DNA of 64,000 nucleotides from an uncultured delta proteobacterium. GTDB lineage: Bacteria; Desulfobacterota; Binatia; DP-6. A program made the position numbers and the translations under genes. The DNA is taken from the NCBI GenBank assembly GCA_963815115.1, contig CAWFFN010000005.1:224001-288000 (forward strand), in the 5' to 3' direction. Positions 1 through 64,000 of the stretch are shown here, piece after piece. Under the pieces are notes generated by a model that was not told where the DNA came from, did no database searches, and worked only from the letters and a program-made list of their open reading frames with translations. How positions within the stretch are numbered: position 1 is the stretch's first letter; each line of letters begins with the position of its first letter.

Positions 1-647
1 CCGTGTCCTCGTCGCCAGCGGCAACGCCGGGGTCCTGACCCTCCTGGAGCCCTCGGGTGCGGTGGCGGGCTCGGTGGTCGTCGGCGCGGTGCCGGTCGCG
101 TTCGGCACCTTCGCCGGCACCGAAGCGAACGGCTGTCCGGCGCACGGCGCCTCGCTGCGCGAACGCCGACCCCGGGCTCGCGGGCCACTGCGCCCCGCAG
201 GCCGGCTGCGAGTTCAGCCCGCTCGCGGGACTGGACGCGCTGGCGGCGTTGCTCGACGCTCTCGACGAGACGATCCGCAACGCTCCCCCCGAGGCCACCC
301 GGGACCAGGGCGCCGCCGGCGCGATCACGGCAACCATCGCGGACGCCCGTGCGACGCTGCGTGCCGACGGCGCACGCGCGCCGGCGCTCCGGAGCGAGCT
401 GCGGAGCCTCGTCGGCACGGTGCTCCGCGCGCTGCGCACCGGCGGGCTGCGGCGCGATACCGCCTTCCGACTGCTCGATCTGGGCCGCCGCGCGCGCTCG
501 CTGCTGGTGGCGGGCCCGCGCGGCAGCGCACTGGGACCGCGGCCAGGACGGCGCGGCGCGGGTCCTCCGCGTCGGTCCGATGGAAGCGCGTCCTCGGTGA
601 GCGTGCGCCTGGTCGCGCACGATGGCGCTTGCCGCGCTGACGCTTGA
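1..647 (+). CDS. 3' part of a secreted protein: YVTN-type beta-propeller end plus Cys linker and helical C-terminal domain (5' truncated, frameshift near 150)
   Basis: Frame +2 reads RVLVASGNAGVLTLLEPSGAVAGSVVVGAVPVAFGTFAG, like the last blade of a YVTN propeller. Frame +3 continues CAPQAGCEFSPLAGLDALAALLDAL... The true stop is uncertain. Confidence 0.5.
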
Positions 648-1577
648 TCGTGCCCGGGCGGCCCGCGGCCAGCGATGAGCCGGCGCTGGAGGTCCGCCCG
701 CAAGGCGACAAGCACTGGTCGGCGTATGCCAGCCAGCGGGCTCCAGTACGACTCCAACGTCGCGCTCGATCCGAGCGGCCAGCGGCTCCCCGGGAGTCCC
801 GCCAATCCGGCGGACGGCGCCGCAACCTTCGGAGCGGGGGGCCGATACGACTTCGTCGACAGCCCGCGCTGGCAGGCGGCTCTGGAGTACGACTTCTACC
901 AGACGGCCCACTTCCACCTGCACGACTTCAACCTGCGCTCGAACCGGGTGGCCGGCACCGCGGGCTACTCGCTGGTGCCCGACCTCTGGACGGGCGTCCA
1001 GGCCGGCTACCAGCACTACGTCCTCGGCACCGACGCCTACTCGGGGGCGCCGTTCGTGACGCCGTTCGTCTCCCTGGTACAGGGCGACTGGGGTCTCACC
1101 CAGCTCGTGTACGAGCACGCCCAGGTCACCTATCTGAGCCAGCCGTTCGAGAACGAGCGCGACGGTCCGACCGACACGGCGAGTCTCAGCCAGACGCTGT
1201 ACTGGGGATCGCGCTACTTCACGATCGGCTACGAGTTCGGCTCCGAACGTCCGCAGTCGCAGTCCTTCGTGGGCACCGCCTATCGCGAGCGCTACCACCA
1301 GGTCGGGGTCGGCGTCGGCTTCTCGCCGGGCTGGCGCACGACGGTCGACCTCTCCTACCTCTTCCGCTACGAGAACTACCCGGAGCCGAACAGCGCGGTG
1401 GACTTCGGCACGAACCGGCAGGACACCGTCAACCAGTTCTCGGTCCGACTCCGGCGTCCGATCACCGCGTACCTCAGCGCCGGATTGGCGTACTATGGCA
1501 CCTTCGACGACTCGAACATCGCGATCTACCAGTACCGCCGCAACATCGTGTCGGCAGAGGTACGCCTTGCCTTCTGA
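622..1577 (+). CDS. Outer-membrane beta-barrel protein (DUF560/Slam-like), two apparent +1 indels near 646 and 734
   Basis: GLQYDSNV motif, alternating aromatic beta-strands and a C-terminal Phe (VRLAF). A signal-like N-terminus MALAALTL/IVPGRPAAS lies in neighbouring frames. Confidence 0.7.
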
Positions 1578-2400
1578 TCCCGCGCGCAGCGCACCCCGGT
1601 CTCGGCGAGCGACGATCCTGGCCGCGCTCGCTCTCATCGCGGCCGCCGCGACGACCGTGCGGTCACAGGAGCGTGTCGGGTCGGTCGCCGGGCTCGAGGG
1701 GCAGGCCGAGGTGCTGCATTCCGGCGCGAGCGACTGGAGCCCGCTGGCCGTGGGCGATCCGGTCCTCCTCGGCGACCAGCTGCGCACGCGGCCCGACTCG
1801 AAGGTCCAGGTCACGCTGCGCGAGGACTCGGTCCTCACCCTGGCGCCCGGCTCGCAGCTGGCGATCACGGAGCAGCTCGTCGCGCCCGCCGCCGTGTCGC
1901 GCTTCCAGCTGCTCCTCGGCACCATCAAGGCCGCCGTCACCGAGCGCTACTCGGAGCCGAACGCGCGCTTCGAGGTCGAGACCCCGACGGCGATCGCGGG
2001 GGTGCGCGGCACGAGCTTCCTCGCCTCCTACGACCCTGCGCAGCAGGAGACCCTCGTCGTCGGCCTCACCAGCCTGACCCGCGTTCGCGCGCTCGTGGAC
2101 ACGCGAGGTGCCGCAGAGGTCGATCTCGGCCCCGGCATCGCCACCCGGGTGCGCCGCGGAGCCCGTCCGCTCGCGCCTGCCCCGCTCCCGGAGGATCAGC
2201 TCCGGTCGCTCCAGAGAGCGACCGAGCTCGGAGGCCCCGCTGCGGGCGGGGGCGCGAACCGACTCGACGCGCGCCGTCCGCAGCGCCCGGGCGAGCGTGC
2301 GATGTCCACGGAGGAGCAGGCGGTGGATCAGCCGCTGTTCGTCCCCGGAGGCTCGAAGCCGCCCCCGCCACCTCCGCCCGTCCCGAGGGGCGGGCGCTGA
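1567..2400 (+). CDS. FecR-domain periplasmic protein
   Basis: Signal peptide, then LGDQLRTRPDSKVQV..DSVLTLAPGSQL and FEVETPTAIAGVRGTSF, the FecR signature. Pro-rich tail. Start (TTG) approximate. Confidence 0.85.
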   Translation: MPSDPARSAPRSRRATILAALALIAAAATTVRSQERVGSVAGLEGQAEVLHSGASDWSPLAVGDPVLLGDQLRTRPDSKVQVTLREDSVLTLAPGSQLAITEQLVAPAAVSRFQLLLGTIKAAVTERYSEPNARFEVETPTAIAGVRGTSFLASYDPAQQETLVVGLTSLTRVRALVDTRGAAEVDLGPGIATRVRRGARPLAPAPLPEDQLRSLQRATELGGPAAGGGANRLDARRPQRPGERAMSTEEQAVDQPLFVPGGSKPPPPPPPVPRGGR

Positions 2401-2418
2401 CGCCGGCGCGAGCGTCGT

Positions 2419-4431
2419 GTGCGCGCACCCAGGCTCGGGGTCACTGCGGTCTGCACCGCGATCGCGATCGCGGTCGCGGCCGTCCGGCTGCTGGCGCCCG
2501 TGCCGCTCGAGGTCCTCGATCGCAAGTTTCTCGACTTCCGCCACCTGATCCGCGGGCGCGTCACCGCGAGCGACCGCGTCGTGATCGTCGCCATCGACGA
2601 GCCCAGCCTCGCGCGATTCGGCCGCTGGCCCTGGCCGCGGGCGCGGCTGGCAGAGCTGATCGACCGGCTGGACGCCGCCGGGGTCGCGGCCATCGGCCTC
2701 GACGTGGTCCTCGATCAGCCGGTCACGGCGATCGATCGGCGAGACCTGGAGGCCGCGCTCGATGCGGATCCGCAGCGGCCGGCCGCGGCGCTCCGCGACG
2801 TGGTGCGAGCCGAGCTCGACGACGACGTGCGGCTCGCGGCCGCCCTGCAACGCAGCGGACGCGTGGTGCTGGCGCATTTCTACGAGTTCGGCGGCGCAGC
2901 GACGCCCGAGCTGACCCGGGCGACCGCAGGGCTGCCCGAGCTGACCGTGCTCGCGGTCGCCGGGACGAGACTCGCCGGCGTTCCGGGACCTCCCGAGGCG
3001 ACCCGCGCGCGTCTGCCGGTCGCGCCGCTCGTGGCGGCGGCGGCGGGCACCGGTCACATCAACTTCGCCCCCGATCCGGACGGGATCTACCGCCGCCTGC
3101 CGATCGCCGTTCGCGTCGGCGACCGGCTGATCCCGTCGCTCGCCCTCGAGCTGCTCCGCGTCTCGGACAGCGCCGCCGCCAGCGTCACCGTGGCGCCGGA
3201 AGGCATCCGGACGGCGCGGGCGGGGCCGCTCGAGTTGCCCGTGGACGGTGCGGGGCAGCTCTGGCTCGACTTTCTCGGTCCGCCGCGAACGGTCACGACG
3301 GTCGGCGCGGGCGAGGTGCTCACCGGCCAGGTGCCCGCCGGCCAGCTCGCCGGCCGCATCGCGCTGATCGGCTTCACGGCGGCGGGCTTCGACGAGGTGT
3401 CGACGCCCTTTGCCGCCGTCGTGCCCGGCGTCGAGCTCCAGGCGACCGTCCTCGACAACGTGCTCCTCGGAAGGTCACTGCGCCATCCGTGGTGGCTCGT
3501 GCCTGCCGAGGCGCTGGTGATCCTCATGATCGGCCTGGTGGTCGGGCCCGCGCTCCGCTGGCTGCGCGGCGGCTGGGGAACCGCGGCCGCGCTGCTGCTC
3601 GCGCTGGTCTACTTCGCGGTCACGCAGGTGCTCTTCACGCGCGCGGGGCTCGCGCTCGGCGGTCTCTACCCGCTCGTCGCGCTGGTCCTCTGCATGGCGG
3701 GCGGCGCGGCCTACCTCTCGGTCGTGGAGGAGGGGGAGAAGCGGAAGATCCGCGCCGCGTTCCGGCAGTACGTGAACCCCGAGATCGCCGATCTCATCGC
3801 GAGCGTCCCATCGCACCTGCGTCTCGGCGGCGAGCGGCGGCCCATCAGCGTGCTGTTCTCGGACATCCGGGGATTCTCGAGCATCGCCGAGCATCTGCCG
3901 CCCGAGACGCTCGGCGAGATGCTCGGCGAGTACCTCGAGGCGATGACCGACGTCGTGTTCGCGCACGGCGGCCTCCTCGACAAGTACATCGGCGACGCCG
4001 TCATGGCGTTCTGGGGCGCGCCGGCACCGGCCGAGGACCACGCCGCCCGCTGCTGCCGGGCGGCACTCGACATGATGGCCGCGCTCGAGCGCCTGAACCA
4101 GCGCTGGGCCGATGCGGGGCTGCCGCGTCTCGGGATCCGCATCGGCATCAGCTCGGGAGACGCCATCGTCGGCAACTTCGGCTCCTCCCGCCGCTTCAGC
4201 TACACGGCGGTAGGCGACACGGTAAACCTGGGCTCTCGTCTCGAGCGGCTGAACGAGGAATTCGGGACCGACGTGCTGATCTCCGACGACACCCATGCCG
4301 AGATCGGCGAGGAGTTCGTCTGCCGCGAGGTCGGTCGCACGGCCGTCAAGGGGAGAACCCAGTTGACCACCGTCTACGAGCTGGTCGGACGGCGCTGCGA
4401 TGCGCCCGCGGCCGGCTCGGGATCCGGCTAG
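2419..4431 (+). CDS. CHASE2-domain adenylate cyclase (class III)
   Basis: VVIVAIDEPSLARFGRWPWPR (CHASE2), three TM helices, then VLFSDIRGFS, LDKYIGDAVMAFWGAP and YTAVGDTVNLGSRLE. Confidence 0.95.
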   Translation: MRAPRLGVTAVCTAIAIAVAAVRLLAPVPLEVLDRKFLDFRHLIRGRVTASDRVVIVAIDEPSLARFGRWPWPRARLAELIDRLDAAGVAAIGLDVVLDQPVTAIDRRDLEAALDADPQRPAAALRDVVRAELDDDVRLAAALQRSGRVVLAHFYEFGGAATPELTRATAGLPELTVLAVAGTRLAGVPGPPEATRARLPVAPLVAAAAGTGHINFAPDPDGIYRRLPIAVRVGDRLIPSLALELLRVSDSAAASVTVAPEGIRTARAGPLELPVDGAGQLWLDFLGPPRTVTTVGAGEVLTGQVPAGQLAGRIALIGFTAAGFDEVSTPFAAVVPGVELQATVLDNVLLGRSLRHPWWLVPAEALVILMIGLVVGPALRWLRGGWGTAAALLLALVYFAVTQVLFTRAGLALGGLYPLVALVLCMAGGAAYLSVVEEGEKRKIRAAFRQYVNPEIADLIASVPSHLRLGGERRPISVLFSDIRGFSSIAEHLPPETLGEMLGEYLEAMTDVVFAHGGLLDKYIGDAVMAFWGAPAPAEDHAARCCRAALDMMAALERLNQRWADAGLPRLGIRIGISSGDAIVGNFGSSRRFSYTAVGDTVNLGSRLERLNEEFGTDVLISDDTHAEIGEEFVCREVGRTAVKGRTQLTTVYELVGRRCDAPAAGSGSG

Positions 4432-6713
4432 CGGGACCGCACCGAGGGCACGGCGCAGCGCACCTGCAGCCGGAGCGTCTTCAGGTCGTCTCCGATCGTG
4501 CGGGCGTCGTTCGCCAGTGCCGAGACCTCGGCCGCCACGCTTCCGCGACGGGAGCGCGGCGCGAGCAGGGCTCGGGCGATCGTCACCAGGCGGCGCGCAC
4601 GGCGCAGGCGCGCGCGCGCCGGACGGACGCTCCCGTCGGCGCAGGCGGTATCGGCATCGCGCGTGACGGCGGTCGCGCGGTCGAGCTGCTTCAGGATGCG
4701 CGGCCCGGGACGCCCCAGGTCCGTGGCCGCCCGGGCCGCGGCGCCGAGCGCGTCGAGGCGGCACTCGAGCGAGGTGAAGCTCGCGCCGGAGGGGCAGCCG
4801 CCATCGACCGGCGGCACCGTCGTGGTGGTGACGCCGCCCCCGGGCGCCGTCGTCGTCGGCTGCCCCGCCGCGGTGGTGGTCGTCACCGTCGCGGTCGTCG
4901 TCGTACGCGGTGGGCGCGTGGTCGTCGAGGTCGTGGTCGTCACGGTGGCGCCCACCGGGGCAGTGCACGGCGAGAACTCCGAGGTGTCGCCGTCGCGCGT
5001 GGTGGCGGTCGCGGTCAGGATGCGCCCCGCGGGCAGCGGATCCACCGGCGACAGCGAGAAGGTCGCGTGGCCCGCCGCGTCGGTGGTGACCATGACGGAG
5101 CCGAGTGACGTCTCGCCCTGCCCGTTGCCGTCCGGGCAGTCCGCGTTCGAGAACACCTCGATCGTGACCTGCGTCCCGGCGGTGGTGCCCAGCGTGCCCG
5201 CCACGGAGATCGCGCCGACCACGAGCAGCGGCGTGAGGTCGGGAGAGTTCTGCAGCCCGTTCGGGCCGCCGTCCGCGTCGTGCGGGTCGTTCGGCGTGAA
5301 GCCGTCGGCGCCGAGGTCGATGCCGCGTCCGGTGTTGTCGCGGATCCGGTTGCCCGTGATCGCGTTCCCCGTCCCCGATCTGACCGCCACGCCGCTCTGC
5401 ACGTTGGACGCGATGAGATTGGAGGTGCCGCCGCCGATCGTGTTGTCGCTGCCCGCGACCTGCACGCCGTTCAGCCCGTTGGGAATCGCGATCGTACCGT
5501 CCCGGGAGGTTCCGATCACGTTGCCCTGCACGAACTGGTTGCTCGACTGGCTCACGTTGACGCCATTGCCGGTGTTCCCGGAGACCACGTTGCCGCCGCC
5601 GCTGGTGCCGACGTGGTTCGCGGCCGTGCAGTTCAGGACCCGGATGCCGCTGGCGTTGGGCAGCGCGGCGGTGCCTGCGGCGGTCGTCCCCACCAGGTTG
5701 CCGAAGATCTTGTTGCCGCCCTCGTCCACGTTCTGCACGTCGATGCCGACGCCCGTGTTCCCGGAGACGACGTTGCCGGAGTTGCTCGACGTGCCGCCGA
5801 CGGTGTTCCGGTTGGCCTCGGCGATGACGATACCAGCGCCGTTCTGAACTGCGACGCTGCCGGTGGCGTCGGTGCCGATGTAGTTGCCCAGCACCTTGTT
5901 CGACTGGGTCTCCTTGTCTCGCAGGCTGATGCCGATGACGTTGCCGGAGATGACGTTGCGTCCGGTCGGGCTGGTGAGACCGACGGACGTGCCCGTCGCA
6001 CCGAGCGCGATGCGTACGCCGGCCTTGCTGTTCCCGATGGGCGAGCCGTTGGTGCCGAGCCCGATCACGTTGCCCTCGACGACATTGCCTACCGAGGCGG
6101 CGCCCTCGACGGCGACGCCGTTGCCGTTCCCCGAGATCACGTTGCCCGCTCCGGTCGTGGTGCCGCCGATGGTGTTGGCGGGCGAGCCGTTCACCCAGAT
6201 GCCGCGGAGCATGTCGGGCCCGACCTTCACCGTGCCCGTCGCGTCCAGTCCGACGATGCAGCCCGTCACGGTGCTGCCGCCCAGGGGCGAGGCGCCACCG
6301 CCACCGGCGAGCTGTATCCCGTAGGTGACGAAGCCGTTGACGACGAGCCCGCGCACGGTGCTCGCGCCGCCGCCCACCAGGAGCCCGCCGTCGAGCGTCC
6401 CGCCGCCGCTGATCACGACCGCGCCCCCGGTCTGCATGCTGCCGTCGATGACGACCGGGCTGGTGATCTCGGGCAGCAGGCTGGTCAGCGAGATCGTCGG
6501 GATGCCCGTCCCATCGATCGTGAAGTCGATGGTGTCCGGCCCCGGATGCGCCGTTTCGTCGTTCGCCTGCGTGATGGCGTCGCGCAGCGTCCCCGCGCGG
6601 CCGTCGTCGGCGGCGCTCGTGACGGTGAAGGTCGCGGCCCGGGCCGGCGCGCACACGCCCGCCGCGGCGGCGACGACGAAGGAGAAAGCTAGGAGGCGAG
6701 GGTGCACACGCAA
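4428..6713 (-). CDS. Secreted right-handed beta-helix repeat protein with Thr-rich linker and helical C-terminal domain
   Basis: Signal peptide ending APARA, then ATFTVTSAADDG..GTLRDAITQAN, many GNVISGN/GNxIG repeats, DADGGPNGLQNSP and GDTSEFS motifs. Start approximate (ORF extends to 6827). Confidence 0.85.
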   Translation of the reverse strand: MRVHPRLLAFSFVVAAAAGVCAPARAATFTVTSAADDGRAGTLRDAITQANDETAHPGPDTIDFTIDGTGIPTISLTSLLPEITSPVVIDGSMQTGGAVVISGGGTLDGGLLVGGGASTVRGLVVNGFVTYGIQLAGGGGASPLGGSTVTGCIVGLDATGTVKVGPDMLRGIWVNGSPANTIGGTTTGAGNVISGNGNGVAVEGAASVGNVVEGNVIGLGTNGSPIGNSKAGVRIALGATGTSVGLTSPTGRNVISGNVIGISLRDKETQSNKVLGNYIGTDATGSVAVQNGAGIVIAEANRNTVGGTSSNSGNVVSGNTGVGIDVQNVDEGGNKIFGNLVGTTAAGTAALPNASGIRVLNCTAANHVGTSGGGNVVSGNTGNGVNVSQSSNQFVQGNVIGTSRDGTIAIPNGLNGVQVAGSDNTIGGGTSNLIASNVQSGVAVRSGTGNAITGNRIRDNTGRGIDLGADGFTPNDPHDADGGPNGLQNSPDLTPLLVVGAISVAGTLGTTAGTQVTIEVFSNADCPDGNGQGETSLGSVMVTTDAAGHATFSLSPVDPLPAGRILTATATTRDGDTSEFSPCTAPVGATVTTTTSTTTRPPRTTTTATVTTTTAAGQPTTTAPGGGVTTTTVPPVDGGCPSGASFTSLECRLDALGAAARAATDLGRPGPRILKQLDRATAVTRDADTACADGSVRPARARLRRARRLVTIARALLAPRSRRGSVAAEVSALANDARTIGDDLKTLRLQVRCAVPSVRSR

Positions 6714-6902
6714 TCCGCGGGACCGGGCGGTCGACCTGTCGAACGTACGGGCGGTCCTCGCCGCGCGCAAGGTGGACCAAGGGGCAGATCGCCGTTGCGC
6801 GACTGCACGCAGCGGGTGGGGATGCACGACGGGCGAGGCCTTGGCGCGGCTCCGGCCGGATGGCTACCAAGTGCGAGGTTCGGCGAGGAGAGGAGATACG
6901 CA

Positions 6903-7022
6903 TAGCAATGAAGACGGGCTGCCCTGCGCTGCGATACGGTTCGCGGCGGAAATGCGGATGCCGTGCGGATGAGACGGCGCCAGCCTCGCCGCGCGAGCCA
7001 GAGCGTCCACGGAGGGCGGTCC
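6903..7022 (+). repeat. Structured non-coding element, copy A (homologous to 8966-9062); probable IS110 left-end/bridge-RNA-like remnant
   Basis: 42/47 nt identical to 8966-9012, shared GAGACGGCGCC block, conserved hairpin and closing stem. Confidence 0.6.
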
Positions 7023-7090
7023 GTCACGGCGTCCCCGGCTACGTCCCGCTGCGGCAGGGTGTCGACGAACGAGGGCCGGCCCGACGGCCC

Positions 7091-7132
7091 AAAAGGGAAG
7101 CCCCCGGGTCCCGCTCGGGACCCGGGGGCTTC
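7091..7132 (-). terminator. Rho-independent terminator of the 7158-8813 gene
   Basis: Perfect 16-bp stem GAAGCCCCCGGGTCCC-gctc-GGGACCCGGGGGCTTC, followed on the minus strand by CCTTTT, 25 nt after the stop. Confidence 0.8.
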
Positions 7133-7157
7133 TGGTCGAATCTGGACCTAGCAGACG

Positions 7158-8813
7158 CTAGTTGTGCGCGAGGAACGTACCCGGGAGGGATACGGCGCCC
7201 GGGCCAGGCAGGTCGGCAGCGAAGTTCACCAACCCGTTGGCGGTCGACGCGATACAGAAGACGGATGCCAGCGTCGCCGTCGCCGGTACACCCGGGGTGA
7301 CAGAGCTGGCCGGGGCGCCGTTCTCGATGATGGTCTGACAGGTCGGCTGGCCGAAGCACCCATTCGTGCCGGGGCTTCCCCCTGGCCGGGGCAGAACGTG
7401 CCGGTGGCATTGTTCGCGTTGGCAATGCCCGTGGTGAGTGGCGAGAGATCGACCGCGATCGGGCCGACGATCGTGCCGTCGACGCAGCCGTCGTGCCCGG
7501 GGACGCCGGCCTGGCAGTCCTTCGGAGAGGGGCCGACGCCGCCGGTCAGGCAGTCACGCGTGTACCCGGTGGAGCTGACGGTCGTGCAAGCCATCGTGGC
7601 CCGCGGGCCGCGGTCGCAGAAGCCCGTCTTCGGGCTGGCCGGGGTGCCGCTGAGGATCGCGCCGGTACCGCCGGCGCCGGCGCGGCACGCGGGGCAGGGC
7701 TGCGCCAGGTTGCCCGTGAGGTACGTGGTGGAGGTGAGCGAGATGTTCGTGCTCGAGGTGCCGGTGGACAGGTCGACCGTGCCGCTCGAATCAGCGGCGA
7801 AGGTGTTCAGCACGCAGGTGGTCAGGTTGGGCAGGGACGCGTTCGGGATCGGCAGCGGCGTGCCGAAGTTGCAGCCCGTGCTGCTGCAGTCGGGGAGCGC
7901 GCTGTTCACGGGAGGCGTGGTGTGCGACGCGGTAATCGCGCAGCTCGTTCCCGTGCAGCTCAGCCCGAAGCGGCTCTGCGAGCCGTCGGGCGTCGGTCCC
8001 TCTCCCACGGTCGAGGCGCCGCCCCCGATGTTGAGACCACCGCAATGTGAGGGTCTTGATCACAGTGTTGGACCCGTCCCGCGCCGAACCGCAGGTGCCA
8101 CCCGGGAGGCCGTTGGCGAAGTCGAGGATGGTCGGGGGCGGCGGCGGGGTCGTCAGGTTGAAGATGTCGAGCGCGAAGGCGTCGACCTTGGCCTCCATGG
8201 CCGCGACGTCGATGGGGGTCAGGCAGTCGTTCGGGACCTTCGCATAGAGCTTCGCGAAGCAGCCCTTCGTCGGGTCGGCGCCGCCGTCGAACTTGTCCGT
8301 TGCCTTCTGGAGGCAGGCGGGGTCGACCGGGAGGTTCTTGCCGGCCGCCTTGTTGTAGCAGCCGAGCACCGCCTTCACCTTGTTGGCGACGCACTTCTTC
8401 TTGCCCGCCGAGCACTTGCTCAGCACGGGCGCCGGGTAGCCGGGATCGAGCTCTTGCACCACGTCGAGCACGAAGGCGTCCGACTTGTTCTCGAGGAGCG
8501 CGATGAATCCGCTACCACTGTTCGGGCAGGGCGACTTCACCAGGTCCTTCTCGGCCTTGTCCATGCAGCCCTTGGCCGGGAGCGTGAACTTCTGCTCGGC
8601 CTTCGTGATGCACTCGGGATCTACCGCCACGTTCTTCCCCTCGGCCTTGTTGTGACAGCCGAGGAAGGCGGTGGCCTTGCCGCTGACGCACTTGATCTGC
8701 GCCGCGCTACACTTGAACGTGGTCGGTGGCCCGGCCGCCTGTGCGCCGATCGCGCCGAGCAGGAGCGCCGCCGCCGACAGCGTGGCCGCCCCGTACATCG
8801 CGACTCGCTTCAT
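7158..8813 (-). CDS. Secreted Cys-rich protein (two KC..K..CV..K repeats, poly-Pro linker, Cys/Gly-rich beta domain); two apparent indels near 8045 and 7380
   Basis: Signal peptide MKRVAMYGAATLSAAALLLGAIGAQA. The frame is restored by removing one base (KTLT-CGGLNIGGG) and adding one G in a G-run (PGQGGSPGTNGCFG), ending LPGPGAVSLPGTFLAHN-stop. Confidence 0.75.
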
Positions 8814-8965
8814 ACCTTGACCCCCCCTCTTTTTTTTGGCTTGGTGAATCGACGTCTACTGCCGTGAGGTGTAAACTCGACCCGCGTTCGGCGTCAAGCA
8901 GCTGTTTCGACATTTTGCATCCGCCTAAGACATGGCGGTTCGATGAATAGGTCGGCAGATAGCCG

Positions 8966-9092
8966 TAGCAATGAAGACGGCCTGCCCTCCGCCGCGATGC
9001 GGTTCGCGGTGGCCCACGGGGGTCAGCCGAGACGGCGCCCCAAACTGCAGGAGGGCAGCCCGATGGAATGCTACGTGGGATTGGACGTGCAC
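8966..9092 (+). mobile_element. IS110-family remnant: non-coding left end plus first ~10 codons of the transposase
   Basis: GGAGG RBS, then ATG at 9063 giving MECYVGLDVH, the canonical N-terminal xxVGLDxH motif of IS110 DEDD transposases. The remainder is absent. Confidence 0.65.
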
Positions 9093-9146
9093 ATCTCCTA
9101 CCGGACGCCCGAGCCGCGCTCGTTCGTGCTCTCGCAGGCGTCACCG

Positions 9147-9503
9147 TCACTGCCGGCACACGATGTCGTTCGCCAGCACGGTCGACAGGACGGCGGCGAC
9201 GACGACGAGCGGCGCGCGCAACGTACCCGGTCCGAGATTCGCCACCGCCACCCACCGCGTCACGTGGTCGTAGAAGCCCCTCACCCGGAGCTGCACCGAG
9301 ACGACCATCAGGCCGAACAGGAGGAAGAGCGTGGCCGCGTCGATGGACTGCCATGCCTGCTGCGGAGACTCGAGCTCGGTGGCGACCAGCACGATGGCCT
9401 CGAGGAGCGCGGCCTCATCCGGTCCAGCGCCAGGCCCCGGAATCCCTCCCAGCAGCGTGGCCAGGTAGACCAGCGCGAAGGCGGCGAGGACGGGCGTCGT
9501 CAC
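9147..9503 (-). pseudogene. Truncated ArsB/NhaD/CitMHS (YbiR-like) anion transporter
   Basis: AWQSIDAATLFLLFGLMVVS...VLANDIVC is the N-terminal quarter of this family and stops after 118 aa. Confidence 0.75.
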
Positions 9504-9987
9504 GACGGGGCACGCTCGGCAGCGAGTCGTCGCAGGACGGGACCGAGACCGGCGAGCAGCCGCTCGTGGAGCGCGGGCGCGGACTGCTCCAGGTCTGCCG
9601 AGACCTCCGCCTGGACGGCGGCATAGGCGCGCTCACGCCCCTGCGTGACGAGCGACTCGAGCTTCCGATCGCGCAGCAGCACGCGCAAGGCCGCCGCCGG
9701 CAGCGGGACGGTCTTCGTCCACTCGCCGACCGAGGCACGGCTCAGGTCGAACAGGCCCGCGGTGACCGCGAAGGCGCCGAGGGCGCCGATCAGGAAGCCG
9801 ATCGGGCCCGTCGTGTGCAGCAGCGTCGAGACGATCGCGAGGCCGAGCGTATGACCGATGCCGCCGCTGACGGTGCCGGCTGCGAGCGCGACGGCGGTCG
9901 ACACCGTCACGGTGATGGCCTCCGTGAGCTCGTCGCTCAGCACGCCCCCGGGATTGCCCGAGCCGGCGACCGGCAGGGTGCCGAGGG
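9482..9987. repeat. ~506-bp imperfect direct repeat, copy 1 (duplicated 3' end of the 11703-13568 gene)
   Basis: Colinear with 11685-12190 at offset 2203; about 7 substitutions counted by eye. Confidence 0.95.
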
Positions 9988-10740
9988 GCCGGTTTCAACT
10001 CCTCTCGGCTCTGCCTCCAATGTCGCGCCTTGCCGGCTCCTGGCTCTGCTGCGACGGACGAGGTTGCATCTGGGTTGCGTATCGTCGTCGCACGGCCGGC
10101 GTGCGCCAGGTGTCCATCGGTATCCCCGGTTAGGCGGATGCTGATGGCCATCCGGTCTTTTTGTGTACGCCAGGCACCTTGGGCGAGCCGCCGGCTGGAG
10201 TACGAGCGCCCAAAGTCATGGATACGGGTGCACTCGCAGTTGGCTGTGTTGCTTGCCCCTGATCTCCCTATCTGCTAGCTGATCCCAACATGAGCTCGGT
10301 AAACAGGGGCCTTGCAGTTGCTGCTTGCATCATTGTCCCTCTTGTCAGCTCGCGTGTTGCGGATCCTCGACACACTCCCCAAGAGCGACACAACCGCCGT
10401 CCAAACCCACCGCGGTTTCACCGCAAACCTGGCCCAGGGTGCGAGCAATCTTCTTGCCACCTATGAGAGCCTCCCAGGTTGGAGTGGTGCACTACAGCCG
10501 TCGTGCGTGCACGGACGGGCTACGTGTACTCTGGGGGTTGCGAGGCTGGAACACCGCCGGCCTGCGCTCGTGAGCATAGGCGACGGTGCTGAAGCAGGTG
10601 GCTGCCAATACTTCTTCCGAGGGCATCAGCATCGGAAAGGTAAAATGCGCAGTGACCGAATCCACCCGTCCGAAGGTATGCAAGCCGTGGCGCTGGAAGA
10701 ATCAGCGGCTCAACGTGAGCGCCACTGCCGGGGGTACATT

Positions 10741-11127
10741 ATGAAGAATCGGCAGCTCATTGTCTGGTTCGCGGTGTTGCTGGCGAGCGCTGTTGCCGGG
10801 TGTGCGACCGCGCGTTCGACGACAGGTAAGGACTTCGACACGTCGAAGGTGTCGCGGATTGTCAAAGGAGAGACAACGGCGGCTCAGTTAGTGGAGATGT
10901 TCGGTACCCCTCAATCAAAACAGCCGGAAGCCAACGGTGGCGAGCGTTGGTCTTACTCCTACGCTGATGCTACGGCCCATGCATCGTCTTTCTTCACGAC
11001 GAAGGTCACGACTGAGGGGTACAAGAAGAACTTAGCAGTCTTGTTGGATGCTTCTGGGAAGGTGACCAACTTCACCTTGGACGAAGGGCCGATCCCGAAG
11101 CAGACGACCACCTCGCACCAGTTCTGA
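10741..11127 (+). CDS. SmpA/OmlA (BamE-like) domain lipoprotein
   Basis: Lipobox VAGC, then [18 protein letters not shown]...ERWSYSY. Visibly lower GC than the flanks. Confidence 0.8.
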
Positions 11128-11145
11128 CTAGGCGAGTTGCTCGGT

Positions 11146-11403
11146 CTGTGCTGACGGCGCGCACGCGGAAGCGCGGCGTCTCGCCGAGCCGTACGTCGGA
11201 GCCCATGGGCGCCGGGCCGCAGGGCGCGTTCTCGAGGTCGAACCAGAGGAGGATCCGCTCGCCGCTCGTCCCGTACACCTCGCGCCGCCGGAGCGCGTCC
11301 CAGATGCTGTCCCGATCGCGGCCCGCCGCGTGGACCGCGACGAGGCCGGCCGTCATGAAGAACGACGCGTGGCGCTCGAAGTCGAGCACCTGGAAGTTCT
11401 GCA
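11146..11403 (-). pseudogene. Internal fragment of a DUF3604 protein
   Basis: [46 protein letters not shown]...PMGS; no proper start or end. Confidence 0.65.
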
Positions 11404-11684
11404 GTCCCGGCGGCGGATTCGACGGAATCGAAGGCCACCGATTGGCCCTCGGGCGGCTGCGGGCCGGCGGGCGCAGTCTGGAGATAGGCGGGAAAACGGC
11501 CCTTTCGGCGAAAGCTGACCGACCATCCCATCGCGGACCTTCACCCGTCCTTCGCCCTTCTGCAGGGACGGAGGCGTCAATGCCCCCGGCGCCGGTGGCG
11601 GGCGAAGGTGGTGAGGAGCCGGGACACGCGGATCGGAAGGTACGAAGTCGTAGTCCTGTGTCAGGTATCCCTCTGACCTACCGA

Positions 11685-12190
11685 CGGCCAGGACGGGCGT
11701 CGTCACGACGGGGCACGCTCGGCAGCGAGTCGTCGCAGGACGGGACCGAGACCGGCGAGCAGCCGCTCGTGGAGCGCGGGCGCGGACTGCTCCAGGTCCG
11801 CCGAGACCTCCGCCTTGACGGCGGCATAGGCGCGTTCACGCCCCTGCGTGACGAGCGACTCGAGCTTCCGATCGCGCAGCAGCACGCGCAAGGCCGCCGC
11901 CGGCAGCGGGACGGTCTTCGTCCACTCGCCGACCGAGGCACGGCTCAGGTCGAACAGGCCCGCGGTGACCGCGAAGGCGCCGAGGGCGCCGATCAGGAAG
12001 CCGATCGGGCCCGTCGTGTGCAGCAGCGTCGAGACGATCGCGAGGCCGAGCGTATGACCGATGCCGCCGCTGACGGTGCCAGCTGCGAGCGCGACGGCGG
12101 TCGATACCGTCACGGTGATGGCCTCCGTGAGCTCGTCGCTCAGCACGCCCCCGGGATTGCCCGAGCCGGCGACCGGCAGCGTGCCGAGGG
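11685..12190. repeat. ~506-bp imperfect direct repeat, copy 2
   Basis: Matches 9482-9987. Confidence 0.95.
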
Positions 12191-13568
12191 ACGGGGTGGC
12201 GGCGACGGCGTCGTGCCCCACCGGCTCGGCGCCGATCAGCCGCGCCGCGCGCGCGGCGACGGCACGCACGTACGACGCGTGCGCTTCGGTGACGAAGCGT
12301 TCGAGCGCCGGCTCGAACGCCTGGCAGGTGGTCGCGAGCTCCGCCTCCAGATCGGCGATGCGACCGCCTCGCTCGCGGAAGGCGCGCAGCACGGGAACCA
12401 CACGGGGGTCGTACAGCTCGTCGCGGACGAACACGGCGATCGCCTCGGCGAGCTTCGCCCCCTCGATGCGCAGCTCGAGCGCCAGCGGCTCGCTGATGCG
12501 CTCGAGCTGCAGCGCCCGCCCGTGCTCGACGAGGCGCGTGTAGTACGGCTCGTCGAGATCGACGGCCAGCCGGCGGCCGCGCCGGCGGAGCCTGATCGTG
12601 TCGAGCGTGGCGAGGATCGCGCGCGGCACGAGGATGTACATGGCGGCGGCGACCGCGAGCAGGTGGATGTACGGCGCCGCGGGCAGGCCCGCGGGTGCGA
12701 GGAGCGCTTCGATCTCCGCGGTGTCGAAGCCGCGGCCCCGGAGTACCAGCGACGCGGGGCCGAGGAGGGCGTTCGCCAGCAGGCGCACCGTGCCGGGATG
12801 GCGCACGAAGGTGCTGCGCCAGACGACGGCGTACTCGAGGAAGACGCCGCGCACGTACGTTCCCAGCAGTGCGCCCAGGCAGAGCGCGATCGCGCCGAGA
12901 TGCAGCGCGCGCTCCAGCCGGAACGATGCCAGGTTGCCCTCGGTGCGATGCCAGAGCACCAGCAGCCGCCGGGCGACGCCGGTGACGCGCCGTCCGCGCG
13001 CGGCGTTCGCGCGTACCGTGTCCCGCCCGCGCTCGAAGCGTTCGTGGACGCCGGCCAGCGCCGGCACCATCAGCTCGAGGAGCCGCCACGACGTGCGTGG
13101 CTCCCGCGCCGCGGCCACCGTCGGCGTCGCGACGCTCGCCGGAGCGTCGTCGGACCGGGGACGCTTCTGCGGGCGGTGCGAGCGCAGCGCGAGCACCGCC
13201 ACCACGACGTAGACGCCCAGGTTCCACAGGACCAGCGCGACGAGCGGATTGTAGAGCAGGTGGATGTGCTCGCTCGGACCGAGGTAGTTCGCGGCCAGGC
13301 CGATCAGGAACGCGCCGCCGATGACGGCCCGCAGGAGCGTCCGGGCGGCACGCGCCAGCAACGCCGGGAGTCCGGGGTAGGGCGGCAGGAGGTGCGGGAG
13401 CAGGAGCGCCGCGCGGCGGGCCAGCCACGTCTCGGGCGGCTCGATCGCGCCGGCGTCGACGGCAGCATCGCCGCGCGCGACGGGCGGCACGGCCTCCGGG
13501 TCGCGCTCCTCCACGGCACGGACCAGCAGCACGCGGCCGACGTCGTCGGCGGGAAGGATGGAGGGCAC
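11703..13568 (-). CDS. DUF2868-like membrane protein with long C-terminal extension
   Basis: VLLVRAVEERDPE N-terminus, several TM helices, YVRGVFLEYAVVWRSTF and YILVPRAILA motifs. Confidence 0.65.
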   Translation of the reverse strand: MPSILPADDVGRVLLVRAVEERDPEAVPPVARGDAAVDAGAIEPPETWLARRAALLLPHLLPPYPGLPALLARAARTLLRAVIGGAFLIGLAANYLGPSEHIHLLYNPLVALVLWNLGVYVVVAVLALRSHRPQKRPRSDDAPASVATPTVAAAREPRTSWRLLELMVPALAGVHERFERGRDTVRANAARGRRVTGVARRLLVLWHRTEGNLASFRLERALHLGAIALCLGALLGTYVRGVFLEYAVVWRSTFVRHPGTVRLLANALLGPASLVLRGRGFDTAEIEALLAPAGLPAAPYIHLLAVAAAMYILVPRAILATLDTIRLRRRGRRLAVDLDEPYYTRLVEHGRALQLERISEPLALELRIEGAKLAEAIAVFVRDELYDPRVVPVLRAFRERGGRIADLEAELATTCQAFEPALERFVTEAHASYVRAVAARAARLIGAEPVGHDAVAATPSLGTLPVAGSGNPGGVLSDELTEAITVTVSTAVALAAGTVSGGIGHTLGLAIVSTLLHTTGPIGFLIGALGAFAVTAGLFDLSRASVGEWTKTVPLPAAALRVLLRDRKLESLVTQGRERAYAAVKAEVSADLEQSAPALHERLLAGLGPVLRRLAAERAPS

Positions 13569-13797
13569 GACGGGTCAGCCGTCGACCAGGCGCTTTCCCG
13601 GCGCGCCGACTCCGGCGGCGGCGCGGCGGTGCAGTGCGGGCAGCCAGACGGCCACGAGCCCCGGCGGCGGCGCCAGGGAGCGGAAGCCCCCGACGGCGAC
13701 CAGCAGTGTCTCGACGGCCGTGCCGAGCGTTGCCCCGGTGAAGGCGAGCGTCACTCCCGCCCGGAGCCAGCGGGGTGACGGCCGGACCGAGGCGTCC

Positions 13798-14034
13798 TCA
13801 GCCCTTGGCCTTGAGCTCGCCGTCGTGGTCGCGAATGAAGGCTCGGATGTCATCGGCCATGTCGAGCAGCTTCGCCCATTGCTCCTTGTACAACGTGACG
13901 GGAAAGCGGCCGAGCCCGTACACCGATACGCCGCCCTTCTCGCTCACCTTGAGGCTGCCGCGGCTCTGCGCCCGCTTGAGCCGCTCGTTCTCCATCCGTA
14001 GCCGATCGAGCTCCGCGCGATCCTGGTCGTCCAT
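13798..14034 (-). CDS. Small conserved hypothetical protein (78 aa)
   Basis: Short coiled coil, then SLKVSEKGGVSVYGLGRFPVTLYKEQW, a motif I recall from a widespread uncharacterised family. Confidence 0.8.
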   Translation of the reverse strand: MDDQDRAELDRLRMENERLKRAQSRGSLKVSEKGGVSVYGLGRFPVTLYKEQWAKLLDMADDIRAFIRDHDGELKAKG

Positions 14035-14366
14035 TGCGCCCCCGATAGCAAGCGCGCGGCCGTGGAGCCAGGCCATCGAGTCGCGCCGATTTGCGTCGCG
14101 GGTCCGGGTAGTCCGATCGTGGTGTCTCCGGCCCCGAGCCCGGGCGTCGCCTTCGGTGTCTTCAGCGGCCACGTCGCGGTGGCGCAGATAGCCTGCGCGA
14201 CGCCCTTTCTGCGAGCGAAAGCGACCGTCCGGGGAAGGAGGCATGTCAGACGAGCTATTGTCTGCTCTAGCTACCAAGCTCAGCTCATCAGATTCGTGAT
14301 GGTACGTGTGGGGGAACCCTTGTCAAAACCTGGACCAGGGAGTAAGACTCGCCGCGACCGCAAGCA

Positions 14367-15890
14367 ATGACGCCTTCGCCCCGCCATAGCACTTGCGTAG
14401 GCGCCATCGCCGCCGCGATCTTCCTCGCAGCCTCCGGGGCCATCATCGTCCCGGCAGCGAGCGCGATCACCGGCGCCACGACCCGCGTCGTGGCCAGTAG
14501 CCGCTACCACATCGACCTGCCCGGTGCCGGCCTGCCACGCGACGTGGTGCTCGGGCCGCCCAGCGACATGATGAACGACGGCACGACCTCCGCGGGCATC
14601 ACGGGCGGAAACGTCGGCGTCGAGGGACGCTTCAATTGCAGCGGGGACGTGGCGATCCTGCTGGGGCAGGCCTTCTCCGGGACCGCGGGTGGCACGGCCG
14701 ACTTCGGCCTCCTCCTCGCAAGCGCCGACGCGAGGATCGAGAACACTCCCGCCGACATCAACTGCCCGGGCACCACGCCGGAGGCGAACAGCTACCCCGG
14801 CAATACCGCCACCACGGTGACGGCGACCTTCGACGATTTCGTCACGGTGGGCTCGGCGTCCGGTCTGCCGGTTGGCACGATGAAGCACCTCCGCTTCACC
14901 GCGGTGGTGAGCGGTGCGGTCGGCGGCTCCGGGGGCAGCGGGGCGCGCGCGGTCGTCCTCTACACCGTCACGCACAACGTAGGGAGCGGGTCGCCCACCG
15001 TGAATACGGACCTCGGCCCGGACGGATTTCCGGAGACCTTTCCGCCGAGCGGCCAATCGAGCCAGGAGGTCGATGTCGCCGTCGGCACGCGCTTCCGTTA
15101 CTCGGGCATCCTCACCGTGGGTGCAGGTGCCACCGGCGGCACCGTCGTGGGCGCGAACGCGAATTCGGGGGACGCGCACGCGTTCATCGATTCCGACGAT
15201 GCCGACGTCGTCCTCGTGAGCGCGAGCGGCCACGACTACCGCTCGAACGCCGTCTCTACCACCACCACGTCGACCACCACCACGCTGCCACCCGCCACGC
15301 TGCCACCCGCCACGCTGCCACCCAGCACGCTGCCGCCCAGCACGCTGCCTCCCGCCACCCTGCCGCCCCTGCCGCCCAGAACGCTCGATCTCGTGAGCGC
15401 CGACAGCTTCGTGCTGAAGGACTCGGCAGTGCCCAGGAAGCGGAGGGCGGCTTTCGCATCGAGCGATCCTGCGTTCTCCACCGCCGGCCTCGACCCGCGC
15501 ACGGGTGGCGCCGAGGTGCGGCTGTTCGGGCCGGATACGGGCGCATCCGACGTCTGGGCGCTGCCCGCAAGCGGCTGGACCATCAAGAAGGGCAAGTACC
15601 GGTACGGCGACAAGGCGCACGCATACGGGCCCGTCGTGTCGGCGATCGTTGCCGACAAGCGGATCACGCTCCAGGCAAATGGCGCAGCGATCACCTACCC
15701 GCTCCTCGGCACGGCGCCGCGGGCGATCGCGCTGGCGCTCGTTCTCCCGGCGGGGCCCTCCGACCCGACCGCCGCGGTCTGCGCCGAGCTTCCCGGTGCG
15801 CAGGGCCCGCCCAACAAGAAGGACCTGGCGAAGAGGCTCTTCAGGGCCACGAAGGCCAAGGCGCCCCTGAGCTGCCGCGCGCTCCGCTGA
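14367..15890 (+). CDS. Secreted protein with TLPP-repeat linker and basic C-terminal beta domain
   Basis: Signal peptide, beta-rich core, TTTTSTTTT(TLPPA/S)n linker, Lys-rich C-domain ending KAKAPLSCRALR. Confidence 0.8.
   Translation: MTPSPRHSTCVGAIAAAIFLAASGAIIVPAASAITGATTRVVASSRYHIDLPGAGLPRDVVLGPPSDMMNDGTTSAGITGGNVGVEGRFNCSGDVAILLGQAFSGTAGGTADFGLLLASADARIENTPADINCPGTTPEANSYPGNTATTVTATFDDFVTVGSASGLPVGTMKHLRFTAVVSGAVGGSGGSGARAVVLYTVTHNVGSGSPTVNTDLGPDGFPETFPPSGQSSQEVDVAVGTRFRYSGILTVGAGATGGTVVGANANSGDAHAFIDSDDADVVLVSASGHDYRSNAVSTTTTSTTTTLPPATLPPATLPPSTLPPSTLPPATLPPLPPRTLDLVSADSFVLKDSAVPRKRRAAFASSDPAFSTAGLDPRTGGAEVRLFGPDTGASDVWALPASGWTIKKGKYRYGDKAHAYGPVVSAIVADKRITLQANGAAITYPLLGTAPRAIALALVLPAGPSDPTAAVCAELPGAQGPPNKKDLAKRLFRATKAKAPLSCRALR
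15281..15368 (+). repeat. 15-bp tandem repeat, ~6 units (TLPPA/S)
   Basis: CACGCTGCCACCCGC units in frame. Confidence 0.9.
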
Positions 15891-16134
15891 TCGGGCCATT
15901 CGATTGGCGGCGGGCGAAGGTCCGTTCGCCGATGTGCCGCTGTTCGGGTCCGCCGGCCGGCCCGGCGTCGCGGCCTTCTGCGCGCACTCGAGCAGCGCGC
16001 CGGCCATCTTCGCCGCAAGGTCTACCGCGGGTCGGCCACTACTTCGCGATGTCCGGGGACCGCCATCACGCGGCGGCGGCGAAGGAATTGCGCGATCGGG
16101 TACCGTGCTGCTTCCGGTCGATGGGAGCTGCCGC

Positions 16135-16470
16135 TCAACTTGCTCGACGAATCCAGCCGAGTAGGGCCGCCCGCATCGCTTGGTGCAGGTTCAGGTGCCT
16201 CGTGCGTGCCGCCCGCTCGAGCTCTTTCCACAGCGCCTCGGGCAGTCGTACCGACCGCACGACGGTCGTGCGTGTCTTTCCTTTCCCCGGATGACCCCGC
16301 CGCAGCAGCATGGCGCCGGTGGCGAGCTGCGGCATCTCCCACAGCGCCAGGAGAGAGGGGCCGCCCCGTTCGTGGGCGCCCGCGAAGGCGTTGCGTCGCA
16401 TCGGCCCGAACCGTGAAAAGTCGATCGGACCGTCGAGCGGATCAGTCGTTCTCGTAGCGCGCTTTTTCAT
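16135..16470 (-). CDS. Antitoxin, BrnA/ribbon-helix-helix-like
   Basis: Overlaps the brnT end; IDFS..RRN motif, RRGHP, C-terminal RSVRLPEALWKELERAA. Confidence 0.75.
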   Translation of the reverse strand: MKKRATRTTDPLDGPIDFSRFGPMRRNAFAGAHERGGPSLLALWEMPQLATGAMLLRRGHPGKGKTRTTVVRSVRLPEALWKELERAARTRHLNLHQAMRAALLGWIRRAS

Positions 16471-16708
16471 GCCTCGTCGCCTTTCGTGCGCTGATGATGC
16501 GGATGGCGTCCACGCGGACCTCGGCGTGAACGACGTAGAGCAGGCGCGGCTGCCGGGACTGCCCGATCAGGATGAAGCGGTCGTCGTGCATGGCATCGGG
16601 GTAGTAGGCACCGAGGGGGTCTCCGAACGCCGTGGAGGCCTCGTCGAAGGACACCCCGTGCTTCTCGAGGTTGGCCGCCGCCTTCCTCCGGTCCCAGACG
16701 AAGCGCAC
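16442..16708 (-). CDS. brnT: BrnT family toxin
   Basis: MRFVWDRRKAAANLEKHGVSFDEA...IRIISARKAT. Confidence 0.92.
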   Translation of the reverse strand: MRFVWDRRKAAANLEKHGVSFDEASTAFGDPLGAYYPDAMHDDRFILIGQSRQPRLLYVVHAEVRVDAIRIISARKATRHEKARYEND

Positions 16709-16714
16709 GTCACA

Positions 16715-16743
16715 AATGTACGACAATACATCACCACGGGCAA
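16715..16743 (-). promoter_or_regulatory. Sigma70-type promoter of the brnT operon (leaderless)
   Basis: TTGCCC-N17-TACATT-N6-GTG. Confidence 0.7.
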
Positions 16744-16801
16744 TGCGTGGCACGGCCGCGAATCGCCTGGCGTGCGAGTGCCTTCGGCCACGTGGCGACC
16801 G

Positions 16802-17218
16802 CTAGGGCTTCGGCTGGCGCGGCTCGAGCCGGACGGCCACCGACTGCGAGGTGTCGGCGAGGAGGCCGATCCAGCGGTCGGCCCAGCCGTACTTCGCCGC
16901 CAGGAGGCTCCGGATCTTGCGGTGCCCGGGCGAGCCGGGCACCGGCACCGCACGCAGCGCGAGCACCCTGCCGTCGCGAACCAGCTCGACGTCCGGATCG
17001 GATTGCAGGTCGAGGAGGAACGGCCGCTCGCGATTGGCCGCCTCGATCCACATGGCACCGTCCGCGTCCGCCACCCAGGTGCGCGTCGTGCGGACGCCCC
17101 CCTCGGGCATGGTGGTCCGGAGCCGCACCACCTCGCGGCCCTCGAGCGCGTCCAGCGTCACCGCGACGAAGGCGGCGGCCGCGATCGCGAGCCCGAGCGC
17201 CAGCCGGCGCCAGCGCAT
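16802..17218 (-). CDS. Split-barrel nitroreductase/DUF385-DUF2255-like protein with N-terminal membrane anchor
   Basis: EVVRLRT...RTTRTWV...LQSDPDVEL...AKYG pattern. Confidence 0.6.
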   Translation of the reverse strand: MRWRRLALGLAIAAAAFVAVTLDALEGREVVRLRTTMPEGGVRTTRTWVADADGAMWIEAANRERPFLLDLQSDPDVELVRDGRVLALRAVPVPGSPGHRKIRSLLAAKYGWADRWIGLLADTSQSVAVRLEPRQPKP

Positions 17219-18033
17219 CAGAGCCCGTGGCGGGCGAGGAACGGCCGCACCGCGGCGAGGAAGCCGGCGGGATTGTCGCCCATCACGGAGTGGCCGGCGC
17301 CGGGCACGAGGGCGACGGTGCTTCCGGGAACGGTACGGACGAAGCGCTCCGCACCCTCGGCGGTGAGGATCGGGCTCTCGGCGCCGCGGACCAGCAGCGT
17401 CGGACAGCGGAGGCGGCCGACGGCCCGCCACAGCGTCTCGATCTCTCGAGTCCCGCCCGCGATGGACGGATCGAACTTGTAGCTCCAGCGGCCGTCCGGG
17501 CCCTTGCGCATGGCATGGTGCAGGCGCTCGCGGATGTTGGCGACCGTGCGGCGCGGGTTGAACGCGCGCGCGTGCGCCACCGCCTCGTCGAAGGTGTCGA
17601 AGTCGCGTACCGCGAGCTGCCGTCCGATGGCGTCGCGCCCTGCCGGCGCGACGCTCGGCACGACGTCGACGACCACCAGGCCGCGCACGCGCTCGGGATG
17701 CCGGGCGGCGAAGGCGATCGCGTTCAGGCCGCCGAGGCTGAGCGCCATCAGCGTGGCCGCTTCCCAGCCGTACGCGTCGAGCACGGCGCCGATGTCGCCG
17801 GTGAACGCCTCCCGGTCGTAGCGTGCCGCCCAGTCCGAGTCGCCGTGTCCGCGCTGATCGAGCGCGAGCACGTGGTGGTCGCGGGCGAGCGCCGGCGCCA
17901 CCTCGTCGAAGCTGTGCGCCGTCTGCGCCCCGCCGTGGAGGAGCAGGAGCGGCGGCAGACCGGCCGCGCCCCAGTCGAGGAGGTGGAGGCGGAGGCCGGC
18001 GTGATGGATCGCGACGTCGCGCGGGCGGGACAT
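17218..18033 (-). CDS. Alpha/beta hydrolase
   Basis: LLLHGG, DQRGHGDS, LSLGG nucleophile elbow, GAGH. Confidence 0.92.
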   Translation of the reverse strand: MSRPRDVAIHHAGLRLHLLDWGAAGLPPLLLLHGGAQTAHSFDEVAPALARDHHVLALDQRGHGDSDWAARYDREAFTGDIGAVLDAYGWEAATLMALSLGGLNAIAFAARHPERVRGLVVVDVVPSVAPAGRDAIGRQLAVRDFDTFDEAVAHARAFNPRRTVANIRERLHHAMRKGPDGRWSYKFDPSIAGGTREIETLWRAVGRLRCPTLLVRGAESPILTAEGAERFVRTVPGSTVALVPGAGHSVMGDNPAGFLAAVRPFLARHGL

Positions 18034-18124
18034 GCGGGATCCGCCTAGCCTGCTCGGCGACCGGAAGTCCAGGGCCGACGCGTGGCCAATTGCGTGGTCC
18101 GGGGCCGCGCGCTATCGCTCGCCC

Positions 18125-19360
18125 GTGATCTCCGTCGGCGAGGCGCTGCGTGCCGTGCTCGACGCGGCCCCGGTGCTGGGAGCGGAGCGCGTTCTCCTCT
18201 CGGCCGCCGCCGGACGCATCGCCGCCGAGGACGTGGTGTCCGGCCGCGCCGTCCCCGCCGCCGCCAACTCCGCCATGGACGGCTTCGCGGTGCGTGGCGA
18301 GGACGTGTGCAGCGCCCCCGCCACCCTCCGCCTCCTCGGCACCGCCCCGGCCGGAACGATACTCGACGCGGCGATCCTCCCGGGAACGGCCGCCAAGATC
18401 TTCACCGGCTCGGTCGTTCCCGAGGGCGCCGACACCGTGGTCCGGGTCGAGGACACCGAGGAGCGCGACGGCACCGTCGTGATCCGCGTGCCGGTGCGCG
18501 CGGGGGCCAACGTCCGCCTCGCCGGCGAGGACATCGAGCGCGGCGCCGCGGTGGTGCCGGCGGGCGGCGTGCTCGGCGCCGCCGACCTGGGCGTGCTGGC
18601 GTCCGTCGGCCGCGCCACCGTCGTCGTGCACCGCCGTCCCCGGGTGGCGATCCTCTCGACCGGCGCCGAGCTGGTCGAGGTCGACGAGAACCCCGGTCCC
18701 GGGCAGGTGGTGAACAGCAATGCCTACGCCCTCGCGGCCGCCGTCACCGAGGCGGGCGGCGAGCCGACGGTGCTGCCCATCGTGCGGGATCGCTTCGAGG
18801 ACATTCGCGAGCGGCTCGGGGAGGCTGCCGAGGCGGACGTGGTGCTGTCGACCGGCGGCGTGTCGGTGGGCGAGTTCGACTTCGTGAAGGAGGCGCTCGA
18901 CGCGCTCGGGGTGGAGCGACGCTTCTGGAAGGTGGCGCAGAAGCCGGGGAAGCCGCTCACCTTCGGCACGCGCGGCAGCCATCTCTTCTTCGGCCTCCCG
19001 GGCAATCCGGTCTCCGCGCTCGTGTGCTTCGCCGTCTACGTGCGGCCGGCGCTCCGGCGGCTGGGCGGCCATCGGCGGCTTCACCTGCCGGCAGTCGACG
19101 CGATGCTCGAGGCGCCGGTCAAGAAGGCGTCCAAGCTGACCGAGTTCGTGCGCGTCCGGCTCGATCGCGGCGCCGGAGGCTGGATCGCCCGGCCCTGGCC
19201 GTCGCAGAGCTCCGGGGTGCTCACGTCGCTGGGCGGAGGAGCGGGTCTGCTCGTCGGTCCGGCGTCGGCCGACGTCCTGGAGGCGGGCGCGCGCTATCCG
19301 GTGCTGGTGCCCTCGCCCGAGACGCTCGCCTGCGACGAGCCCCTCCCCGAGCTGGGGTGA
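18125..19360 (+). CDS. moeA: Molybdopterin molybdotransferase MoeA
   Basis: NSAMDGFAV, IFTGSVVPEGADTVV, STGAEL, STGGVSVGEFD, KPGKP, GLPGNPVS. Confidence 0.95.
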   Translation: MISVGEALRAVLDAAPVLGAERVLLSAAAGRIAAEDVVSGRAVPAAANSAMDGFAVRGEDVCSAPATLRLLGTAPAGTILDAAILPGTAAKIFTGSVVPEGADTVVRVEDTEERDGTVVIRVPVRAGANVRLAGEDIERGAAVVPAGGVLGAADLGVLASVGRATVVVHRRPRVAILSTGAELVEVDENPGPGQVVNSNAYALAAAVTEAGGEPTVLPIVRDRFEDIRERLGEAAEADVVLSTGGVSVGEFDFVKEALDALGVERRFWKVAQKPGKPLTFGTRGSHLFFGLPGNPVSALVCFAVYVRPALRRLGGHRRLHLPAVDAMLEAPVKKASKLTEFVRVRLDRGAGGWIARPWPSQSSGVLTSLGGGAGLLVGPASADVLEAGARYPVLVPSPETLACDEPLPELG

Positions 19361-19376
19361 CGGCTGCGCGCCGCGC

Positions 19377-21368
19377 TCAGAGGCTCCGGCCGGCCACGTG
19401 CCCGTCGTAGATGGCGCGATCCGCGAAGCGGACCGCGACGGCGTCACCGATCCGGAGAAGCTCGGGCACGCGTCCCCGGAGCGACTCGTAGAGCGCGGTA
19501 TCGGGCACGCCGTGCGTGCGGATCACGACCGTGTCGACCTCGTGCACGATCTCCGGCCGCTGGCCGAGCACGTCGAGCAGGGTGACCTCGTGGTCGCCGA
19601 TCGCGGCGAGGGCGGTGTTCGGCCGCCAGCGCATTCCCGCGCGGACCGCCAGCGGCAGCGCCGCGGCCGCAGTCTCGGCGTCGAGCAGGACGGGCGCGGG
19701 CAGCGGCGTCGCGACCGTGACCTCGATGCCCATCGTGGCGAGCAGGTGGCCGAGCCCGATCGCCTCGATGTGCCCGACCGCGTCGAGGATGATCACCCGC
19801 CGGCCGAGCTCGCCGGCGTGAAGGAGGGCGCGCTCGTGGTCGGCGACCCAGTCGCGATCCGAGCCGGGCACCGGCATCGGGTGCGCCTTGGACGCGGCGT
19901 CGGTGCAGGCGATCCCGCCGGTCGCGACGACCACCGCGTCGGGCGCGAGCGTGAGCACGGCGTCGGCGGTCGCCGTGACGCCGAGCCGGATCTCGACGCC
20001 GCGCCGGGCGCATTCGGCCGCCCGCCAGTCGGCGAAGTCGCCGATCTCGGCACGGCCGGGCAGCCGCTCGGCGAGGCGGATCTTGCCGCCGAGACGATCG
20101 TGCTGCTCGAGCAGGGTCACCCGGTGCCCACGCGCGGCTGCGACCCACGCCGCCTCGAGGCCGGCGGGACCACCGCCGACGACCACGATCCGCTTCCGCC
20201 GCGCCGCCGGCGTGAGCGTGGCCGCGCCCAGCACGTCCTCGCGCCCGACCTCGGGGTTGGTCACGCAGGTGACGGGCAGGCCCTGGAGCAGGTTGCCGTA
20301 GCAGCCCTGGTTCGTGCCGGTGCACCTGCGGATGGTCACGGCCGCGCCCGCCCGCGCCTTGGCGGGCCACTCGGGATCGGCGATGAGCGCCCGCACGAGC
20401 GTCACCGCATCGGCGTCGGCACGGACGAGGATGCCCTCGGCCTCCTCGGGAAGCAGGATGCGGTGCACCGCGAACACCGGCGTGCGGCGGAGCGCGCGCT
20501 TGACGGTCGCGGCGGCGTACACGCCGAGCCCGTGCGGCGCGTACATCGGTCGCACCATGCCGGCGCCCGAGATGCCGACGCTGACGTCGAGGAAGTCGAC
20601 CAGACCGAGGGCTTCGAGACGCGCGCCGATCTCGGCCGCGTCCCGGGGGGTGAGGCCGCTCCCGTCGCGCTGCTCCTCATCGCCGACCAGGCGGAGGCCC
20701 ACGGCGACCCCGCTGCCGGCGGCGGAGCGCACGGCCTCGAGCACCTCGACACAGAAGCGCATGCGGTTCTCGAGGGAGCCGCCGTACTCGTCGTTCCGCC
20801 GGTTGCTGCGCGGCGAGAGGAATTCGTGGATCAGGTAGCCATGCGCGCCGTGAATCTCGATGCCCTCGAAGCCGCCCGCGACGGCGTTGCGGGCGGAGCG
20901 GGCGAAGTGCTCGACGAGCTCGCGGATCTCGTGCGTCTCGAGCGCCTTGGGCGGCTCCAGGTGGTTGGCGACTCCCGAGGCGGCCCACACCGGCAGCTTC
21001 GACCACGTGCCGCGGTTCACTCCGCCGTTGTGGGCGAGCTGGAGGAAGGCGAGGGCGCCGTGTGACCGGATCGGTGCGGTCACCCGCTCGAAGTGCGGAA
21101 TCGCGGCCTCGTCCCACGCGATCGCGTTGTTGAGCATCTGGTAGGCGGTGCTCGGATGCACCTGGGCCTGGCCGGCGATGATCACGCCCGCGCCGCCGCG
21201 GGCGCGCTCGCCGAGGTAGCGACCGTAGCGCTCGCCGAAGAAGCCCGGCTCGCCCCACGTGCCGCTCGGCTCGGTGAACATCGTGAAGTGGGCGCCGCAG
21301 ACGATGCGGTTGCGCGACTCGAGTGGCCCGATGCGCAGCGGCGAGAAGAGGTGCGGGTAGCTCGTCAC
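19377..21368 (-). CDS. NADH:flavin oxidoreductase (OYE/FadH-like, FMN plus FAD)
   Basis: YPHLFSPLRIG, EIHGAHGYLIHEFLSP..N.R.DEYGGSLENR, CTGTNQGC, VVGGGPAGLEAA. Confidence 0.93.
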   Translation of the reverse strand: MTSYPHLFSPLRIGPLESRNRIVCGAHFTMFTEPSGTWGEPGFFGERYGRYLGERARGGAGVIIAGQAQVHPSTAYQMLNNAIAWDEAAIPHFERVTAPIRSHGALAFLQLAHNGGVNRGTWSKLPVWAASGVANHLEPPKALETHEIRELVEHFARSARNAVAGGFEGIEIHGAHGYLIHEFLSPRSNRRNDEYGGSLENRMRFCVEVLEAVRSAAGSGVAVGLRLVGDEEQRDGSGLTPRDAAEIGARLEALGLVDFLDVSVGISGAGMVRPMYAPHGLGVYAAATVKRALRRTPVFAVHRILLPEEAEGILVRADADAVTLVRALIADPEWPAKARAGAAVTIRRCTGTNQGCYGNLLQGLPVTCVTNPEVGREDVLGAATLTPAARRKRIVVVGGGPAGLEAAWVAAARGHRVTLLEQHDRLGGKIRLAERLPGRAEIGDFADWRAAECARRGVEIRLGVTATADAVLTLAPDAVVVATGGIACTDAASKAHPMPVPGSDRDWVADHERALLHAGELGRRVIILDAVGHIEAIGLGHLLATMGIEVTVATPLPAPVLLDAETAAAALPLAVRAGMRWRPNTALAAIGDHEVTLLDVLGQRPEIVHEVDTVVIRTHGVPDTALYESLRGRVPELLRIGDAVAVRFADRAIYDGHVAGRSL

Positions 21369-22828
21369 GGTTGCTGCGGCGCGGGGGCGCCGCACTCCGG
21401 GGTCGTTGCCGCAGGGTCGCACAGGTCGACGCGGGCGATGCGTGGCGACGCCGCTTCCCGGGGGCCGTAGATCACGGAGACACGCACGCGTGCGGCGCGC
21501 GTCTGACCCCCGCGCGAGACGACACCCTTGAAGGTGGCCGTGGTGTCCGATTCGGCGACGGGAGGCTCCCAGCTCGGCTGCAGCACGAACAGGTCGCAGA
21601 ACTCGCCGGGATCGACGTCCTCGCGCGCGCCGGGGGAAAAGACGCGATCGTAGATGGCGAGCGGGGCGGTGGTGAGCGGCACGAGCGGACGCCGCCCGAA
21701 CCACGCGTCGGCCAGCGACCGGGCCAGGCGGCACGGGGCCGAGGCGTCGCAGCTTCCCCAGCGGAAGCCCGATTGCACGGCGGCGCGCACGTCCTCGTCG
21801 GTCAGGCAGCCGTCGAGGTGGGCCTGGCTGCGGTCGGGGTCGTAGCCCGTCTCCCGCATGGCGGCGAGGACCACCGCCGTCTCGTCGCCGGGATTCAGTC
21901 CGACCGACGTACGCAGGAAGCGCCGCAGGCGCCGGCAGCTCTTCACCTTGTCGACGTCGTTGCTCTCCCGCATCTCGTCCAGGAAGAAGCTGATCTTGCC
22001 GCGCATGGCCGACGGCTCGACGAGCACCAGGTTGGGATCGTAGAGGCGGTTGCGGCGGTCGACGCGGATCACGGCGAAGGTGGGGTCGGTGTCGCTCAGG
22101 ACCTGCTTCGCGTCCAGCAGGCGGTCGTGGTCGGCGTCGAAGCGCGCGAGGTCGGTGGCGGGCACCAGCTCGATCCGGTCGATCTCCCACAGGGGCCGAT
22201 CGAGCTTGCCGTCGCGCTTGATGGTGACGTCGCGCGGCTTGGCGCCGGCACGCGCGAGCTGCCAGAACTGCGACGCGACACCGACGGCCGCCCCGCCTCC
22301 GGGCACCACCGTCGAGACCGGCAGCGAGGCCGCCGATCCGACGGTCTTGGCGGCGTCCACGAGCTTGGTCTCGTTCTCCTCCGAGGTCTCGACCAGGCTC
22401 GCCTGGAGGGTGAGCTGGTCGCCTTCCTGGAGGCGCATCGGCGGCGCGAGCGCTTGCCCTTCCTTGAGCTCGTGGGTGACGGCGCCGGACGCGGTCTTGA
22501 GCGTGGCGAGCGGCAGGGCGCCGACCGCCTGGCCGTTCAGCTGCGCACCCACGGTCAGGATGACGCTGGTCGAGCGGTCCACGAAATACGATCCCACCGA
22601 CTGCCAGAAGGCGCTGCGTTGCGGGCGCCCGATGTGAACGCGGGTGGCGACGAGCTGCAGGTACTCGTCGGGACTGAACTGCGCACCGGCGGCCGGGACC
22701 GTGCGCGCGATGAGCTCGGGCGCCTCGGTCGGCGGAGGCGGCTGCTCCGCGTGCCGAGGGCAACCGCTCGCGAGGGCCGCCACGACGACCAGACACGCCA
22801 CCGTCCCCAGCCTGCGCGCGCGCTGCAC
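21365..22828 (-). CDS. Hypothetical lipoprotein
   Basis: Long ORF with host-like codon use, lipobox LASGC, stop overlaps the next start. Start approximate. Confidence 0.7.
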   Translation of the reverse strand: MQRARRLGTVACLVVVAALASGCPRHAEQPPPPTEAPELIARTVPAAGAQFSPDEYLQLVATRVHIGRPQRSAFWQSVGSYFVDRSTSVILTVGAQLNGQAVGALPLATLKTASGAVTHELKEGQALAPPMRLQEGDQLTLQASLVETSEENETKLVDAAKTVGSAASLPVSTVVPGGGAAVGVASQFWQLARAGAKPRDVTIKRDGKLDRPLWEIDRIELVPATDLARFDADHDRLLDAKQVLSDTDPTFAVIRVDRRNRLYDPNLVLVEPSAMRGKISFFLDEMRESNDVDKVKSCRRLRRFLRTSVGLNPGDETAVVLAAMRETGYDPDRSQAHLDGCLTDEDVRAAVQSGFRWGSCDASAPCRLARSLADAWFGRRPLVPLTTAPLAIYDRVFSPGAREDVDPGEFCDLFVLQPSWEPPVAESDTTATFKGVVSRGGQTRAARVRVSVIYGPREAASPRIARVDLCDPAATTPECGAPAPQQP

Positions 22829-22926
22829 GCGTGGAATACTAGCGATCGGATCCGTGGCGGGCGAGGGCAGGCCGGTGGACACGATACCCGTTTCGGTAGG
22901 ATGAAGGGGCGACCCCTCGGGTGGTC

Positions 22927-23766
22927 ATGCGCGGACGCGCCTATTTCCGGGACGACCGGGTGCTCTACGTCGGGCCCGACCTCCCCTCGGTCCTGCACGC
23001 GCACCACGCTGCTCAGGTGTGCGTCTCGCTGTCCGGGCCCCTCCGCATCCGGTCGGCGCCGTCCGCGAGATGGCTGCGCTGCGACGGGGCCATCATCCCG
23101 CCCGACGTCCCGCACGAGACCGATCCCCCGGTGGCGCTGATCGCGACGTTCTGGCTCGACGCCGACGCGCCGGAGGCGAGAAGCATGGTGCCGCCACACG
23201 CGCGCGATGCGATCCGTGCGCTCGACCGGTCGCGCGTCCGCGCGCTCGTTCCAAGCCTGCGTCGATGCTGGCAGGAGCGCTTCGACGGCACGCGCGCCGC
23301 GGGTGTGCTCGCAGACACGATGCGGCTGCTCGTACCGTCCCCCGACTCGCACGCCACGCTCGACCCGCGGGTCGCCCGCGCGCGTGACCTCCTGCGTGCG
23401 GCACCGGAGCGCCGCCTCGCGATCGGCGGCGTGGCGGCGGCGGTGTCCCTCTCGCCGAGCCGCCTTGCCTGTCTGTTCCGGTCTCAGCTGGGAGTGCCCG
23501 TTCGCCGGTACCTCCTCTGGCTCCGCCTGCGCGACGCGGTGCAGGAGATGACGCGCGGAGCGACCATCACCCAGGCCGCGCACGCCGCAGGCTTCGCGGA
23601 CACCCCGCACCTCGATCGCACGTTCCGCCGCATGCTCGGCTTCACGCCCTCGGCCGCGCTGCACGTCAGTGAGTTCGTTCAAGACGCACCCGGCCCGCTC
23701 GCCTATGATCGCCGCCGAACGGGAGGTGCAGCGTCATGGTCCATCGAGCGAATGCCCCGCGAGTGA
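22927..23766 (+). CDS. AraC family transcriptional regulator
   Basis: HAHHAAQV N-domain; LSPSRLACLFRSQLG and AAHAAGFAD..HL.RTFRRMLG double HTH. Confidence 0.92.
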   Translation: MRGRAYFRDDRVLYVGPDLPSVLHAHHAAQVCVSLSGPLRIRSAPSARWLRCDGAIIPPDVPHETDPPVALIATFWLDADAPEARSMVPPHARDAIRALDRSRVRALVPSLRRCWQERFDGTRAAGVLADTMRLLVPSPDSHATLDPRVARARDLLRAAPERRLAIGGVAAAVSLSPSRLACLFRSQLGVPVRRYLLWLRLRDAVQEMTRGATITQAAHAAGFADTPHLDRTFRRMLGFTPSAALHVSEFVQDAPGPLAYDRRRTGGAASWSIERMPRE

Positions 23767-23824
23767 TCGCCGGGCCGTCGTGGCGTGGAGCAGCGTCATC
23801 GTCGTCGTGTTGATCGGCAGGTCC

Positions 23825-24235
23825 GTGGTGCCGGAAGGACCCCTGCGCGACGGCGTGCTGCGGGGGATTCTCCTCCTCATGGCCGCGGGTGAGGCGGCCG
23901 CGGGCGTCCTGCAGGTGTTCGGGGCCCGACAGGCTGCAACGATGGCCGGCCGGACGTACTCGGCGAGCTATCACGGGCTCGTGCAGGACTTCGGATTCTA
24001 CAACCTGGCCATGGCCACGCTGTTCGTGCTGGGCGCCGTCGATCCGGCGCGCAACCGGGTCGTCCTTCCCGTCGCCATGCTGCTCTACGCCGTGCACGGC
24101 GGCACCCACCTGCTCCGCGCGTTCGGGATCTACTACGGTGGCGAGACGACCATCCCGACACGTCCGTCGGCGTACGAGATGCGGGACGGCCTTCCCCTCG
24201 TGGCCGCGGTCGTCGGTCTGCTGCTCTTCGGCTGA
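23825..24235 (+). CDS. Small multi-TM membrane protein (DUF4345-like)
   Basis: Four hydrophobic segments, HGLVQDFGFYNLA. Start approximate. Confidence 0.6.
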   Translation: MVPEGPLRDGVLRGILLLMAAGEAAAGVLQVFGARQAATMAGRTYSASYHGLVQDFGFYNLAMATLFVLGAVDPARNRVVLPVAMLLYAVHGGTHLLRAFGIYYGGETTIPTRPSAYEMRDGLPLVAAVVGLLLFG

Positions 24236-24416
24236 CGGCTCGGTGCGGAGCCGCCCCTCCGGAGGCACGGCGAAGAACGGACGAAAGGTCGAAGCTCGGG
24301 GGCTACCCAGGCCTGAGCGCGAAAGGCCCTTCACGCTTCCCATCCCGATCTATACATGCCGGCGCGGATCCATTAGGCGTGGATCCGTGCAAAGAGAACG
24401 GGCTGCCATCACCGCC

Positions 24417-25670
24417 ATGCCCCAGCGCGACGGCCACGCGCCGCCGCCGCCGATCCTCAAGTCGGCCAAGCTCGCCAGCGTCTGCTACGACATTCGCGGT
24501 CCGGTGCTGGCCCGCGCCAAGCAGATGGAGGAGGAAGGCCACCGCATCATCAAGCTCAACATCGGCAACCCTGCGCCGTTCGGGTTCGAGGCCCCCGAGG
24601 AGATCGTGCAGGACGTGATCCGCAACCTGCCCCAGGCCTCGGGCTACTGCGACTCGAAGGGCCTGTTCGCCGCGCGCAAGGCGATCATGCACTACACGCA
24701 GCAGAAGCACGTTCGCGGCGTGACCGTCGAGGACATCTACGTCGGCAACGGCGCCTCGGAGCTCATCGTCATGTCGATGCAGGCCCTCCTCGACGCCAGC
24801 GACGAGGTGCTGATCCCGGCGCCCGACTACCCGCTGTGGACCGCCGCCGTGAGCCTCTCGGGCGGAACGCCCCGGCACTACCTGTGCGACGAGCAGGCGG
24901 ACTGGCTTCCCGACCTCGCCGACCTGCGCGCCAAGATCTCACCGCGCACGCGCGCCCTGGTGGTGATCAATCCCAACAACCCGACCGGCGCGCTCTATCC
25001 CGAGGACCTGCTCGCCGACCTGCTCGCGATCGCGCGCGAGCATCGCTTGATCGTCTTCGCCGACGAGATCTACGACAAGGTGCTCTACGACGGTGCGCAG
25101 CACACGGCGATCGCGTCGCTCGCCGACGACGTGCTCATCGTGACGTTCGGCGGCCTGTCGAAGAACTACCGCGCCTGTGGCTTCCGCGCCGGGTGGATGA
25201 TCGTCTCGGGCGAGCGCTCGCACGCCCGGGATTACGTCGAAGGCCTGGACATGCTGGCCTCGATGCGCCTGTGCGCCAACGTTCCGGCGCAGTATGGCAT
25301 CCAGACCGCGCTCGGCGGCCACCAGAGCATCGAGGACCTGGTGCTGCCGACCGGGCGGCTCGGCAAGCAGCGCGATCTCGCGCACGATCTGCTCACCCGC
25401 ATCCCGGGTGTGAGCTGCGTGAAGCCCAAGGCGGCCATGTATCTCTTCCCGCGGCTCGATCCGCAGCGCTATCCCATCCCCGACGATCAGGAATTCGTCC
25501 TCGAGCTGCTGCAGGAGGAGAAGGTCCTCGTGGTCCAGGGCACCGGCTTCAACTGGCCGGAGACCGATCACTTCCGGGTCGTGTTCCTGCCCGACGCGGA
25601 CCTGCTCACCGACGCGATCGGCCGCATCGCGCACTTCCTCGATCGCTATCACCGGCGGCACGCCGCGTGA
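24417..25670 (+). CDS. alaA: Alanine (glutamate-pyruvate) aminotransferase AlaA, class I PLP enzyme
   Basis: KSAKLASVCYDIRGPVL, KLNIGNPAPFGF, NPNNPTG, GGLSKNYRACGFRAGW. Confidence 0.92.
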   Translation: MPQRDGHAPPPPILKSAKLASVCYDIRGPVLARAKQMEEEGHRIIKLNIGNPAPFGFEAPEEIVQDVIRNLPQASGYCDSKGLFAARKAIMHYTQQKHVRGVTVEDIYVGNGASELIVMSMQALLDASDEVLIPAPDYPLWTAAVSLSGGTPRHYLCDEQADWLPDLADLRAKISPRTRALVVINPNNPTGALYPEDLLADLLAIAREHRLIVFADEIYDKVLYDGAQHTAIASLADDVLIVTFGGLSKNYRACGFRAGWMIVSGERSHARDYVEGLDMLASMRLCANVPAQYGIQTALGGHQSIEDLVLPTGRLGKQRDLAHDLLTRIPGVSCVKPKAAMYLFPRLDPQRYPIPDDQEFVLELLQEEKVLVVQGTGFNWPETDHFRVVFLPDADLLTDAIGRIAHFLDRYHRRHAA

Positions 25671-25724
25671 TCGGCGCGGCGCGAGTTTCGCCGCAGGGGC
25701 GAAGCGGGTAGAGACCGCCGGGCG

Positions 25725-26483
25725 ATGAGCGAGTCACCGTCGGCGTCTGCGGCGAGCCGCGTCGGACCGGCCGAGGAGCCGCGTTCGCTGCGCGTCGCGC
25801 TCTCGCCGTACGTCTTCCGCGGCATGCTGGTCGGGATGGGCGCCGCCGCCGTGGCCATGCACCGCGTCACCGGGAACCAGCGCCTGACCTGGAACTTCGC
25901 CAAGGCGCGCGCCCGCACCCTCGAGCGCATGCTCGGCGTGCGCGTGCAGATGACCGGGCGCGAGCACGTCGCGACGGGCGGCCCGTTCGTGTTCACGCCG
26001 AATCATCAGAGCCACCTCGACATCCTCGCGCTGCTCGGCCACTTGCCCGGTGCGACGCGCTTCGTCGCGAAACAGAGCCTGTGGCGGCACGCGGTCGTGG
26101 GCGCGGTGCTCGACTCGCTGGGCATGGTGCCCATCGATCGCGAGAGCTCGGCGGAGGCCGTCGCCGTGCTCGATCGCGTGCGCGACGAGGGACAATCGTT
26201 CGTGGTCTTTCCGGAGGGCACGCGCAGCCGCGATGGACGCCTGAACGAGTTCAAGAAGGGCGCGTTCGTGCTCGCCATCCGCCTCGGCCTGCCGGTGGTG
26301 CCGGTGGTGTGCCGCGGGACGCGACGACTGATGCCGCGAGGCAGCCGGCTCACCGTGATCCCCGGCGAGGTCGAGGTGGTCGTCGAGCGACCGATCCCCA
26401 CCGCGGGACTGCGCTTCGAGGACCGCGACGATCTGGCGGCGCAGGTGCGGGAGGCCATGCTGCGGCATCACACGGGGTGGTGA
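25725..26483 (+). CDS. 1-acyl-sn-glycerol-3-phosphate acyltransferase (PlsC family)
   Basis: NHQSHLD, FVAK, FPEGTRS, FKKGAF. Confidence 0.92.
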   Translation: MSESPSASAASRVGPAEEPRSLRVALSPYVFRGMLVGMGAAAVAMHRVTGNQRLTWNFAKARARTLERMLGVRVQMTGREHVATGGPFVFTPNHQSHLDILALLGHLPGATRFVAKQSLWRHAVVGAVLDSLGMVPIDRESSAEAVAVLDRVRDEGQSFVVFPEGTRSRDGRLNEFKKGAFVLAIRLGLPVVPVVCRGTRRLMPRGSRLTVIPGEVEVVVERPIPTAGLRFEDRDDLAAQVREAMLRHHTGW

Positions 26484-26484
26484 C

Positions 26485-27531
26485 GTGACGGACACGATGA
26501 GTGCCGCGTTCTGCCGCGGCCCGGGCACGGTCGTCCTCGACGAGGTCGCACGCCCTGCGCCGGGACCCGACGACGTCGTCGTCGCGGTGCGGAGTTGCGG
26601 CATCTGCGGGACCGACCTGCACTGGTACCACGACACGATGATGATTCCCGCCGTCTGCCCCGGGCACGAGATCGCAGGCGAGGTCGCCGAGGTGGGCTCG
26701 GCGGTGCGCGGGTTGCGAGCTGGCGATCGCGTGGCGCTCGAGGGCATCGCCTCGTGCGGGAGCTGCCGGTCGTGCGCCGCCGGCAACTACCACCTCTGTC
26801 CGTCGCTCGGGGTCGTCGGGATCACCATCCCGGGCGGCTTCGCCGAGCGTGTCCGGATCCCCGCTCGACATTGCTTCCCGATCCCGCGCGACATCGATTT
26901 CCCGACCGCGGCGCTCTCGGAGCCGCTGGCCGTCGCCGTGCATGGAGCGCGCATCGGCGGACTGTCGCTGGGCCAACGCGTCGTCGTCCTGGGTGCGGGC
27001 ACGATCGGGCTCGCCGCGGTGATCGCGGCGCGGGCAGGCGGCGCGGGCGAGATCCTGGTGACGGCGCGCCGGCCGCAGCAGCGCGCGGCCGCGCTCGCCC
27101 TCGGCGCCGATCGCGTCTTCGACGACGCCGACGAGTCGGCGCTGCGCGAAGCGGCGCAGGAGTCGCCCGTCGATCTCGTGCTCGAGACCGTCGGCGGGAT
27201 GGCCGATACCCTCGAGGCCGCGGTCGGCGTGTGCCGGCCAGGTGGGACGATCTGCGTGGTCGGCGTGTACACCAAGCCGATCGTGTTCCCGTCGATCTTC
27301 ATGATCGCGAAGGAGCTGCGCCTGCAGGGCTCGATGGTCTACAACCGCTCCGGCGCGCGCGCCGATTTCGAGATCGTCGAGGACATCCTGGCGCGCCGGG
27401 GAGCGCAGATCGGGGAGACGCTCGTCACGCACCGCTTCCCGCTGGCCGACATCGCCGCGGCCTTCCGGACGGCAGACGACAAGGGGACCGGCTCGATCAA
27501 GGTCACCGTGACGGCCGACGCGGCGCGATGA
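26485..27531 (+). CDS. Zinc-dependent alcohol dehydrogenase
   Basis: CGICGTD, GHE, CGSCRSC..C, GAGTIG. Confidence 0.93.
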   Translation: MTDTMSAAFCRGPGTVVLDEVARPAPGPDDVVVAVRSCGICGTDLHWYHDTMMIPAVCPGHEIAGEVAEVGSAVRGLRAGDRVALEGIASCGSCRSCAAGNYHLCPSLGVVGITIPGGFAERVRIPARHCFPIPRDIDFPTAALSEPLAVAVHGARIGGLSLGQRVVVLGAGTIGLAAVIAARAGGAGEILVTARRPQQRAAALALGADRVFDDADESALREAAQESPVDLVLETVGGMADTLEAAVGVCRPGGTICVVGVYTKPIVFPSIFMIAKELRLQGSMVYNRSGARADFEIVEDILARRGAQIGETLVTHRFPLADIAAAFRTADDKGTGSIKVTVTADAAR

Positions 27532-27995
27532 GCCTCCCGATCCAGCGTCTCAGCCACGTCGGCATCTGCGTCTCCGACCTCGAGCGCTCGCTGCGCTTCT
27601 ACCGCGATCTGCTCGGCTTCTCCGCCGAGCACGAGCTGGAGGTCGGAGGAGAGCCGACCGACACGTTACTGCGGCTGCGCGGCACGAAGCTGCGGGCGCT
27701 CTACCTGGCCCGGGACGGCGTGCGGATCGAGCTGCTGCACTTCGCGAGCCCGCCGGCGCCGCCGGCCCGGGGGCGCGTGATGAACGAGTCCGGTCTCACC
27801 CACCTCTCGTTCCGCGTCGCCGACCTCGATGGGATGCTGGCGGCGCTGCGGACGGCCGGGGTGCGCGTGCTCGAGGACACGGTCTTGCGCTTCCCCGAGT
27901 TCCGGTCCGCCGCCTGCTTCATCGCCGATCCCGACGGCCAGCTGATCGAGCTCGTGCAGGCGCCGGGCGATCCGGCGGCGCCGCCCCGAGCGTAG
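27528..27995 (+). CDS. VOC/glyoxalase family protein
   Basis: HVGICVSDLERSLRFYRDLLGF; DPDGQLIEL. Confidence 0.92.
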   Translation: MSLPIQRLSHVGICVSDLERSLRFYRDLLGFSAEHELEVGGEPTDTLLRLRGTKLRALYLARDGVRIELLHFASPPAPPARGRVMNESGLTHLSFRVADLDGMLAALRTAGVRVLEDTVLRFPEFRSAACFIADPDGQLIELVQAPGDPAAPPRA

Positions 27996-28203
27996 TATCC
28001 GACCCGAGACTGCGTCTCGGGTCGGGACGGAGAGCGAGCGTGCGGCTCGATGAACGGTGCGGGTGTCGTGCCGCGGCCGGCGAAGCCGGCGCGGCAGACG
28101 TGACCGAGCACGAGCCCGTGGCGCCGCCGGACGGCTTGGGCCGAGGCCCGGGGTCGTGCCGCGGCGTCCGCCCGAGTCACCGGACGCTACACGCTCGCCT
28201 CCG

Positions 28204-28452
28204 CTATCGACCCGAGACGAAGTCTCGGATCGTTGTTCCCTCGCTGGCGTCGGCCATGCGCATCAGCCAGGACGCCAGCAGCCGCGCGCGATCGGACCGC
28301 AGCAGGACTCCGCCGACGTCGCCTCCTCCCGGGCCGTGCAGGGTCAGCGCGACGCGAGGCGACTCGAGGAATCGAGTGACGCGCAGCGACGCACCGGCTG
28401 CGAGCGGCATCAACAGCGAATCGCCCTGATGGAGCGGCACGATCTTGGCCAT
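28204..28452 (-). CDS. Small hypothetical protein (82 aa)
   Basis: GGAG RBS before the ATG; fills the intergenic gap with plausible codon use. Confidence 0.6.
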   Translation of the reverse strand: MAKIVPLHQGDSLLMPLAAGASLRVTRFLESPRVALTLHGPGGGDVGGVLLRSDRARLLASWLMRMADASEGTTIRDFVSGR

Positions 28453-28539
28453 GGCTTCTCCGGACTGGCGCCCGGTCCGCTCCTCCCTGTGCCGGGTTCA
28501 TCACAGCCGCTTCGCTCCTGTCAAGTGAAATTGTCAACG

Positions 28540-29703
28540 TCAGCGCGGCAGCCCGAGGATGCGCTGCGCGATGATGTTCGCCTGGACCTCCGAGGTCCCT
28601 CCGGCGATGGCGCCGACGCGCGACCACAGGAACGCCTGCTGCCAGCGCCCGCCGTCCGGGGCCGCCGCGAGCTGCGCCTCGGGACCGAGCACCTCGAGCG
28701 CCAGCTCGTGCAGGCGCTGCGTCAGGTGGGCCCAGAACAGCTTCACGAGAGACGACTCCGGGCCCGGTTCCTCGCCGCGCCCGAGCCGCGTGAGGGTGCG
28801 GCAGTTCATGAGCCGCATCACCTCGACGTCGATCCATCCGCGCGCCACCTCCTGACGGACCCGCGGATCGCGAGCCGCGCCCCGCGCACGTGCCAGGCCC
28901 ATCAGCTCCTCGAGCGCGATCCGCTGCAGCACCTGCTCCTTGAACGCGAAGCCGGTGCCGCGCTCGTGGGCGAGCGTGGTGAGCGCGATCTCCCAGCCCC
29001 GGTTCATCCCTCCGACGACGTGGGCACGCGGGAGGCGGACGGCGTCCAGGAACACCTCGCTGAACTCGGTCGAGCCGGTGAGCTGGCGGAGCGGCCGGAT
29101 GGTGATGCCCGGGCTCCGCATGTCGAGGATGAAGTAGGTGAGCCCGCGGTGCTTGGGCAGGGCGGGATCGGTGCGGGCGAGGAGGATGCCCCAGCGCGCA
29201 AACTGCGCGTAGCTCGTCCACACCTTCTGCCCGGTGACGACGAAGTCGTCGCCGTCGAGCTCGGCGCGCGTGCGCACGGCCGCCAGGTCGCTGCCCGCGT
29301 CCGGCTCGCTGAAGAGCTGGCACCAGACCTCGTCGCCGGTGAGGATGGGCGGCAGGAGGCGGCGCTTGAGCGCCTCGTCGCCGTGGGCGATCAGCGTCGG
29401 GCCCGCGTTGTTGATCCCGACCCGGTTCAGCAGCTGCGGCGCGCGCGCGCGTGCCAGCTCCTCGTTGAGGATCGCCTGCTGCACGGGCGGCGCGCCGTGC
29501 CCGCCGTAGTCGCGCGGCCAGGCGAGGCCGACGTAGCCGGCGCCGTGCAGCCTGCGCTGCCAGCGGCGCAGGAAGCCGAACTCCTCGGCGAGCGACGCGT
29601 CGTCGTACGGGACGCGCTCGCCGCGCGCCGGCCGGTTGGCGGCGAGCCACGCGCGCAGGGTGGCCCGGAAGCGCGCGTCCTCGGGCGAGTCGGCGAAGTC
29701 CAC
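28540..29703 (-). CDS. Acyl-CoA dehydrogenase
   Basis: WCQLFSEPDAGSDLA, GQKVWTS, IAGGTSEVQANIIA. Confidence 0.95.
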   Translation of the reverse strand: MDFADSPEDARFRATLRAWLAANRPARGERVPYDDASLAEEFGFLRRWQRRLHGAGYVGLAWPRDYGGHGAPPVQQAILNEELARARAPQLLNRVGINNAGPTLIAHGDEALKRRLLPPILTGDEVWCQLFSEPDAGSDLAAVRTRAELDGDDFVVTGQKVWTSYAQFARWGILLARTDPALPKHRGLTYFILDMRSPGITIRPLRQLTGSTEFSEVFLDAVRLPRAHVVGGMNRGWEIALTTLAHERGTGFAFKEQVLQRIALEELMGLARARGAARDPRVRQEVARGWIDVEVMRLMNCRTLTRLGRGEEPGPESSLVKLFWAHLTQRLHELALEVLGPEAQLAAAPDGGRWQQAFLWSRVGAIAGGTSEVQANIIAQRILGLPR

Positions 29704-29750
29704 GGCGCCGTCTACCACCCCCCGCGCGCGCGATGCTACATCGGGAGGCG

Positions 29751-30638
29751 ATGCGCTTCGGGCTGGTCACGCCGATCGTCACCCGCCATCCCGCCAACGA
29801 CGCGGCCTGGACGGAGGACGCCGGTCCCGCGGAGCTCGTGGAGATCGCGATCACGGCCGACCGGCTCGGCTATCACCACCTGACGTGCAGCGAGCACGTC
29901 GCCATCCCCGCCAGCGTCGCGCCCGTGCGCGGCGCCCGCTACTACGACCCGCTCGCCACCCTCGGCTTCCTCGCCGCGCGGACGTCGCGCATCAGGCTGG
30001 TCACCCACGTCCTCGTCCTCGGCTACCATCACCCGCTGGCCATCGCGAAGCGCTACGGCACCCTCGACCGTCTCTCCGGGGGCCGGCTCGTGCTCGGCGT
30101 CGGCGTGGGAACGCTGGCGGAGGAGTTCGCGCTCCTCGGCGTTCCGTTCACGGATCGCGGCGAGCGCTACGAGGACGCGCTGCGCGCGCTGCGGGCGGCC
30201 TTCGGCCGGCGTGCTCCATCGTACGCCGGCACGCACTATCGCTTCGCCGACCTGCTCGTCGACCCCTGCGGGGTGCAGCCCGAGGTGCCGATCTGGCTCG
30301 GCGGCCGCACGCCGCGCTCGCTGCGTCGCGCGCTCGTCCTGGGTGACGGCTGGGATCCGTTCGGGCTCGACCTCGCGCAGCTCCGCGCCCTCGTCGCGAG
30401 AGCGCGCGCCACGCGCGCGTGGCAGGAGCGCACGCGCCCGTTCACGTTGGTCCTCCCGATCGACGCGCTGCTCGATCCGACCGACGCGACGGAACGCGAG
30501 CGGCTGGCCGAGCGCTGCCAGGAGTACCGCGCGCTCGGCACCACGGTGCTCAACCTGCGGCTGCGCCACCGCAGCCTCCAGCACTATCTCGAGCAGCTCG
30601 ACGTCGTCGCGCGCGAGCTCGCGCCACGCTTCGCGTGA
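29751..30638 (+). CDS. LLM-class F420-dependent oxidoreductase
   Basis: ADRLGYHHLTCSEH, DPLATLGFLAARTSRIRL, LDRLSGGRLVLGVGVG. Confidence 0.92.
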   Translation: MRFGLVTPIVTRHPANDAAWTEDAGPAELVEIAITADRLGYHHLTCSEHVAIPASVAPVRGARYYDPLATLGFLAARTSRIRLVTHVLVLGYHHPLAIAKRYGTLDRLSGGRLVLGVGVGTLAEEFALLGVPFTDRGERYEDALRALRAAFGRRAPSYAGTHYRFADLLVDPCGVQPEVPIWLGGRTPRSLRRALVLGDGWDPFGLDLAQLRALVARARATRAWQERTRPFTLVLPIDALLDPTDATERERLAERCQEYRALGTTVLNLRLRHRSLQHYLEQLDVVARELAPRFA

Positions 30639-30647
30639 GCTGCGCCG

Positions 30648-32252
30648 TCACGATGCGGGATCGGCGTCGCACGCGTAGAGCCGTGCGAAGTACTCCCGGA
30701 GCATGCGGTCGGAGGAGAAACGTTGCTCGGCCATGGCGATGCTGGCCTGCATCATCGAGACCCAGCGCTCCCGATCGGCGTACGCCGGCAGCACCTCGTG
30801 CTCGAGCACGTCGTAGAGTGCGACGGCGTCCCGCTCGTCCTGATCCGAGACGCCACTGGTCTCGTCCCCGATGGCCCAGCCGTTCACGCCGTGCTCGCAC
30901 GCCTCCGGCCACCAGCCGTCCAGGATCGAGCAGTTCAGCACGCCGTTCATCGCCGCCTTCATGCCCGACGTGCCGCAGGCTTCGAGCGGACGGACCGGGT
31001 TGTTCAGCCAGACGTCGGCACCGCGAGTGAGCGCGCGGCCGAGCGCCATGTCGTAGTCCGGAACGAAGGCGACCGCCTCGGGAAAGCGTGCCGCCATCAG
31101 GACCAGCTCGCGGATGATCTGCCGTCCCATCTCGTCGTCCGGGTGGGCCTTGCCGGCGAACACGAGCTGCATCCTGCGACCCTCGAGCAGCGGCTCGATG
31201 CGCTCGGGATCGTGGAAGATCAGGTTGCTGCGCTTGTAGGCCGCGGCGCGCCGGGCGAAGCCGATGGTGAGGACGGCGGGATCGAGCCGGACGCTGCTGC
31301 GGGCGGCGACCTGGTCGAGCAGCTCGGCTTTCATCTGCTGGCGGGCGGCCCACAGGCGCTCGGGCGAGCCGCTCGCCTCGCGCACGCGGGCGTCCTGCCA
31401 GGTCGGGACGTGCACGCCGTTGGTGATCGCGATGATCTCGCTCGCGCCCTCGACGTCGCGCCACATGGTGCGCGAGACCTCGGCGTGGAGCTCGGAGACG
31501 GCGTTGGCGCGCCGCGACAGCCGCAGCCCGGCGATCGTCATGTTGAAGGGATCGCCGCCGATCTGGCGCATCTCCCAGTCGACCAGCTCGCAGCAGGCAC
31601 CGAGCCGGCGCAGCTCGGCGATCGCGTGCACCTCGTTGCCGGCGGCCACGGGCGTGTGGGTGGTGAAGACGATCTGCTCGCGCACTGCCCGCCAGGCGTC
31701 GGCGAACTGCGTGCCGGCGGCCATGCGCTCGGCGATCAGCTCGACGCCCGCGAACACCGCGTGGCCCTCGTTGAAGTGGTAGCCCGCGACCTCGATGCCG
31801 AGCTTGCGCAACGCGCGGACGCCCCCGACGCCGAGCAGGATCTCCTGGGCCACCCGGCAATCGAACGTGGGGTCGTAGAGCCGGTTGGTGATCCACGCGT
31901 CGCGGGTCGCCACCGGCTCGAGCAGCAGCAGGGGGGCGTTGCCCCAGCGTTCCGTCCGCCAGACCCGGGCCTCGACCTCGCGCGTGGCGACGCGCACCCG
32001 GACGCGCACGCCGGTGTCCTCGAGGAAGTCGGCGCGATAGGTGGGAAACTCCGACACCGGCAGGCCGTCCTCGCCGATGCGCTGGCGCGAGTAGCCTCGC
32101 GCCCAGCGGAGCCCGACGCCGATCACGGGAAGCGCCAGATCGTGCGCCGACTTGACGAAGTCGCCGGCGAGGATGCCGAGGCCGCCGGCGTAGATGGGGA
32201 ACTCCTCGGAGAGCCCGAACTCCATGCAGAAGTATGCGACGGGATTGGTCAT
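30648..32252 (-). CDS. glgP: Alpha-glucan phosphorylase (short form, 534 aa)
   Basis: AYFCMEFGL, YAGGLGILAGD, NEGH, GFARRAAAYKR, EACGTSGMKA. Confidence 0.93.
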   Translation of the reverse strand: MTNPVAYFCMEFGLSEEFPIYAGGLGILAGDFVKSAHDLALPVIGVGLRWARGYSRQRIGEDGLPVSEFPTYRADFLEDTGVRVRVRVATREVEARVWRTERWGNAPLLLLEPVATRDAWITNRLYDPTFDCRVAQEILLGVGGVRALRKLGIEVAGYHFNEGHAVFAGVELIAERMAAGTQFADAWRAVREQIVFTTHTPVAAGNEVHAIAELRRLGACCELVDWEMRQIGGDPFNMTIAGLRLSRRANAVSELHAEVSRTMWRDVEGASEIIAITNGVHVPTWQDARVREASGSPERLWAARQQMKAELLDQVAARSSVRLDPAVLTIGFARRAAAYKRSNLIFHDPERIEPLLEGRRMQLVFAGKAHPDDEMGRQIIRELVLMAARFPEAVAFVPDYDMALGRALTRGADVWLNNPVRPLEACGTSGMKAAMNGVLNCSILDGWWPEACEHGVNGWAIGDETSGVSDQDERDAVALYDVLEHEVLPAYADRERWVSMMQASIAMAEQRFSSDRMLREYFARLYACDADPAS

Positions 32253-32333
32253 GGCGCGCGCGCCAGGTAAGCGAAAGCGCGGGGCAGAAGCAATCTATGC
32301 GCGGTGGTACGGCTTCGGCGCCGCCGCCTTCGG

Positions 32334-33122
32334 TCAGATCTGCCCGCGACGCGGCGGATAGACCCCGGCGCGCTTCTCGAGGAAGGAGCGCATCGCCTCC
32401 CGGCCGTCGTCGGTGAGGGCGCTGGCCGCCATGGCCTCGATGGCGCGCGCGTAGGCGGCATCGACGTCGAGCTCGAGGGTGTCGTACAGGACCTGCTTGC
32501 CGAGCGCCTTCGAGGCGCGGCTGCCGCGGCTGGCGGCGAGGGCGAGGCGCTCCGTTTCCTCGTCCAGCCGCTCGCCCGGCACGACGCGGTTCACGAGGCC
32601 CCAGGCGAGGGCGGTGCGCGCGTCGATGCTGTCTCCGGTGAACGCCATCTCGAGGGCGCGCTTGCGTCCCACGGAGCGGGCGATCGCCACCATGGGCGTG
32701 TGGCAGAACCATCCGCCCCGCCCCCCGGGCGCGGCGAAGGCGGCCCCCTCCGCGGCCACCGCGAGGTCGGCGGACGCGACCAGCTGGCAGCCGGCGGCGG
32801 TCGCGATCCCGTGCACGCGAGCCACGACCGGCTGCGGCACTCGCTGCATCGTGCGCATGAGCTCGGTGCACACCGCGAGCAGCGTGCGCATGGCGTCGAG
32901 GTCGCGCTCGGCCATGTCGGCGAAGTCGTGGCCGGCGCAGAAGGCGGGCCCGTTGGCCGCGAGGATGATGGCACGCACGTCCTCGTCGCTGCCCAGGCGC
33001 CCCAGGGCGTCGATCAGCTCGCGCATGTGCGCCTCGGAGAGGGCATTGCGGCGCTCGGGGCGGTTCATGGTGATCGTCCCGAGGCCCGCGTGCGTCGAGA
33101 GCAGGATGTGTTCGTAGCGCAT
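32334..33122 (-). CDS. Enoyl-CoA hydratase/isomerase family protein
   Basis: NRPERRNALS, FCAGHD, ATAAGCQLVASADL. Confidence 0.92.
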   Translation of the reverse strand: MRYEHILLSTHAGLGTITMNRPERRNALSEAHMRELIDALGRLGSDEDVRAIILAANGPAFCAGHDFADMAERDLDAMRTLLAVCTELMRTMQRVPQPVVARVHGIATAAGCQLVASADLAVAAEGAAFAAPGGRGGWFCHTPMVAIARSVGRKRALEMAFTGDSIDARTALAWGLVNRVVPGERLDEETERLALAASRGSRASKALGKQVLYDTLELDVDAAYARAIEAMAASALTDDGREAMRSFLEKRAGVYPPRRGQI

Positions 33123-33177
33123 GACGACCCGCCTCGCGGCTGTATAGCACCGCCGCGGCTCTGCTACACTCCGCCTC

Positions 33178-33687
33178 ATGGTGCTCACCCGCGAGGCGAT
33201 CCTGCGCGAGCTGGCCGCAGGCCGTCTCGTCATCGACCCCCTCGCCGACGACCAGATCGGACCGGCCTCGATCGATCTGCACCTGGGCGACGAGATCCGC
33301 GTCATGGACGGCGGCGGCGAGGAGGTGGCGGTCACCGAGGATGCCGACTACCGCAGCATCACCCGGTTGCGCTCTCTCGATCGGCCGCACGTGCTCGCCC
33401 CGGGCGAGACCATCCTCGGGATCACGCGGGAGCGCGTGCGGCTGCCGCCGGACGTCGCGGGATGGCTCGAAGGACGCAGCCGCTTCGCTCGCCTGGGGCT
33501 CATGATCCACGTCACCTCGGGCTTCGTCGCCCCCGGCGTCGACAGCCGCCAGGTGCTCGAGATGTCGAACGTCGCACGGCATCCGCTGCTGATCCACGCC
33601 GGCGTGCGCCTGTGCCAGATCGTCCTGCAGCGCTGCGACGGCAGCGCGGTCTACGCCGGGCGCTTCGCGCATCAGGATCACCTGTGA
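33178..33687 (+). CDS. dcd: dCTP deaminase
   Basis: IGPASIDLHLG, EGRSRFARLGL, TSGFVAPG, LEMSN. Confidence 0.9.
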   Translation: MVLTREAILRELAAGRLVIDPLADDQIGPASIDLHLGDEIRVMDGGGEEVAVTEDADYRSITRLRSLDRPHVLAPGETILGITRERVRLPPDVAGWLEGRSRFARLGLMIHVTSGFVAPGVDSRQVLEMSNVARHPLLIHAGVRLCQIVLQRCDGSAVYAGRFAHQDHL

Positions 33688-34094
33688 TCTCCCCGCCGGC
33701 CTCGCCGCCGGGGTTCTGGGAGCTCCTCGGGTTCCGCATCGAGCACGCCGACGAGCACGGCGCGGTGCTCGCCATGGAGGTGCCCGACGCCATGATGAGC
33801 CCCTTCGGGACCGTGCACGGCGGCGCCATCGCGACCCTCTTCGACACCGGGCTCGCCGTCGCGATCGCGCGGCGGCTCGAGCCCGAGGACCGCATCGCGA
33901 CCCACAACCTCAACGTCACCTACGTGGCGTTCACGCGCGAACGGACGCTGCGCTGCCGGGCGCGCGTGGTGAGCCTCCGGCGCACAGTCGCCGTGGCCGA
34001 CGGCGAGGTGGTGTCGGCGGACGGTGCGCTGGTGGCGAAGGCGCTCGGGACCTTCGGCGTGCGGCGACTGCCGCCGGCGGCGCCGCCGGCCTAG
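33684..34094 (+). CDS. PaaI family thioesterase
   Basis: GTVHGGAIATLFD hotdog motif. Confidence 0.9.
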   Translation: MISPPASPPGFWELLGFRIEHADEHGAVLAMEVPDAMMSPFGTVHGGAIATLFDTGLAVAIARRLEPEDRIATHNLNVTYVAFTRERTLRCRARVVSLRRTVAVADGEVVSADGALVAKALGTFGVRRLPPAAPPA

Positions 34095-34119
34095 AGACGA
34101 CCGCGCGGACGACGTCCGA

Positions 34120-34914
34120 TCAGGGCCGTCGGCCCCACGTGGCCCACATGATCGGGGACGGAGCCATGAAGCGTTCCTCGTCCAGGCGACGGAGGTCCTC
34201 GTCGATCTCCTCGCCGGTGATGAGGCCGGACTCCACCATCGTGTCCCGGAGCTGCTCGAAGTTTGCCCTGCAGAGCGTCGTACCCGGCGATCCGCCTTGC
34301 CACATGAACATGCGTCCCTCGGCTTCGATGTCGACGAGACCGTGGGCACGCAGCCGCTCGGCGAGCATGCGCCCGTAGCGCATGTCGATCCCACGCTCCG
34401 TCATCACCCGCTGCATGACGGCGAAGGTCTTCAGGAGCGTTTCATCCGGATTGATCGCAGGATCCGGGCGCATCGAGAGCGAGTCGAACTCCTCGACGAG
34501 CAGCCAGCCGCCCGGCTTCAGCGCAGCCGCCATCCGCTGCAGGGCCGTTTCCCGTTCGGCGAGATGCACCAGCACCAGCCGCGCATGGACGAGATCGAAC
34601 CGATCCTCCGGCAACGGGTCGGAAGCGACGTCATGCCGGCGGACCTCGAGGTTCGGCTTGCCCAGGGCCGCGAGAAAGCGCGGATCGATGTCGGTGGCGA
34701 CGACGTGCCCGGCGGCTCCGACGCGGTCACAGAGCCACGCGGCGATGCTTCCGCCGCCGTCGCCGACTTCCAGGCACTGCCAGCCCTCGGCGACGCCGAT
34801 GTCGGTCAGATGACGGATCGTTCCAGGATCGAAGAGCGTGGCCAGGGCGGAGAAGCGAGATCCGGCCTGGGCGCCCGCGTTGGCGAAGACGTAGGTTCCG
34901 GACGTTGCCGGCAC
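34120..34914 (-). CDS. Class I SAM-dependent methyltransferase
   Basis: CLEVGDGGG, ATDID, FDLVHARLVLVH, LKPGGWL. Confidence 0.9.
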   Translation of the reverse strand: MPATSGTYVFANAGAQAGSRFSALATLFDPGTIRHLTDIGVAEGWQCLEVGDGGGSIAAWLCDRVGAAGHVVATDIDPRFLAALGKPNLEVRRHDVASDPLPEDRFDLVHARLVLVHLAERETALQRMAAALKPGGWLLVEEFDSLSMRPDPAINPDETLLKTFAVMQRVMTERGIDMRYGRMLAERLRAHGLVDIEAEGRMFMWQGGSPGTTLCRANFEQLRDTMVESGLITGEEIDEDLRRLDEERFMAPSPIMWATWGRRP

Positions 34915-34976
34915 GGCGCGACCTCAGGTGCCGGGGAACGCCGCGTGAAGCCCTCCCACGCCGCCACCCGCCCGCG

Positions 34977-35747
34977 CTAGAACCCCTTCACCGTGGCGGC
35001 CTTCTTGTAGAGCTGCACGGTGCACAGCCAGGCGACCGCGATCGCGATCAGCAGCCAGATCCAGCCCGCGAGGCCGAGCCATCCATTGAAGACGGTCGTG
35101 TGGGTGTCGATCATCGTCCACACCAGCGCGACCGACATGTAGGTGTTGTGGCGGGACCGCGCCCCGGCCGTGGCGACGAGCGCCGCATCGGGGGCCTGCC
35201 CGTCCCGGATGGCGGTGATGATCTTCCGCTGCGCCGGCCAGATCCGCATCCAGACGTTGGCGGCCATCAGCGTGCCCAGCAGCGCGCCGGTGTGGATCAC
35301 GTAGGCGCGATACTCGAAGCGGCCGACGAAGACGAAGCACAGGATCACGACCGCGAGCAATGCGAACCCGACCCCGGCCATCGTCTTGTTGTCCTTGATC
35401 GCGTTCGCGATCGGATCGTAGGCGACGAAGGCCAGGAAGGTGATCGCGACCATGAGCAGCGAACCGCCGCCCCACGCGATCCCGGGGCCGAACATGAGCT
35501 GGCCATGGTAGAAGACGAGGAGCACGAGCAGCACTCCCGTCACCCAGGTCCACGCCGCTCCCCAGCGGAACCAGTAGAGGGCGCGCGGCCGCAGCTGGGG
35601 CACGACCGTCTTCTTCCCTCCGGCATCGAGCGTGCCCTCGAAGGCCCCGTTCACGAAGTTGAAGAAGTAGAGGAGGCCGATCCACATGATCCCGGCGACG
35701 ATGTGGATCCAGCGAAAGATCGCTTGTAGAACGTCCGTGATCTCCAT
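34977..35747 (-). CDS. Urate hydroxylase PuuD-like (Urate_ox_N) membrane protein, no cytochrome c domain
   Basis: FRWIHIVAGIMWIGLLYFFNF, WFRWGAAWTWVTG, MAANVWMRIWPAQRK, RSRHNTY. Confidence 0.82.
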   Translation of the reverse strand: MEITDVLQAIFRWIHIVAGIMWIGLLYFFNFVNGAFEGTLDAGGKKTVVPQLRPRALYWFRWGAAWTWVTGVLLVLLVFYHGQLMFGPGIAWGGGSLLMVAITFLAFVAYDPIANAIKDNKTMAGVGFALLAVVILCFVFVGRFEYRAYVIHTGALLGTLMAANVWMRIWPAQRKIITAIRDGQAPDAALVATAGARSRHNTYMSVALVWTMIDTHTTVFNGWLGLAGWIWLLIAIAVAWLCTVQLYKKAATVKGF

Positions 35748-35826
35748 CACCCCTCCTCCTGACGTTCGAGTGACCCGGCTGCCGACGCCCTACCAAGCCA
35801 GATGGCGGGTCGTCAATGCGCCCTCC

Positions 35827-36576
35827 TCACGCGGGGGGTGCCAGCGTGACGGTGGCGGTAGCAGTGCCCTTGGGTGCCAGACTCACGGAGGTGTCGCGCG
35901 TCCCGAAGCGCTCGTGCCACACGCCGACCACGTAGTCGCCCGGCGGCACGTTGCGGAGGGTCACGTGCCCGTCCGGACCGCTCACCCCGAAGTAGGGATG
36001 CTCGAGCACGCCGAGCCAGCCCTGCATCCAGGGATGGAGGTCGCACCGGACGCTGATCATCACCTCGGGATGGTCGATCGTGATGGTGCGCTCGGTTCCC
36101 TCGCGCGGAAGCGCGAAGTTCCATGCGCTCGAGTCCTTCGGGGTGCCGTGGATGTTGTGCATGGTGGCGTCGCTGTTGCGGAACTCGATGGGCTGTCCGA
36201 CCTGGGCCCCAGCGACGCGGGGCGAGTACAGGCAGCCCTTCTGATCGATGACGACGGGTTCGGTGGGCACCGCGAAGACCCGGTCGCCGAGCCCGCTCTT
36301 GATGTAGACGAAGCCGTTCTGCACGTGACCGTCCTTCACCAGCGTGTCTCCGGCGGGTACCGGTCCGGAATGCTGCGCGGCGCAGTCCGCGAAGCCTCCC
36401 ATAGGCAGCTCCCGCATCGGTGGCACGGCGCCCTGGAAGCCGACGTCGACCTCGATGGTGCCGGTGGTGGCGGGATCGAGCGGGGTCACGGGTCGGGCCG
36501 ATCGTTCGCTCCCGCTTTCGCCGCCGCAGGCGATGGCGAGCACGCAGGCGAACGCAAGAAGCATGCGGACTTGCAT
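35827..36576 (-). CDS. Lipoprotein with cupredoxin-like and carboxypeptidase-regulatory-like domains
   Basis: Lipobox AIAC, DQKGCLYSPRV, NSDATMHNIH, CDLHPWM, WHERFG. Confidence 0.82.
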   Translation of the reverse strand: MQVRMLLAFACVLAIACGGESGSERSARPVTPLDPATTGTIEVDVGFQGAVPPMRELPMGGFADCAAQHSGPVPAGDTLVKDGHVQNGFVYIKSGLGDRVFAVPTEPVVIDQKGCLYSPRVAGAQVGQPIEFRNSDATMHNIHGTPKDSSAWNFALPREGTERTITIDHPEVMISVRCDLHPWMQGWLGVLEHPYFGVSGPDGHVTLRNVPPGDYVVGVWHERFGTRDTSVSLAPKGTATATVTLAPPA

Positions 36577-36693
36577 CCTCGTTTCCTTAGGGGAGGCGTC
36601 GAGATCGGTCAAATTTTGCAACCGACCGGCGAGTGGATTCCGGGAGTGGCTTGCCGAGCGTTCCCTGCCCGGATATAGGGCGCCGAACGCGTC

Positions 36694-37530
36694 ATGGGTC
36701 GGTTGAGGATTGGGAGCGAGGAGCACAAGACCCGTTTCTGCCGCGCGTTCGTGACCTCGCATCACGGCTACACGCCGGACGGCGTGCGCTGGCCCGACCT
36801 CGACGCCCCGGCGCTCGAGCGGCTGCGCGGGCTGCCCTTCTGGGGCGAAGCGGTGGGCAGCGAGCGCACGGCGGCCGCGCGCGTCCGCGCCATGGCGGAC
36901 GTCGAGTCGGACCCCGAGCTGCGCGAGGCGATCGACATGCAGGCGTACGAGGAGGAACGCCACGCGGCGCTTCTCGATCGTCTGCTCCGGCACTACGACA
37001 TTCCCTATCCCGACGACGCGGCCGAGAAGCCGCGCGACGCCGAGTGGGGGTTCATGCGCATGGGATACGGCGAGTGCTTCGACTCGTTCTTCGCGTTCGG
37101 GCTCTTCCGCATCGCGGCCGACACGGGATTCTTTCCGCCTTCCCTGGTGACGATCTTCGACGGCGTCATGCAGGAGGAGGCGCGTCACATCCTCTTCTTC
37201 TCCAACTGGGCGGCCCATCGCGGCGGCCAGATTCCGGTGGTGCAGAAGCCGTGGTTCCTGGTCCGGCGGGTCGCCGGCATGGGGTTGCAGGCACTCGGGC
37301 GGGTGCGAACCGCGCTCGAGCTGCGCGGCTCGAACGCGGGCGACGACTTCACCATGCAGGTGCCGGACGAGATCGGTGACATCGACCTGCGGACGCTCGC
37401 CGCCACCTGCGTGCGCGAGAACGAGCGCCGGCTGGCGCCGTACGACCCCGAGCTGCTGCGGCCCCGCATGGTGCCGACGCTGGTCGGGCTGGCCCTGCGC
37501 TTCGCACCCGGCGGCACGGCCCGCGGTTGA
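36694..37530 (+). CDS. Ferritin-like di-iron protein
   Basis: Two ExxH motifs (EEERH, EEARH); IGSEEHK..FC N-terminus. Confidence 0.8.
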   Translation: MGRLRIGSEEHKTRFCRAFVTSHHGYTPDGVRWPDLDAPALERLRGLPFWGEAVGSERTAAARVRAMADVESDPELREAIDMQAYEEERHAALLDRLLRHYDIPYPDDAAEKPRDAEWGFMRMGYGECFDSFFAFGLFRIAADTGFFPPSLVTIFDGVMQEEARHILFFSNWAAHRGGQIPVVQKPWFLVRRVAGMGLQALGRVRTALELRGSNAGDDFTMQVPDEIGDIDLRTLAATCVRENERRLAPYDPELLRPRMVPTLVGLALRFAPGGTARG

Positions 37531-37543
37531 CGGCGAGGTCCGG

Positions 37544-38356
37544 GTGGGCCGCCTCGTCGACTTCCGCGACCGGGTCGCGCTCGTCACCGGGGCCTCCAGC
37601 GGCATCGGCGCGCAGCTCGCGCGCGACCTCGGCGCGCGCGGCATGCGCGTCGCGCTCCTCGCCCGTCGCGAGGAGCGCCTGCGTGCCCTCGCCGAGCGCC
37701 TGGGTGCCGGCCAGGATCGGGCGCTCGCCATCCCGTGTGACGTGGCGGTGCGCGCCGAGGTCGAGGCCGCCGTGGCGCGGGTCCGCGAACGCTGGGGACG
37801 CCTCGACCTGCTGGTCAACAACGCGGGCGCCGCGCGGCACGGCCTGTTCAAGGACGAGGGTCCGGAGGTCTTCACCGGGTTGATCGAGACCAACTACCTC
37901 GGGGTGGTCTGGGCCATCCGCGCCGCGCTGCCCGCCATGCGCGCCCGCGGCGAGGGCTGGATCGTCAACGTGTCGTCCGTCGCCGGGAAGCTCGGACAGC
38001 CCGACGAGTCGGCGTACTCCGCGAGCAAGTTCGCGGTCACGGGGCTCTCGGAAGCGCTGGTCTACGAGCTGGCGCCCCTCGGCATCCACGTCATGACGGT
38101 CTATCCGGCGCTGGTGCGCACGGAGATGTTCACGCCCGACGTCCTGGCGCGCATGCCGGAACGCGTGAAGCGAACCTTCGTCGAGCCTCCGGTGCTGACC
38201 GCCGCGGTGATCCGCGGCCTCGAGCGCGCCGAGCACGAGGTGACGGTGCCGCGCTACGTGCGGATCGCCTATCTCGTGCGGCTGCTCTTCCCGCGCTACT
38301 TCCGTCGGATGACGGGCAACCTCCGGCTGCCGATTCTGCCGGACGTCACCGCGTAG
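37544..38356 (+). CDS. SDR family oxidoreductase
   Basis: TGASSGIG, NNAG, YSASK. Confidence 0.93.
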   Translation: MGRLVDFRDRVALVTGASSGIGAQLARDLGARGMRVALLARREERLRALAERLGAGQDRALAIPCDVAVRAEVEAAVARVRERWGRLDLLVNNAGAARHGLFKDEGPEVFTGLIETNYLGVVWAIRAALPAMRARGEGWIVNVSSVAGKLGQPDESAYSASKFAVTGLSEALVYELAPLGIHVMTVYPALVRTEMFTPDVLARMPERVKRTFVEPPVLTAAVIRGLERAEHEVTVPRYVRIAYLVRLLFPRYFRRMTGNLRLPILPDVTA

Positions 38357-38365
38357 CGAGAGCTC

Positions 38366-39529
38366 CTAGCCGAGCAGCACCGCGAGGGCCTTCGGCGAGC
38401 GGAACGCGAGGCCGGTGATCGTCGGCGGGGGCGCCCCGGGGTCGAGCCGCAGGTCGGGCAGGCGGTCGAGCAGGACGTCCAGGGCCAGCCGGGCCTCGAG
38501 GCGCGCGAGGTGGTAGCCGAGGCAGTGATGGCGGCCGAAGCCGAAGGCCAGGTGGTCGTCGGCGCGCCGGTCGAGGTCGAAGAGGTCCGGGTCGTCGTAG
38601 TGGTCCTCGTCCCGGTTCGCGGACGCGACGACGATCGACACCATCTCGTCGGCCGGGATGGCGTTGCCGCGGATCTCGACGTCCCGGTTGGTCTGCCGCG
38701 AGACCATCAGCACGGAGGTCTCCCAGCGCAGCGTCTCCTCGACGGCCCACGGCACCAGCGTGCGGTCGGTCCGGACGCGCTCCCAGCGGTCGCGCTCGGT
38801 GAGGAGCGCGAAGAGCATATTGCCGATCAAGCGGAAGGTGGTCTCGGCTCCGGCGGGAATGAGCAGTCGCAGGAAGCTCACCACCTCCTCGTCGCTCAGC
38901 CCCTGGCCATCCACCGTGCCGGTGACCAGCGTGCTGATGACGTCGTCGCACGGCTGCGCGCGGCGCTCCGCGATGATCGGCAGGAGGTACTCGCGCACCG
39001 CCGCGGAGGCGGCGTAGCCCCGGGGATAGTCCTTCGCGAAGCCGATGAGGTCGATGGCCCAGCGCTGGAACTGGGGATAGTCGCCGCGCGGGATGCCGAC
39101 CATGTGCGCCATCACCTGCACCGGGAAGCACTCGGTGAAGTGGGCGACCATGTCGGCGCGCCGCTTGCCCGCGAGGGCGTCGATGATCTCGTGCAGCATC
39201 TTCTCGAGCACGGGCTGGAGCCCGTCGAGACCCCGCGGGACGAACACGCGCTGGACCAGCGCGCGGTGGCGCGTGTGCTCCTTGGCGTCCATCTCGATCA
39301 CGGTGCGGCCCATGATCTTGCCGACCTCGGCGTTCGAGCGTGAGGAGTAGGTCTCGCTGTCCTTCAGCACCGCCAGGCAGTCGTCGTACTTGGTGAGCAC
39401 CCAGCTCGCGCGGTTCATGAAGACGGAGCGCATGACCGGCTGCGACTGCCGCAGCATGGCGAACATCGGGTAGGGGTCGGGATGATCGAAGAGCATCTGC
39501 GGATCGAACTCGACGGCGGCGGCTTCCAT
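38366..39529 (-). CDS. Cytochrome P450
   Basis: AGAETT, EETLR, FGFGRHHCLG heme ligand; AGGAGG RBS. Confidence 0.96.
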   Translation of the reverse strand: MEAAAVEFDPQMLFDHPDPYPMFAMLRQSQPVMRSVFMNRASWVLTKYDDCLAVLKDSETYSSRSNAEVGKIMGRTVIEMDAKEHTRHRALVQRVFVPRGLDGLQPVLEKMLHEIIDALAGKRRADMVAHFTECFPVQVMAHMVGIPRGDYPQFQRWAIDLIGFAKDYPRGYAASAAVREYLLPIIAERRAQPCDDVISTLVTGTVDGQGLSDEEVVSFLRLLIPAGAETTFRLIGNMLFALLTERDRWERVRTDRTLVPWAVEETLRWETSVLMVSRQTNRDVEIRGNAIPADEMVSIVVASANRDEDHYDDPDLFDLDRRADDHLAFGFGRHHCLGYHLARLEARLALDVLLDRLPDLRLDPGAPPPTITGLAFRSPKALAVLLG

Positions 39530-39623
39530 GGCGACCTCCTTAATCGAGCGCCCGACCGATTGCCAGGGTTGACGGGTCCGGCAGGTTGACGGCCGGGCGG
39601 GCCGGCTGTTACCGAGTCCGGCC

Positions 39624-40691
39624 GTGGCCACACCGCCCGACTCAGACGTCGTCGCTCCCCGCCCGGGCGAGGAGCTCGATGCGGACGCCGTCGGCCGCCG
39701 GCTCGCGGGGAAGATCCCCGGGGCGGAGGGGACGCCGGCCATCTGGCAGTTCCCCGGCGGCCACGCAAACCTCACCTACCTCGTCGTCTACCCGTCGGCC
39801 CGCTACGTCCTCCGCCGCCCCCCCCATGGCGACATCCCGGCGAGCGCGCACGACATGGGGCGCGAGTACCGGGTGCTGTCGGTGCTCTACAAGGGATTCC
39901 CGTCCGCGCCGCGCGCGTTCCACTACTGCGAGGACGCGAGCGTGATCGGCGCGCCCTTCTTCGTGATGGAGCGCCGCGACGGGGTCGTCGTGCGGCGGGA
40001 CGTGCCGCCGCAGTTCGGCGGCGGCAAGGATCCGGTGGCCAACCGCAAGCTCTCCACCGTGATGATGGACACGCTCGCCGAGCTCCACGCCGTCGACTAC
40101 CGCGCCGTGGGTCTCGAGACGCTCGGGAAGCCCGAGGGCTTCCTCGCGCGACAGGTCTCGGGCTGGACGGCGCGCTGGGAGCGCGCCAAGACCAAGGACC
40201 TCCAGGTGGCGCGCGACGTGGTCGGGTGGCTCGAGGGACACATGCCCGTCTCCCCGCCGGCCACGCTGGTGCACAACGACTGGCGGCTCGACAACATGGC
40301 AGTGACGGCCGAAGACCCGGGGAAGGCGGCGGCAGTCTACGACTGGGACATGTGCACCCTGGGCGACCCGCTCGCCGACGTCGGGACGCTGCTCTCCTCG
40401 TGGTACGAGCCGGGCGAGACCTTCGCCTTCCTGTCGGCCATGCCATCGCAGGCCCCGGGCTTCATGACGCGGGCCGAGGCGATCGCGCGCTACGGCGAGC
40501 GCAGCGGCCGCGACGTCTCGAAGATGCCGTACTACTACATCTTCGGCCTCTTCAAGATGGCCGTGGTCGTGCAGCAGCTCTTCTTCCGCTGGCACAAGGG
40601 GCAGACGAAGGACGACCGGCAGGCGGGCGGCGAGATGGTCGCGGAGGGCATGATGCAGCTCGCCGCCGAGAACATCGCCCGTCTCGGCTAG
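39624..40691 (+). CDS. Phosphotransferase (APH/ACAD10-like)
   Basis: GGHANLTY, LRRPP, HDMGREY, HNDWRLDN, DWD. Confidence 0.92.
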   Translation: MATPPDSDVVAPRPGEELDADAVGRRLAGKIPGAEGTPAIWQFPGGHANLTYLVVYPSARYVLRRPPHGDIPASAHDMGREYRVLSVLYKGFPSAPRAFHYCEDASVIGAPFFVMERRDGVVVRRDVPPQFGGGKDPVANRKLSTVMMDTLAELHAVDYRAVGLETLGKPEGFLARQVSGWTARWERAKTKDLQVARDVVGWLEGHMPVSPPATLVHNDWRLDNMAVTAEDPGKAAAVYDWDMCTLGDPLADVGTLLSSWYEPGETFAFLSAMPSQAPGFMTRAEAIARYGERSGRDVSKMPYYYIFGLFKMAVVVQQLFFRWHKGQTKDDRQAGGEMVAEGMMQLAAENIARLG

Positions 40692-40876
40692 TACCTCGTC
40701 GCGGGCCGCGATCCGCTCCCTTTTCCGAGCCGTGTCCTTCGCCGGCGAGCCCATCCTCGCGAACGGTCCTCGGGAGGCCAGGAGCCTTTTCATTTGGACG
40801 GGGCTGGAATAATGATAGGGGCGTTCGATCTTTCGGGGGCGACCGTGCGATTCGGGGCCGGGGGACATCGTCGGGC

Positions 40877-43800
40877 GTGAGCGTGACCAGAGACAAGGGT
40901 CAACTTGCGAGCGCCCGGCTGGTTCCCGGTGGCGCCGAGCTTCCCGAGGGCGACTACGTCTCCCCGGGGCTCTCCTCGGTCTTTCCCGACGCCTGCTTTC
41001 CCAACATGATGGTGGGAGACAAGGCGGGCAATCCATGGCCTCACCTCCGCCGCGAGGTCCCTCACAACTGGTATTGCGACCGCCGGCGGCCTCTGGTCGG
41101 TTTCCTTGACCGGGACGAGGTCCTCCTGCTCTACAACCTCGCCCTCCAGTTCCGGGGCAAAGGAGCGCTCGAAGTCGGGTGCTGGATGGGCTGGAGCACG
41201 TGCCACCTGGCGCTCGCAGGCGTGGCCCTCGACGTGCTCGATCCCGTGCTGGCGGAGTCCGAGCACGGGAAGAGCGTGCGAGAGTCGCTCGCCGAGGCGG
41301 GGGTGCTCGCCAGCGTGCGCCTCTTCGCGACGTCGAGTCCCGCGGGAGTTCGCGCGCTCGCCGAAGCAACCGACACTCGCTGGAGTCTCTTCTTCATCGA
41401 CGGTGACCACGAGGCGCCTGCGCCCGAGCGAGACGCCCGCGAATGCATGCAGCACGCCGCCGACGATGCCATGATCGTCTTTCACGACCTGGTATCGCCC
41501 GACGTGGAGAAGGGGCTGGACGTTCTGCGGCGGGCGGGCTGGAACGTGCTCGTATACCAGACGATGCAGATCGTCGGGGTGGCCTGGCGGGGGCAGGTGC
41601 GTCCGGTTGCTCACGTACCCGATCCCGCGATCGCCTGGTCGCTGCCGGCCCACCTGGCCAAGTACCCGGTGTGCGGCGCCTCGCCGGAGCAGGAAGTCGG
41701 CCGCCTCTCGATCCAGCTGGCCGCGATCGACCGCGAGGTCGCGGCGCGCGACGACGACATCGCCCGCCTCCAGCGCGACCTCGCGTCGGGGTCCGAGGAA
41801 GTCGCACGGCTGCGTGCCGGCCTCGGCGCGCGCGCCGCGGAGCTCGCGAGTGCTCGAGAGGAGCTCGGCGCCCGGAAGGAGACGGCCGCCCGGCTCCGAG
41901 AGAGCGCCGCCGGCCTCGAGCAGCGTTCCACGGAGCTCGAACGGCTGGCGGCGGCCCGCCAGACGGAGGTCGAGCGGCTCGAGGGCGAGCGTGCTCGGCT
42001 CGCGTCCGACCTGGTCGCGCGCGTCGCGGAGCTCGCGAACGCTCGCGAGAAGCTCGGCGCTCGGAATGCGACGATCGCCCGGCTCCGCGAGGATGCCGCC
42101 GGCCTCGAGCTGCGCTCCGCGGAGCGCGAACGGCTGGTGGCGGCCCGCCAGGCGGAGCTCGAGCGGCTCGAGGGCGAGCGTGCTCGGCTCGCGTGCGCCC
42201 TGGCTCTGCGCCACGAGGAGATCGCATGCCTCTCGGAGGAGGCCGAACGGCTCGGATCGGAGGTACGCGCCCTCCACGGCTCGACGTCGTGGAGGGTCAC
42301 CGCGCCGATGCGCGGCCTCAAGAATGCCGGTCTGCGACTCCGGTCGTCGCTGCGCCGGACCGACGTCGACCCGACGCCTTCGCCTCCCCCCGCACTCCCG
42401 CTCGACGATGACGTCGCGCTCATCTCGCGCAGTGGCTTGTTCGACCCCGAGCACTGTGCGGCTCAGAGTCCGGGTTTTCGTGAGAGCGGGCTCGATCCCC
42501 TCGTGCACTACCTGACCCGGGGCGCGGCGGAGGGAATCGATCCGCACCCGCTGTTCGACGCCTCGTTCTACTGCGAGCAGACGCCCGCCCTTCCCGCGGA
42601 CGTCAATCCGCTCGTCCACTACCTCCGGAACGGCTCGGACGGCGGCCGGGACCCGCATCGGCTCTTCGACACGTCCTTCTATTGCGAGCGGAACCCGGAG
42701 GTCGTCGAGTCCGGAGAGAATCCCCTCGTCCACTATCTCCGCACCGGTGCGGCGGAGGGTCGCGATCCTCACCCCCTGTTCGATTCGTCCTACTACCGGG
42801 CGGAGACAGCGCTCGACCCGGGCGTGAATCCGCTGCTCCACTACCTCGCGCACGGCAGTGCCGAGCGGCGGAATCCCCACCCGCTCTTCGAAGCGTCCTT
42901 CTACCTGGAGCAGAAGCCCCACGTCGTTGCGCTCGGGGTGAACCCGCTGGTGCACTTCCTCACCGAGGGTTCCACCGATGCGTTCGATCCGCTCTCGTCA
43001 CCGCGTTCGCTTCCCGACGGGGGCATCTGCATCGTCACGCCCGACATCGTCGGGCCCGTGAAGAACGGAGGCATCGGGACCGCCTGCTATCATTTCGCAC
43101 GCCTCCTCGCCGAGGACGATCAGCCCGTCACCATCCTGTTCACCGGCGAATTGTCGGCTTGCCGGCGCGCGCACTGGAGGAACGTCTACGCGGGGATGGG
43201 AATCAACTTCGTCTCGCTGTCCGACACGCCACCCGTCACGCGTCTCGTCTATGGCTCGAGCTGGTTCCTGGAAAAGTCCTGGCGGGTGTTCCAGTACCTC
43301 CAGAGCAGGTCCTACTCTCTCGTCCACTTCCAGGACTGGCATGCGAACGGATTCTGGTCGATCAAGGCGAAGCAGGTCGGTCTCGCCTTCGACCGGACCA
43401 CCCTGACGGTCATGGCGCATTCCTGCACCAAGTGGATCGACGAGGGGATGCAGCGGTTCGGCCCCGAACCGATCGAGACGGCGAAGCTGGTGTGGGCGGA
43501 GACGTACGCGATCGAGCACTGCGACGTGCTCTTGAGCCCCAGCCGCTACATGCTCGACTGGCTGTCGCAGAACGGCATCCGGACCCCGAAGTCGGTCGTT
43601 GTGGCCCCCAATGCCTACACGGAACATCCCGAGAGAGACGGGCAGCCACGGGAGGTCGACAACGACCATCTGGTGTTCTTCGGACGCCTGGAGACGCGCA
43701 AGGGCCTGCACGTTTTCGGCGACGCGCTTCGCCTGCTTCGACGCCAGGGTGGTCCCATGCCCCGTGCGCTCTCGTTCCTCGGCACCCTCGACGAGGTGAA

Positions 43801-45031
43801 CGGCCAGCCGGCGGCAGAATACCTGGACGCGCTCCGGCAGGACCTGGCGCCGGTCGAGTTCTGCGTCCTCAACCACCTCGATCACGCCGGCGCGCTCGAG
43901 TACATCGATCGGACTCGAGGGTTCGTCGTCCTCCCCTCGCTGCTCGACAACTGCCCCCTGGTCGTCATCGAGTGCATCGAGAACGGCTTCCCGTTCCTCG
44001 CCGCGACGACGGGCGGGATCCCCGACATGGTCGATCGGAAGGCGACGTTCGAGCCGACCCCTTCCGCGCTCGCGGCGCGGCTCGTGGATCGCCACCGCAT
44101 CGACCACGCCGCCATGCGGCATCCGTACTCGGCGCGCGAGGCGGCCAGGACATGGCGTGACCTGCACGATGAGCGGGGGCCCCTCGGCGGAGCCGGTCGA
44201 GCCTCGCAGGGGCCCGCGAGGGACCTCGGAGACCCGCCGCGGGTGTCGGTCTGCATCCCCTTCTTCGAGCACCACCGCTATCTCGCTTCGCTCGTCGCGG
44301 CCTTCGAGGACCAGAGCTACGCCGACCTCGAGGTCGTGGTGGTCAACGACGGGAGCGGTCCCGAGGCCTCGCAGGAGTTCGACCGCGTGGCCGCCCGCAC
44401 GCACGACGCCCGCTTCCGCTTCCTCACCACGGAGAACCGGGGTCCGGGTGGCGCCCGCAACACCGCGGCGGAGGCTGCGACGGGCGAGGTGCTGCTGTTC
44501 TTCGACGCCGACAACCTTCCCAAGAGCCACGACTTCGTGACCGCGCTGGTTCGCGCCCTGCGCCGGTCCGGCGCCGACTGCGTAACCTGCCCGCACGACC
44601 AGGTGACCGCCGACCGACTGGTGCCGACGGAGCGGGACGTGCAGGCGACATACCGCCCCTGGGGACCCTGCCTGGAGGCCGGATTCTTCGAGAATGTGCT
44701 GGGGGACTCCGCGATGATCGTGTCGCGCTCGGTGTTCGAGCGGGTGGGCGGATTTCCCACGGGACATGCCTCGTGGGAGGATCAGGAATTCCTGCTCCGG
44801 CTGTGCTTCCAGGGCTTCAGGCTCGAGACGTTCCCGGAGGCACTCTTCTACTACCGGCTGAGCCCGTCGGGCAGGAACCGGCAGGCGAATCCCTTTCTGA
44901 ACTATCGCAGCCTCTTCGATCAGCTTCAGGCGGCGCCGAGTGCGCACCTTGCGCGCATCATCGCGGCCGTGGGAGGCCCGATGCTCGTGGCACGTTTCGG
45001 CGTTTCGTCCGATCGCCGGGTCGGCAACTGA
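40877..45031 (+). CDS. Multidomain glycan synthase: methyltransferase, coiled coil, PLxHYL/HPLFD repeats, GT4-like and GT2 glycosyltransferases
   Basis: LEVGCWMGWST..FFIDGDH..VFHD; heptads ending STSWRVTAPMR; NGGIGT..FGRLETRKG..DNCPLVVIEC; VVVNDGS..GARN..FFDADN..WED. Start approximate. Confidence 0.9.
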   Translation: MSVTRDKGQLASARLVPGGAELPEGDYVSPGLSSVFPDACFPNMMVGDKAGNPWPHLRREVPHNWYCDRRRPLVGFLDRDEVLLLYNLALQFRGKGALEVGCWMGWSTCHLALAGVALDVLDPVLAESEHGKSVRESLAEAGVLASVRLFATSSPAGVRALAEATDTRWSLFFIDGDHEAPAPERDARECMQHAADDAMIVFHDLVSPDVEKGLDVLRRAGWNVLVYQTMQIVGVAWRGQVRPVAHVPDPAIAWSLPAHLAKYPVCGASPEQEVGRLSIQLAAIDREVAARDDDIARLQRDLASGSEEVARLRAGLGARAAELASAREELGARKETAARLRESAAGLEQRSTELERLAAARQTEVERLEGERARLASDLVARVAELANAREKLGARNATIARLREDAAGLELRSAERERLVAARQAELERLEGERARLACALALRHEEIACLSEEAERLGSEVRALHGSTSWRVTAPMRGLKNAGLRLRSSLRRTDVDPTPSPPPALPLDDDVALISRSGLFDPEHCAAQSPGFRESGLDPLVHYLTRGAAEGIDPHPLFDASFYCEQTPALPADVNPLVHYLRNGSDGGRDPHRLFDTSFYCERNPEVVESGENPLVHYLRTGAAEGRDPHPLFDSSYYRAETALDPGVNPLLHYLAHGSAERRNPHPLFEASFYLEQKPHVVALGVNPLVHFLTEGSTDAFDPLSSPRSLPDGGICIVTPDIVGPVKNGGIGTACYHFARLLAEDDQPVTILFTGELSACRRAHWRNVYAGMGINFVSLSDTPPVTRLVYGSSWFLEKSWRVFQYLQSRSYSLVHFQDWHANGFWSIKAKQVGLAFDRTTLTVMAHSCTKWIDEGMQRFGPEPIETAKLVWAETYAIEHCDVLLSPSRYMLDWLSQNGIRTPKSVVVAPNAYTEHPERDGQPREVDNDHLVFFGRLETRKGLHVFGDALRLLRRQGGPMPRALSFLGTLDEVNGQPAAEYLDALRQDLAPVEFCVLNHLDHAGALEYIDRTRGFVVLPSLLDNCPLVVIECIENGFPFLAATTGGIPDMVDRKATFEPTPSALAARLVDRHRIDHAAMRHPYSAREAARTWRDLHDERGPLGGAGRASQGPARDLGDPPRVSVCIPFFEHHRYLASLVAAFEDQSYADLEVVVVNDGSGPEASQEFDRVAARTHDARFRFLTTENRGPGGARNTAAEAATGEVLLFFDADNLPKSHDFVTALVRALRRSGADCVTCPHDQVTADRLVPTERDVQATYRPWGPCLEAGFFENVLGDSAMIVSRSVFERVGGFPTGHASWEDQEFLLRLCFQGFRLETFPEALFYYRLSPSGRNRQANPFLNYRSLFDQLQAAPSAHLARIIAAVGGPMLVARFGVSSDRRVGN
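41828..42193 (+). repeat. 189-bp tandem duplication within the coiled coil
   Basis: 41828-42004 versus 42017-42193: ARAAELASAREELGAR...EGERARLA versus ARVAELANAREKLGAR...EGERARLA. Confidence 0.9.
42431..42990 (+). repeat. Five ~36-aa protein repeats (NPLVHYLxxGxxEGxDPHPLFDxSFY)
   Basis: Directly visible in the translation. Confidence 0.85.
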
Positions 45032-45053
45032 CGCGAGTGCCCGAGGAGACGAC

Positions 45054-45911
45054 GTGACGGGACGGGACGCGTTCGGGGTGCGTCGACCGCTCAACGCTAC
45101 GGTGGGCGTCGCATGGGACGTTCGCAGCGGGACGGTGCTGGACCCGGCCCTCGCCCGGCTCGCGGCGGCGCCCGAATCCGGGCGGTGGCTCGCCCGCGAC
45201 TCCATGCCGATCCCCGCGACCGCCGACCGGGAGGGCTACCACGACGACCGCCACTTCGAGTACTGGCTCTCCGGCCTCGCCGACTCCCGGAAGGTCATGG
45301 AGGCCTGCCCCGACGTCGGGTGGAACGGGGCCACGCTGCTCGACTTCGGCGGCGCCACCGGGCGCGTCTCGCGACACTTCTTCGCGCAGGGCGAGCTCTC
45401 CGAGGTCGTCCTCTGCGACGTCAGCATCAACAACGTGGCGTGGGTGCTCGAACACTTCCCGTCGGGCTTCGGGGTCTTCAAGAACAGCTGGGTCCCCTCC
45501 CTTCCGATCCCCGACGGGCACTTCGACGTCGTCACGGCGTTCTCGGTCTTCACGCACATGAACGAGTACGAGCTGGCATGGCTCTACGAGCTGCGGCGCG
45601 TGCTCAAGCCCGGCGGCATCCTCTACGCGACGGTGCACAACGACGACACCTGGAGGATCCTGCCCTCGACGTGCGTGTACGAGGTCGTGAAGAACTCCGA
45701 GGCATTCCTCGCCGTCTGGCAGGAGGGGAAGGAGCTGGCGGATCGGCTCGTGGTCGAATATTCCGAACAGCCGGCGTACAACTGCAACACGTTCCACCCC
45801 AACGCGTACATCCACCGGGTCTGGGGGCGGGTCCTCACCGTGGCCGACATCAAGCCGCTCAGGCACGACTATCAAGCCGCCATCGTGTTGCGGAACGGAT
45901 TGCCGCGGTAG
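45054..45911 (+). CDS. Class I SAM-dependent methyltransferase
   Basis: GAGGAG RBS; LLDFGGATGR, FDVVTAFSVFTH, LKPGG. Confidence 0.9.
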   Translation: MTGRDAFGVRRPLNATVGVAWDVRSGTVLDPALARLAAAPESGRWLARDSMPIPATADREGYHDDRHFEYWLSGLADSRKVMEACPDVGWNGATLLDFGGATGRVSRHFFAQGELSEVVLCDVSINNVAWVLEHFPSGFGVFKNSWVPSLPIPDGHFDVVTAFSVFTHMNEYELAWLYELRRVLKPGGILYATVHNDDTWRILPSTCVYEVVKNSEAFLAVWQEGKELADRLVVEYSEQPAYNCNTFHPNAYIHRVWGRVLTVADIKPLRHDYQAAIVLRNGLPR

Positions 45912-45932
45912 CGAGACGCGGCGAGACCGCCG

Positions 45933-46916
45933 ATGACGGACGCCGATGCGACCAGTTTGCAGAAGCTCAGGAGCCTCCTCGGAGAGCTGGCGCAAGACGA
46001 GCTGGTTGAGCTGATCCCCGATCTGAGCGCACTCCTGCGCCGAACCGCGACGGAATACTGGTGGATGAAGAAGGCCGTGTTCGACGCCTTCGAGGCTCAC
46101 GGCTTCCACGTCACGCAGGACCACTACTATTCGGCGCAGCCCTCGGTGACCAGGCTGCCCATCGACCTCTGGGACGGGCCGCGCTACCTCACCGAGAGCT
46201 TCGCATTCGACATGGGAGCAATGCGATCCCTGTTCGATGAGATCGCCCCCTTCGCCTCGGAGCTGTCCGACCTGCCGGCGACTGCGGACTCCGGATTCTA
46301 CTGGGAGAACGCGTTCTTCCCGAGCTTCGATGCGATCGTCTACTACGGGATATGCCGACGTTTCGCGCCGTCAGTGGTCCTGGAGGTCGGCTCGGGGTTC
46401 TCGACACACATCGCCGTGCGGGCGGCCGAGCGTAACGGAACGACGGAGGTGAGATGCATCGAGCCCTACCCGATGCCTGCCCTGCTGCAAATTCGGCATC
46501 GCCTCTCGCGGCTGCTCGTCGAGCGAGTCCAGGACGTTCCCATGGATGCCTACTCGGACCTGAGAGCGGGTGATGTCCTGTTCGTCGACACGTCGCACGT
46601 CTCCAAGATCGGAAGCGACCTCCACCATATCCTCTTCCACATCCTTCCGGCGCTCCCTGCGGGAGTGCTCATCCACTTTCACGACATCTTCCTGCCACGA
46701 GAGTATCCGCCGCAGTGGGTACTCGAAAGAAACTGGTTCTGGAACGAACAGTACCTGTTGCTGGCGTTTCTCATGTACAACAAGGCCTTCAAAGTCCTGT
46801 TCATGAGCAATCACTTCCTCGTCACCTGTGGCGAGGTGGCGCAGCGCGCGCTGGGCGGGCTCGGCCTGGGTCCTCTGCAGGGCGCGTCGTTCTGGCTCCG
46901 CAAGGAGACACCGTGA
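45933..46916 (+). CDS. Class I SAM-dependent methyltransferase (Methyltransf_24-like)
   Basis: LEVGSGFST, IEPYP, LFVDTSH, IHFHDIFLP.EYP, WNEQY. Confidence 0.9.
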   Translation: MTDADATSLQKLRSLLGELAQDELVELIPDLSALLRRTATEYWWMKKAVFDAFEAHGFHVTQDHYYSAQPSVTRLPIDLWDGPRYLTESFAFDMGAMRSLFDEIAPFASELSDLPATADSGFYWENAFFPSFDAIVYYGICRRFAPSVVLEVGSGFSTHIAVRAAERNGTTEVRCIEPYPMPALLQIRHRLSRLLVERVQDVPMDAYSDLRAGDVLFVDTSHVSKIGSDLHHILFHILPALPAGVLIHFHDIFLPREYPPQWVLERNWFWNEQYLLLAFLMYNKAFKVLFMSNHFLVTCGEVAQRALGGLGLGPLQGASFWLRKETP

Positions 46917-46963
46917 ATCCGACCGGCAGCTTCGATCGGCCACCACGGGAAATGAGGTGGTAG

Positions 46964-47605
46964 ATGCCCGCAAGAGATCGAGATCTGATCTCGCTCGCGG
47001 CAGACGTTGGCAACGACTGGAAGACGGGCGCCTACTACGACGATGCCGAGACAGCGATGGACGTGCAGTGGAACGGGCTCATCTGGCCATTCATCGAGAG
47101 CCGCGACTTCTCCTGCGTGGTCGAGGTCGCAGCGGGGCACGGGCGCAACAGCGAGAAGCTCCGTCGCCTCGCCGACAAGCTCTACCTGGTCGATATCAAC
47201 ATCGAGAACATCGACTATCTGAAGCAGCGATTCCGCGACGCTTCGAACGTCGTGTACGTCCACAACAACGGCACGGATCTGGGCGGGATACCGACTGGAG
47301 ATGCGACGTTCGTCTACTCGTTCGACGCCATGGTGCACTTCGACAGCGATGTCGTGCGAGCGTACCTCGCAGAGTTCGCGCGCGTCCTCAAAGTCGGAGG
47401 GTCCGGGTTCTGTCACTACTCGAACTACAAGGGCAACCCGACGGGCTCCCATCGAGACCACCCCGGTTGGCGGAACTTCATGTGTCGCGAGCTGTTCGAG
47501 CACTACGCCTGGAAGGAAGGCCTGACGCCGGTCAAGTCGATCCAGCTCGACTGGATGGGGGACGGAACCGACTCGGATGCGATGACGCTGTTCGAGAAAC
47601 GCTGA
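46964..47605 (+). CDS. Class I SAM-dependent methyltransferase
   Basis: VVEVAAGHGR, VDIN, YSFDAMVHF, RVLKVGG. Confidence 0.88.
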   Translation: MPARDRDLISLAADVGNDWKTGAYYDDAETAMDVQWNGLIWPFIESRDFSCVVEVAAGHGRNSEKLRRLADKLYLVDINIENIDYLKQRFRDASNVVYVHNNGTDLGGIPTGDATFVYSFDAMVHFDSDVVRAYLAEFARVLKVGGSGFCHYSNYKGNPTGSHRDHPGWRNFMCRELFEHYAWKEGLTPVKSIQLDWMGDGTDSDAMTLFEKR

Positions 47606-47667
47606 TCGGCCGAGCGCGACGGCGCGGAGCGGTCGATCGGGCCTGCAGGCCGCGGATGTCGCCTACA

Positions 47668-48105
47668 TCACGCCGGGGCGGAGCCGCTCATGGACGAGAG
47701 CTTGCCCTTCAGCTCGGCCTTCAGCGCCAGATCGGATGCTGCGCTCGATGCGGCGCGCTTTCCCCGTGGCGCCTGCGGCAGGTAGTCCTCGACCGAGCGG
47801 ACGCCCTGGACCTTCCACGCGTCCGCGACGGCGGCGTCGCGCTGCGCGGCCGTTGCGACCGAGCCGACGAGGAACACCCGTCCCATGTAGACGTAGGGAG
47901 CGATGCTGGTGCCCCCGAGCGCGTCGTCCTCCATCAGCGTGGCGCGCAGCTCCGCCTTCGTCGCGCGGTCCTCGAGCCTCGAGGCCAGGTTCTCCTCGCT
48001 GCGCGCCGCGCGCGCCATGGCGCGGTAGGGCCGCGCGTGGCCGCAGGCGAGCAGCCCGACCGAAGCGCCGAGCAGAAGCCGGGATGCGACGGTCCGCGTG
48101 CTCAT
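47668..48105 (-). CDS. BON-domain lipoprotein, apparently truncated at the start of a second BON domain
   Basis: Lipobox LLAC; EDRATKAELRATL..GRVFLVGSV..VQGVRSVEDYL; ends shortly after SDLALKAELKGKL. Confidence 0.75.
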   Translation of the reverse strand: MSTRTVASRLLLGASVGLLACGHARPYRAMARAARSEENLASRLEDRATKAELRATLMEDDALGGTSIAPYVYMGRVFLVGSVATAAQRDAAVADAWKVQGVRSVEDYLPQAPRGKRAASSAASDLALKAELKGKLSSMSGSAPA

Positions 48106-48491
48106 CCGCCGTGCGCGATGATTGCCGTCTTGCAGGGGTCGGATAGGTCGGCGGCGTGCGCCTGCAGGCACTTCTTGATCTTCGCTCGGTCGGGCGCGGC
48201 GTCGCGACACAGCCGCATCACGTCGGGCCGGCACGCCTCGCCGGCCGGGTTCCCCCCGCCGGAAGTTCTTGTGGCAGGCGCCTCCGTGGCGGGGATGCCG
48301 AGCGCGGCCCGGCAACCGGGCGTCAGGCTCGACGCGTTGCCGCGCAGGCAGCCGATGATGCGCCCTCCGCCCGGGCGGAGTCCGTGGCACAGGCGCTCGG
48401 CATCTCCCGCGCAGGCGGCCATCTGCGCGCCGGCGAGACGCGTGCCGAGGGCGAGCAAGGCGGCAAGCGTGACGAGAGCGGTCTTCCTCAT
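48102..48491 (-). CDS. Secreted cysteine-rich repeat (GLG1/Cys_rich_FGFR-like) protein
   Basis: Two ACxxDxxRLC...CL...LxxxC units; AGGAGG RBS. Confidence 0.85.
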   Translation of the reverse strand: MRKTALVTLAALLALGTRLAGAQMAACAGDAERLCHGLRPGGGRIIGCLRGNASSLTPGCRAALGIPATEAPATRTSGGGNPAGEACRPDVMRLCRDAAPDRAKIKKCLQAHAADLSDPCKTAIIAHGG

Positions 48492-48652
48492 TGGTAGCCT
48501 CCTCGCGTGATGGCGCGCGGGTATATCACGTCCGCGCTCCTCGGGATGACGCCGGCCCTCGTGTCGGATTCCCCGTGCTGTCGAGCGGCGCTCCGTGCTA
48601 GCAGGGCCCCAGGGTCACGGGATCGCACGCGCGTGCGAGAGGGAGGAACGTC

Positions 48653-49165
48653 ATGACGAAGTCGCCGCTCGCCCTGGTTCTGTCGATTGCCCTGTCGGTT
48701 GGCTGGCTCGCTCCTGCACGCGGTGCGCCGCTCGCGCCGACCAAGCCGAGCCAGATCGTGACGCTGCAACCCGATGTGACCATCGGGACGACGCCGTGCA
48801 GCGGCGTACAGTTCGGCGTGAGGCAGGTGGTGAATCCCGATCTGACGACGGCGCCGCTGGTGATCCCCGACGAGCAGGTCCTCGTCGTCACGAGCGGTAC
48901 CTGGCGAACGGTGTCGGCCGCGACGCCCGCCGAACGGCACCTGGCGCTGCGCCTGTTCCTGAAGGACGGCACGGCCAACCAGGTCGTCGTCCTGCTGGGT
49001 GCCGGGGCAGTCTCCGATGTCGACGCGCGGGCGTCCGGCTCGTTCCGGCTCGACCCGGGGTTCGTGGTGCGGCCCGGTCAGACCATCTGTGCCGAGCTCG
49101 CCACCGACGGCTTGCCCGTCGCCGTCACGGTGATCGCCAATGGCTATCTGACCAAGGACAAGTAG
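48653..49165 (+). CDS. Secreted hypothetical protein
   Basis: GGAGG RBS, signal peptide ending APARG, beta-rich, two Cys. Confidence 0.75.
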   Translation: MTKSPLALVLSIALSVGWLAPARGAPLAPTKPSQIVTLQPDVTIGTTPCSGVQFGVRQVVNPDLTTAPLVIPDEQVLVVTSGTWRTVSAATPAERHLALRLFLKDGTANQVVVLLGAGAVSDVDARASGSFRLDPGFVVRPGQTICAELATDGLPVAVTVIANGYLTKDK

Positions 49166-49175
49166 CGGCGCCGGC

Positions 49176-49436
49176 CTATGGCTGCCCGGCCAGGCGGCGC
49201 ATCGCGAGGAGCACCAGGGCCTCGAAGCTCATCGCCTGCGCCGGGCCGCCACGCCTGACGGCGAGCTCGACCAGCCCCGAGCCCAGCTCGCGAACCACCC
49301 AGCCGGCCTGCTCGAGGAAGTCGCGTGCGATCTGCAGATCCTCACGCGACACCGTCACCCGCCCTGCACGCAGCCACGCATCGGCCATGCGCGATGCGGC
49401 CAGCTCGAAACGGCTGACGACCTTCCTCGGCGGCAT
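49176..49436 (-). CDS. Small hypothetical protein (86 aa)
   Basis: MPPRKVVSRFELAASRMADAW...; host-like codon use, fills the gap. Confidence 0.6.
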   Translation of the reverse strand: MPPRKVVSRFELAASRMADAWLRAGRVTVSREDLQIARDFLEQAGWVVRELGSGLVELAVRRGGPAQAMSFEALVLLAMRRLAGQP

Positions 49437-49513
49437 CTCGGTGACGTTCTGGTCCACGGATGAACCAGACCAGACCGGCTCCTCCGCCCTCCGTCCAGCG
49501 GTAGACGTCGTGC

Positions 49514-50353
49514 TCAATTCCGAACGCTCGCCAGGAAGTCGAGCACTGCCCGGTTGAACAGCTCCGGCGTCTCGAAGTTGAAGCCGTGGCTGCCACCGGG
49601 GATCTTCACCAGCTTCGCTCCCGGGATCTCCTGGGCGAGGAGATCGGAGTTGGTCGGCGAGATCAGCCGGTCGGCGTCGCCGGTGATGACGAGGGTCGGC
49701 ACCGCGATCTGGTGGAGGCGGTCGGTTGCCCGGTGGCCCATCACGGCGGCCACCTGACCGAGGATCGCCTCCAGGCTGAAGCCGTACTGGAGCGCACCCG
49801 AGAACACCTGGATGAGCTTCGGGAGCTCCCTGGCGATGAAGTCCTGGTTGAAGACCGTCGGCAGCATGAGCTGGAGAAACTGCAGGGGATCGACCGCCTT
49901 GACGTCGACCTGCATCTCGCCGCTCGAGGTCACCGAGCCGCCGAACTGCTGCAGCGAGAAGCGCCGCTGCCGCTCGATGTCCGCATCGGGCTCCGGAAAC
50001 GTGCAGGCCAGGACCAGGCTCTGCACGCGCTCGGGGTGCCGCAGCGCCAGCTCCTGCGCGATCATGCCGCCCATCGAGACGCCGACCACGTGCGCCCGGC
50101 GGACGTCGAGCACATCGAGCAGCCCGGCGGCGTCGTCGGCCATCTCGTGGATGGTGTACGGTCCGGGCGGCTTCTCGCTCCGGCCGACGCCCCGGTTGTC
50201 GAAGACGATGGTGCGGAAGTGCTTCTCGAAGTCGGGCACCTGGAACATCCACGCCGTCGAGTCGGCGGCGAGGCCCATGATGAGGAGGAGCGGCGGACCG
50301 CTGCCGTGCTCCTCGTAGTAGAGGTCCAGCGAGCCTACCCGGGCGTTGCTCAT
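49514..50353 (-). CDS. Alpha/beta hydrolase
   Basis: LYYEEHGSGPPLLLIMGL, FDNRGVGRS, GVSMGG, GGSH. Confidence 0.92.
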   Translation of the reverse strand: MSNARVGSLDLYYEEHGSGPPLLLIMGLAADSTAWMFQVPDFEKHFRTIVFDNRGVGRSEKPPGPYTIHEMADDAAGLLDVLDVRRAHVVGVSMGGMIAQELALRHPERVQSLVLACTFPEPDADIERQRRFSLQQFGGSVTSSGEMQVDVKAVDPLQFLQLMLPTVFNQDFIARELPKLIQVFSGALQYGFSLEAILGQVAAVMGHRATDRLHQIAVPTLVITGDADRLISPTNSDLLAQEIPGAKLVKIPGGSHGFNFETPELFNRAVLDFLASVRN

Positions 50354-51664
50354 GGCCGTGCAGTCTGACGCAACGGATCGCCTCGCGCCAGCTCCTCGCG
50401 GAAGTCGGGATGGGCGAGGCCGATCAAGGCACGCGCGCGCTCGACGTCGCTCAGGACCGAGAGGTCGGCGGCGCCGTGCTCGGTCACCACCCACTGCACG
50501 TGATGGCGGGGCGTGGTGACGGTCGTGCGTTCCCCGAGGCGGGGCACGAGGGTCGAGACCCGCCGGCCGCCGACCGTGACCGTCGACTTGAGGCACAGCA
50601 TGCTCATCCCGCCCGGCGCCTCGGCCGCGCCCATGACGAAGGACTCGGCGCCCCCCACGCCGGAGTACTGCTTCCCGCCGAGGTAGTCGGCGGCCACCTG
50701 CCCCAGGAGGTCGATGGAGAGCGCGCCGTTGACGCTGACGAAGCGGCGCAGCCGTCGCAGCAGCGGCGGGTCGTTCACCGCCGACACCGGAAGCATGCGC
50801 ACGTCGGGGTTGCCGTCGAGCCAGGCGTAGAGCTCGGTACCTCCGAGCGCGAACGTGCCGACGCTGACGCCGTCGTAGAGGCCCTTGCGATTGGTCACCT
50901 TGCCGGCGCGGTGCAGCTCCATCACGCCGTCCGAGATCATCTCGGTGTGCACCCCGAAGCCGCCGCACGGGCCGCCGGCCAGCAGGCTCGCGATCTCGTC
51001 CGGCACGGTGCCGATACCGAACTGGAGCGTCGCGCCCTCCTGGATGAGGGAGGCGGCGTGCCCGGCGATCGTCCTTTCCTCGGGTGACGGCGCCTCGCCC
51101 GGCAGGACGACGAGGTCGTGGGGATGCTCGACCCAGGCGTCCACCTCGGAGACGTGGATGCGATTGCCGCCGTGCTCGGGGAGTCCGAGCAGCCGCGGCA
51201 TGCGCGCGTTCACCTCGGCGATGGCGAGCCGGTCCGGATCGCGGGCCGCCTCGCAGGAAGGGGAGGTAGGTCGCGCCGGCGTGCACGCCGAAGCTCAGCC
51301 AGCCGTCGGCGTCGGGAGGCGTCGTCACGGCGAGCATGACCCGCGGCTTCAGCCGGAGGCCGAGACGCTCGATGCCGTGGAAGTCGACGGCGAGGAACTC
51401 GACGCGGCCGCCCATGGCGCGCGCCATGCGCTCGATCGGCCCGAAGAAGAAGCTCACGACACGCACGCCGGGGTTGGTGAGGAAGGCGAACGGCTCGACG
51501 AGCAGCCCGGTATAGAGGATGACCTCCTCCAGGTCGTCGCGCGTCCCGATGGCGCCCAGCAGGCCGGTCGGCTGCGCGCTCACGAAGCCGAAGGCGACCG
51601 TGTCGCGCGGCCGCACGAGCGCCGCCGCGTCTCCGGGCTCGAGGCGCCGGCCCTTCGCTCCCAT
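50350..51664 (-). CDS. Acetyl-CoA hydrolase/CoA-transferase (4-hydroxybutyrate CoA-transferase-like); one apparent +1 indel near 51254
   Basis: TPPDADGWLSFG / AIAEVNARMP, TLQFGIGTVP, GVHTEM, SGVGG, VTTPRH..VVTEHG. Confidence 0.88.
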
Positions 51665-51721
51665 GCCACCGCCTGACATGGACGGAGCCCGACGCGCAAG
51701 CGGACGCGGTTTGCGTGGGCC

Positions 51722-52669
51722 GTGCCGCTCTCCGATGATGCCGGCGTGTCCGCTCCGGTGGTCGAGTGCCGTGCCCTCACCAAGCGCTACGGCGAGCGTC
51801 TGGCGGTCGAAGGCGTGAGCTTCCACGTCGACGCCGGGGAATGCCTCGGGCTGCTGGGTCCGAACGGCGCCGGGAAGACGACGACCATCCGCATGCTCAC
51901 GGGATTCGCGGTGCCGAGCGCGGGAGACGTCCGGGTGCTGGGCCTTCCCGTCTCGCCCACGACGCTCGGCACCATCAAGGCGCGCCTCGGCATCGTGTCG
52001 CAGGAGGACAGCCTCGACCCGGATCTGAGCGTCGAGAAGAACCTGCTGGTCTACGCCAGCTACTTCGGCATCCCGCGCCGGGAAGCCGCACGGCGGGCCG
52101 ACGAGCTGATCCGCTTTGCCGAGCTGGGCGACCACCGCCGGGACACCATCAAGGAGCTCTCCGGGGGCATGCGGCGCCGGCTGATGCTGGCGCGGGCGCT
52201 GCTGAACGAGCCGAGCCTGCTGATCCTCGACGAGCCGACGACGGGGCTCGATCCGCAAGCGCGGCGGCTGGTCTGGGAGCGCATCCGCACGCTCCAGCGG
52301 GGTGGCACCACCATCCTGCTGACGACCCACTACATGGAGGAGGCCGCGCAGCTCTGCGACCGCCTCATCATCATGGACGGCGGCCGGATCGTCGCCGAGG
52401 GCGATGCGGACGAGCTGATCGCGAGCCGGGTCGGCAGCGAGGTGGTCGAGATCCATCTTCCCGAGGGGGCCGACGCGGAGGACGTCGTGGCGCGGCTCGG
52501 GCGCGGTCCCTGGCGCAGCGAGCGCGCGGGACGCATGCTCTACCTCTACCTGCGCGACGGCCACGGCGACGAGCTGCTGCGCCAGCTCGACGGCCTCGAC
52601 GTCGGCCGTCGCCGGGCCACGCTCGAGGACGTCTTCCTGACGCTCACCGGGCACACGCTGCGGGAGTGA
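51722..52669 (+). CDS. ABC transporter ATP-binding protein (NodI-like)
   Basis: GPNGAGKTT, LSGGMRRRL, LDEPTTGLDPQAR, TTHYMEEA. Confidence 0.95.
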   Translation: MPLSDDAGVSAPVVECRALTKRYGERLAVEGVSFHVDAGECLGLLGPNGAGKTTTIRMLTGFAVPSAGDVRVLGLPVSPTTLGTIKARLGIVSQEDSLDPDLSVEKNLLVYASYFGIPRREAARRADELIRFAELGDHRRDTIKELSGGMRRRLMLARALLNEPSLLILDEPTTGLDPQARRLVWERIRTLQRGGTTILLTTHYMEEAAQLCDRLIIMDGGRIVAEGDADELIASRVGSEVVEIHLPEGADAEDVVARLGRGPWRSERAGRMLYLYLRDGHGDELLRQLDGLDVGRRRATLEDVFLTLTGHTLRE

Positions 52670-52674
52670 CGCCC

Positions 52675-53436
52675 ATGTGGCCCGGCGTCGGCGCGCTGCG
52701 GGTGTGGCGGCGGAACATCGAGGTGTGGAAGCGCTTCTGGCGGCCGTTCCTGGTCGCGTCGCTCGGCAATCCCATCTTCTACCTGGTCTCGATCGGCTAC
52801 GGGCTCGGCCGCTTCGTCGCCGACATCGACGGGATGCCCTACGTCGTGTTCCTGACCCCGGGCATCCTCGCCTCGTCGGCGATGAACAGCGCGTCCTTCG
52901 AGATCACCTTCGGCTCCCTCACCCGGCTGCAGGAGCAGAACACGTACACGGCGATCCTGGCGACGCCGTGCTCGGTCGCGGACATCGTCGCCGGCGACAT
53001 CCTCTTCGCGGCGACGAAGAGCGTCGTCTCGGTCTTCTTCGTGCTGCTGGTGACGGCGCTCGCCGGGCTCCTCCCGAGCTCGCTCTCGATCGTCACGCTG
53101 CCCGTGGCGCTCCTCGCGGGGCTCGCCTTCGCCAGCCTCGGCATGGTCGCCACCGCCACCGCCCGGTCGTACAGCTTCTTCGACTACTACTTCACGCTCG
53201 GCATCTCGGTGATGCTCTTCTTCTGCGGCGTCTTCTTCCCGCTCACGAGCCTCCCCGGTTGGGCGCAGACGCTGGCGTGGTTCCTGCCGCTGACCCACGC
53301 CGTGCGCCTCAACCGGGCGCTGGTGGCGGGGGCGCCGACCGTCTCGCTGCTCGGCGACGCGTGCTGGCTGGCGGTCGCGGTCGTCGGGGGCTTCGTCGTC
53401 GCCGAGCGGCTGATCAGGCGCCGGCTGATCCTGTGA
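52675..53436 (+). CDS. ABC-2 type permease (NodJ-like)
   Basis: Six TM helices, FLTPGILASSAM, GVFFPL, LPLTHAV. Confidence 0.92.
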   Translation: MWPGVGALRVWRRNIEVWKRFWRPFLVASLGNPIFYLVSIGYGLGRFVADIDGMPYVVFLTPGILASSAMNSASFEITFGSLTRLQEQNTYTAILATPCSVADIVAGDILFAATKSVVSVFFVLLVTALAGLLPSSLSIVTLPVALLAGLAFASLGMVATATARSYSFFDYYFTLGISVMLFFCGVFFPLTSLPGWAQTLAWFLPLTHAVRLNRALVAGAPTVSLLGDACWLAVAVVGGFVVAERLIRRRLIL

Positions 53437-53548
53437 GCGCCGTGCGCTCACCGGCATGTACGGCGGCGCCGGAATGAAGGTGCCCCATCCCGGGCCCCGG
53501 TTCCCTTCGGGGGCCGCCGTTCCGGGCCCTGCCACGGGCGGGTCCACC

Positions 53549-53583
53549 TTGTTCAACTAAATGCCAGAAGGTATGACTCAGGT
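53549..53583 (+). promoter_or_regulatory. Probable leaderless promoter/operator of the mazF operon
   Basis: TTGTTC-N17-TATGAC-N6-ATG; AGGTATGA occurs twice, over the -10 box and the start codon. Confidence 0.55.
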
Positions 53584-53832
53584 ATGAAGCAGAACGCGAA
53601 GTCGAGCATCACGCTCCCACCGAGCGAGCTCCGCCTGGTGACGACCCTGAAGGAGCGCCTGGGACTGAAGAGCAACGTCGACGTGGTACGCCGTGGGTTG
53701 CGCCTCCTGCGCGAGGACACCGATCGTCGCGCGTTGCGCGACGCGTACCGCAAGGCGTCACGCGCCACCCGGGCGGGGCTGATGGTCGAACTCGAGGCCC
53801 TCGACCACCTCGGCGACGAGGGGCTCGAGTGA
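53584..53832 (+). CDS. Ribbon-helix-helix antitoxin
   Basis: SSITLP...SNVDVVRRGLRLL, acidic tail, GTGA overlap with the toxin gene. Confidence 0.8.
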   Translation: MKQNAKSSITLPPSELRLVTTLKERLGLKSNVDVVRRGLRLLREDTDRRALRDAYRKASRATRAGLMVELEALDHLGDEGLE

Positions 53833-54176
53833 CCCTCCCGGTCTCCACCGGCGTTCTGTACGCAGCAGATCTGAATCCGGCTCGCGGCACCGAGGCGGGA
53901 AAGGTACGGCCCGTCCTCGTCGTGCAGACGGATCTTCTCAACGTCGCAGCGCACCCCTCGACCGTCGTCCTGCCCTGCACGACCCGGCTCACTGGGGAAA
54001 GCCTACTTCGCGTGGTGCTCCCACGAGGTATTGCCGGCAACCGAGCGGAGTGCGAGGTGATGATCGACCAGGTGCGTGCAGTGGACAATCGCCGGCTCCG
54101 GAGGGCCCTCGGGAAAGTCCCCGCCCTCGTCCTGAGCGAGGTTCGGGAGAAGCTGCGCCGGCTGCTCGACCTGTAG
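53829..54176 (+). CDS. mazF: MazF/PemK family toxin
   Basis: ADLNPARGTEAGKVRPVLVVQ, VVLPCTT, DQVRAVD..RL. Confidence 0.93.
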   Translation: MTLPVSTGVLYAADLNPARGTEAGKVRPVLVVQTDLLNVAAHPSTVVLPCTTRLTGESLLRVVLPRGIAGNRAECEVMIDQVRAVDNRRLRRALGKVPALVLSEVREKLRRLLDL

Positions 54177-54314
54177 ATTGAGCCGGTCCGCCCGTCCCGT
54201 CGCGCTCGAGGTACTGCCAACTTACCCCACCAGTGGCGGCCTCCACCGCCTCCCGGCCGCGGCGGAGATTCACTGCGGCCGCGCCCGAAAGACGAGGAGG
54301 GGGCGTTCACGCCC

Positions 54315-54836
54315 TCAGACCAGCAGATTCCGCTGCTCGCCGGTGCCGGCGCGCTCGTGCGCCAGGAGCCAGCGCTTGCGGTGCACGCCCCCGGCGTAGC
54401 CCGACAGCCGTCCGTCGGACGCGATGACGCGGTGGCAGGGGACCGCGATGGCGATGGGATTGGCGCCGTTCGCTGCGCCGACCGCGCGGGCGGCGGTGGG
54501 GTCGCCGATCCGGCGGGCGAGCGTCAGGTAGGAGATGGTCTCGCCGGCCGGGATCTCGCGCAGGGCATCCCACACCCGGCGCTGGAACGGTGTCCCGCCG
54601 GCATCGAGGGGGATGGCGTCGAGCGCGTGCAGGTCGCCCGCGAAGTATGCCGCGAGCCGCCCGCACACGCCGGCGGGGTCGCGGGGACGGAACTCGAGCG
54701 CGCCGAAGCGTTGCGCCAGCAGGGGATGGCGATGCGGCCAGCGCTCGCGGAACTCGAGCGCGCACACGGCTCCGGCGCGCATGGCGACCATGATCTTGCC
54801 GATGGGAGACGGAAACTCCGCCAAGTCGAGCGTCAT
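54315..54836 (-). CDS. ogt: Methylated-DNA--protein-cysteine methyltransferase
   Basis: SPIG, GTPFQRRVWDALREIPAGETISY, RAVGAANGANP, PCHRV. Confidence 0.95.
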   Translation of the reverse strand: MTLDLAEFPSPIGKIMVAMRAGAVCALEFRERWPHRHPLLAQRFGALEFRPRDPAGVCGRLAAYFAGDLHALDAIPLDAGGTPFQRRVWDALREIPAGETISYLTLARRIGDPTAARAVGAANGANPIAIAVPCHRVIASDGRLSGYAGGVHRKRWLLAHERAGTGEQRNLLV

Positions 54837-54871
54837 TCTTCCTCCGTTGCCGGTCGAGCCGGCCTGGTCCG

Positions 54872-55441
54872 TCAGTCGATCATCCCGGACCGGCTCGCGA
54901 TCGCATGCACGCGAAAGAGCCGCTCCGGGGTCCGCCCCGGCATCACGAGCGGCGCGGCGCGGCGAAACCGCACCGCGAGACCGCCCGCGCTGCCGCGCAC
55001 CGCGCCGCTCACGAGAATCTCTCCGGCGAGCGCCCGCCCGGCGATGCGCGCCGCGACGTTGACGTCGTGGCCGATGAGGTCGCCGTCGCGCGCGCGAGCC
55101 GAGCCGTCGTGGATCCCGATGCGCAGCGACACGCGGCGCGCCGCGCGTTGCATCTCGAGCGCGGCCCGCAGCGCGGGTGCCGGCGTGGAGAAGACGGCCA
55201 TGATGCCGTCGCCGAGGCGCTTCAGGATGCGACCCGAGTGGGTCCGGATGGCGGGCAGGACCGCGGCGTCGTGCTGCCGTACCAGGCGGAGCGCCGCCCG
55301 GTCGCCACGCTCGGCGACGCACGCCGTGAAGCCCGCGATGTCGGTGAAGAGCACCGTGAGGCGGCCGCGGCGGGGCAGGCGGACGGGGAAAAGCGTCGCC
55401 AGCCACTCGATGCCGGCGATGGGGTCGACCAGGGTATCCAT
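54872..55441 (-). CDS. Stand-alone class III adenylate/guanylate cyclase domain protein
   Basis: VLFTDIAGFT, KRLGDGIMAVF, RIGIH.G, DLIGHDVNVAARI; GGAGG RBS. Confidence 0.9.
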   Translation of the reverse strand: MDTLVDPIAGIEWLATLFPVRLPRRGRLTVLFTDIAGFTACVAERGDRAALRLVRQHDAAVLPAIRTHSGRILKRLGDGIMAVFSTPAPALRAALEMQRAARRVSLRIGIHDGSARARDGDLIGHDVNVAARIAGRALAGEILVSGAVRGSAGGLAVRFRRAAPLVMPGRTPERLFRVHAIASRSGMID

Positions 55442-55463
55442 CGGGCCTGTCCTCCGACCCTAC

Positions 55464-55530
55464 GACACCCGGGGATGGCAGAACGTGAAATGGCGCCGGT
55501 GAATTTCACGTTCGATTCGGGCGGGGTGTT
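55464..55530. promoter_or_regulatory. Back-to-back ECF-type promoters ATTTCACGTTC-N10-GGGTGT on both strands
   Basis: Perfect 11-bp inverted repeat at 55481-55491 / 55503-55513. Each arm is followed outward by exactly 10 nt and GGGTGT(C/T). Confidence 0.75.
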
Positions 55531-55542
55531 AAAGGAGCGGGG

Positions 55543-56059
55543 ATGAGTCCGCCTTCCGCCTCGCTGGCCGAGCTCACGACGCGCCATCGCAACGAGATCG
55601 TGGCGTATCTCGTCCGCATGCTGGGCGACCGCCAGGAGGCCGAGGACGCCTGTCAGGACGCGTTCCTGCGCGCGCACCGGGCCCTCGCCCGCCTCGGGCC
55701 GGGCGCCAACTCGCGTGCCTGGCTCTATCGAATCGCGACCCGGAGCGCCCTGAACGCCCTGCGCCGCCGCTCGCGACGAGCGGCCCGGGCGGCGGACGTC
55801 GATCCCGACGCGTTGCCGGCGAACCCCGGCCCGACACCCGAGCAGCGCGAGCAGCTGCTCGCGCTCCACCGGGCGGTCGATCGGCTGCCCCCGCGCCAGC
55901 GGGCGGCGCTGATGCTCCGGCAGTTCCAGGGGCTCGGGTACGCCGAGGTCGCCGCCACGCTCGGCGGTACCGAGCAGAGCGCGCGTGCCAACGTCTATCA
56001 GGCGCTGAAGAAGTATCCGGGCGTCCCTGGGTGACGCGCAGGAGGTATCACGACCATGA
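55543..56059 (+). CDS. ECF RNA polymerase sigma factor (stops at 56034 as sequenced; at 56059 if one extra T at 56014 is removed)
   Basis: Sigma2 AEDACQDAFLRA..WLYRIA; sigma4 LPPRQRAALMLRQFQGLGYAEVAATLG. The corrected end KKIRASLGDAQEVSRP gives an ATGA overlap with the next gene. Confidence 0.92.
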
Positions 56060-56733
56060 CCACGCACGACGACGAGCTGATCGGCATGCTGCTCGGCGAC
56101 CACCGGCGGTCGGCCGACCTGGCGAGCTGGCTCGCGACGCCGGAAGGGCGCCACGAGCTGGCGGCTTACCGCCGGACGCTCGGAGGACTCGAGCGGCTCT
56201 ACGGGGACGTCCTCGGCCGGCGCACCGTCTACTACACTGCCGTCCAGGCGCCGATCGGCCGGGTGTTCGTGGCAGTGAGCGACGGGGGGCTGGTGCGCGT
56301 CTCGTTCCGGAGCAACGAGGCCGCGTTCGTGCACGACCTCCGGCACCAGCTCGATGCGGACGTCGTGCGCTCGCCGGAGCGCACCGCGGACGTCGTGCAC
56401 CAGCTACGGGCCTACTTCACCGGCGAGCGGCGGCGCTTCGACATGCGTCTCGACCTGCGACACGTCACTCCCTTCCAGCGCCGCGTGCTCCTGGCGGCGG
56501 CGCGCGTGCCGGCCGGGAAGCTCGTCTCCTACGGCGAGATCGCACGGCGCATCGGGGAGCCCCGGGGCAGCCGGGCGGTCGGCCAGGCGCTCGGGCACAA
56601 CCCGATCCCCATCGTGATCCCGTGCCATCGGGTGGTGGCTGCAGGCGGACGCATCGGTGGATACACCGGCGGTCTCGCCATCAAGCGCAAGCTGCTGCGG
56701 CTCGAAGGGTCGCTCGCGGCGGTTGCGGGTTGA
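56056..56733 (+). CDS. O6-alkylguanine DNA alkyltransferase with anti-sigma-like N-terminal extension
   Basis: About 55-aa helical extension, then APIG, TPFQRRVL, SYGEIA, RAVGQALGHNP, PCHRVV. Confidence 0.9.
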   Translation: MTTHDDELIGMLLGDHRRSADLASWLATPEGRHELAAYRRTLGGLERLYGDVLGRRTVYYTAVQAPIGRVFVAVSDGGLVRVSFRSNEAAFVHDLRHQLDADVVRSPERTADVVHQLRAYFTGERRRFDMRLDLRHVTPFQRRVLLAAARVPAGKLVSYGEIARRIGEPRGSRAVGQALGHNPIPIVIPCHRVVAAGGRIGGYTGGLAIKRKLLRLEGSLAAVAG

Positions 56734-56797
56734 GCCGGCGACAGGAGCGGGCGACCCGGTTGACCACCGCGGGCGGCGAGGGCTAGGGAACTCGCCC

Positions 56798-57346
56798 ATG
56801 CCTCGCGCCCTCCTGGTCCCGCTTGCCGTCGCCCTGATGTCCGCGCCGGCCGGCGCCCAGATGGTGCGCTCCGAAGCCGCGGGCCTGCGCTTCAGCGTGC
56901 CCGGCGTGTGGACCCGCGTTCCCGCGCCCTCCGACATGAGGGCGGCGCAGTTCCGGGTGCCGCACAGCGGAAGCGACGGCGAGGACGCGGAGCTGGTCCT
57001 GTTCTACTTCGGGAAGGGCCAGGGCGGCAGCCCGGAGCAGAACGTCGACCGCTGGACCGGCCAGTTCACGCGGCCGGACGGCAAGCCGGCGAAGGACGAG
57101 GCGGTGGTCACGATCCGCACCGTCAACGGGCTCAAGCAGACCTCGGTCGACGTCTCGGGGACCTACAAGCCGATGCCGATGGGGGGCGGAAACGGAGCGG
57201 ACAAACCCGGCTGGCGGCTTCTGGCCGCGGTGATCGAGGGACCGGGCGGTCCCTGGTTCTGGCGCCTCACGGGACCGGAGACCACGGTGGGCGCGGCGAA
57301 GCCGCAGCTCGACGCGCTCCTCGCCTCTCTCGAGGCGCATCAGTAG
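56798..57346 (+). CDS. Secreted hypothetical protein (possibly PsbP/Mog1-like)
   Basis: Signal peptide; SDMRAAQF, GGSPEQNVDRW..QF, GPWFWRLTGP. Confidence 0.75.
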   Translation: MPRALLVPLAVALMSAPAGAQMVRSEAAGLRFSVPGVWTRVPAPSDMRAAQFRVPHSGSDGEDAELVLFYFGKGQGGSPEQNVDRWTGQFTRPDGKPAKDEAVVTIRTVNGLKQTSVDVSGTYKPMPMGGGNGADKPGWRLLAAVIEGPGGPWFWRLTGPETTVGAAKPQLDALLASLEAHQ

Positions 57347-57358
57347 GCGCGCGTTCCG

Positions 57359-58519
57359 TCAGACCGGCCGCGCCCGCAGGCGCGCCGCGATGGCGTCGTC
57401 CAAGGCGGCGTCGATCGCCGTCCAGGCGAGCGCCAGCGCGCCATCCAGGAGGGCACGATCGGCGGGCGGCGTGATGCAGTGAGCCGCGAACTCGGGCTGG
57501 TGGTTGACGGCCGGGAGCGATGCGACTCCGATCATCGGGTGGATCGCCGGCAGCGCATGCGAGACGTTGCCCATGTCGGTCGACGCCGCGAAGCGCGTGA
57601 ACTCGGGACGGGGCGTCACGAACCTGCGACCGAGCGCCTCGGCGTTCGCCTGGTAGAGGGCCGCCAGCGCGCCGTCGTGCCGCACCTCGGCGTACACCGG
57701 CGGCGAGTCGTCGATGCGGAGCGAGCACCCCGTCGCGAGGGCGCCCGCCTCGAAGCAGCGCAGCACCTTCGTCTTGATGTCGCCCAGCTCGGCGAGCGAG
57801 CGGGCGCGCACGTAGTACCGTGCCGTCGTGTGCGCGGGCACCACGTTCGGAGCCTCGCCGCCGCGTGTGACGATGCCGTGCACGCGATCGGTCGGACGGA
57901 TGTGCTGGCGCAGGAGCCCGATCGCCGACTGGGCGACCACCAGGGCGTCGGCGGCGTTCACGCCGAGCTCGGGAGCGGCGGAGGCGTGCGACGCCTTGCC
58001 GTGGAAGTGGGCCTCGAACTCGGCGAAGGCCAGGGTGGGCGGCTCGAGCATGTCGAGGGGCGCGGGGTGCGCCATCATCGCCGCGTGCACGCCGGCGAAT
58101 GCGCCGCGCTCGAGCAACAGGATCTTCCCGCCGCCGCTCTCCTCGGCCGGCGTGCCGACGACGCTCACGGTGAGGCCGACGTCGTCGGCCACCCGGGCCG
58201 CCGCCAGACCGGCTCCCACGGCGAGCGCCGCGATCAGATTGTGGCCGCAGGCATGGCCGATGTCGGGGAGGGCGTCGTACTCCGCGCAGATGGCGACGTG
58301 CAGCGGTCCCGAGCCGGCGCGGGCAACGAACGCGGTGGGGATGTCGCAGACGCCGCGCTCGACCCGGAAGCCGGCGGCGTCGAGCGCGTCGGCCAGCCAG
58401 CCCGCGGCGTGCTCCTCCTCGAAGGCGAGCTCGGGCCGAGCGTGGATGCGGCGGCTGAGTGCGAGCAGGTCGCCCTCGCTGGCGGCCAGGCTCTCGCGGG
58501 CGCCGTCCTTGACGTTCAT
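57359..58519 (-). CDS. M20 family amidohydrolase
   Basis: IHARPELAFEE, EYDALP..GHACGHN, GTPAEE, STDMGNVS. Confidence 0.93.
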   Translation of the reverse strand: MNVKDGARESLAASEGDLLALSRRIHARPELAFEEEHAAGWLADALDAAGFRVERGVCDIPTAFVARAGSGPLHVAICAEYDALPDIGHACGHNLIAALAVGAGLAAARVADDVGLTVSVVGTPAEESGGGKILLLERGAFAGVHAAMMAHPAPLDMLEPPTLAFAEFEAHFHGKASHASAAPELGVNAADALVVAQSAIGLLRQHIRPTDRVHGIVTRGGEAPNVVPAHTTARYYVRARSLAELGDIKTKVLRCFEAGALATGCSLRIDDSPPVYAEVRHDGALAALYQANAEALGRRFVTPRPEFTRFAASTDMGNVSHALPAIHPMIGVASLPAVNHQPEFAAHCITPPADRALLDGALALAWTAIDAALDDAIAARLRARPV

Positions 58520-58579
58520 GCTGCCTTCGCATCGCGCAGCCCGTCGCCGGCGTCAAGACCGGCTGCTACAGTCGCCGCC

Positions 58580-59993
58580 ATGCACGACGGCCTGCTCGTG
58601 ATCGATGCCGATGCGCACAAGATGGAGAACCCGATGGTGTTCTTCGACTACCTGGACGCCCCGTACCGCGGGCGGCTCGCCTCGCGCACCGACCGCCACG
58701 GGCAGCCCCGCCTCGTGATCCGCGACGTCGACCCGCGCACCGGCCGGCCGGAGCTCGAGCGCGTCTTCCCTCAGCCGGAGGGACCCGGCAAGGGCGCGTT
58801 CGCCGCGATCCATCCCGAGACCGCCATCGGCGGCGTCTTCAACCGCATCCGCATCGAGCACATGGACCGCGAGGGGATCGATGCACAGGTCCTCTACGGC
58901 TCGATGACGCTGAGCTTCGAGGCCATCCTCGACCCCGAGCTGGCCGTCGCCTGCATGCGGGCCTACAACCGCTACATCGCCGACGACTGTCGGGCCTGGC
59001 ACGGGCGGCTCTTCCCGGTGGGGTTCATCTCGCTGGCGGACGTCGGCGAGGCGGTGCGCGAGGTCCGGCGCTGCATCGACGAGCTGGGGATGATCGGCGT
59101 GCACCTGCCGCCGAGCGTTCCGGTGCCGCATCCGGAGGCGCGCGACGCCTTTCCGCGCATCCGCCTGCCGAAGCACCTCTGCCACCCGGACTTCCACCCC
59201 GTCCTGGCGGCCGCCGCCGAGCTCGACGTCGCGGTCGGTGTGCACGGCTCGCCCGGCGTCTACCTGCCGTCCGGCATCGCCGAGCAGGTGGACACCTTCA
59301 TCCTGTCGCACATCTTCGGACACCGGAACCAGATGCAGATGGCGCTGGCGACGTGCGTCTTCGAGGGCCTGTTCGACCGCTTCCCGACGCTCCGCCTGGG
59401 CTTCCTCGAAGCGGGCTGCGGCTGGCTGCCCGACCTGGTGCACGCCTTCCACGAGCACTGGGAGAAGCGCATCCGCGACTTCGATCCTTCGATCCGCATG
59501 CCGCGCGGGCGCTTCGCCAGCGAGCTCCTGCGGGAGCGCGTCGGAGCGGACGCGCAGGCGCCATCCCTGGCGCAAGCTGCGCCAGGCGGTCCACCTCTAC
59601 CGGCGCACCTCCCGCGAGCAGCGCGCGGCCGACACCGACGCCTTCCTCTACGAGCATCGCGCCCTGGATCACGACCCGGTCGACTTTTTCCGCCGCGGAC
59701 AGGTGTTCGTCAGCTTCGAGTCCGACGATCCGGCGCCCGCGTACCTGCGCGAGGCGCTCGGCGAGTGGGGCGAGGACGTCGCGTGCTTCAGCGCCGACTA
59801 CGGTCACTGGGACGGCGTGCTGACCGACTGCGTGCGCAGCGTCGCCCGCGCCCGGCCGTACGCCCGCGAGCACCTGCAGAAGCTGCTCGCGGGCAACTGC
59901 CTGCGCTTCTACGGGCGGCGGCTGGAGTTGGGGGTTCGGGAACCCCTGGCAGGAGAGGGTCTTCCTGCCGCAGGTGAGCGCGGAGGAGCCTGA
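58580..59993 (+). CDS. Amidohydro_2 family metal-dependent hydrolase; apparent frameshift near 59540
   Basis: IDADAH, MDREGID, YNRYIAD, VHG, FLEAGCGW; the second frame supplies FSADYGHWD..GNCLRFY. Confidence 0.88.
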
Positions 59994-60055
59994 GCTATCG
60001 GACTCGTGGACGGGCATCACCCGCGTAATACCGTCGTCTCTGGCGTCCAGGGGGT

Positions 60056-60487
60056 TCAGCCCCGCACGGCGCGCGAGGGGACGATGTCGAACCGCCGTCG
60101 CCCGTCGATTCGGTAGGTCTCGAAATCGTCGTGGTCGATGGTGAAGACCGTCTTCAGCGACTCGCGCTGCGCCAGATGGACCAGCGTGGCGTCGGTGAAG
60201 TCCATCGGGCGGTCGTGGTAGCGCTTCATGAGCGTCTCGAGGGCGGCGAGATCGGTGTCGTCGATCGGCAGCACCGTCAACACCCCGGATCGGATGAGGG
60301 TCCACGCTCCCGTGATCGCGCGACGGTCGTCCCCGAGCAGGTGAAAGACCTCGGTCAGCACCGCCGCGGAGGTCGCGAGAGGCATACGAAGACCGCGGAA
60401 CGCGGAGACGCACCTGGCATGCCATTCGTCGCGCGCGTCGAGGAGGGCCACGATCGGACCGGTGTCGATCAGGGCGCTAGCGGGCAC
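60056..60487 (-). CDS. vapC: PIN-domain (VapC) toxin
   Basis: LIDTGP, VLTE, MDFTDATLV, FTIDHDDF. Confidence 0.93.
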   Translation of the reverse strand: MPASALIDTGPIVALLDARDEWHARCVSAFRGLRMPLATSAAVLTEVFHLLGDDRRAITGAWTLIRSGVLTVLPIDDTDLAALETLMKRYHDRPMDFTDATLVHLAQRESLKTVFTIDHDDFETYRIDGRRRFDIVPSRAVRG

Positions 60488-60758
60488 GCCGCGCCTTCAG
60501 CCGCTCACGAACGAGCCGGCGCACCTCCTGGCTGCGGCCCGGGTTGTCGCCACGGATGGTGCCGAAGCAGCGAGCAGCTGCCGCGTGGAGGCGGGCCTGT
60601 TCGCCATCGTCGGTGCCGGACCGCGTACGTCGCAGCCAGTCGTCGACGACGTGCGAGAGCAGCGCAGCGACCGTGCGCCGCTCACGCCGGGCGGCGTCTT
60701 CGAGGGCGCGTTTGAGGTCCGGGGCGAGTCTCCAGCTGTACACCTCGCTCTTGGCCAT
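60477..60758 (-). CDS. Ribbon-helix-helix antitoxin (VapB-like)
   Basis: YSWRLAPDLKRALEDAARRE; overlaps the toxin start. Confidence 0.8.
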   Translation of the reverse strand: MAKSEVYSWRLAPDLKRALEDAARRERRTVAALLSHVVDDWLRRTRSGTDDGEQARLHAAAARCFGTIRGDNPGRSQEVRRLVRERLKARRAR

Positions 60759-60794
60759 GCACTACAGTGTAGTGCACGTTGCGGAAGTGCACAA
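60758..60794 (-). promoter_or_regulatory. Leaderless promoter with palindromic operator of the vapBC operon
   Basis: TTGTGC-N17-TACACT-N7-ATG; perfect palindrome TGCACTACA-g-TGTAGTGCA at 60758-60776. Confidence 0.8.
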
Positions 60795-60861
60795 GAGCCG
60801 AGCGGCGGCCCGGCACCTGATCTTGCCGCGCCAGGCGGCCTTCCGCTAGACGAACGAACGC

Positions 60862-62043
60862 ATGTTTGGTCTGCTCTACACCGCCGAGGAGGAGGCGTTC
60901 CGCGCCGAGATCCGTGGCTGGCTCGCAGGTCACCTGCCGCCCACGCCGCCTCCGGAGGACGAGGAGGAGCGGCGCACGTTCCAGCGGGCCTGGCAGCGCG
61001 AGCTGGCGGAGGCGGGCTGGGTCGGCATCCAGTGGCCGCGGGCGCACGGCGGCCGGGGCGCGACGCTGAAGGAGCAGATCATCTTCACGGAGGAGATGGC
61101 CCGGGCGCGCGCGCCGGAGATTCTGGACGCGGTCGCGGTGAACATCGTCGGCTCGGTGCTGATCGACGCCGGCAGCCCGGCGCAGCAGCAGCGCCACCTG
61201 CCGCGCATCCTGCCGGCGGACGACGTGTGGTGTCTCGGCTTCTCCGAGCCGAACGCGGGCTCCGACCTGGCGTCGCTACGCTGCCGCGCGCGACGCGACG
61301 GCGACCACTGGATCGTCGACGGGCAGAAGGTGTGGTCGAGCAAGGCGCACTTCGCCGACTGGCTGCTCCTGCTCGTGCGCAGCGATTCGAGCGCGCCGCG
61401 CCATCGCGGCCTGAGCTGCCTGATCGTCGACATGAGGAGTCCCGGCGTCACCTGGCGCCCCTTGGTGCAGATCAGCGGCCGCCGGGAGTTCAACGAGGTG
61501 TTCCTGGAGGGCGTCAGGGTGCCGGTCGAGAACACGGTCGGCCCCGTGAATGGCGGATGGCCGATCATCCGACGGGCCCTCGCGCACGAGCGCGGCACGC
61601 TGTGGGCGTTCGATTTCAAGATCCGCCTGCAGAACGGCGCCCTCGCGCTCGCCGACCTCTACCGGCGCGTGCGCGCCGGCGGCGCGGGGCGCGGGGATCT
61701 CGCGGCGCTGCGCCAGCAGGTGTCGCAGGCGCACGTCGAGTCGGAGGTGTTCGCCGCGCACACCTTGCGCCTCCTTCCGCGGCTGCATGCCGGAGAAGAC
61801 GCGGGAGCCGATGCCGCGCTCCAGAAGCTCTTCGGCAGCGAGATCCAGCAACGCGCGTGCGAGCTGTCGATGCAGCTCGAGGGCGCGTACGCGCAGCTCG
61901 CCATGGGCGAGGCGTGCGCGATCGACCGGGGCGAGTGGCAGGAGCGCTATCTCTACTCGCGCTCGGTCACGATCTCGTCGGGCACCTCGGAGGTGCTGCG
62001 CAACTTGATCGCCCAGCAGGCCCTGGGGCTGCCGCGAGGCTGA
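60862..62043 (+). CDS. Acyl-CoA dehydrogenase
   Basis: WCLGFSEPNAGSDLA, GQKVWSS, ISSGTSEVLRNLIA. Confidence 0.95.
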   Translation: MFGLLYTAEEEAFRAEIRGWLAGHLPPTPPPEDEEERRTFQRAWQRELAEAGWVGIQWPRAHGGRGATLKEQIIFTEEMARARAPEILDAVAVNIVGSVLIDAGSPAQQQRHLPRILPADDVWCLGFSEPNAGSDLASLRCRARRDGDHWIVDGQKVWSSKAHFADWLLLLVRSDSSAPRHRGLSCLIVDMRSPGVTWRPLVQISGRREFNEVFLEGVRVPVENTVGPVNGGWPIIRRALAHERGTLWAFDFKIRLQNGALALADLYRRVRAGGAGRGDLAALRQQVSQAHVESEVFAAHTLRLLPRLHAGEDAGADAALQKLFGSEIQQRACELSMQLEGAYAQLAMGEACAIDRGEWQERYLYSRSVTISSGTSEVLRNLIAQQALGLPRG

Positions 62044-62047
62044 GCGG

Positions 62048-62729
62048 TCAGCCGAGGGTGACGGCGCGCGCGGCGGCGGTGAGGTCGCGCGTCGGCGTCC
62101 GGCAGGGCAGGCCCGCGCGGTAGAGATAGCGCGTGACGCGCAGCGCCCGATCGAGCGCGACCACGGTCGACGACACGGTCCCGTAGGCGTCTCCGTGGTG
62201 ACAGAGGCAGACGTCGGCGTCCGCGCCGTGGGTGGTGAGGAGATCGAAGCCGGGCGGCGCGCCTTCGAGGAGCGATGCGGCGTACCGCGCGCGCGTGCTC
62301 TCACCATGCGCGAACGGAGCGTTGACGATGACGTGCAGCCCGGCGAGCGAGCGGCGTCGGCCCGAGGACCGTGCCGTCACCGAGGTGCGTCAGCACGCGC
62401 GCGCCCGCGTCGTCGACGACGAGCAGGTTGAAGGCGCTGTACGGGCTCAGGTCGCGGGGCAGGGTGCCCGCGACCGCGGCCAGGGGGAGCTGACCGCGGC
62501 TCGGCGCGTCGGGCCGGCGCGCCGCGCCCGCGATGTTGGTGACGGCGGCGAGTCCCCGGCGGCCGACGGCGAGCCAGGTGCCGCCGGCGAGACGATCGCG
62601 CCCGGCGAACACCCCGGGCGCGATCTCCGCCGGGTCGTCTGCCGGCCGGTCGCGGAACTCGTCACGGTTGGCGGCGAGCAGGACGGCCTCGTCCGGGTCG
62701 GGTGCCAGGCGCAGCAGGATGGTGCACAC
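62048..62729 (-). CDS. NRDE/TANGO2 family protein; one apparent +1 indel near 62346
   Basis: MCTI, AANRDEF..RP, GRDRLAGGTWL, SRG.L, FNL; the second frame has YGTVSST. Confidence 0.88.
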
Positions 62730-62776
62730 GCGAGCGACGCGCTAACACGCGGGGCGGGGCCGGTCCACCCGCGCCG

Positions 62777-63655
62777 TCAGTCGTCGATCGGCGGCAGCGA
62801 GCAGGCGGCGCAGCGCTCGGCGCGGTCGACCAGGCTGCCGAGCGAGTCCTCGCACTCGTCGTCGAGCAGGCGAGGGATGATCGCGCCGGTGCGACGGAGC
62901 TTGAGCATGGCGAGGCGGACGAGGAAGCGCTGACGCTTCGGGCGCTGCACCTCCGCCGCGCGCTCGAGCAGATCGCGCGCTCGCGTGAGCCGGTTGGTGA
63001 TCGGGCTCGGGAGCCGCACGTCGTCGCAGCGGTTCGCGATGTCGTAGGGCGGCGGGACGCAGCCATCGAGGTCGCAGTCGTCGCCGTCGTGCGGAGGGGC
63101 GCACGCCGCGGGCGCCGAGTCGAAGAGCGGACCCTGATCGCCGCACACGCCGCCGTGCCCGTTGTCGTGTCGCACGCAGACCTCGACCTCCCCGGTGCAG
63201 AAGGCGCCCAGGGGGTCCTCGGCCCGGAAGGCGACGTGGTAGACCCGCCCATCACCCTCGCCGCTGCGCTCGGAGCGCAGCGCGACGACGCTCGTGCCGA
63301 TGCCGTCGGCATCGCCGCACGTGTTCCCGTCGCCCGTGGCGTCGACCGGCTCGTCCTGCGCCACGGCGGCCACCGTGACGACGACCGGGTCACCGTCGGG
63401 ATCGGTCACCCCGTCGATCGTGATCGGCACGAACTTGTGGTTCGGCGGCCACAGGGCGTCCGGTCCGGCGATGGCACCCGTGCAGTCCGGCGGCAGGTTG
63501 GGAATCTCGAGCTGACAGGCCGGCGAGCAGCCGTCGCCGGGTACGACATTGCCGTCATCGCAGGTCTCCGGCGGCTCGAGGACGCCGTTCCCGCACAACG
63601 CGTATGCAGCGGGCGCGAAGGCGAGGACGAAGGCGAAGAGCAAGGACGAACGCAT
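62777..63655 (-). CDS. Secreted protein with Myxococcus-type Cys-rich repeat (DUF4215), LWPPNHK Ig-like domain and helical C-terminus
   Basis: Signal peptide; CGNGVLEPPETCDDGNVVPGDGCSPAC; LWPPNHK..LRSERSGEGDGRVY. Confidence 0.85.
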   Translation of the reverse strand: MRSSLLFAFVLAFAPAAYALCGNGVLEPPETCDDGNVVPGDGCSPACQLEIPNLPPDCTGAIAGPDALWPPNHKFVPITIDGVTDPDGDPVVVTVAAVAQDEPVDATGDGNTCGDADGIGTSVVALRSERSGEGDGRVYHVAFRAEDPLGAFCTGEVEVCVRHDNGHGGVCGDQGPLFDSAPAACAPPHDGDDCDLDGCVPPPYDIANRCDDVRLPSPITNRLTRARDLLERAAEVQRPKRQRFLVRLAMLKLRRTGAIIPRLLDDECEDSLGSLVDRAERCAACSLPPIDD

Positions 63656-63838
63656 CCGCATGCGTCTCTGCATGCGAACCGCGTGCCAGTGGCCGGTGCG
63701 CCGGTCCAGCCCCACGGCGAGAGCGGCTCCGGCATCGCTGCGACATCGTGTCCGTGCGCGATTCTACATCGGTTCGCCGGGGCCATCCGTCCGCCGGGCG
63801 TGCGCGCGGTCGTCTCCCTGCGCTACAACGCCGGTGCG

Positions 63839-64000
63839 ATGGCGCAGCCTCTCTCTCGCCGCTCCGATCTTCTCGCCGACCAGGGAGCCCATCCTCCCTT
63901 CGGACACCGGCGCTTCGCCGCCGCCGACCCGCCGGTCCGAGCCGGCATCACGGGATCCGGTGCCGATCTGCTCCTGCTCGTCTGGTCGGCGACCGATCTG
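63839..64000 (+). CDS. Possible 5' end of a gene running off the window
   Basis: ATG 9 nt after TACAAC; frame open to the window edge; no recognisable motif. Confidence 0.35.
   Translation, partial: MAQPLSRRSDLLADQGAHPPFGHRRFAAADPPVRAGITGSGADLLLLVWSATDL

Follow-up and report, generated by a model that had tools for sequence, protein, structure and literature searches.

Known triggers for the release of ECF sigma factors are mostly envelope signals, changes in redox state and proteolytic cascades, and the class I zinc-binding anti-sigma factors include RsrA, ChrR and RslA. Both the Ada adaptive response of E. coli and the mycobacterial AdaA-AlkA/Ogt operon rely on a protein that undergoes irreversible methylation during DNA repair and switches on alkylation repair genes; methylation of a zinc-bound Cys in the N-terminal domain makes Ada a transcription activator. 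Pairs of ECF sigma and ogt genes have also been catalogued, as the preliminary description of the locus reported here had suspected: the group ECF122 (Casas-Pastor et al. 2021, as given in the review PMC8999054) has a conserved neighbouring gene for a 6-O-methylguanine DNA methyltransferase. The review's listing of this group contains no cognate anti-sigma factor, gives the mechanism as unknown and names an example from Cellulomonas. ECF122 was not mentioned in the main text of PMC7826278, the supplement of which may describe the Ogt partner in more detail. Literature searches found no paper joining anti-sigma, ECF and O6-methylguanine, the ECF122 remark being the one relevant match, and none uniting an ECF sigma factor, alkylation damage and an anti-sigma factor; the word sigma was absent from the alkyltransferase family review PMC10779285.

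Organisation and conservation of the locus

The window is the whole 64,000 nt stretch of DNA that was analysed, which is from an uncultured delta proteobacterium. All four genes that had been placed in it by the preliminary description were found at their positions, in two divergent units. The first unit starts with an ECF sigma gene (55,543 bp–56,034 bp, + strand), the 163 aa product of which matched Sigma70_r2 (E 9.4e-18), Sigma70_r4_2 (E 1.2e-14) and TIGR02937 (87.8 bits, the cut-off being 42.9) and contained regions 2 and 4 only, as is characteristic of ECF (group 4) sigma factors, which measure about 160–200 aa. This gene is followed on the same strand by one encoding a 225 aa fusion protein (56,056 bp–56,733 bp), made up of an N-terminal extension of residues 1–57 (56,056 bp–56,226 bp) and an alkyltransferase body (56,227 bp–56,733 bp). 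The body comprised an N lobe (PF02870, residues 58–134, E 6.9e-09) and a C lobe (PF01035, residues 139–218, E 2.4e-33), and the fusion matched TIGR00589 above the family cut-off. The two-lobe Ogt/AGT fold, the PCHRV site and the DNA-binding helix-turn-helix residues were all present; the Cys of the PCHRV motif was residue 190 (codon 56,623 bp–56,625 bp), and Y159, R173, N182, C190, H191, R192 and E217 were invariant in 72 fusion sequences. An AlphaFold model of the fusion had a pLDDT of 87. The Ada_Zn_binding domain (PF02805) was not found on the fusion of the window in a Pfam search. The Pfam domains thus agreed with the initial reading of an ECF sigma gene followed by an alkyltransferase with an intact PCHRV site and an extra N-terminus, and the peptide DELIGMLLGD..LASWLATPEGRHELAAYRRTLGGL was present in the fusion translation.

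The divergent unit, on the - strand, has as its first gene a class III cyclase consisting of the catalytic domain alone (54,872 bp–55,441 bp, 189 aa, PF00211, E 8.8e-12) and as its second gene ogt1 (54,315 bp–54,836 bp, 173 aa), which matched PF01035 (E 1.2e-36) and NCBIfam PRK10286 (E 1.4e-44). Alignment with the fusion showed ogt1 to be without the N-terminal extension; the unit is therefore, as first described, a bare cyclase with a second, plain Ogt. Cyclase residues D34, K74, D78, D121, N128 and R132 were invariant in 23 sequences, and we take these to be the two metal-binding Asp, the substrate Lys/Asp and the transition-state Asn/Arg.

The gene order of the window was common to most of 47 related loci, and the four-gene arrangement is far beyond chance. 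Many of the 47 loci are near-duplicates, so the locus counts given here are not independent. In 45 of the 47, the fusion was immediately preceded by a sigma gene in the same orientation; of the other two, L028 had no room upstream of the fusion for a sigma gene and L037 carried a Macro-domain gene in its place. The sigma stop codon and the fusion start codon shared a 4 nt overlap in 31 of the 45 sigma-adjacent loci. The cyclase was divergent from sigma in 32/47 loci and absent in four for which 300 nt or more of sequence was available upstream. In 21/47 loci, ogt1 had a relative (>50% identity) that either followed the cyclase or lay immediately upstream; it was missing from L034 despite 1.6 kb of sequence.

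When the window was aligned at the DNA level with the three loci closest to it (L008, L009 and L010), one extra T was revealed at 56,014 bp in its sigma gene. Downstream of K156 the reading frame of sigma is shifted by this T, so that the last six residues are altered. With the T removed, the sigma tail reads ...QALKKIRASLG..., as it does in the relatives (C-terminal tails of 45 were compared), and the sigma stop codon overlaps the fusion ATG, an overlap that the extra T abolishes in the window. The ATGA overlap predicted on removal of this T was thus confirmed by both the alignment and the tails of the relatives. Contigs of four public runs contained no matching sequence across 56,014 bp, with at most 0.18 of the sampled words matched per DNA run, and no RNA run was among the matches listed. 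If the extra T is real, the window's copy of sigma may be impaired, because its C-terminus is frameshifted.

The N-terminal extension as a candidate anti-sigma domain

The extension had been proposed to be a zinc-less anti-sigma domain, and a profile comparison of residues 1–55 with zf-HC2/ASD families had been suggested. Neither Pfam nor hhalign yielded an anti-sigma signature. Residues 1–57 had no Pfam match at E ≤ 1, and zf-HC2 (PF13490) matched 0 of 72 family members at the same threshold. The HxxxCxxC zinc ligands were absent, the 57-residue extension having no Cys. With hhalign, the extension scored 3% against the anti-sigma domains of the window's own genome and 5% (E 0.007) against four zf-HC2 domains of related fusions (see below). 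An NCBIfam search of residues 1–57 gave nothing significant for anti-sigma, a PDB-sequence profile search gave nothing relevant, and a Foldseek search of the PDB with a model of the domain by itself (pLDDT 75) gave nothing at E ≤ 0.001. Three helices (residues 3–12, 20–26 and 29–50) were seen in the AlphaFold model, in which the fourth anti-sigma helix was not identified.

Each of the best eight non-self matches to the sigma profile among 400 other genomes of the phylum was followed by an Ogt-type gene. The fusions encoded by these genes (L062–L068 and L072) had a C-terminal Ada_Zn domain, and four of the eight began with HxxxCxxC. zf-HC2 matched three of these four (E ~1e-4), including one that exceeded the Pfam cut-off, and hhalign of the related zf-HC2 domains against the anti-sigma domains of the window's own genome scored 97%. 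When the isolated extension was compared by BLASTP with the HxxxCxxC domain of L065, the best match among a few hand-chosen candidates, the identity was 38% over 48 residues (E 6e-5). The alignment was colinear and placed S24, T28 and G31 of the extension at the zinc ligand positions. In a protein atlas, one cluster combined PF02870 with zf-HC2 (score 0.76), which is a lead only.

The extension family matched 141 clusters and, among the matches listed, 120 of 120 were Ogt-type proteins or fragments. An exhaustive search with the extension profile returned 25 representatives, with another architecture only in two long repetitive proteins. A search with this profile gave no match in the 400 other genomes from the phylum that were covered, and it found only three loci in a species-representative genome collection.

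A complex model of sigma with the extension gave an ipSAE of 0.78 in three runs, against 0.00 for the best of three controls. In a benchmark, 0.78 was reached by 116/157 solved complexes and 2/215 mismatched pairs, counts that are only roughly valid here because our own alignments were fed to the complex model. At least 77% of contacts agreed between runs, and the partner pLDDT was at least 79. The extension was placed in silico on region 4 and region 2, the modelled interface being formed by sigma residues 17–25 and 97–160 and by extension residues 5–15 and 37–53; the invariant extension residues I9, L13, D15, A37, Y38, L42, R47 and Y49 were contained in it. The modelling of sigma with its fusion that had been suggested at the outset therefore predicted binding, although the high score may reflect memory of solved sigma/anti-sigma complexes. 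The proposal of a zinc-less anti-sigma domain is thus supported by position and coupling, by the colinear zf-HC2 alignment and by the complex model with its controls, whereas profile methods did not recognise the domain. We read the extension as a degenerate domain of the class I anti-sigma type from which the zinc ligands have disappeared, and it is quite likely to have anti-sigma function.

Divergent motif and proposed alkylation response

A conserved motif, TTTCAC-N16-GTGTTA, was found upstream of sigma, and a second copy faced the cyclase operon. On the sigma side, the putative promoter, which would be autoregulated (55,503 bp–55,531 bp, + strand), consists of ATTTCAC (55,503 bp–55,509 bp), 16 nt and GTGTTA (55,526 bp–55,531 bp), with the sigma ATG 11 nt after GTGTTA. 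The putative promoter of the cyclase unit (55,461 bp–55,491 bp, - strand) consists of ATTTCAC (55,491 bp–55,485 bp), 16 nt and GTGTCGTA (55,468 bp–55,461 bp). Of 28 unique regions upstream of sigma, 27 had the motif ending no more than 25 nt from the ATG, compared to 15 of 5600 shuffles. Among 28 unique intergenic sequences, 23 carried TCAC-N17/18-GTY on the other strand. A similar motif, TTTCAC-N16-GxGTyA, preceded seven of the eight more distant sigma-Ogt pairs. Among relatives the -35 and -10 elements stood at a fixed distance from each other, while the two -35 cores were separated by anything from 3 to 40 nt, and loci without the cyclase (L006, L032 and L046) kept the sigma-side arm alone. 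An alternative parsing of the inverted repeat formed by the two arms as two interdigitated promoters, TGAAAT-N17-CGTTC, was dropped because the relatives have a conserved -10, GTGTTA, downstream of each arm. A strict motif scan of the 6.9 Mb genome gave seven matches, two of which were the copies at the locus, and none of the remainder was convincingly placed as a further target; a wider regulon can therefore not be claimed, and it is by its position that the motif is linked to sigma. We infer that the motif is the promoter of the ECF sigma factor. The initial suggestion that sigma drives both divergent units is supported, since the same conserved motif faces each of them, and on this comparison both are probably under its control.

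The genes of this putative regulon indicate that it is concerned with alkylation. In one sub-clade (L011, L013, L015, L018 and L026) an AdaA-AraC-AlkA gene lies between the cyclase and ogt, and in L021 and L025 an AlkA part occupies this position. An AdaA-AraC-AlkA protein with Ada_Zn is also encoded elsewhere in the window's genome. The term 'Ada-independent', which had been applied to the response, is thus too strong, as an Ada-type gene is present in the same genome, in the cyclase-ogt operon of the sub-clade and, in the form of Ada_Zn, on the fusions of the nearest relatives.

The explanation that best covers these observations, to which we give an even chance as a whole, is that the fusion is an anti-sigma factor with an alkyltransferase as its sensor. 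The 225 aa protein would be a cytoplasmic anti-sigma factor, its first ~55 residues holding the sigma factor encoded just upstream via region 4 and region 2, and its sensor part would be a suicide O6-alkylguanine-DNA alkyltransferase. Transfer of an alkyl group from DNA onto Cys190 would irreversibly modify the fusion, which would then be destabilised and degraded, or change shape, so that sigma is freed. Free sigma would read the two back-to-back TTTCAC-N16-GTGTTA promoters, the one on its own side yielding more sigma and more of the alkyltransferase/anti-sigma protein, and the other yielding an adenylate-cyclase-type enzyme and, in the window's genome, a second, plain Ogt. As a self-inactivating repair enzyme bears the predicted sigma-holding domain, the fusion probably senses alkylation damage. 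That release occurs by alkylation of Cys190 is proposed tentatively, at somewhat less than an even chance, by analogy with alkylated alkyltransferases, which are described in PMC4605297 as destabilised and degraded. More tentative still is the possibility that one anti-sigma factor is consumed per O6-alkylguanine repaired, such that lesions are counted without an Ada-type activator and a cyclic-nucleotide signal is emitted as well. Counting would be stoichiometric because each repair irreversibly uses one anti-sigma factor and frees one sigma factor, and the cyclic-nucleotide signal is suggested because the adenylate cyclase is the best-conserved target besides the sigma operon.

The extension could instead bind sigma without the alkyltransferase being the switch, another route, for example general proteolysis, growth phase or a partner protein, bringing about the release. 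In that case the Ogt body would be cargo produced in fixed proportion with sigma, or be carried by sigma to RNA polymerase for repair near transcribed DNA. The binding model and the gene coupling are silent on the trigger, and the zinc ligands, which form a redox switch in some anti-sigma domains, are lost in the window's family. The input could also differ between families, because the related fusions have a second methyl acceptor, Ada_Zn, that is missing from the window's family. We nevertheless consider this explanation unlikely, as none of the catalytic residues of the Ogt body varies among 72 sequences, the extension was fused to Ogt and never to another sensor (among the matches listed and in the exhaustive profile search), the regulon includes alkylation repair genes, and the instability of alkylated alkyltransferases described in PMC4605297 offers a ready-made switch.

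It is improbable that the extension is only a helical cap serving the oligomerisation, DNA binding or stability of an Ogt whose gene is just a co-transcribed target of a sigma factor controlled through its own transcription. Such a cap would fit the failure of profile and fold searches to recognise an anti-sigma domain, the listing of ECF122 among sigma factors without a cognate anti-sigma factor (PMC8999054) and the occurrence of the L037 fusion without sigma. It is opposed by the colinearity with true HxxxCxxC domains of homologous fusions found behind homologous sigma genes, by the complex score (0.78 versus 0.00) with conserved residues in the interface, and by the frequency of the 4 nt overlap (31/45 loci), which is typical of sigma/anti-sigma pairs; moreover, the plain Ogt at the same locus works without a cap. 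Very improbable is a reading of the two arms, which in the window form a perfect 11 bp inverted repeat (GAACGTGAAAT / ATTTCACGTTC) adjoining the cyclase gene, as the operator of a dimeric factor such as a cyclic-nucleotide receptor, given that the gap between arms is variable, that each arm is a fixed 17–18 nt from the GTY on its own side, that the sigma-side arm alone is kept where the cyclase is absent, and that the half-site spacing is unlike that of the CRP-type consensus, a CRP-type operator being rejected on account of the variable spacing.

Comparison with known systems

Like ECF122, the locus has an ECF sigma gene with an adjoining Ogt gene, a likeness that concerns the gene neighbourhood. 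The sigma-Ogt pairing is already catalogued; the candidate anti-sigma domain that the window's methyltransferase itself bears is not part of the ECF122 listing in PMC8999054. If the alkyltransferase-sensor explanation is true, it would supply a mechanism for a group listed without an anti-sigma factor.

The related loci L062–L068 and L072, of zf-HC2-Ogt-Ada(Zn) or Ogt-Ada(Zn) type, encode sigma factors 36–43% identical to that of the window with an Ogt-type gene directly downstream, and the zf-HC2 type shares the ATGA overlap with the window's family. They differ in having the C-terminal Ada zinc domain and, in four cases, an intact HxxxCxxC, neither of which is found in the window's family; in that family, moreover, the segment leading from the extension to the Ogt N lobe is ~30 residues shorter. 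The divergent cyclase unit was not found in these eight loci by tblastn. The conservation of the cyclase in the window's family suggests that damage by alkylation is connected with signalling through cyclic nucleotides, a link so far unexplored.

The fusion resembles RsrA, ChrR and RslA in that its gene comes directly behind that of an ECF sigma factor and that it starts with a small helical domain, which is predicted to contact region 4 and region 2. Unlike in these proteins, the domain has no zinc ligands or Pfam match and three helices were seen in it, and the sensor is a DNA repair enzyme rather than a redox-active zinc site or a membrane/periplasmic domain. A soluble anti-sigma factor with its own irreversible alkylation as the input would, if true, represent a new input type. 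As in Ada, methylation would act as a stoichiometric signal that induces alkylation repair; unlike in Ada, the proposed output is sigma release, the acceptor would be the Cys of the O6-alkylguanine site and the fusion is without Ada_Zn. The locus would then represent a second, independent answer to the problem that Ada solves.

Gene content and conservation of the locus

Translation and domain searches returned the four genes of the preliminary description, with the same coordinates and quoted peptide. On the reverse strand these were ogt1, a plain alkyltransferase of 173 aa (54315–54836; PF01035, E 1.2e-36), and a stand-alone class III cyclase domain of 189 aa (54872–55441; PF00211, E 8.8e-12). 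On the forward strand, a 163 aa ECF sigma factor with Sigma70_r2 and r4_2 domains (55543–56034) was followed by the fusion, a 225 aa alkyltransferase (Ogt) with an N-terminal extension (56056–56733), which contained PF02870 at residues 58–134, PF01035 at residues 139–218 and a PCHRV motif with Cys190. The fusion's own AGGAGG sits 9 nt 5′ of its ATG. DNA comparison with three related loci (L008, L009 and L010) confirmed the surplus T that had been suspected at 56014 of the sigma gene. This T turns the sigma tail ...QALKKIRASLGG... into ...QALKKYPGVPG and a stop, and the ATGA overlap with the fusion is lost through it; it may have arisen in assembly or be a genuine mutation. The (L/I)RxxL sigma tail was present in 45/45 relatives. 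A small toxin-antitoxin pair (53584–54176, forward strand) separates the locus from the ABC transporter genes upstream; its first ORF (82 aa) had weak ribbon-helix-helix/ParD similarity (E 0.1–0.6) and the second, overlapping it by 4 nt, encoded a 115 aa PemK/MazF-like toxin (PF02452, E 1.2e-22).

The neighbourhood recurred among 47 related loci whose fusions were down to ~58% identical to that of the window. Metagenomes supplied 44 of these and species-representative genomes three, with genes located by tblastn, and many are near-identical, so that the counts overstate independence. In 45/47 loci the fusion was immediately preceded by the sigma gene in the same orientation. A 4 nt overlap of sigma stop and fusion start was seen in 31 of these, a 1 nt overlap in two, and a distance within 26 nt in most others. 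One of the two loci without a sigma call, L028, has only ~80 nt of upstream sequence. L037 (252–1598) was the sole locus at which the extended Ogt was not behind a sigma gene, the upstream slot being taken by a Macro-domain gene (PF01661, E 1.5e-42) that ends ~25 nt before it. The cyclase was divergent from sigma in 32/47 loci and absent from four (L006, L010, L032 and L050) whose upstream sequence extends for 300 nt or more; 11 loci were not judgeable. An ogt1-type gene lay beyond the cyclase, or at L010 in its place, in 21/47 loci. L034 encoded the cyclase alone and no ogt1-type gene despite 1.6 kb of sequence.

Of the genes in the divergent unit the cyclase was the most constant. Its D34, K74, D78, D121, N128 and R132 were invariant in 23/23 sequences. 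To these six we assign the class III cyclase roles in binding metal and substrate (adenine-type K/D) and in the transition state, and for this reason the enzyme looks active. In one sub-clade (L011, L013, L015, L018 and L026) a 495 aa AdaA(Zn)-AraC-AlkA gene (1364–2848, reverse strand, in L013) lay between the cyclase and ogt1, the divergent unit there being cyclase, adaA-alkA and ogt; at L021 and L025 the AlkA part alone occupied this position. The sigma gene was frameshifted in L004 and L030, and in L029 an in-frame stop stood in place of a conserved Trp. In a single 183 aa protein (P0139) the reading frame runs from the first ~97 sigma residues straight into the middle part of the extension. 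This junction and the three sigma defects may reflect misassembly or gene copies in decay.

The N-terminal extension and its probable relation to anti-sigma domains

At a threshold as lax as E ≤ 1, neither Pfam nor NCBIfam gave a match for residues 1–57 of the fusion. A search with residues 1–60 gave ten proteins of 224–231 aa that share the extension in alignment. Its profile matched 141 clusters, and 120/120 among the matches listed were Ogt-type proteins (~225 aa) or fragments thereof. When 1.84 billion representatives were searched exhaustively with the profile, 25 matched at E ≤ 0.001, with no ordinary anti-sigma factor among them; leaving out short ones, those examined or shared with the cluster search were Ogt-type or fragments, the exceptions being two long, repetitive-looking proteins with 8–9 matching stretches each. 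The extension is a genuine conserved domain, restricted to Ogt proteins. Its invariant residues include I9, L12, L13, G14, D15, L22, W25, L26, G31, R32, E34, A37, Y38, R39, L42, R47 and Y49. An AlphaFold2 model of the fusion (72 sequences; pLDDT 87.3, pTM 0.70) placed three helices (residues 3–12, 20–26 and 29–50) ahead of the Ogt fold, the catalytic and DNA-binding residues of which were invariant in 72/72 sequences. In one 326 aa relative (P0127) an insert of ~110 residues separates the extension from the Ogt N lobe; it contained no Pfam domain, and part of it resembles, by eye, region 3 of primary sigma factors.

Evidence on the proposal that the extension is a zinc-less anti-sigma domain pointed both ways. 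Against it, zf-HC2 matched 0/72 members of the extension family, hhalign of the extension against seven zf-HC2 domains of the window's genome gave 3%, and neither a profile search of PDB sequences with the extension nor a Foldseek search with the isolated domain found anything. A profile search of 400 other genomes of the phylum did not find the extension. In favour of the proposal, the eight best non-self matches in these 400 genomes to a sigma profile (L062–L068 and L072; 119–156 bits, 36–43% identity) were each followed by an Ogt-type gene. All eight of these Ogt proteins end in an Ada_Zn_binding domain, whereas the window's fusion has no Ada domain. Four (L063, L064, L065 and L067) start with an HxxxCxxC-bearing domain, so that an anti-sigma domain and a pair of methyl-acceptor domains make up a three-part fusion. 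Three of the four HxxxCxxC domains were matched by zf-HC2, one above Pfam's cut-off, and as a set they matched the anti-sigma domains of the window's genome at 97% (E 7e-11). At L063, L064 and L067 the Ogt start and the sigma stop share an ATGA, and the proposed start of the L065 Ogt is 20 nt inside the sigma frame.

Alignment of the window's fusion with the L065 protein was colinear over the whole length (E 2e-31), and the extension alone aligned with the L065 domain (E 6e-5, 38% over 48 residues), with S24, T28 and G31 in the positions of the His, Cys and Cys ligands. Comparison of the extension with the related zf-HC2 domains, profile against profile, gave a weak match in the same register (5%, E 0.007). 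Given the HxxxCxxC-Ogt partners of the sigma relatives and the colinear L065 alignment, we read the extension as probably derived, with loss of the zinc ligands, from the anti-sigma domain that these Ogt fusions carry.

Predicted complex, putative promoters and proposed regulation

Sigma binding by the extension, on which the preliminary description turned, was predicted when sigma (27-row alignment) was folded with residues 1–60 of the fusion (72-row alignment). The ipSAE was 0.78 in each of three runs and 0.00 for the best of three controls; the same mark was reached by 116/157 solved complexes and 2/215 mismatched pairs in a benchmark, counts which apply only roughly here because custom alignments were used. 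Contact agreement between runs was at least 77% and partner pLDDT at least 79. The predicted interface joins residues 5–15 and 37–53 of the extension to sigma residues 97–160 (region 4) and 17–25 (region 2), and takes in invariant residues of both partners; we take this layout to be that of class I anti-sigma complexes. The score may partly reflect the model's memory of solved sigma/anti-sigma complexes, that is, likeness rather than binding by this copy.

Most likely, sigma would be sequestered by the fusion until alkyl transfer onto Cys190 irreversibly inactivates the latter, upon which sigma would be set free to transcribe both its own operon and the divergent unit. Release is proposed because alkylated alkyltransferases are destabilised and degraded (PMC4605297). 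Less likely readings are that the alkyltransferase is cargo and not the switch, or that the extension serves the enzyme and not sigma.

The 101 nt intergenic region carries the inverted repeat GAACGTGAAAT ... ATTTCACGTTC, and comparison with relatives identified each arm as the putative -35 element of its own promoter: ATTTCAC is separated by 16 nt from GTGTTA towards sigma, and from GYGTYRYA towards the cyclase. TCAC-N17/18-GTY ended ≤25 nt from the sigma ATG in 27/28 unique upstream regions, compared to 15/5600 shuffles, and was present on the opposite strand in 23/28. The opposite-strand element was missing in L004, L006, L032, L046 and L050, of which L006, L032 and L050 had no cyclase match and L046 had upstream sequence too short to judge. 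At L010, which lacks the cyclase, this element points straight at ogt1. The same motif preceded 7/8 of the more distant sigma genes. As ECF sigma factors are usually autoregulated, we infer that the motif would be the promoter of this sigma. That the inverted repeat is instead an operator is argued against by the gap between the two -35 cores, which varies from 3 to 40 nt among relatives and so does not suit a dimeric operator.

In the window (55526–55545) and 26 relatives the sigma ATG is only 10–15 nt past the GTTA of the putative -10, a spacing that would leave the transcript with little or no leader; an AAGGAG-like stretch lies between the two. The strict motif occurred seven times in the 6.9-Mb genome, twice at this locus, and the genome-wide scan revealed no other convincing targets.

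Comparison with known systems

The term 'Ada-independent' was too strong, because an AdaA-AraC-AlkA-type gene is present on another contig of the same genome (G000:C7:153247-153441, locus L060; Ada_Zn_binding E 1.2e-30). A third, shorter Ogt-like match was found on contig C12. The pairing of sigma and Ogt is already catalogued, as had been guessed: a 2022 review (PMC8999054) places ECF122 among the sigma groups without a cognate anti-sigma factor and of unknown mechanism, and gives 6-O-methylguanine DNA methyltransferases as its conserved neighbour, citing Casas-Pastor et al. 2021. ECF122 is not mentioned in that paper's main text, to which the search was confined. Alkyltransferase fusions to endonuclease V and to a histone-like domain are described in a 2023 family review (PMC10779285), in which a term search did not find the word 'sigma'. 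No account of an alkyltransferase bearing an anti-sigma domain came up in full-text literature searches. What is new beyond the catalogued pairing is the proposal that Ogt itself supplies the absent anti-sigma factor, in a form with neither zinc nor an Ada domain, along with the paired promoters and a conserved cyclase.
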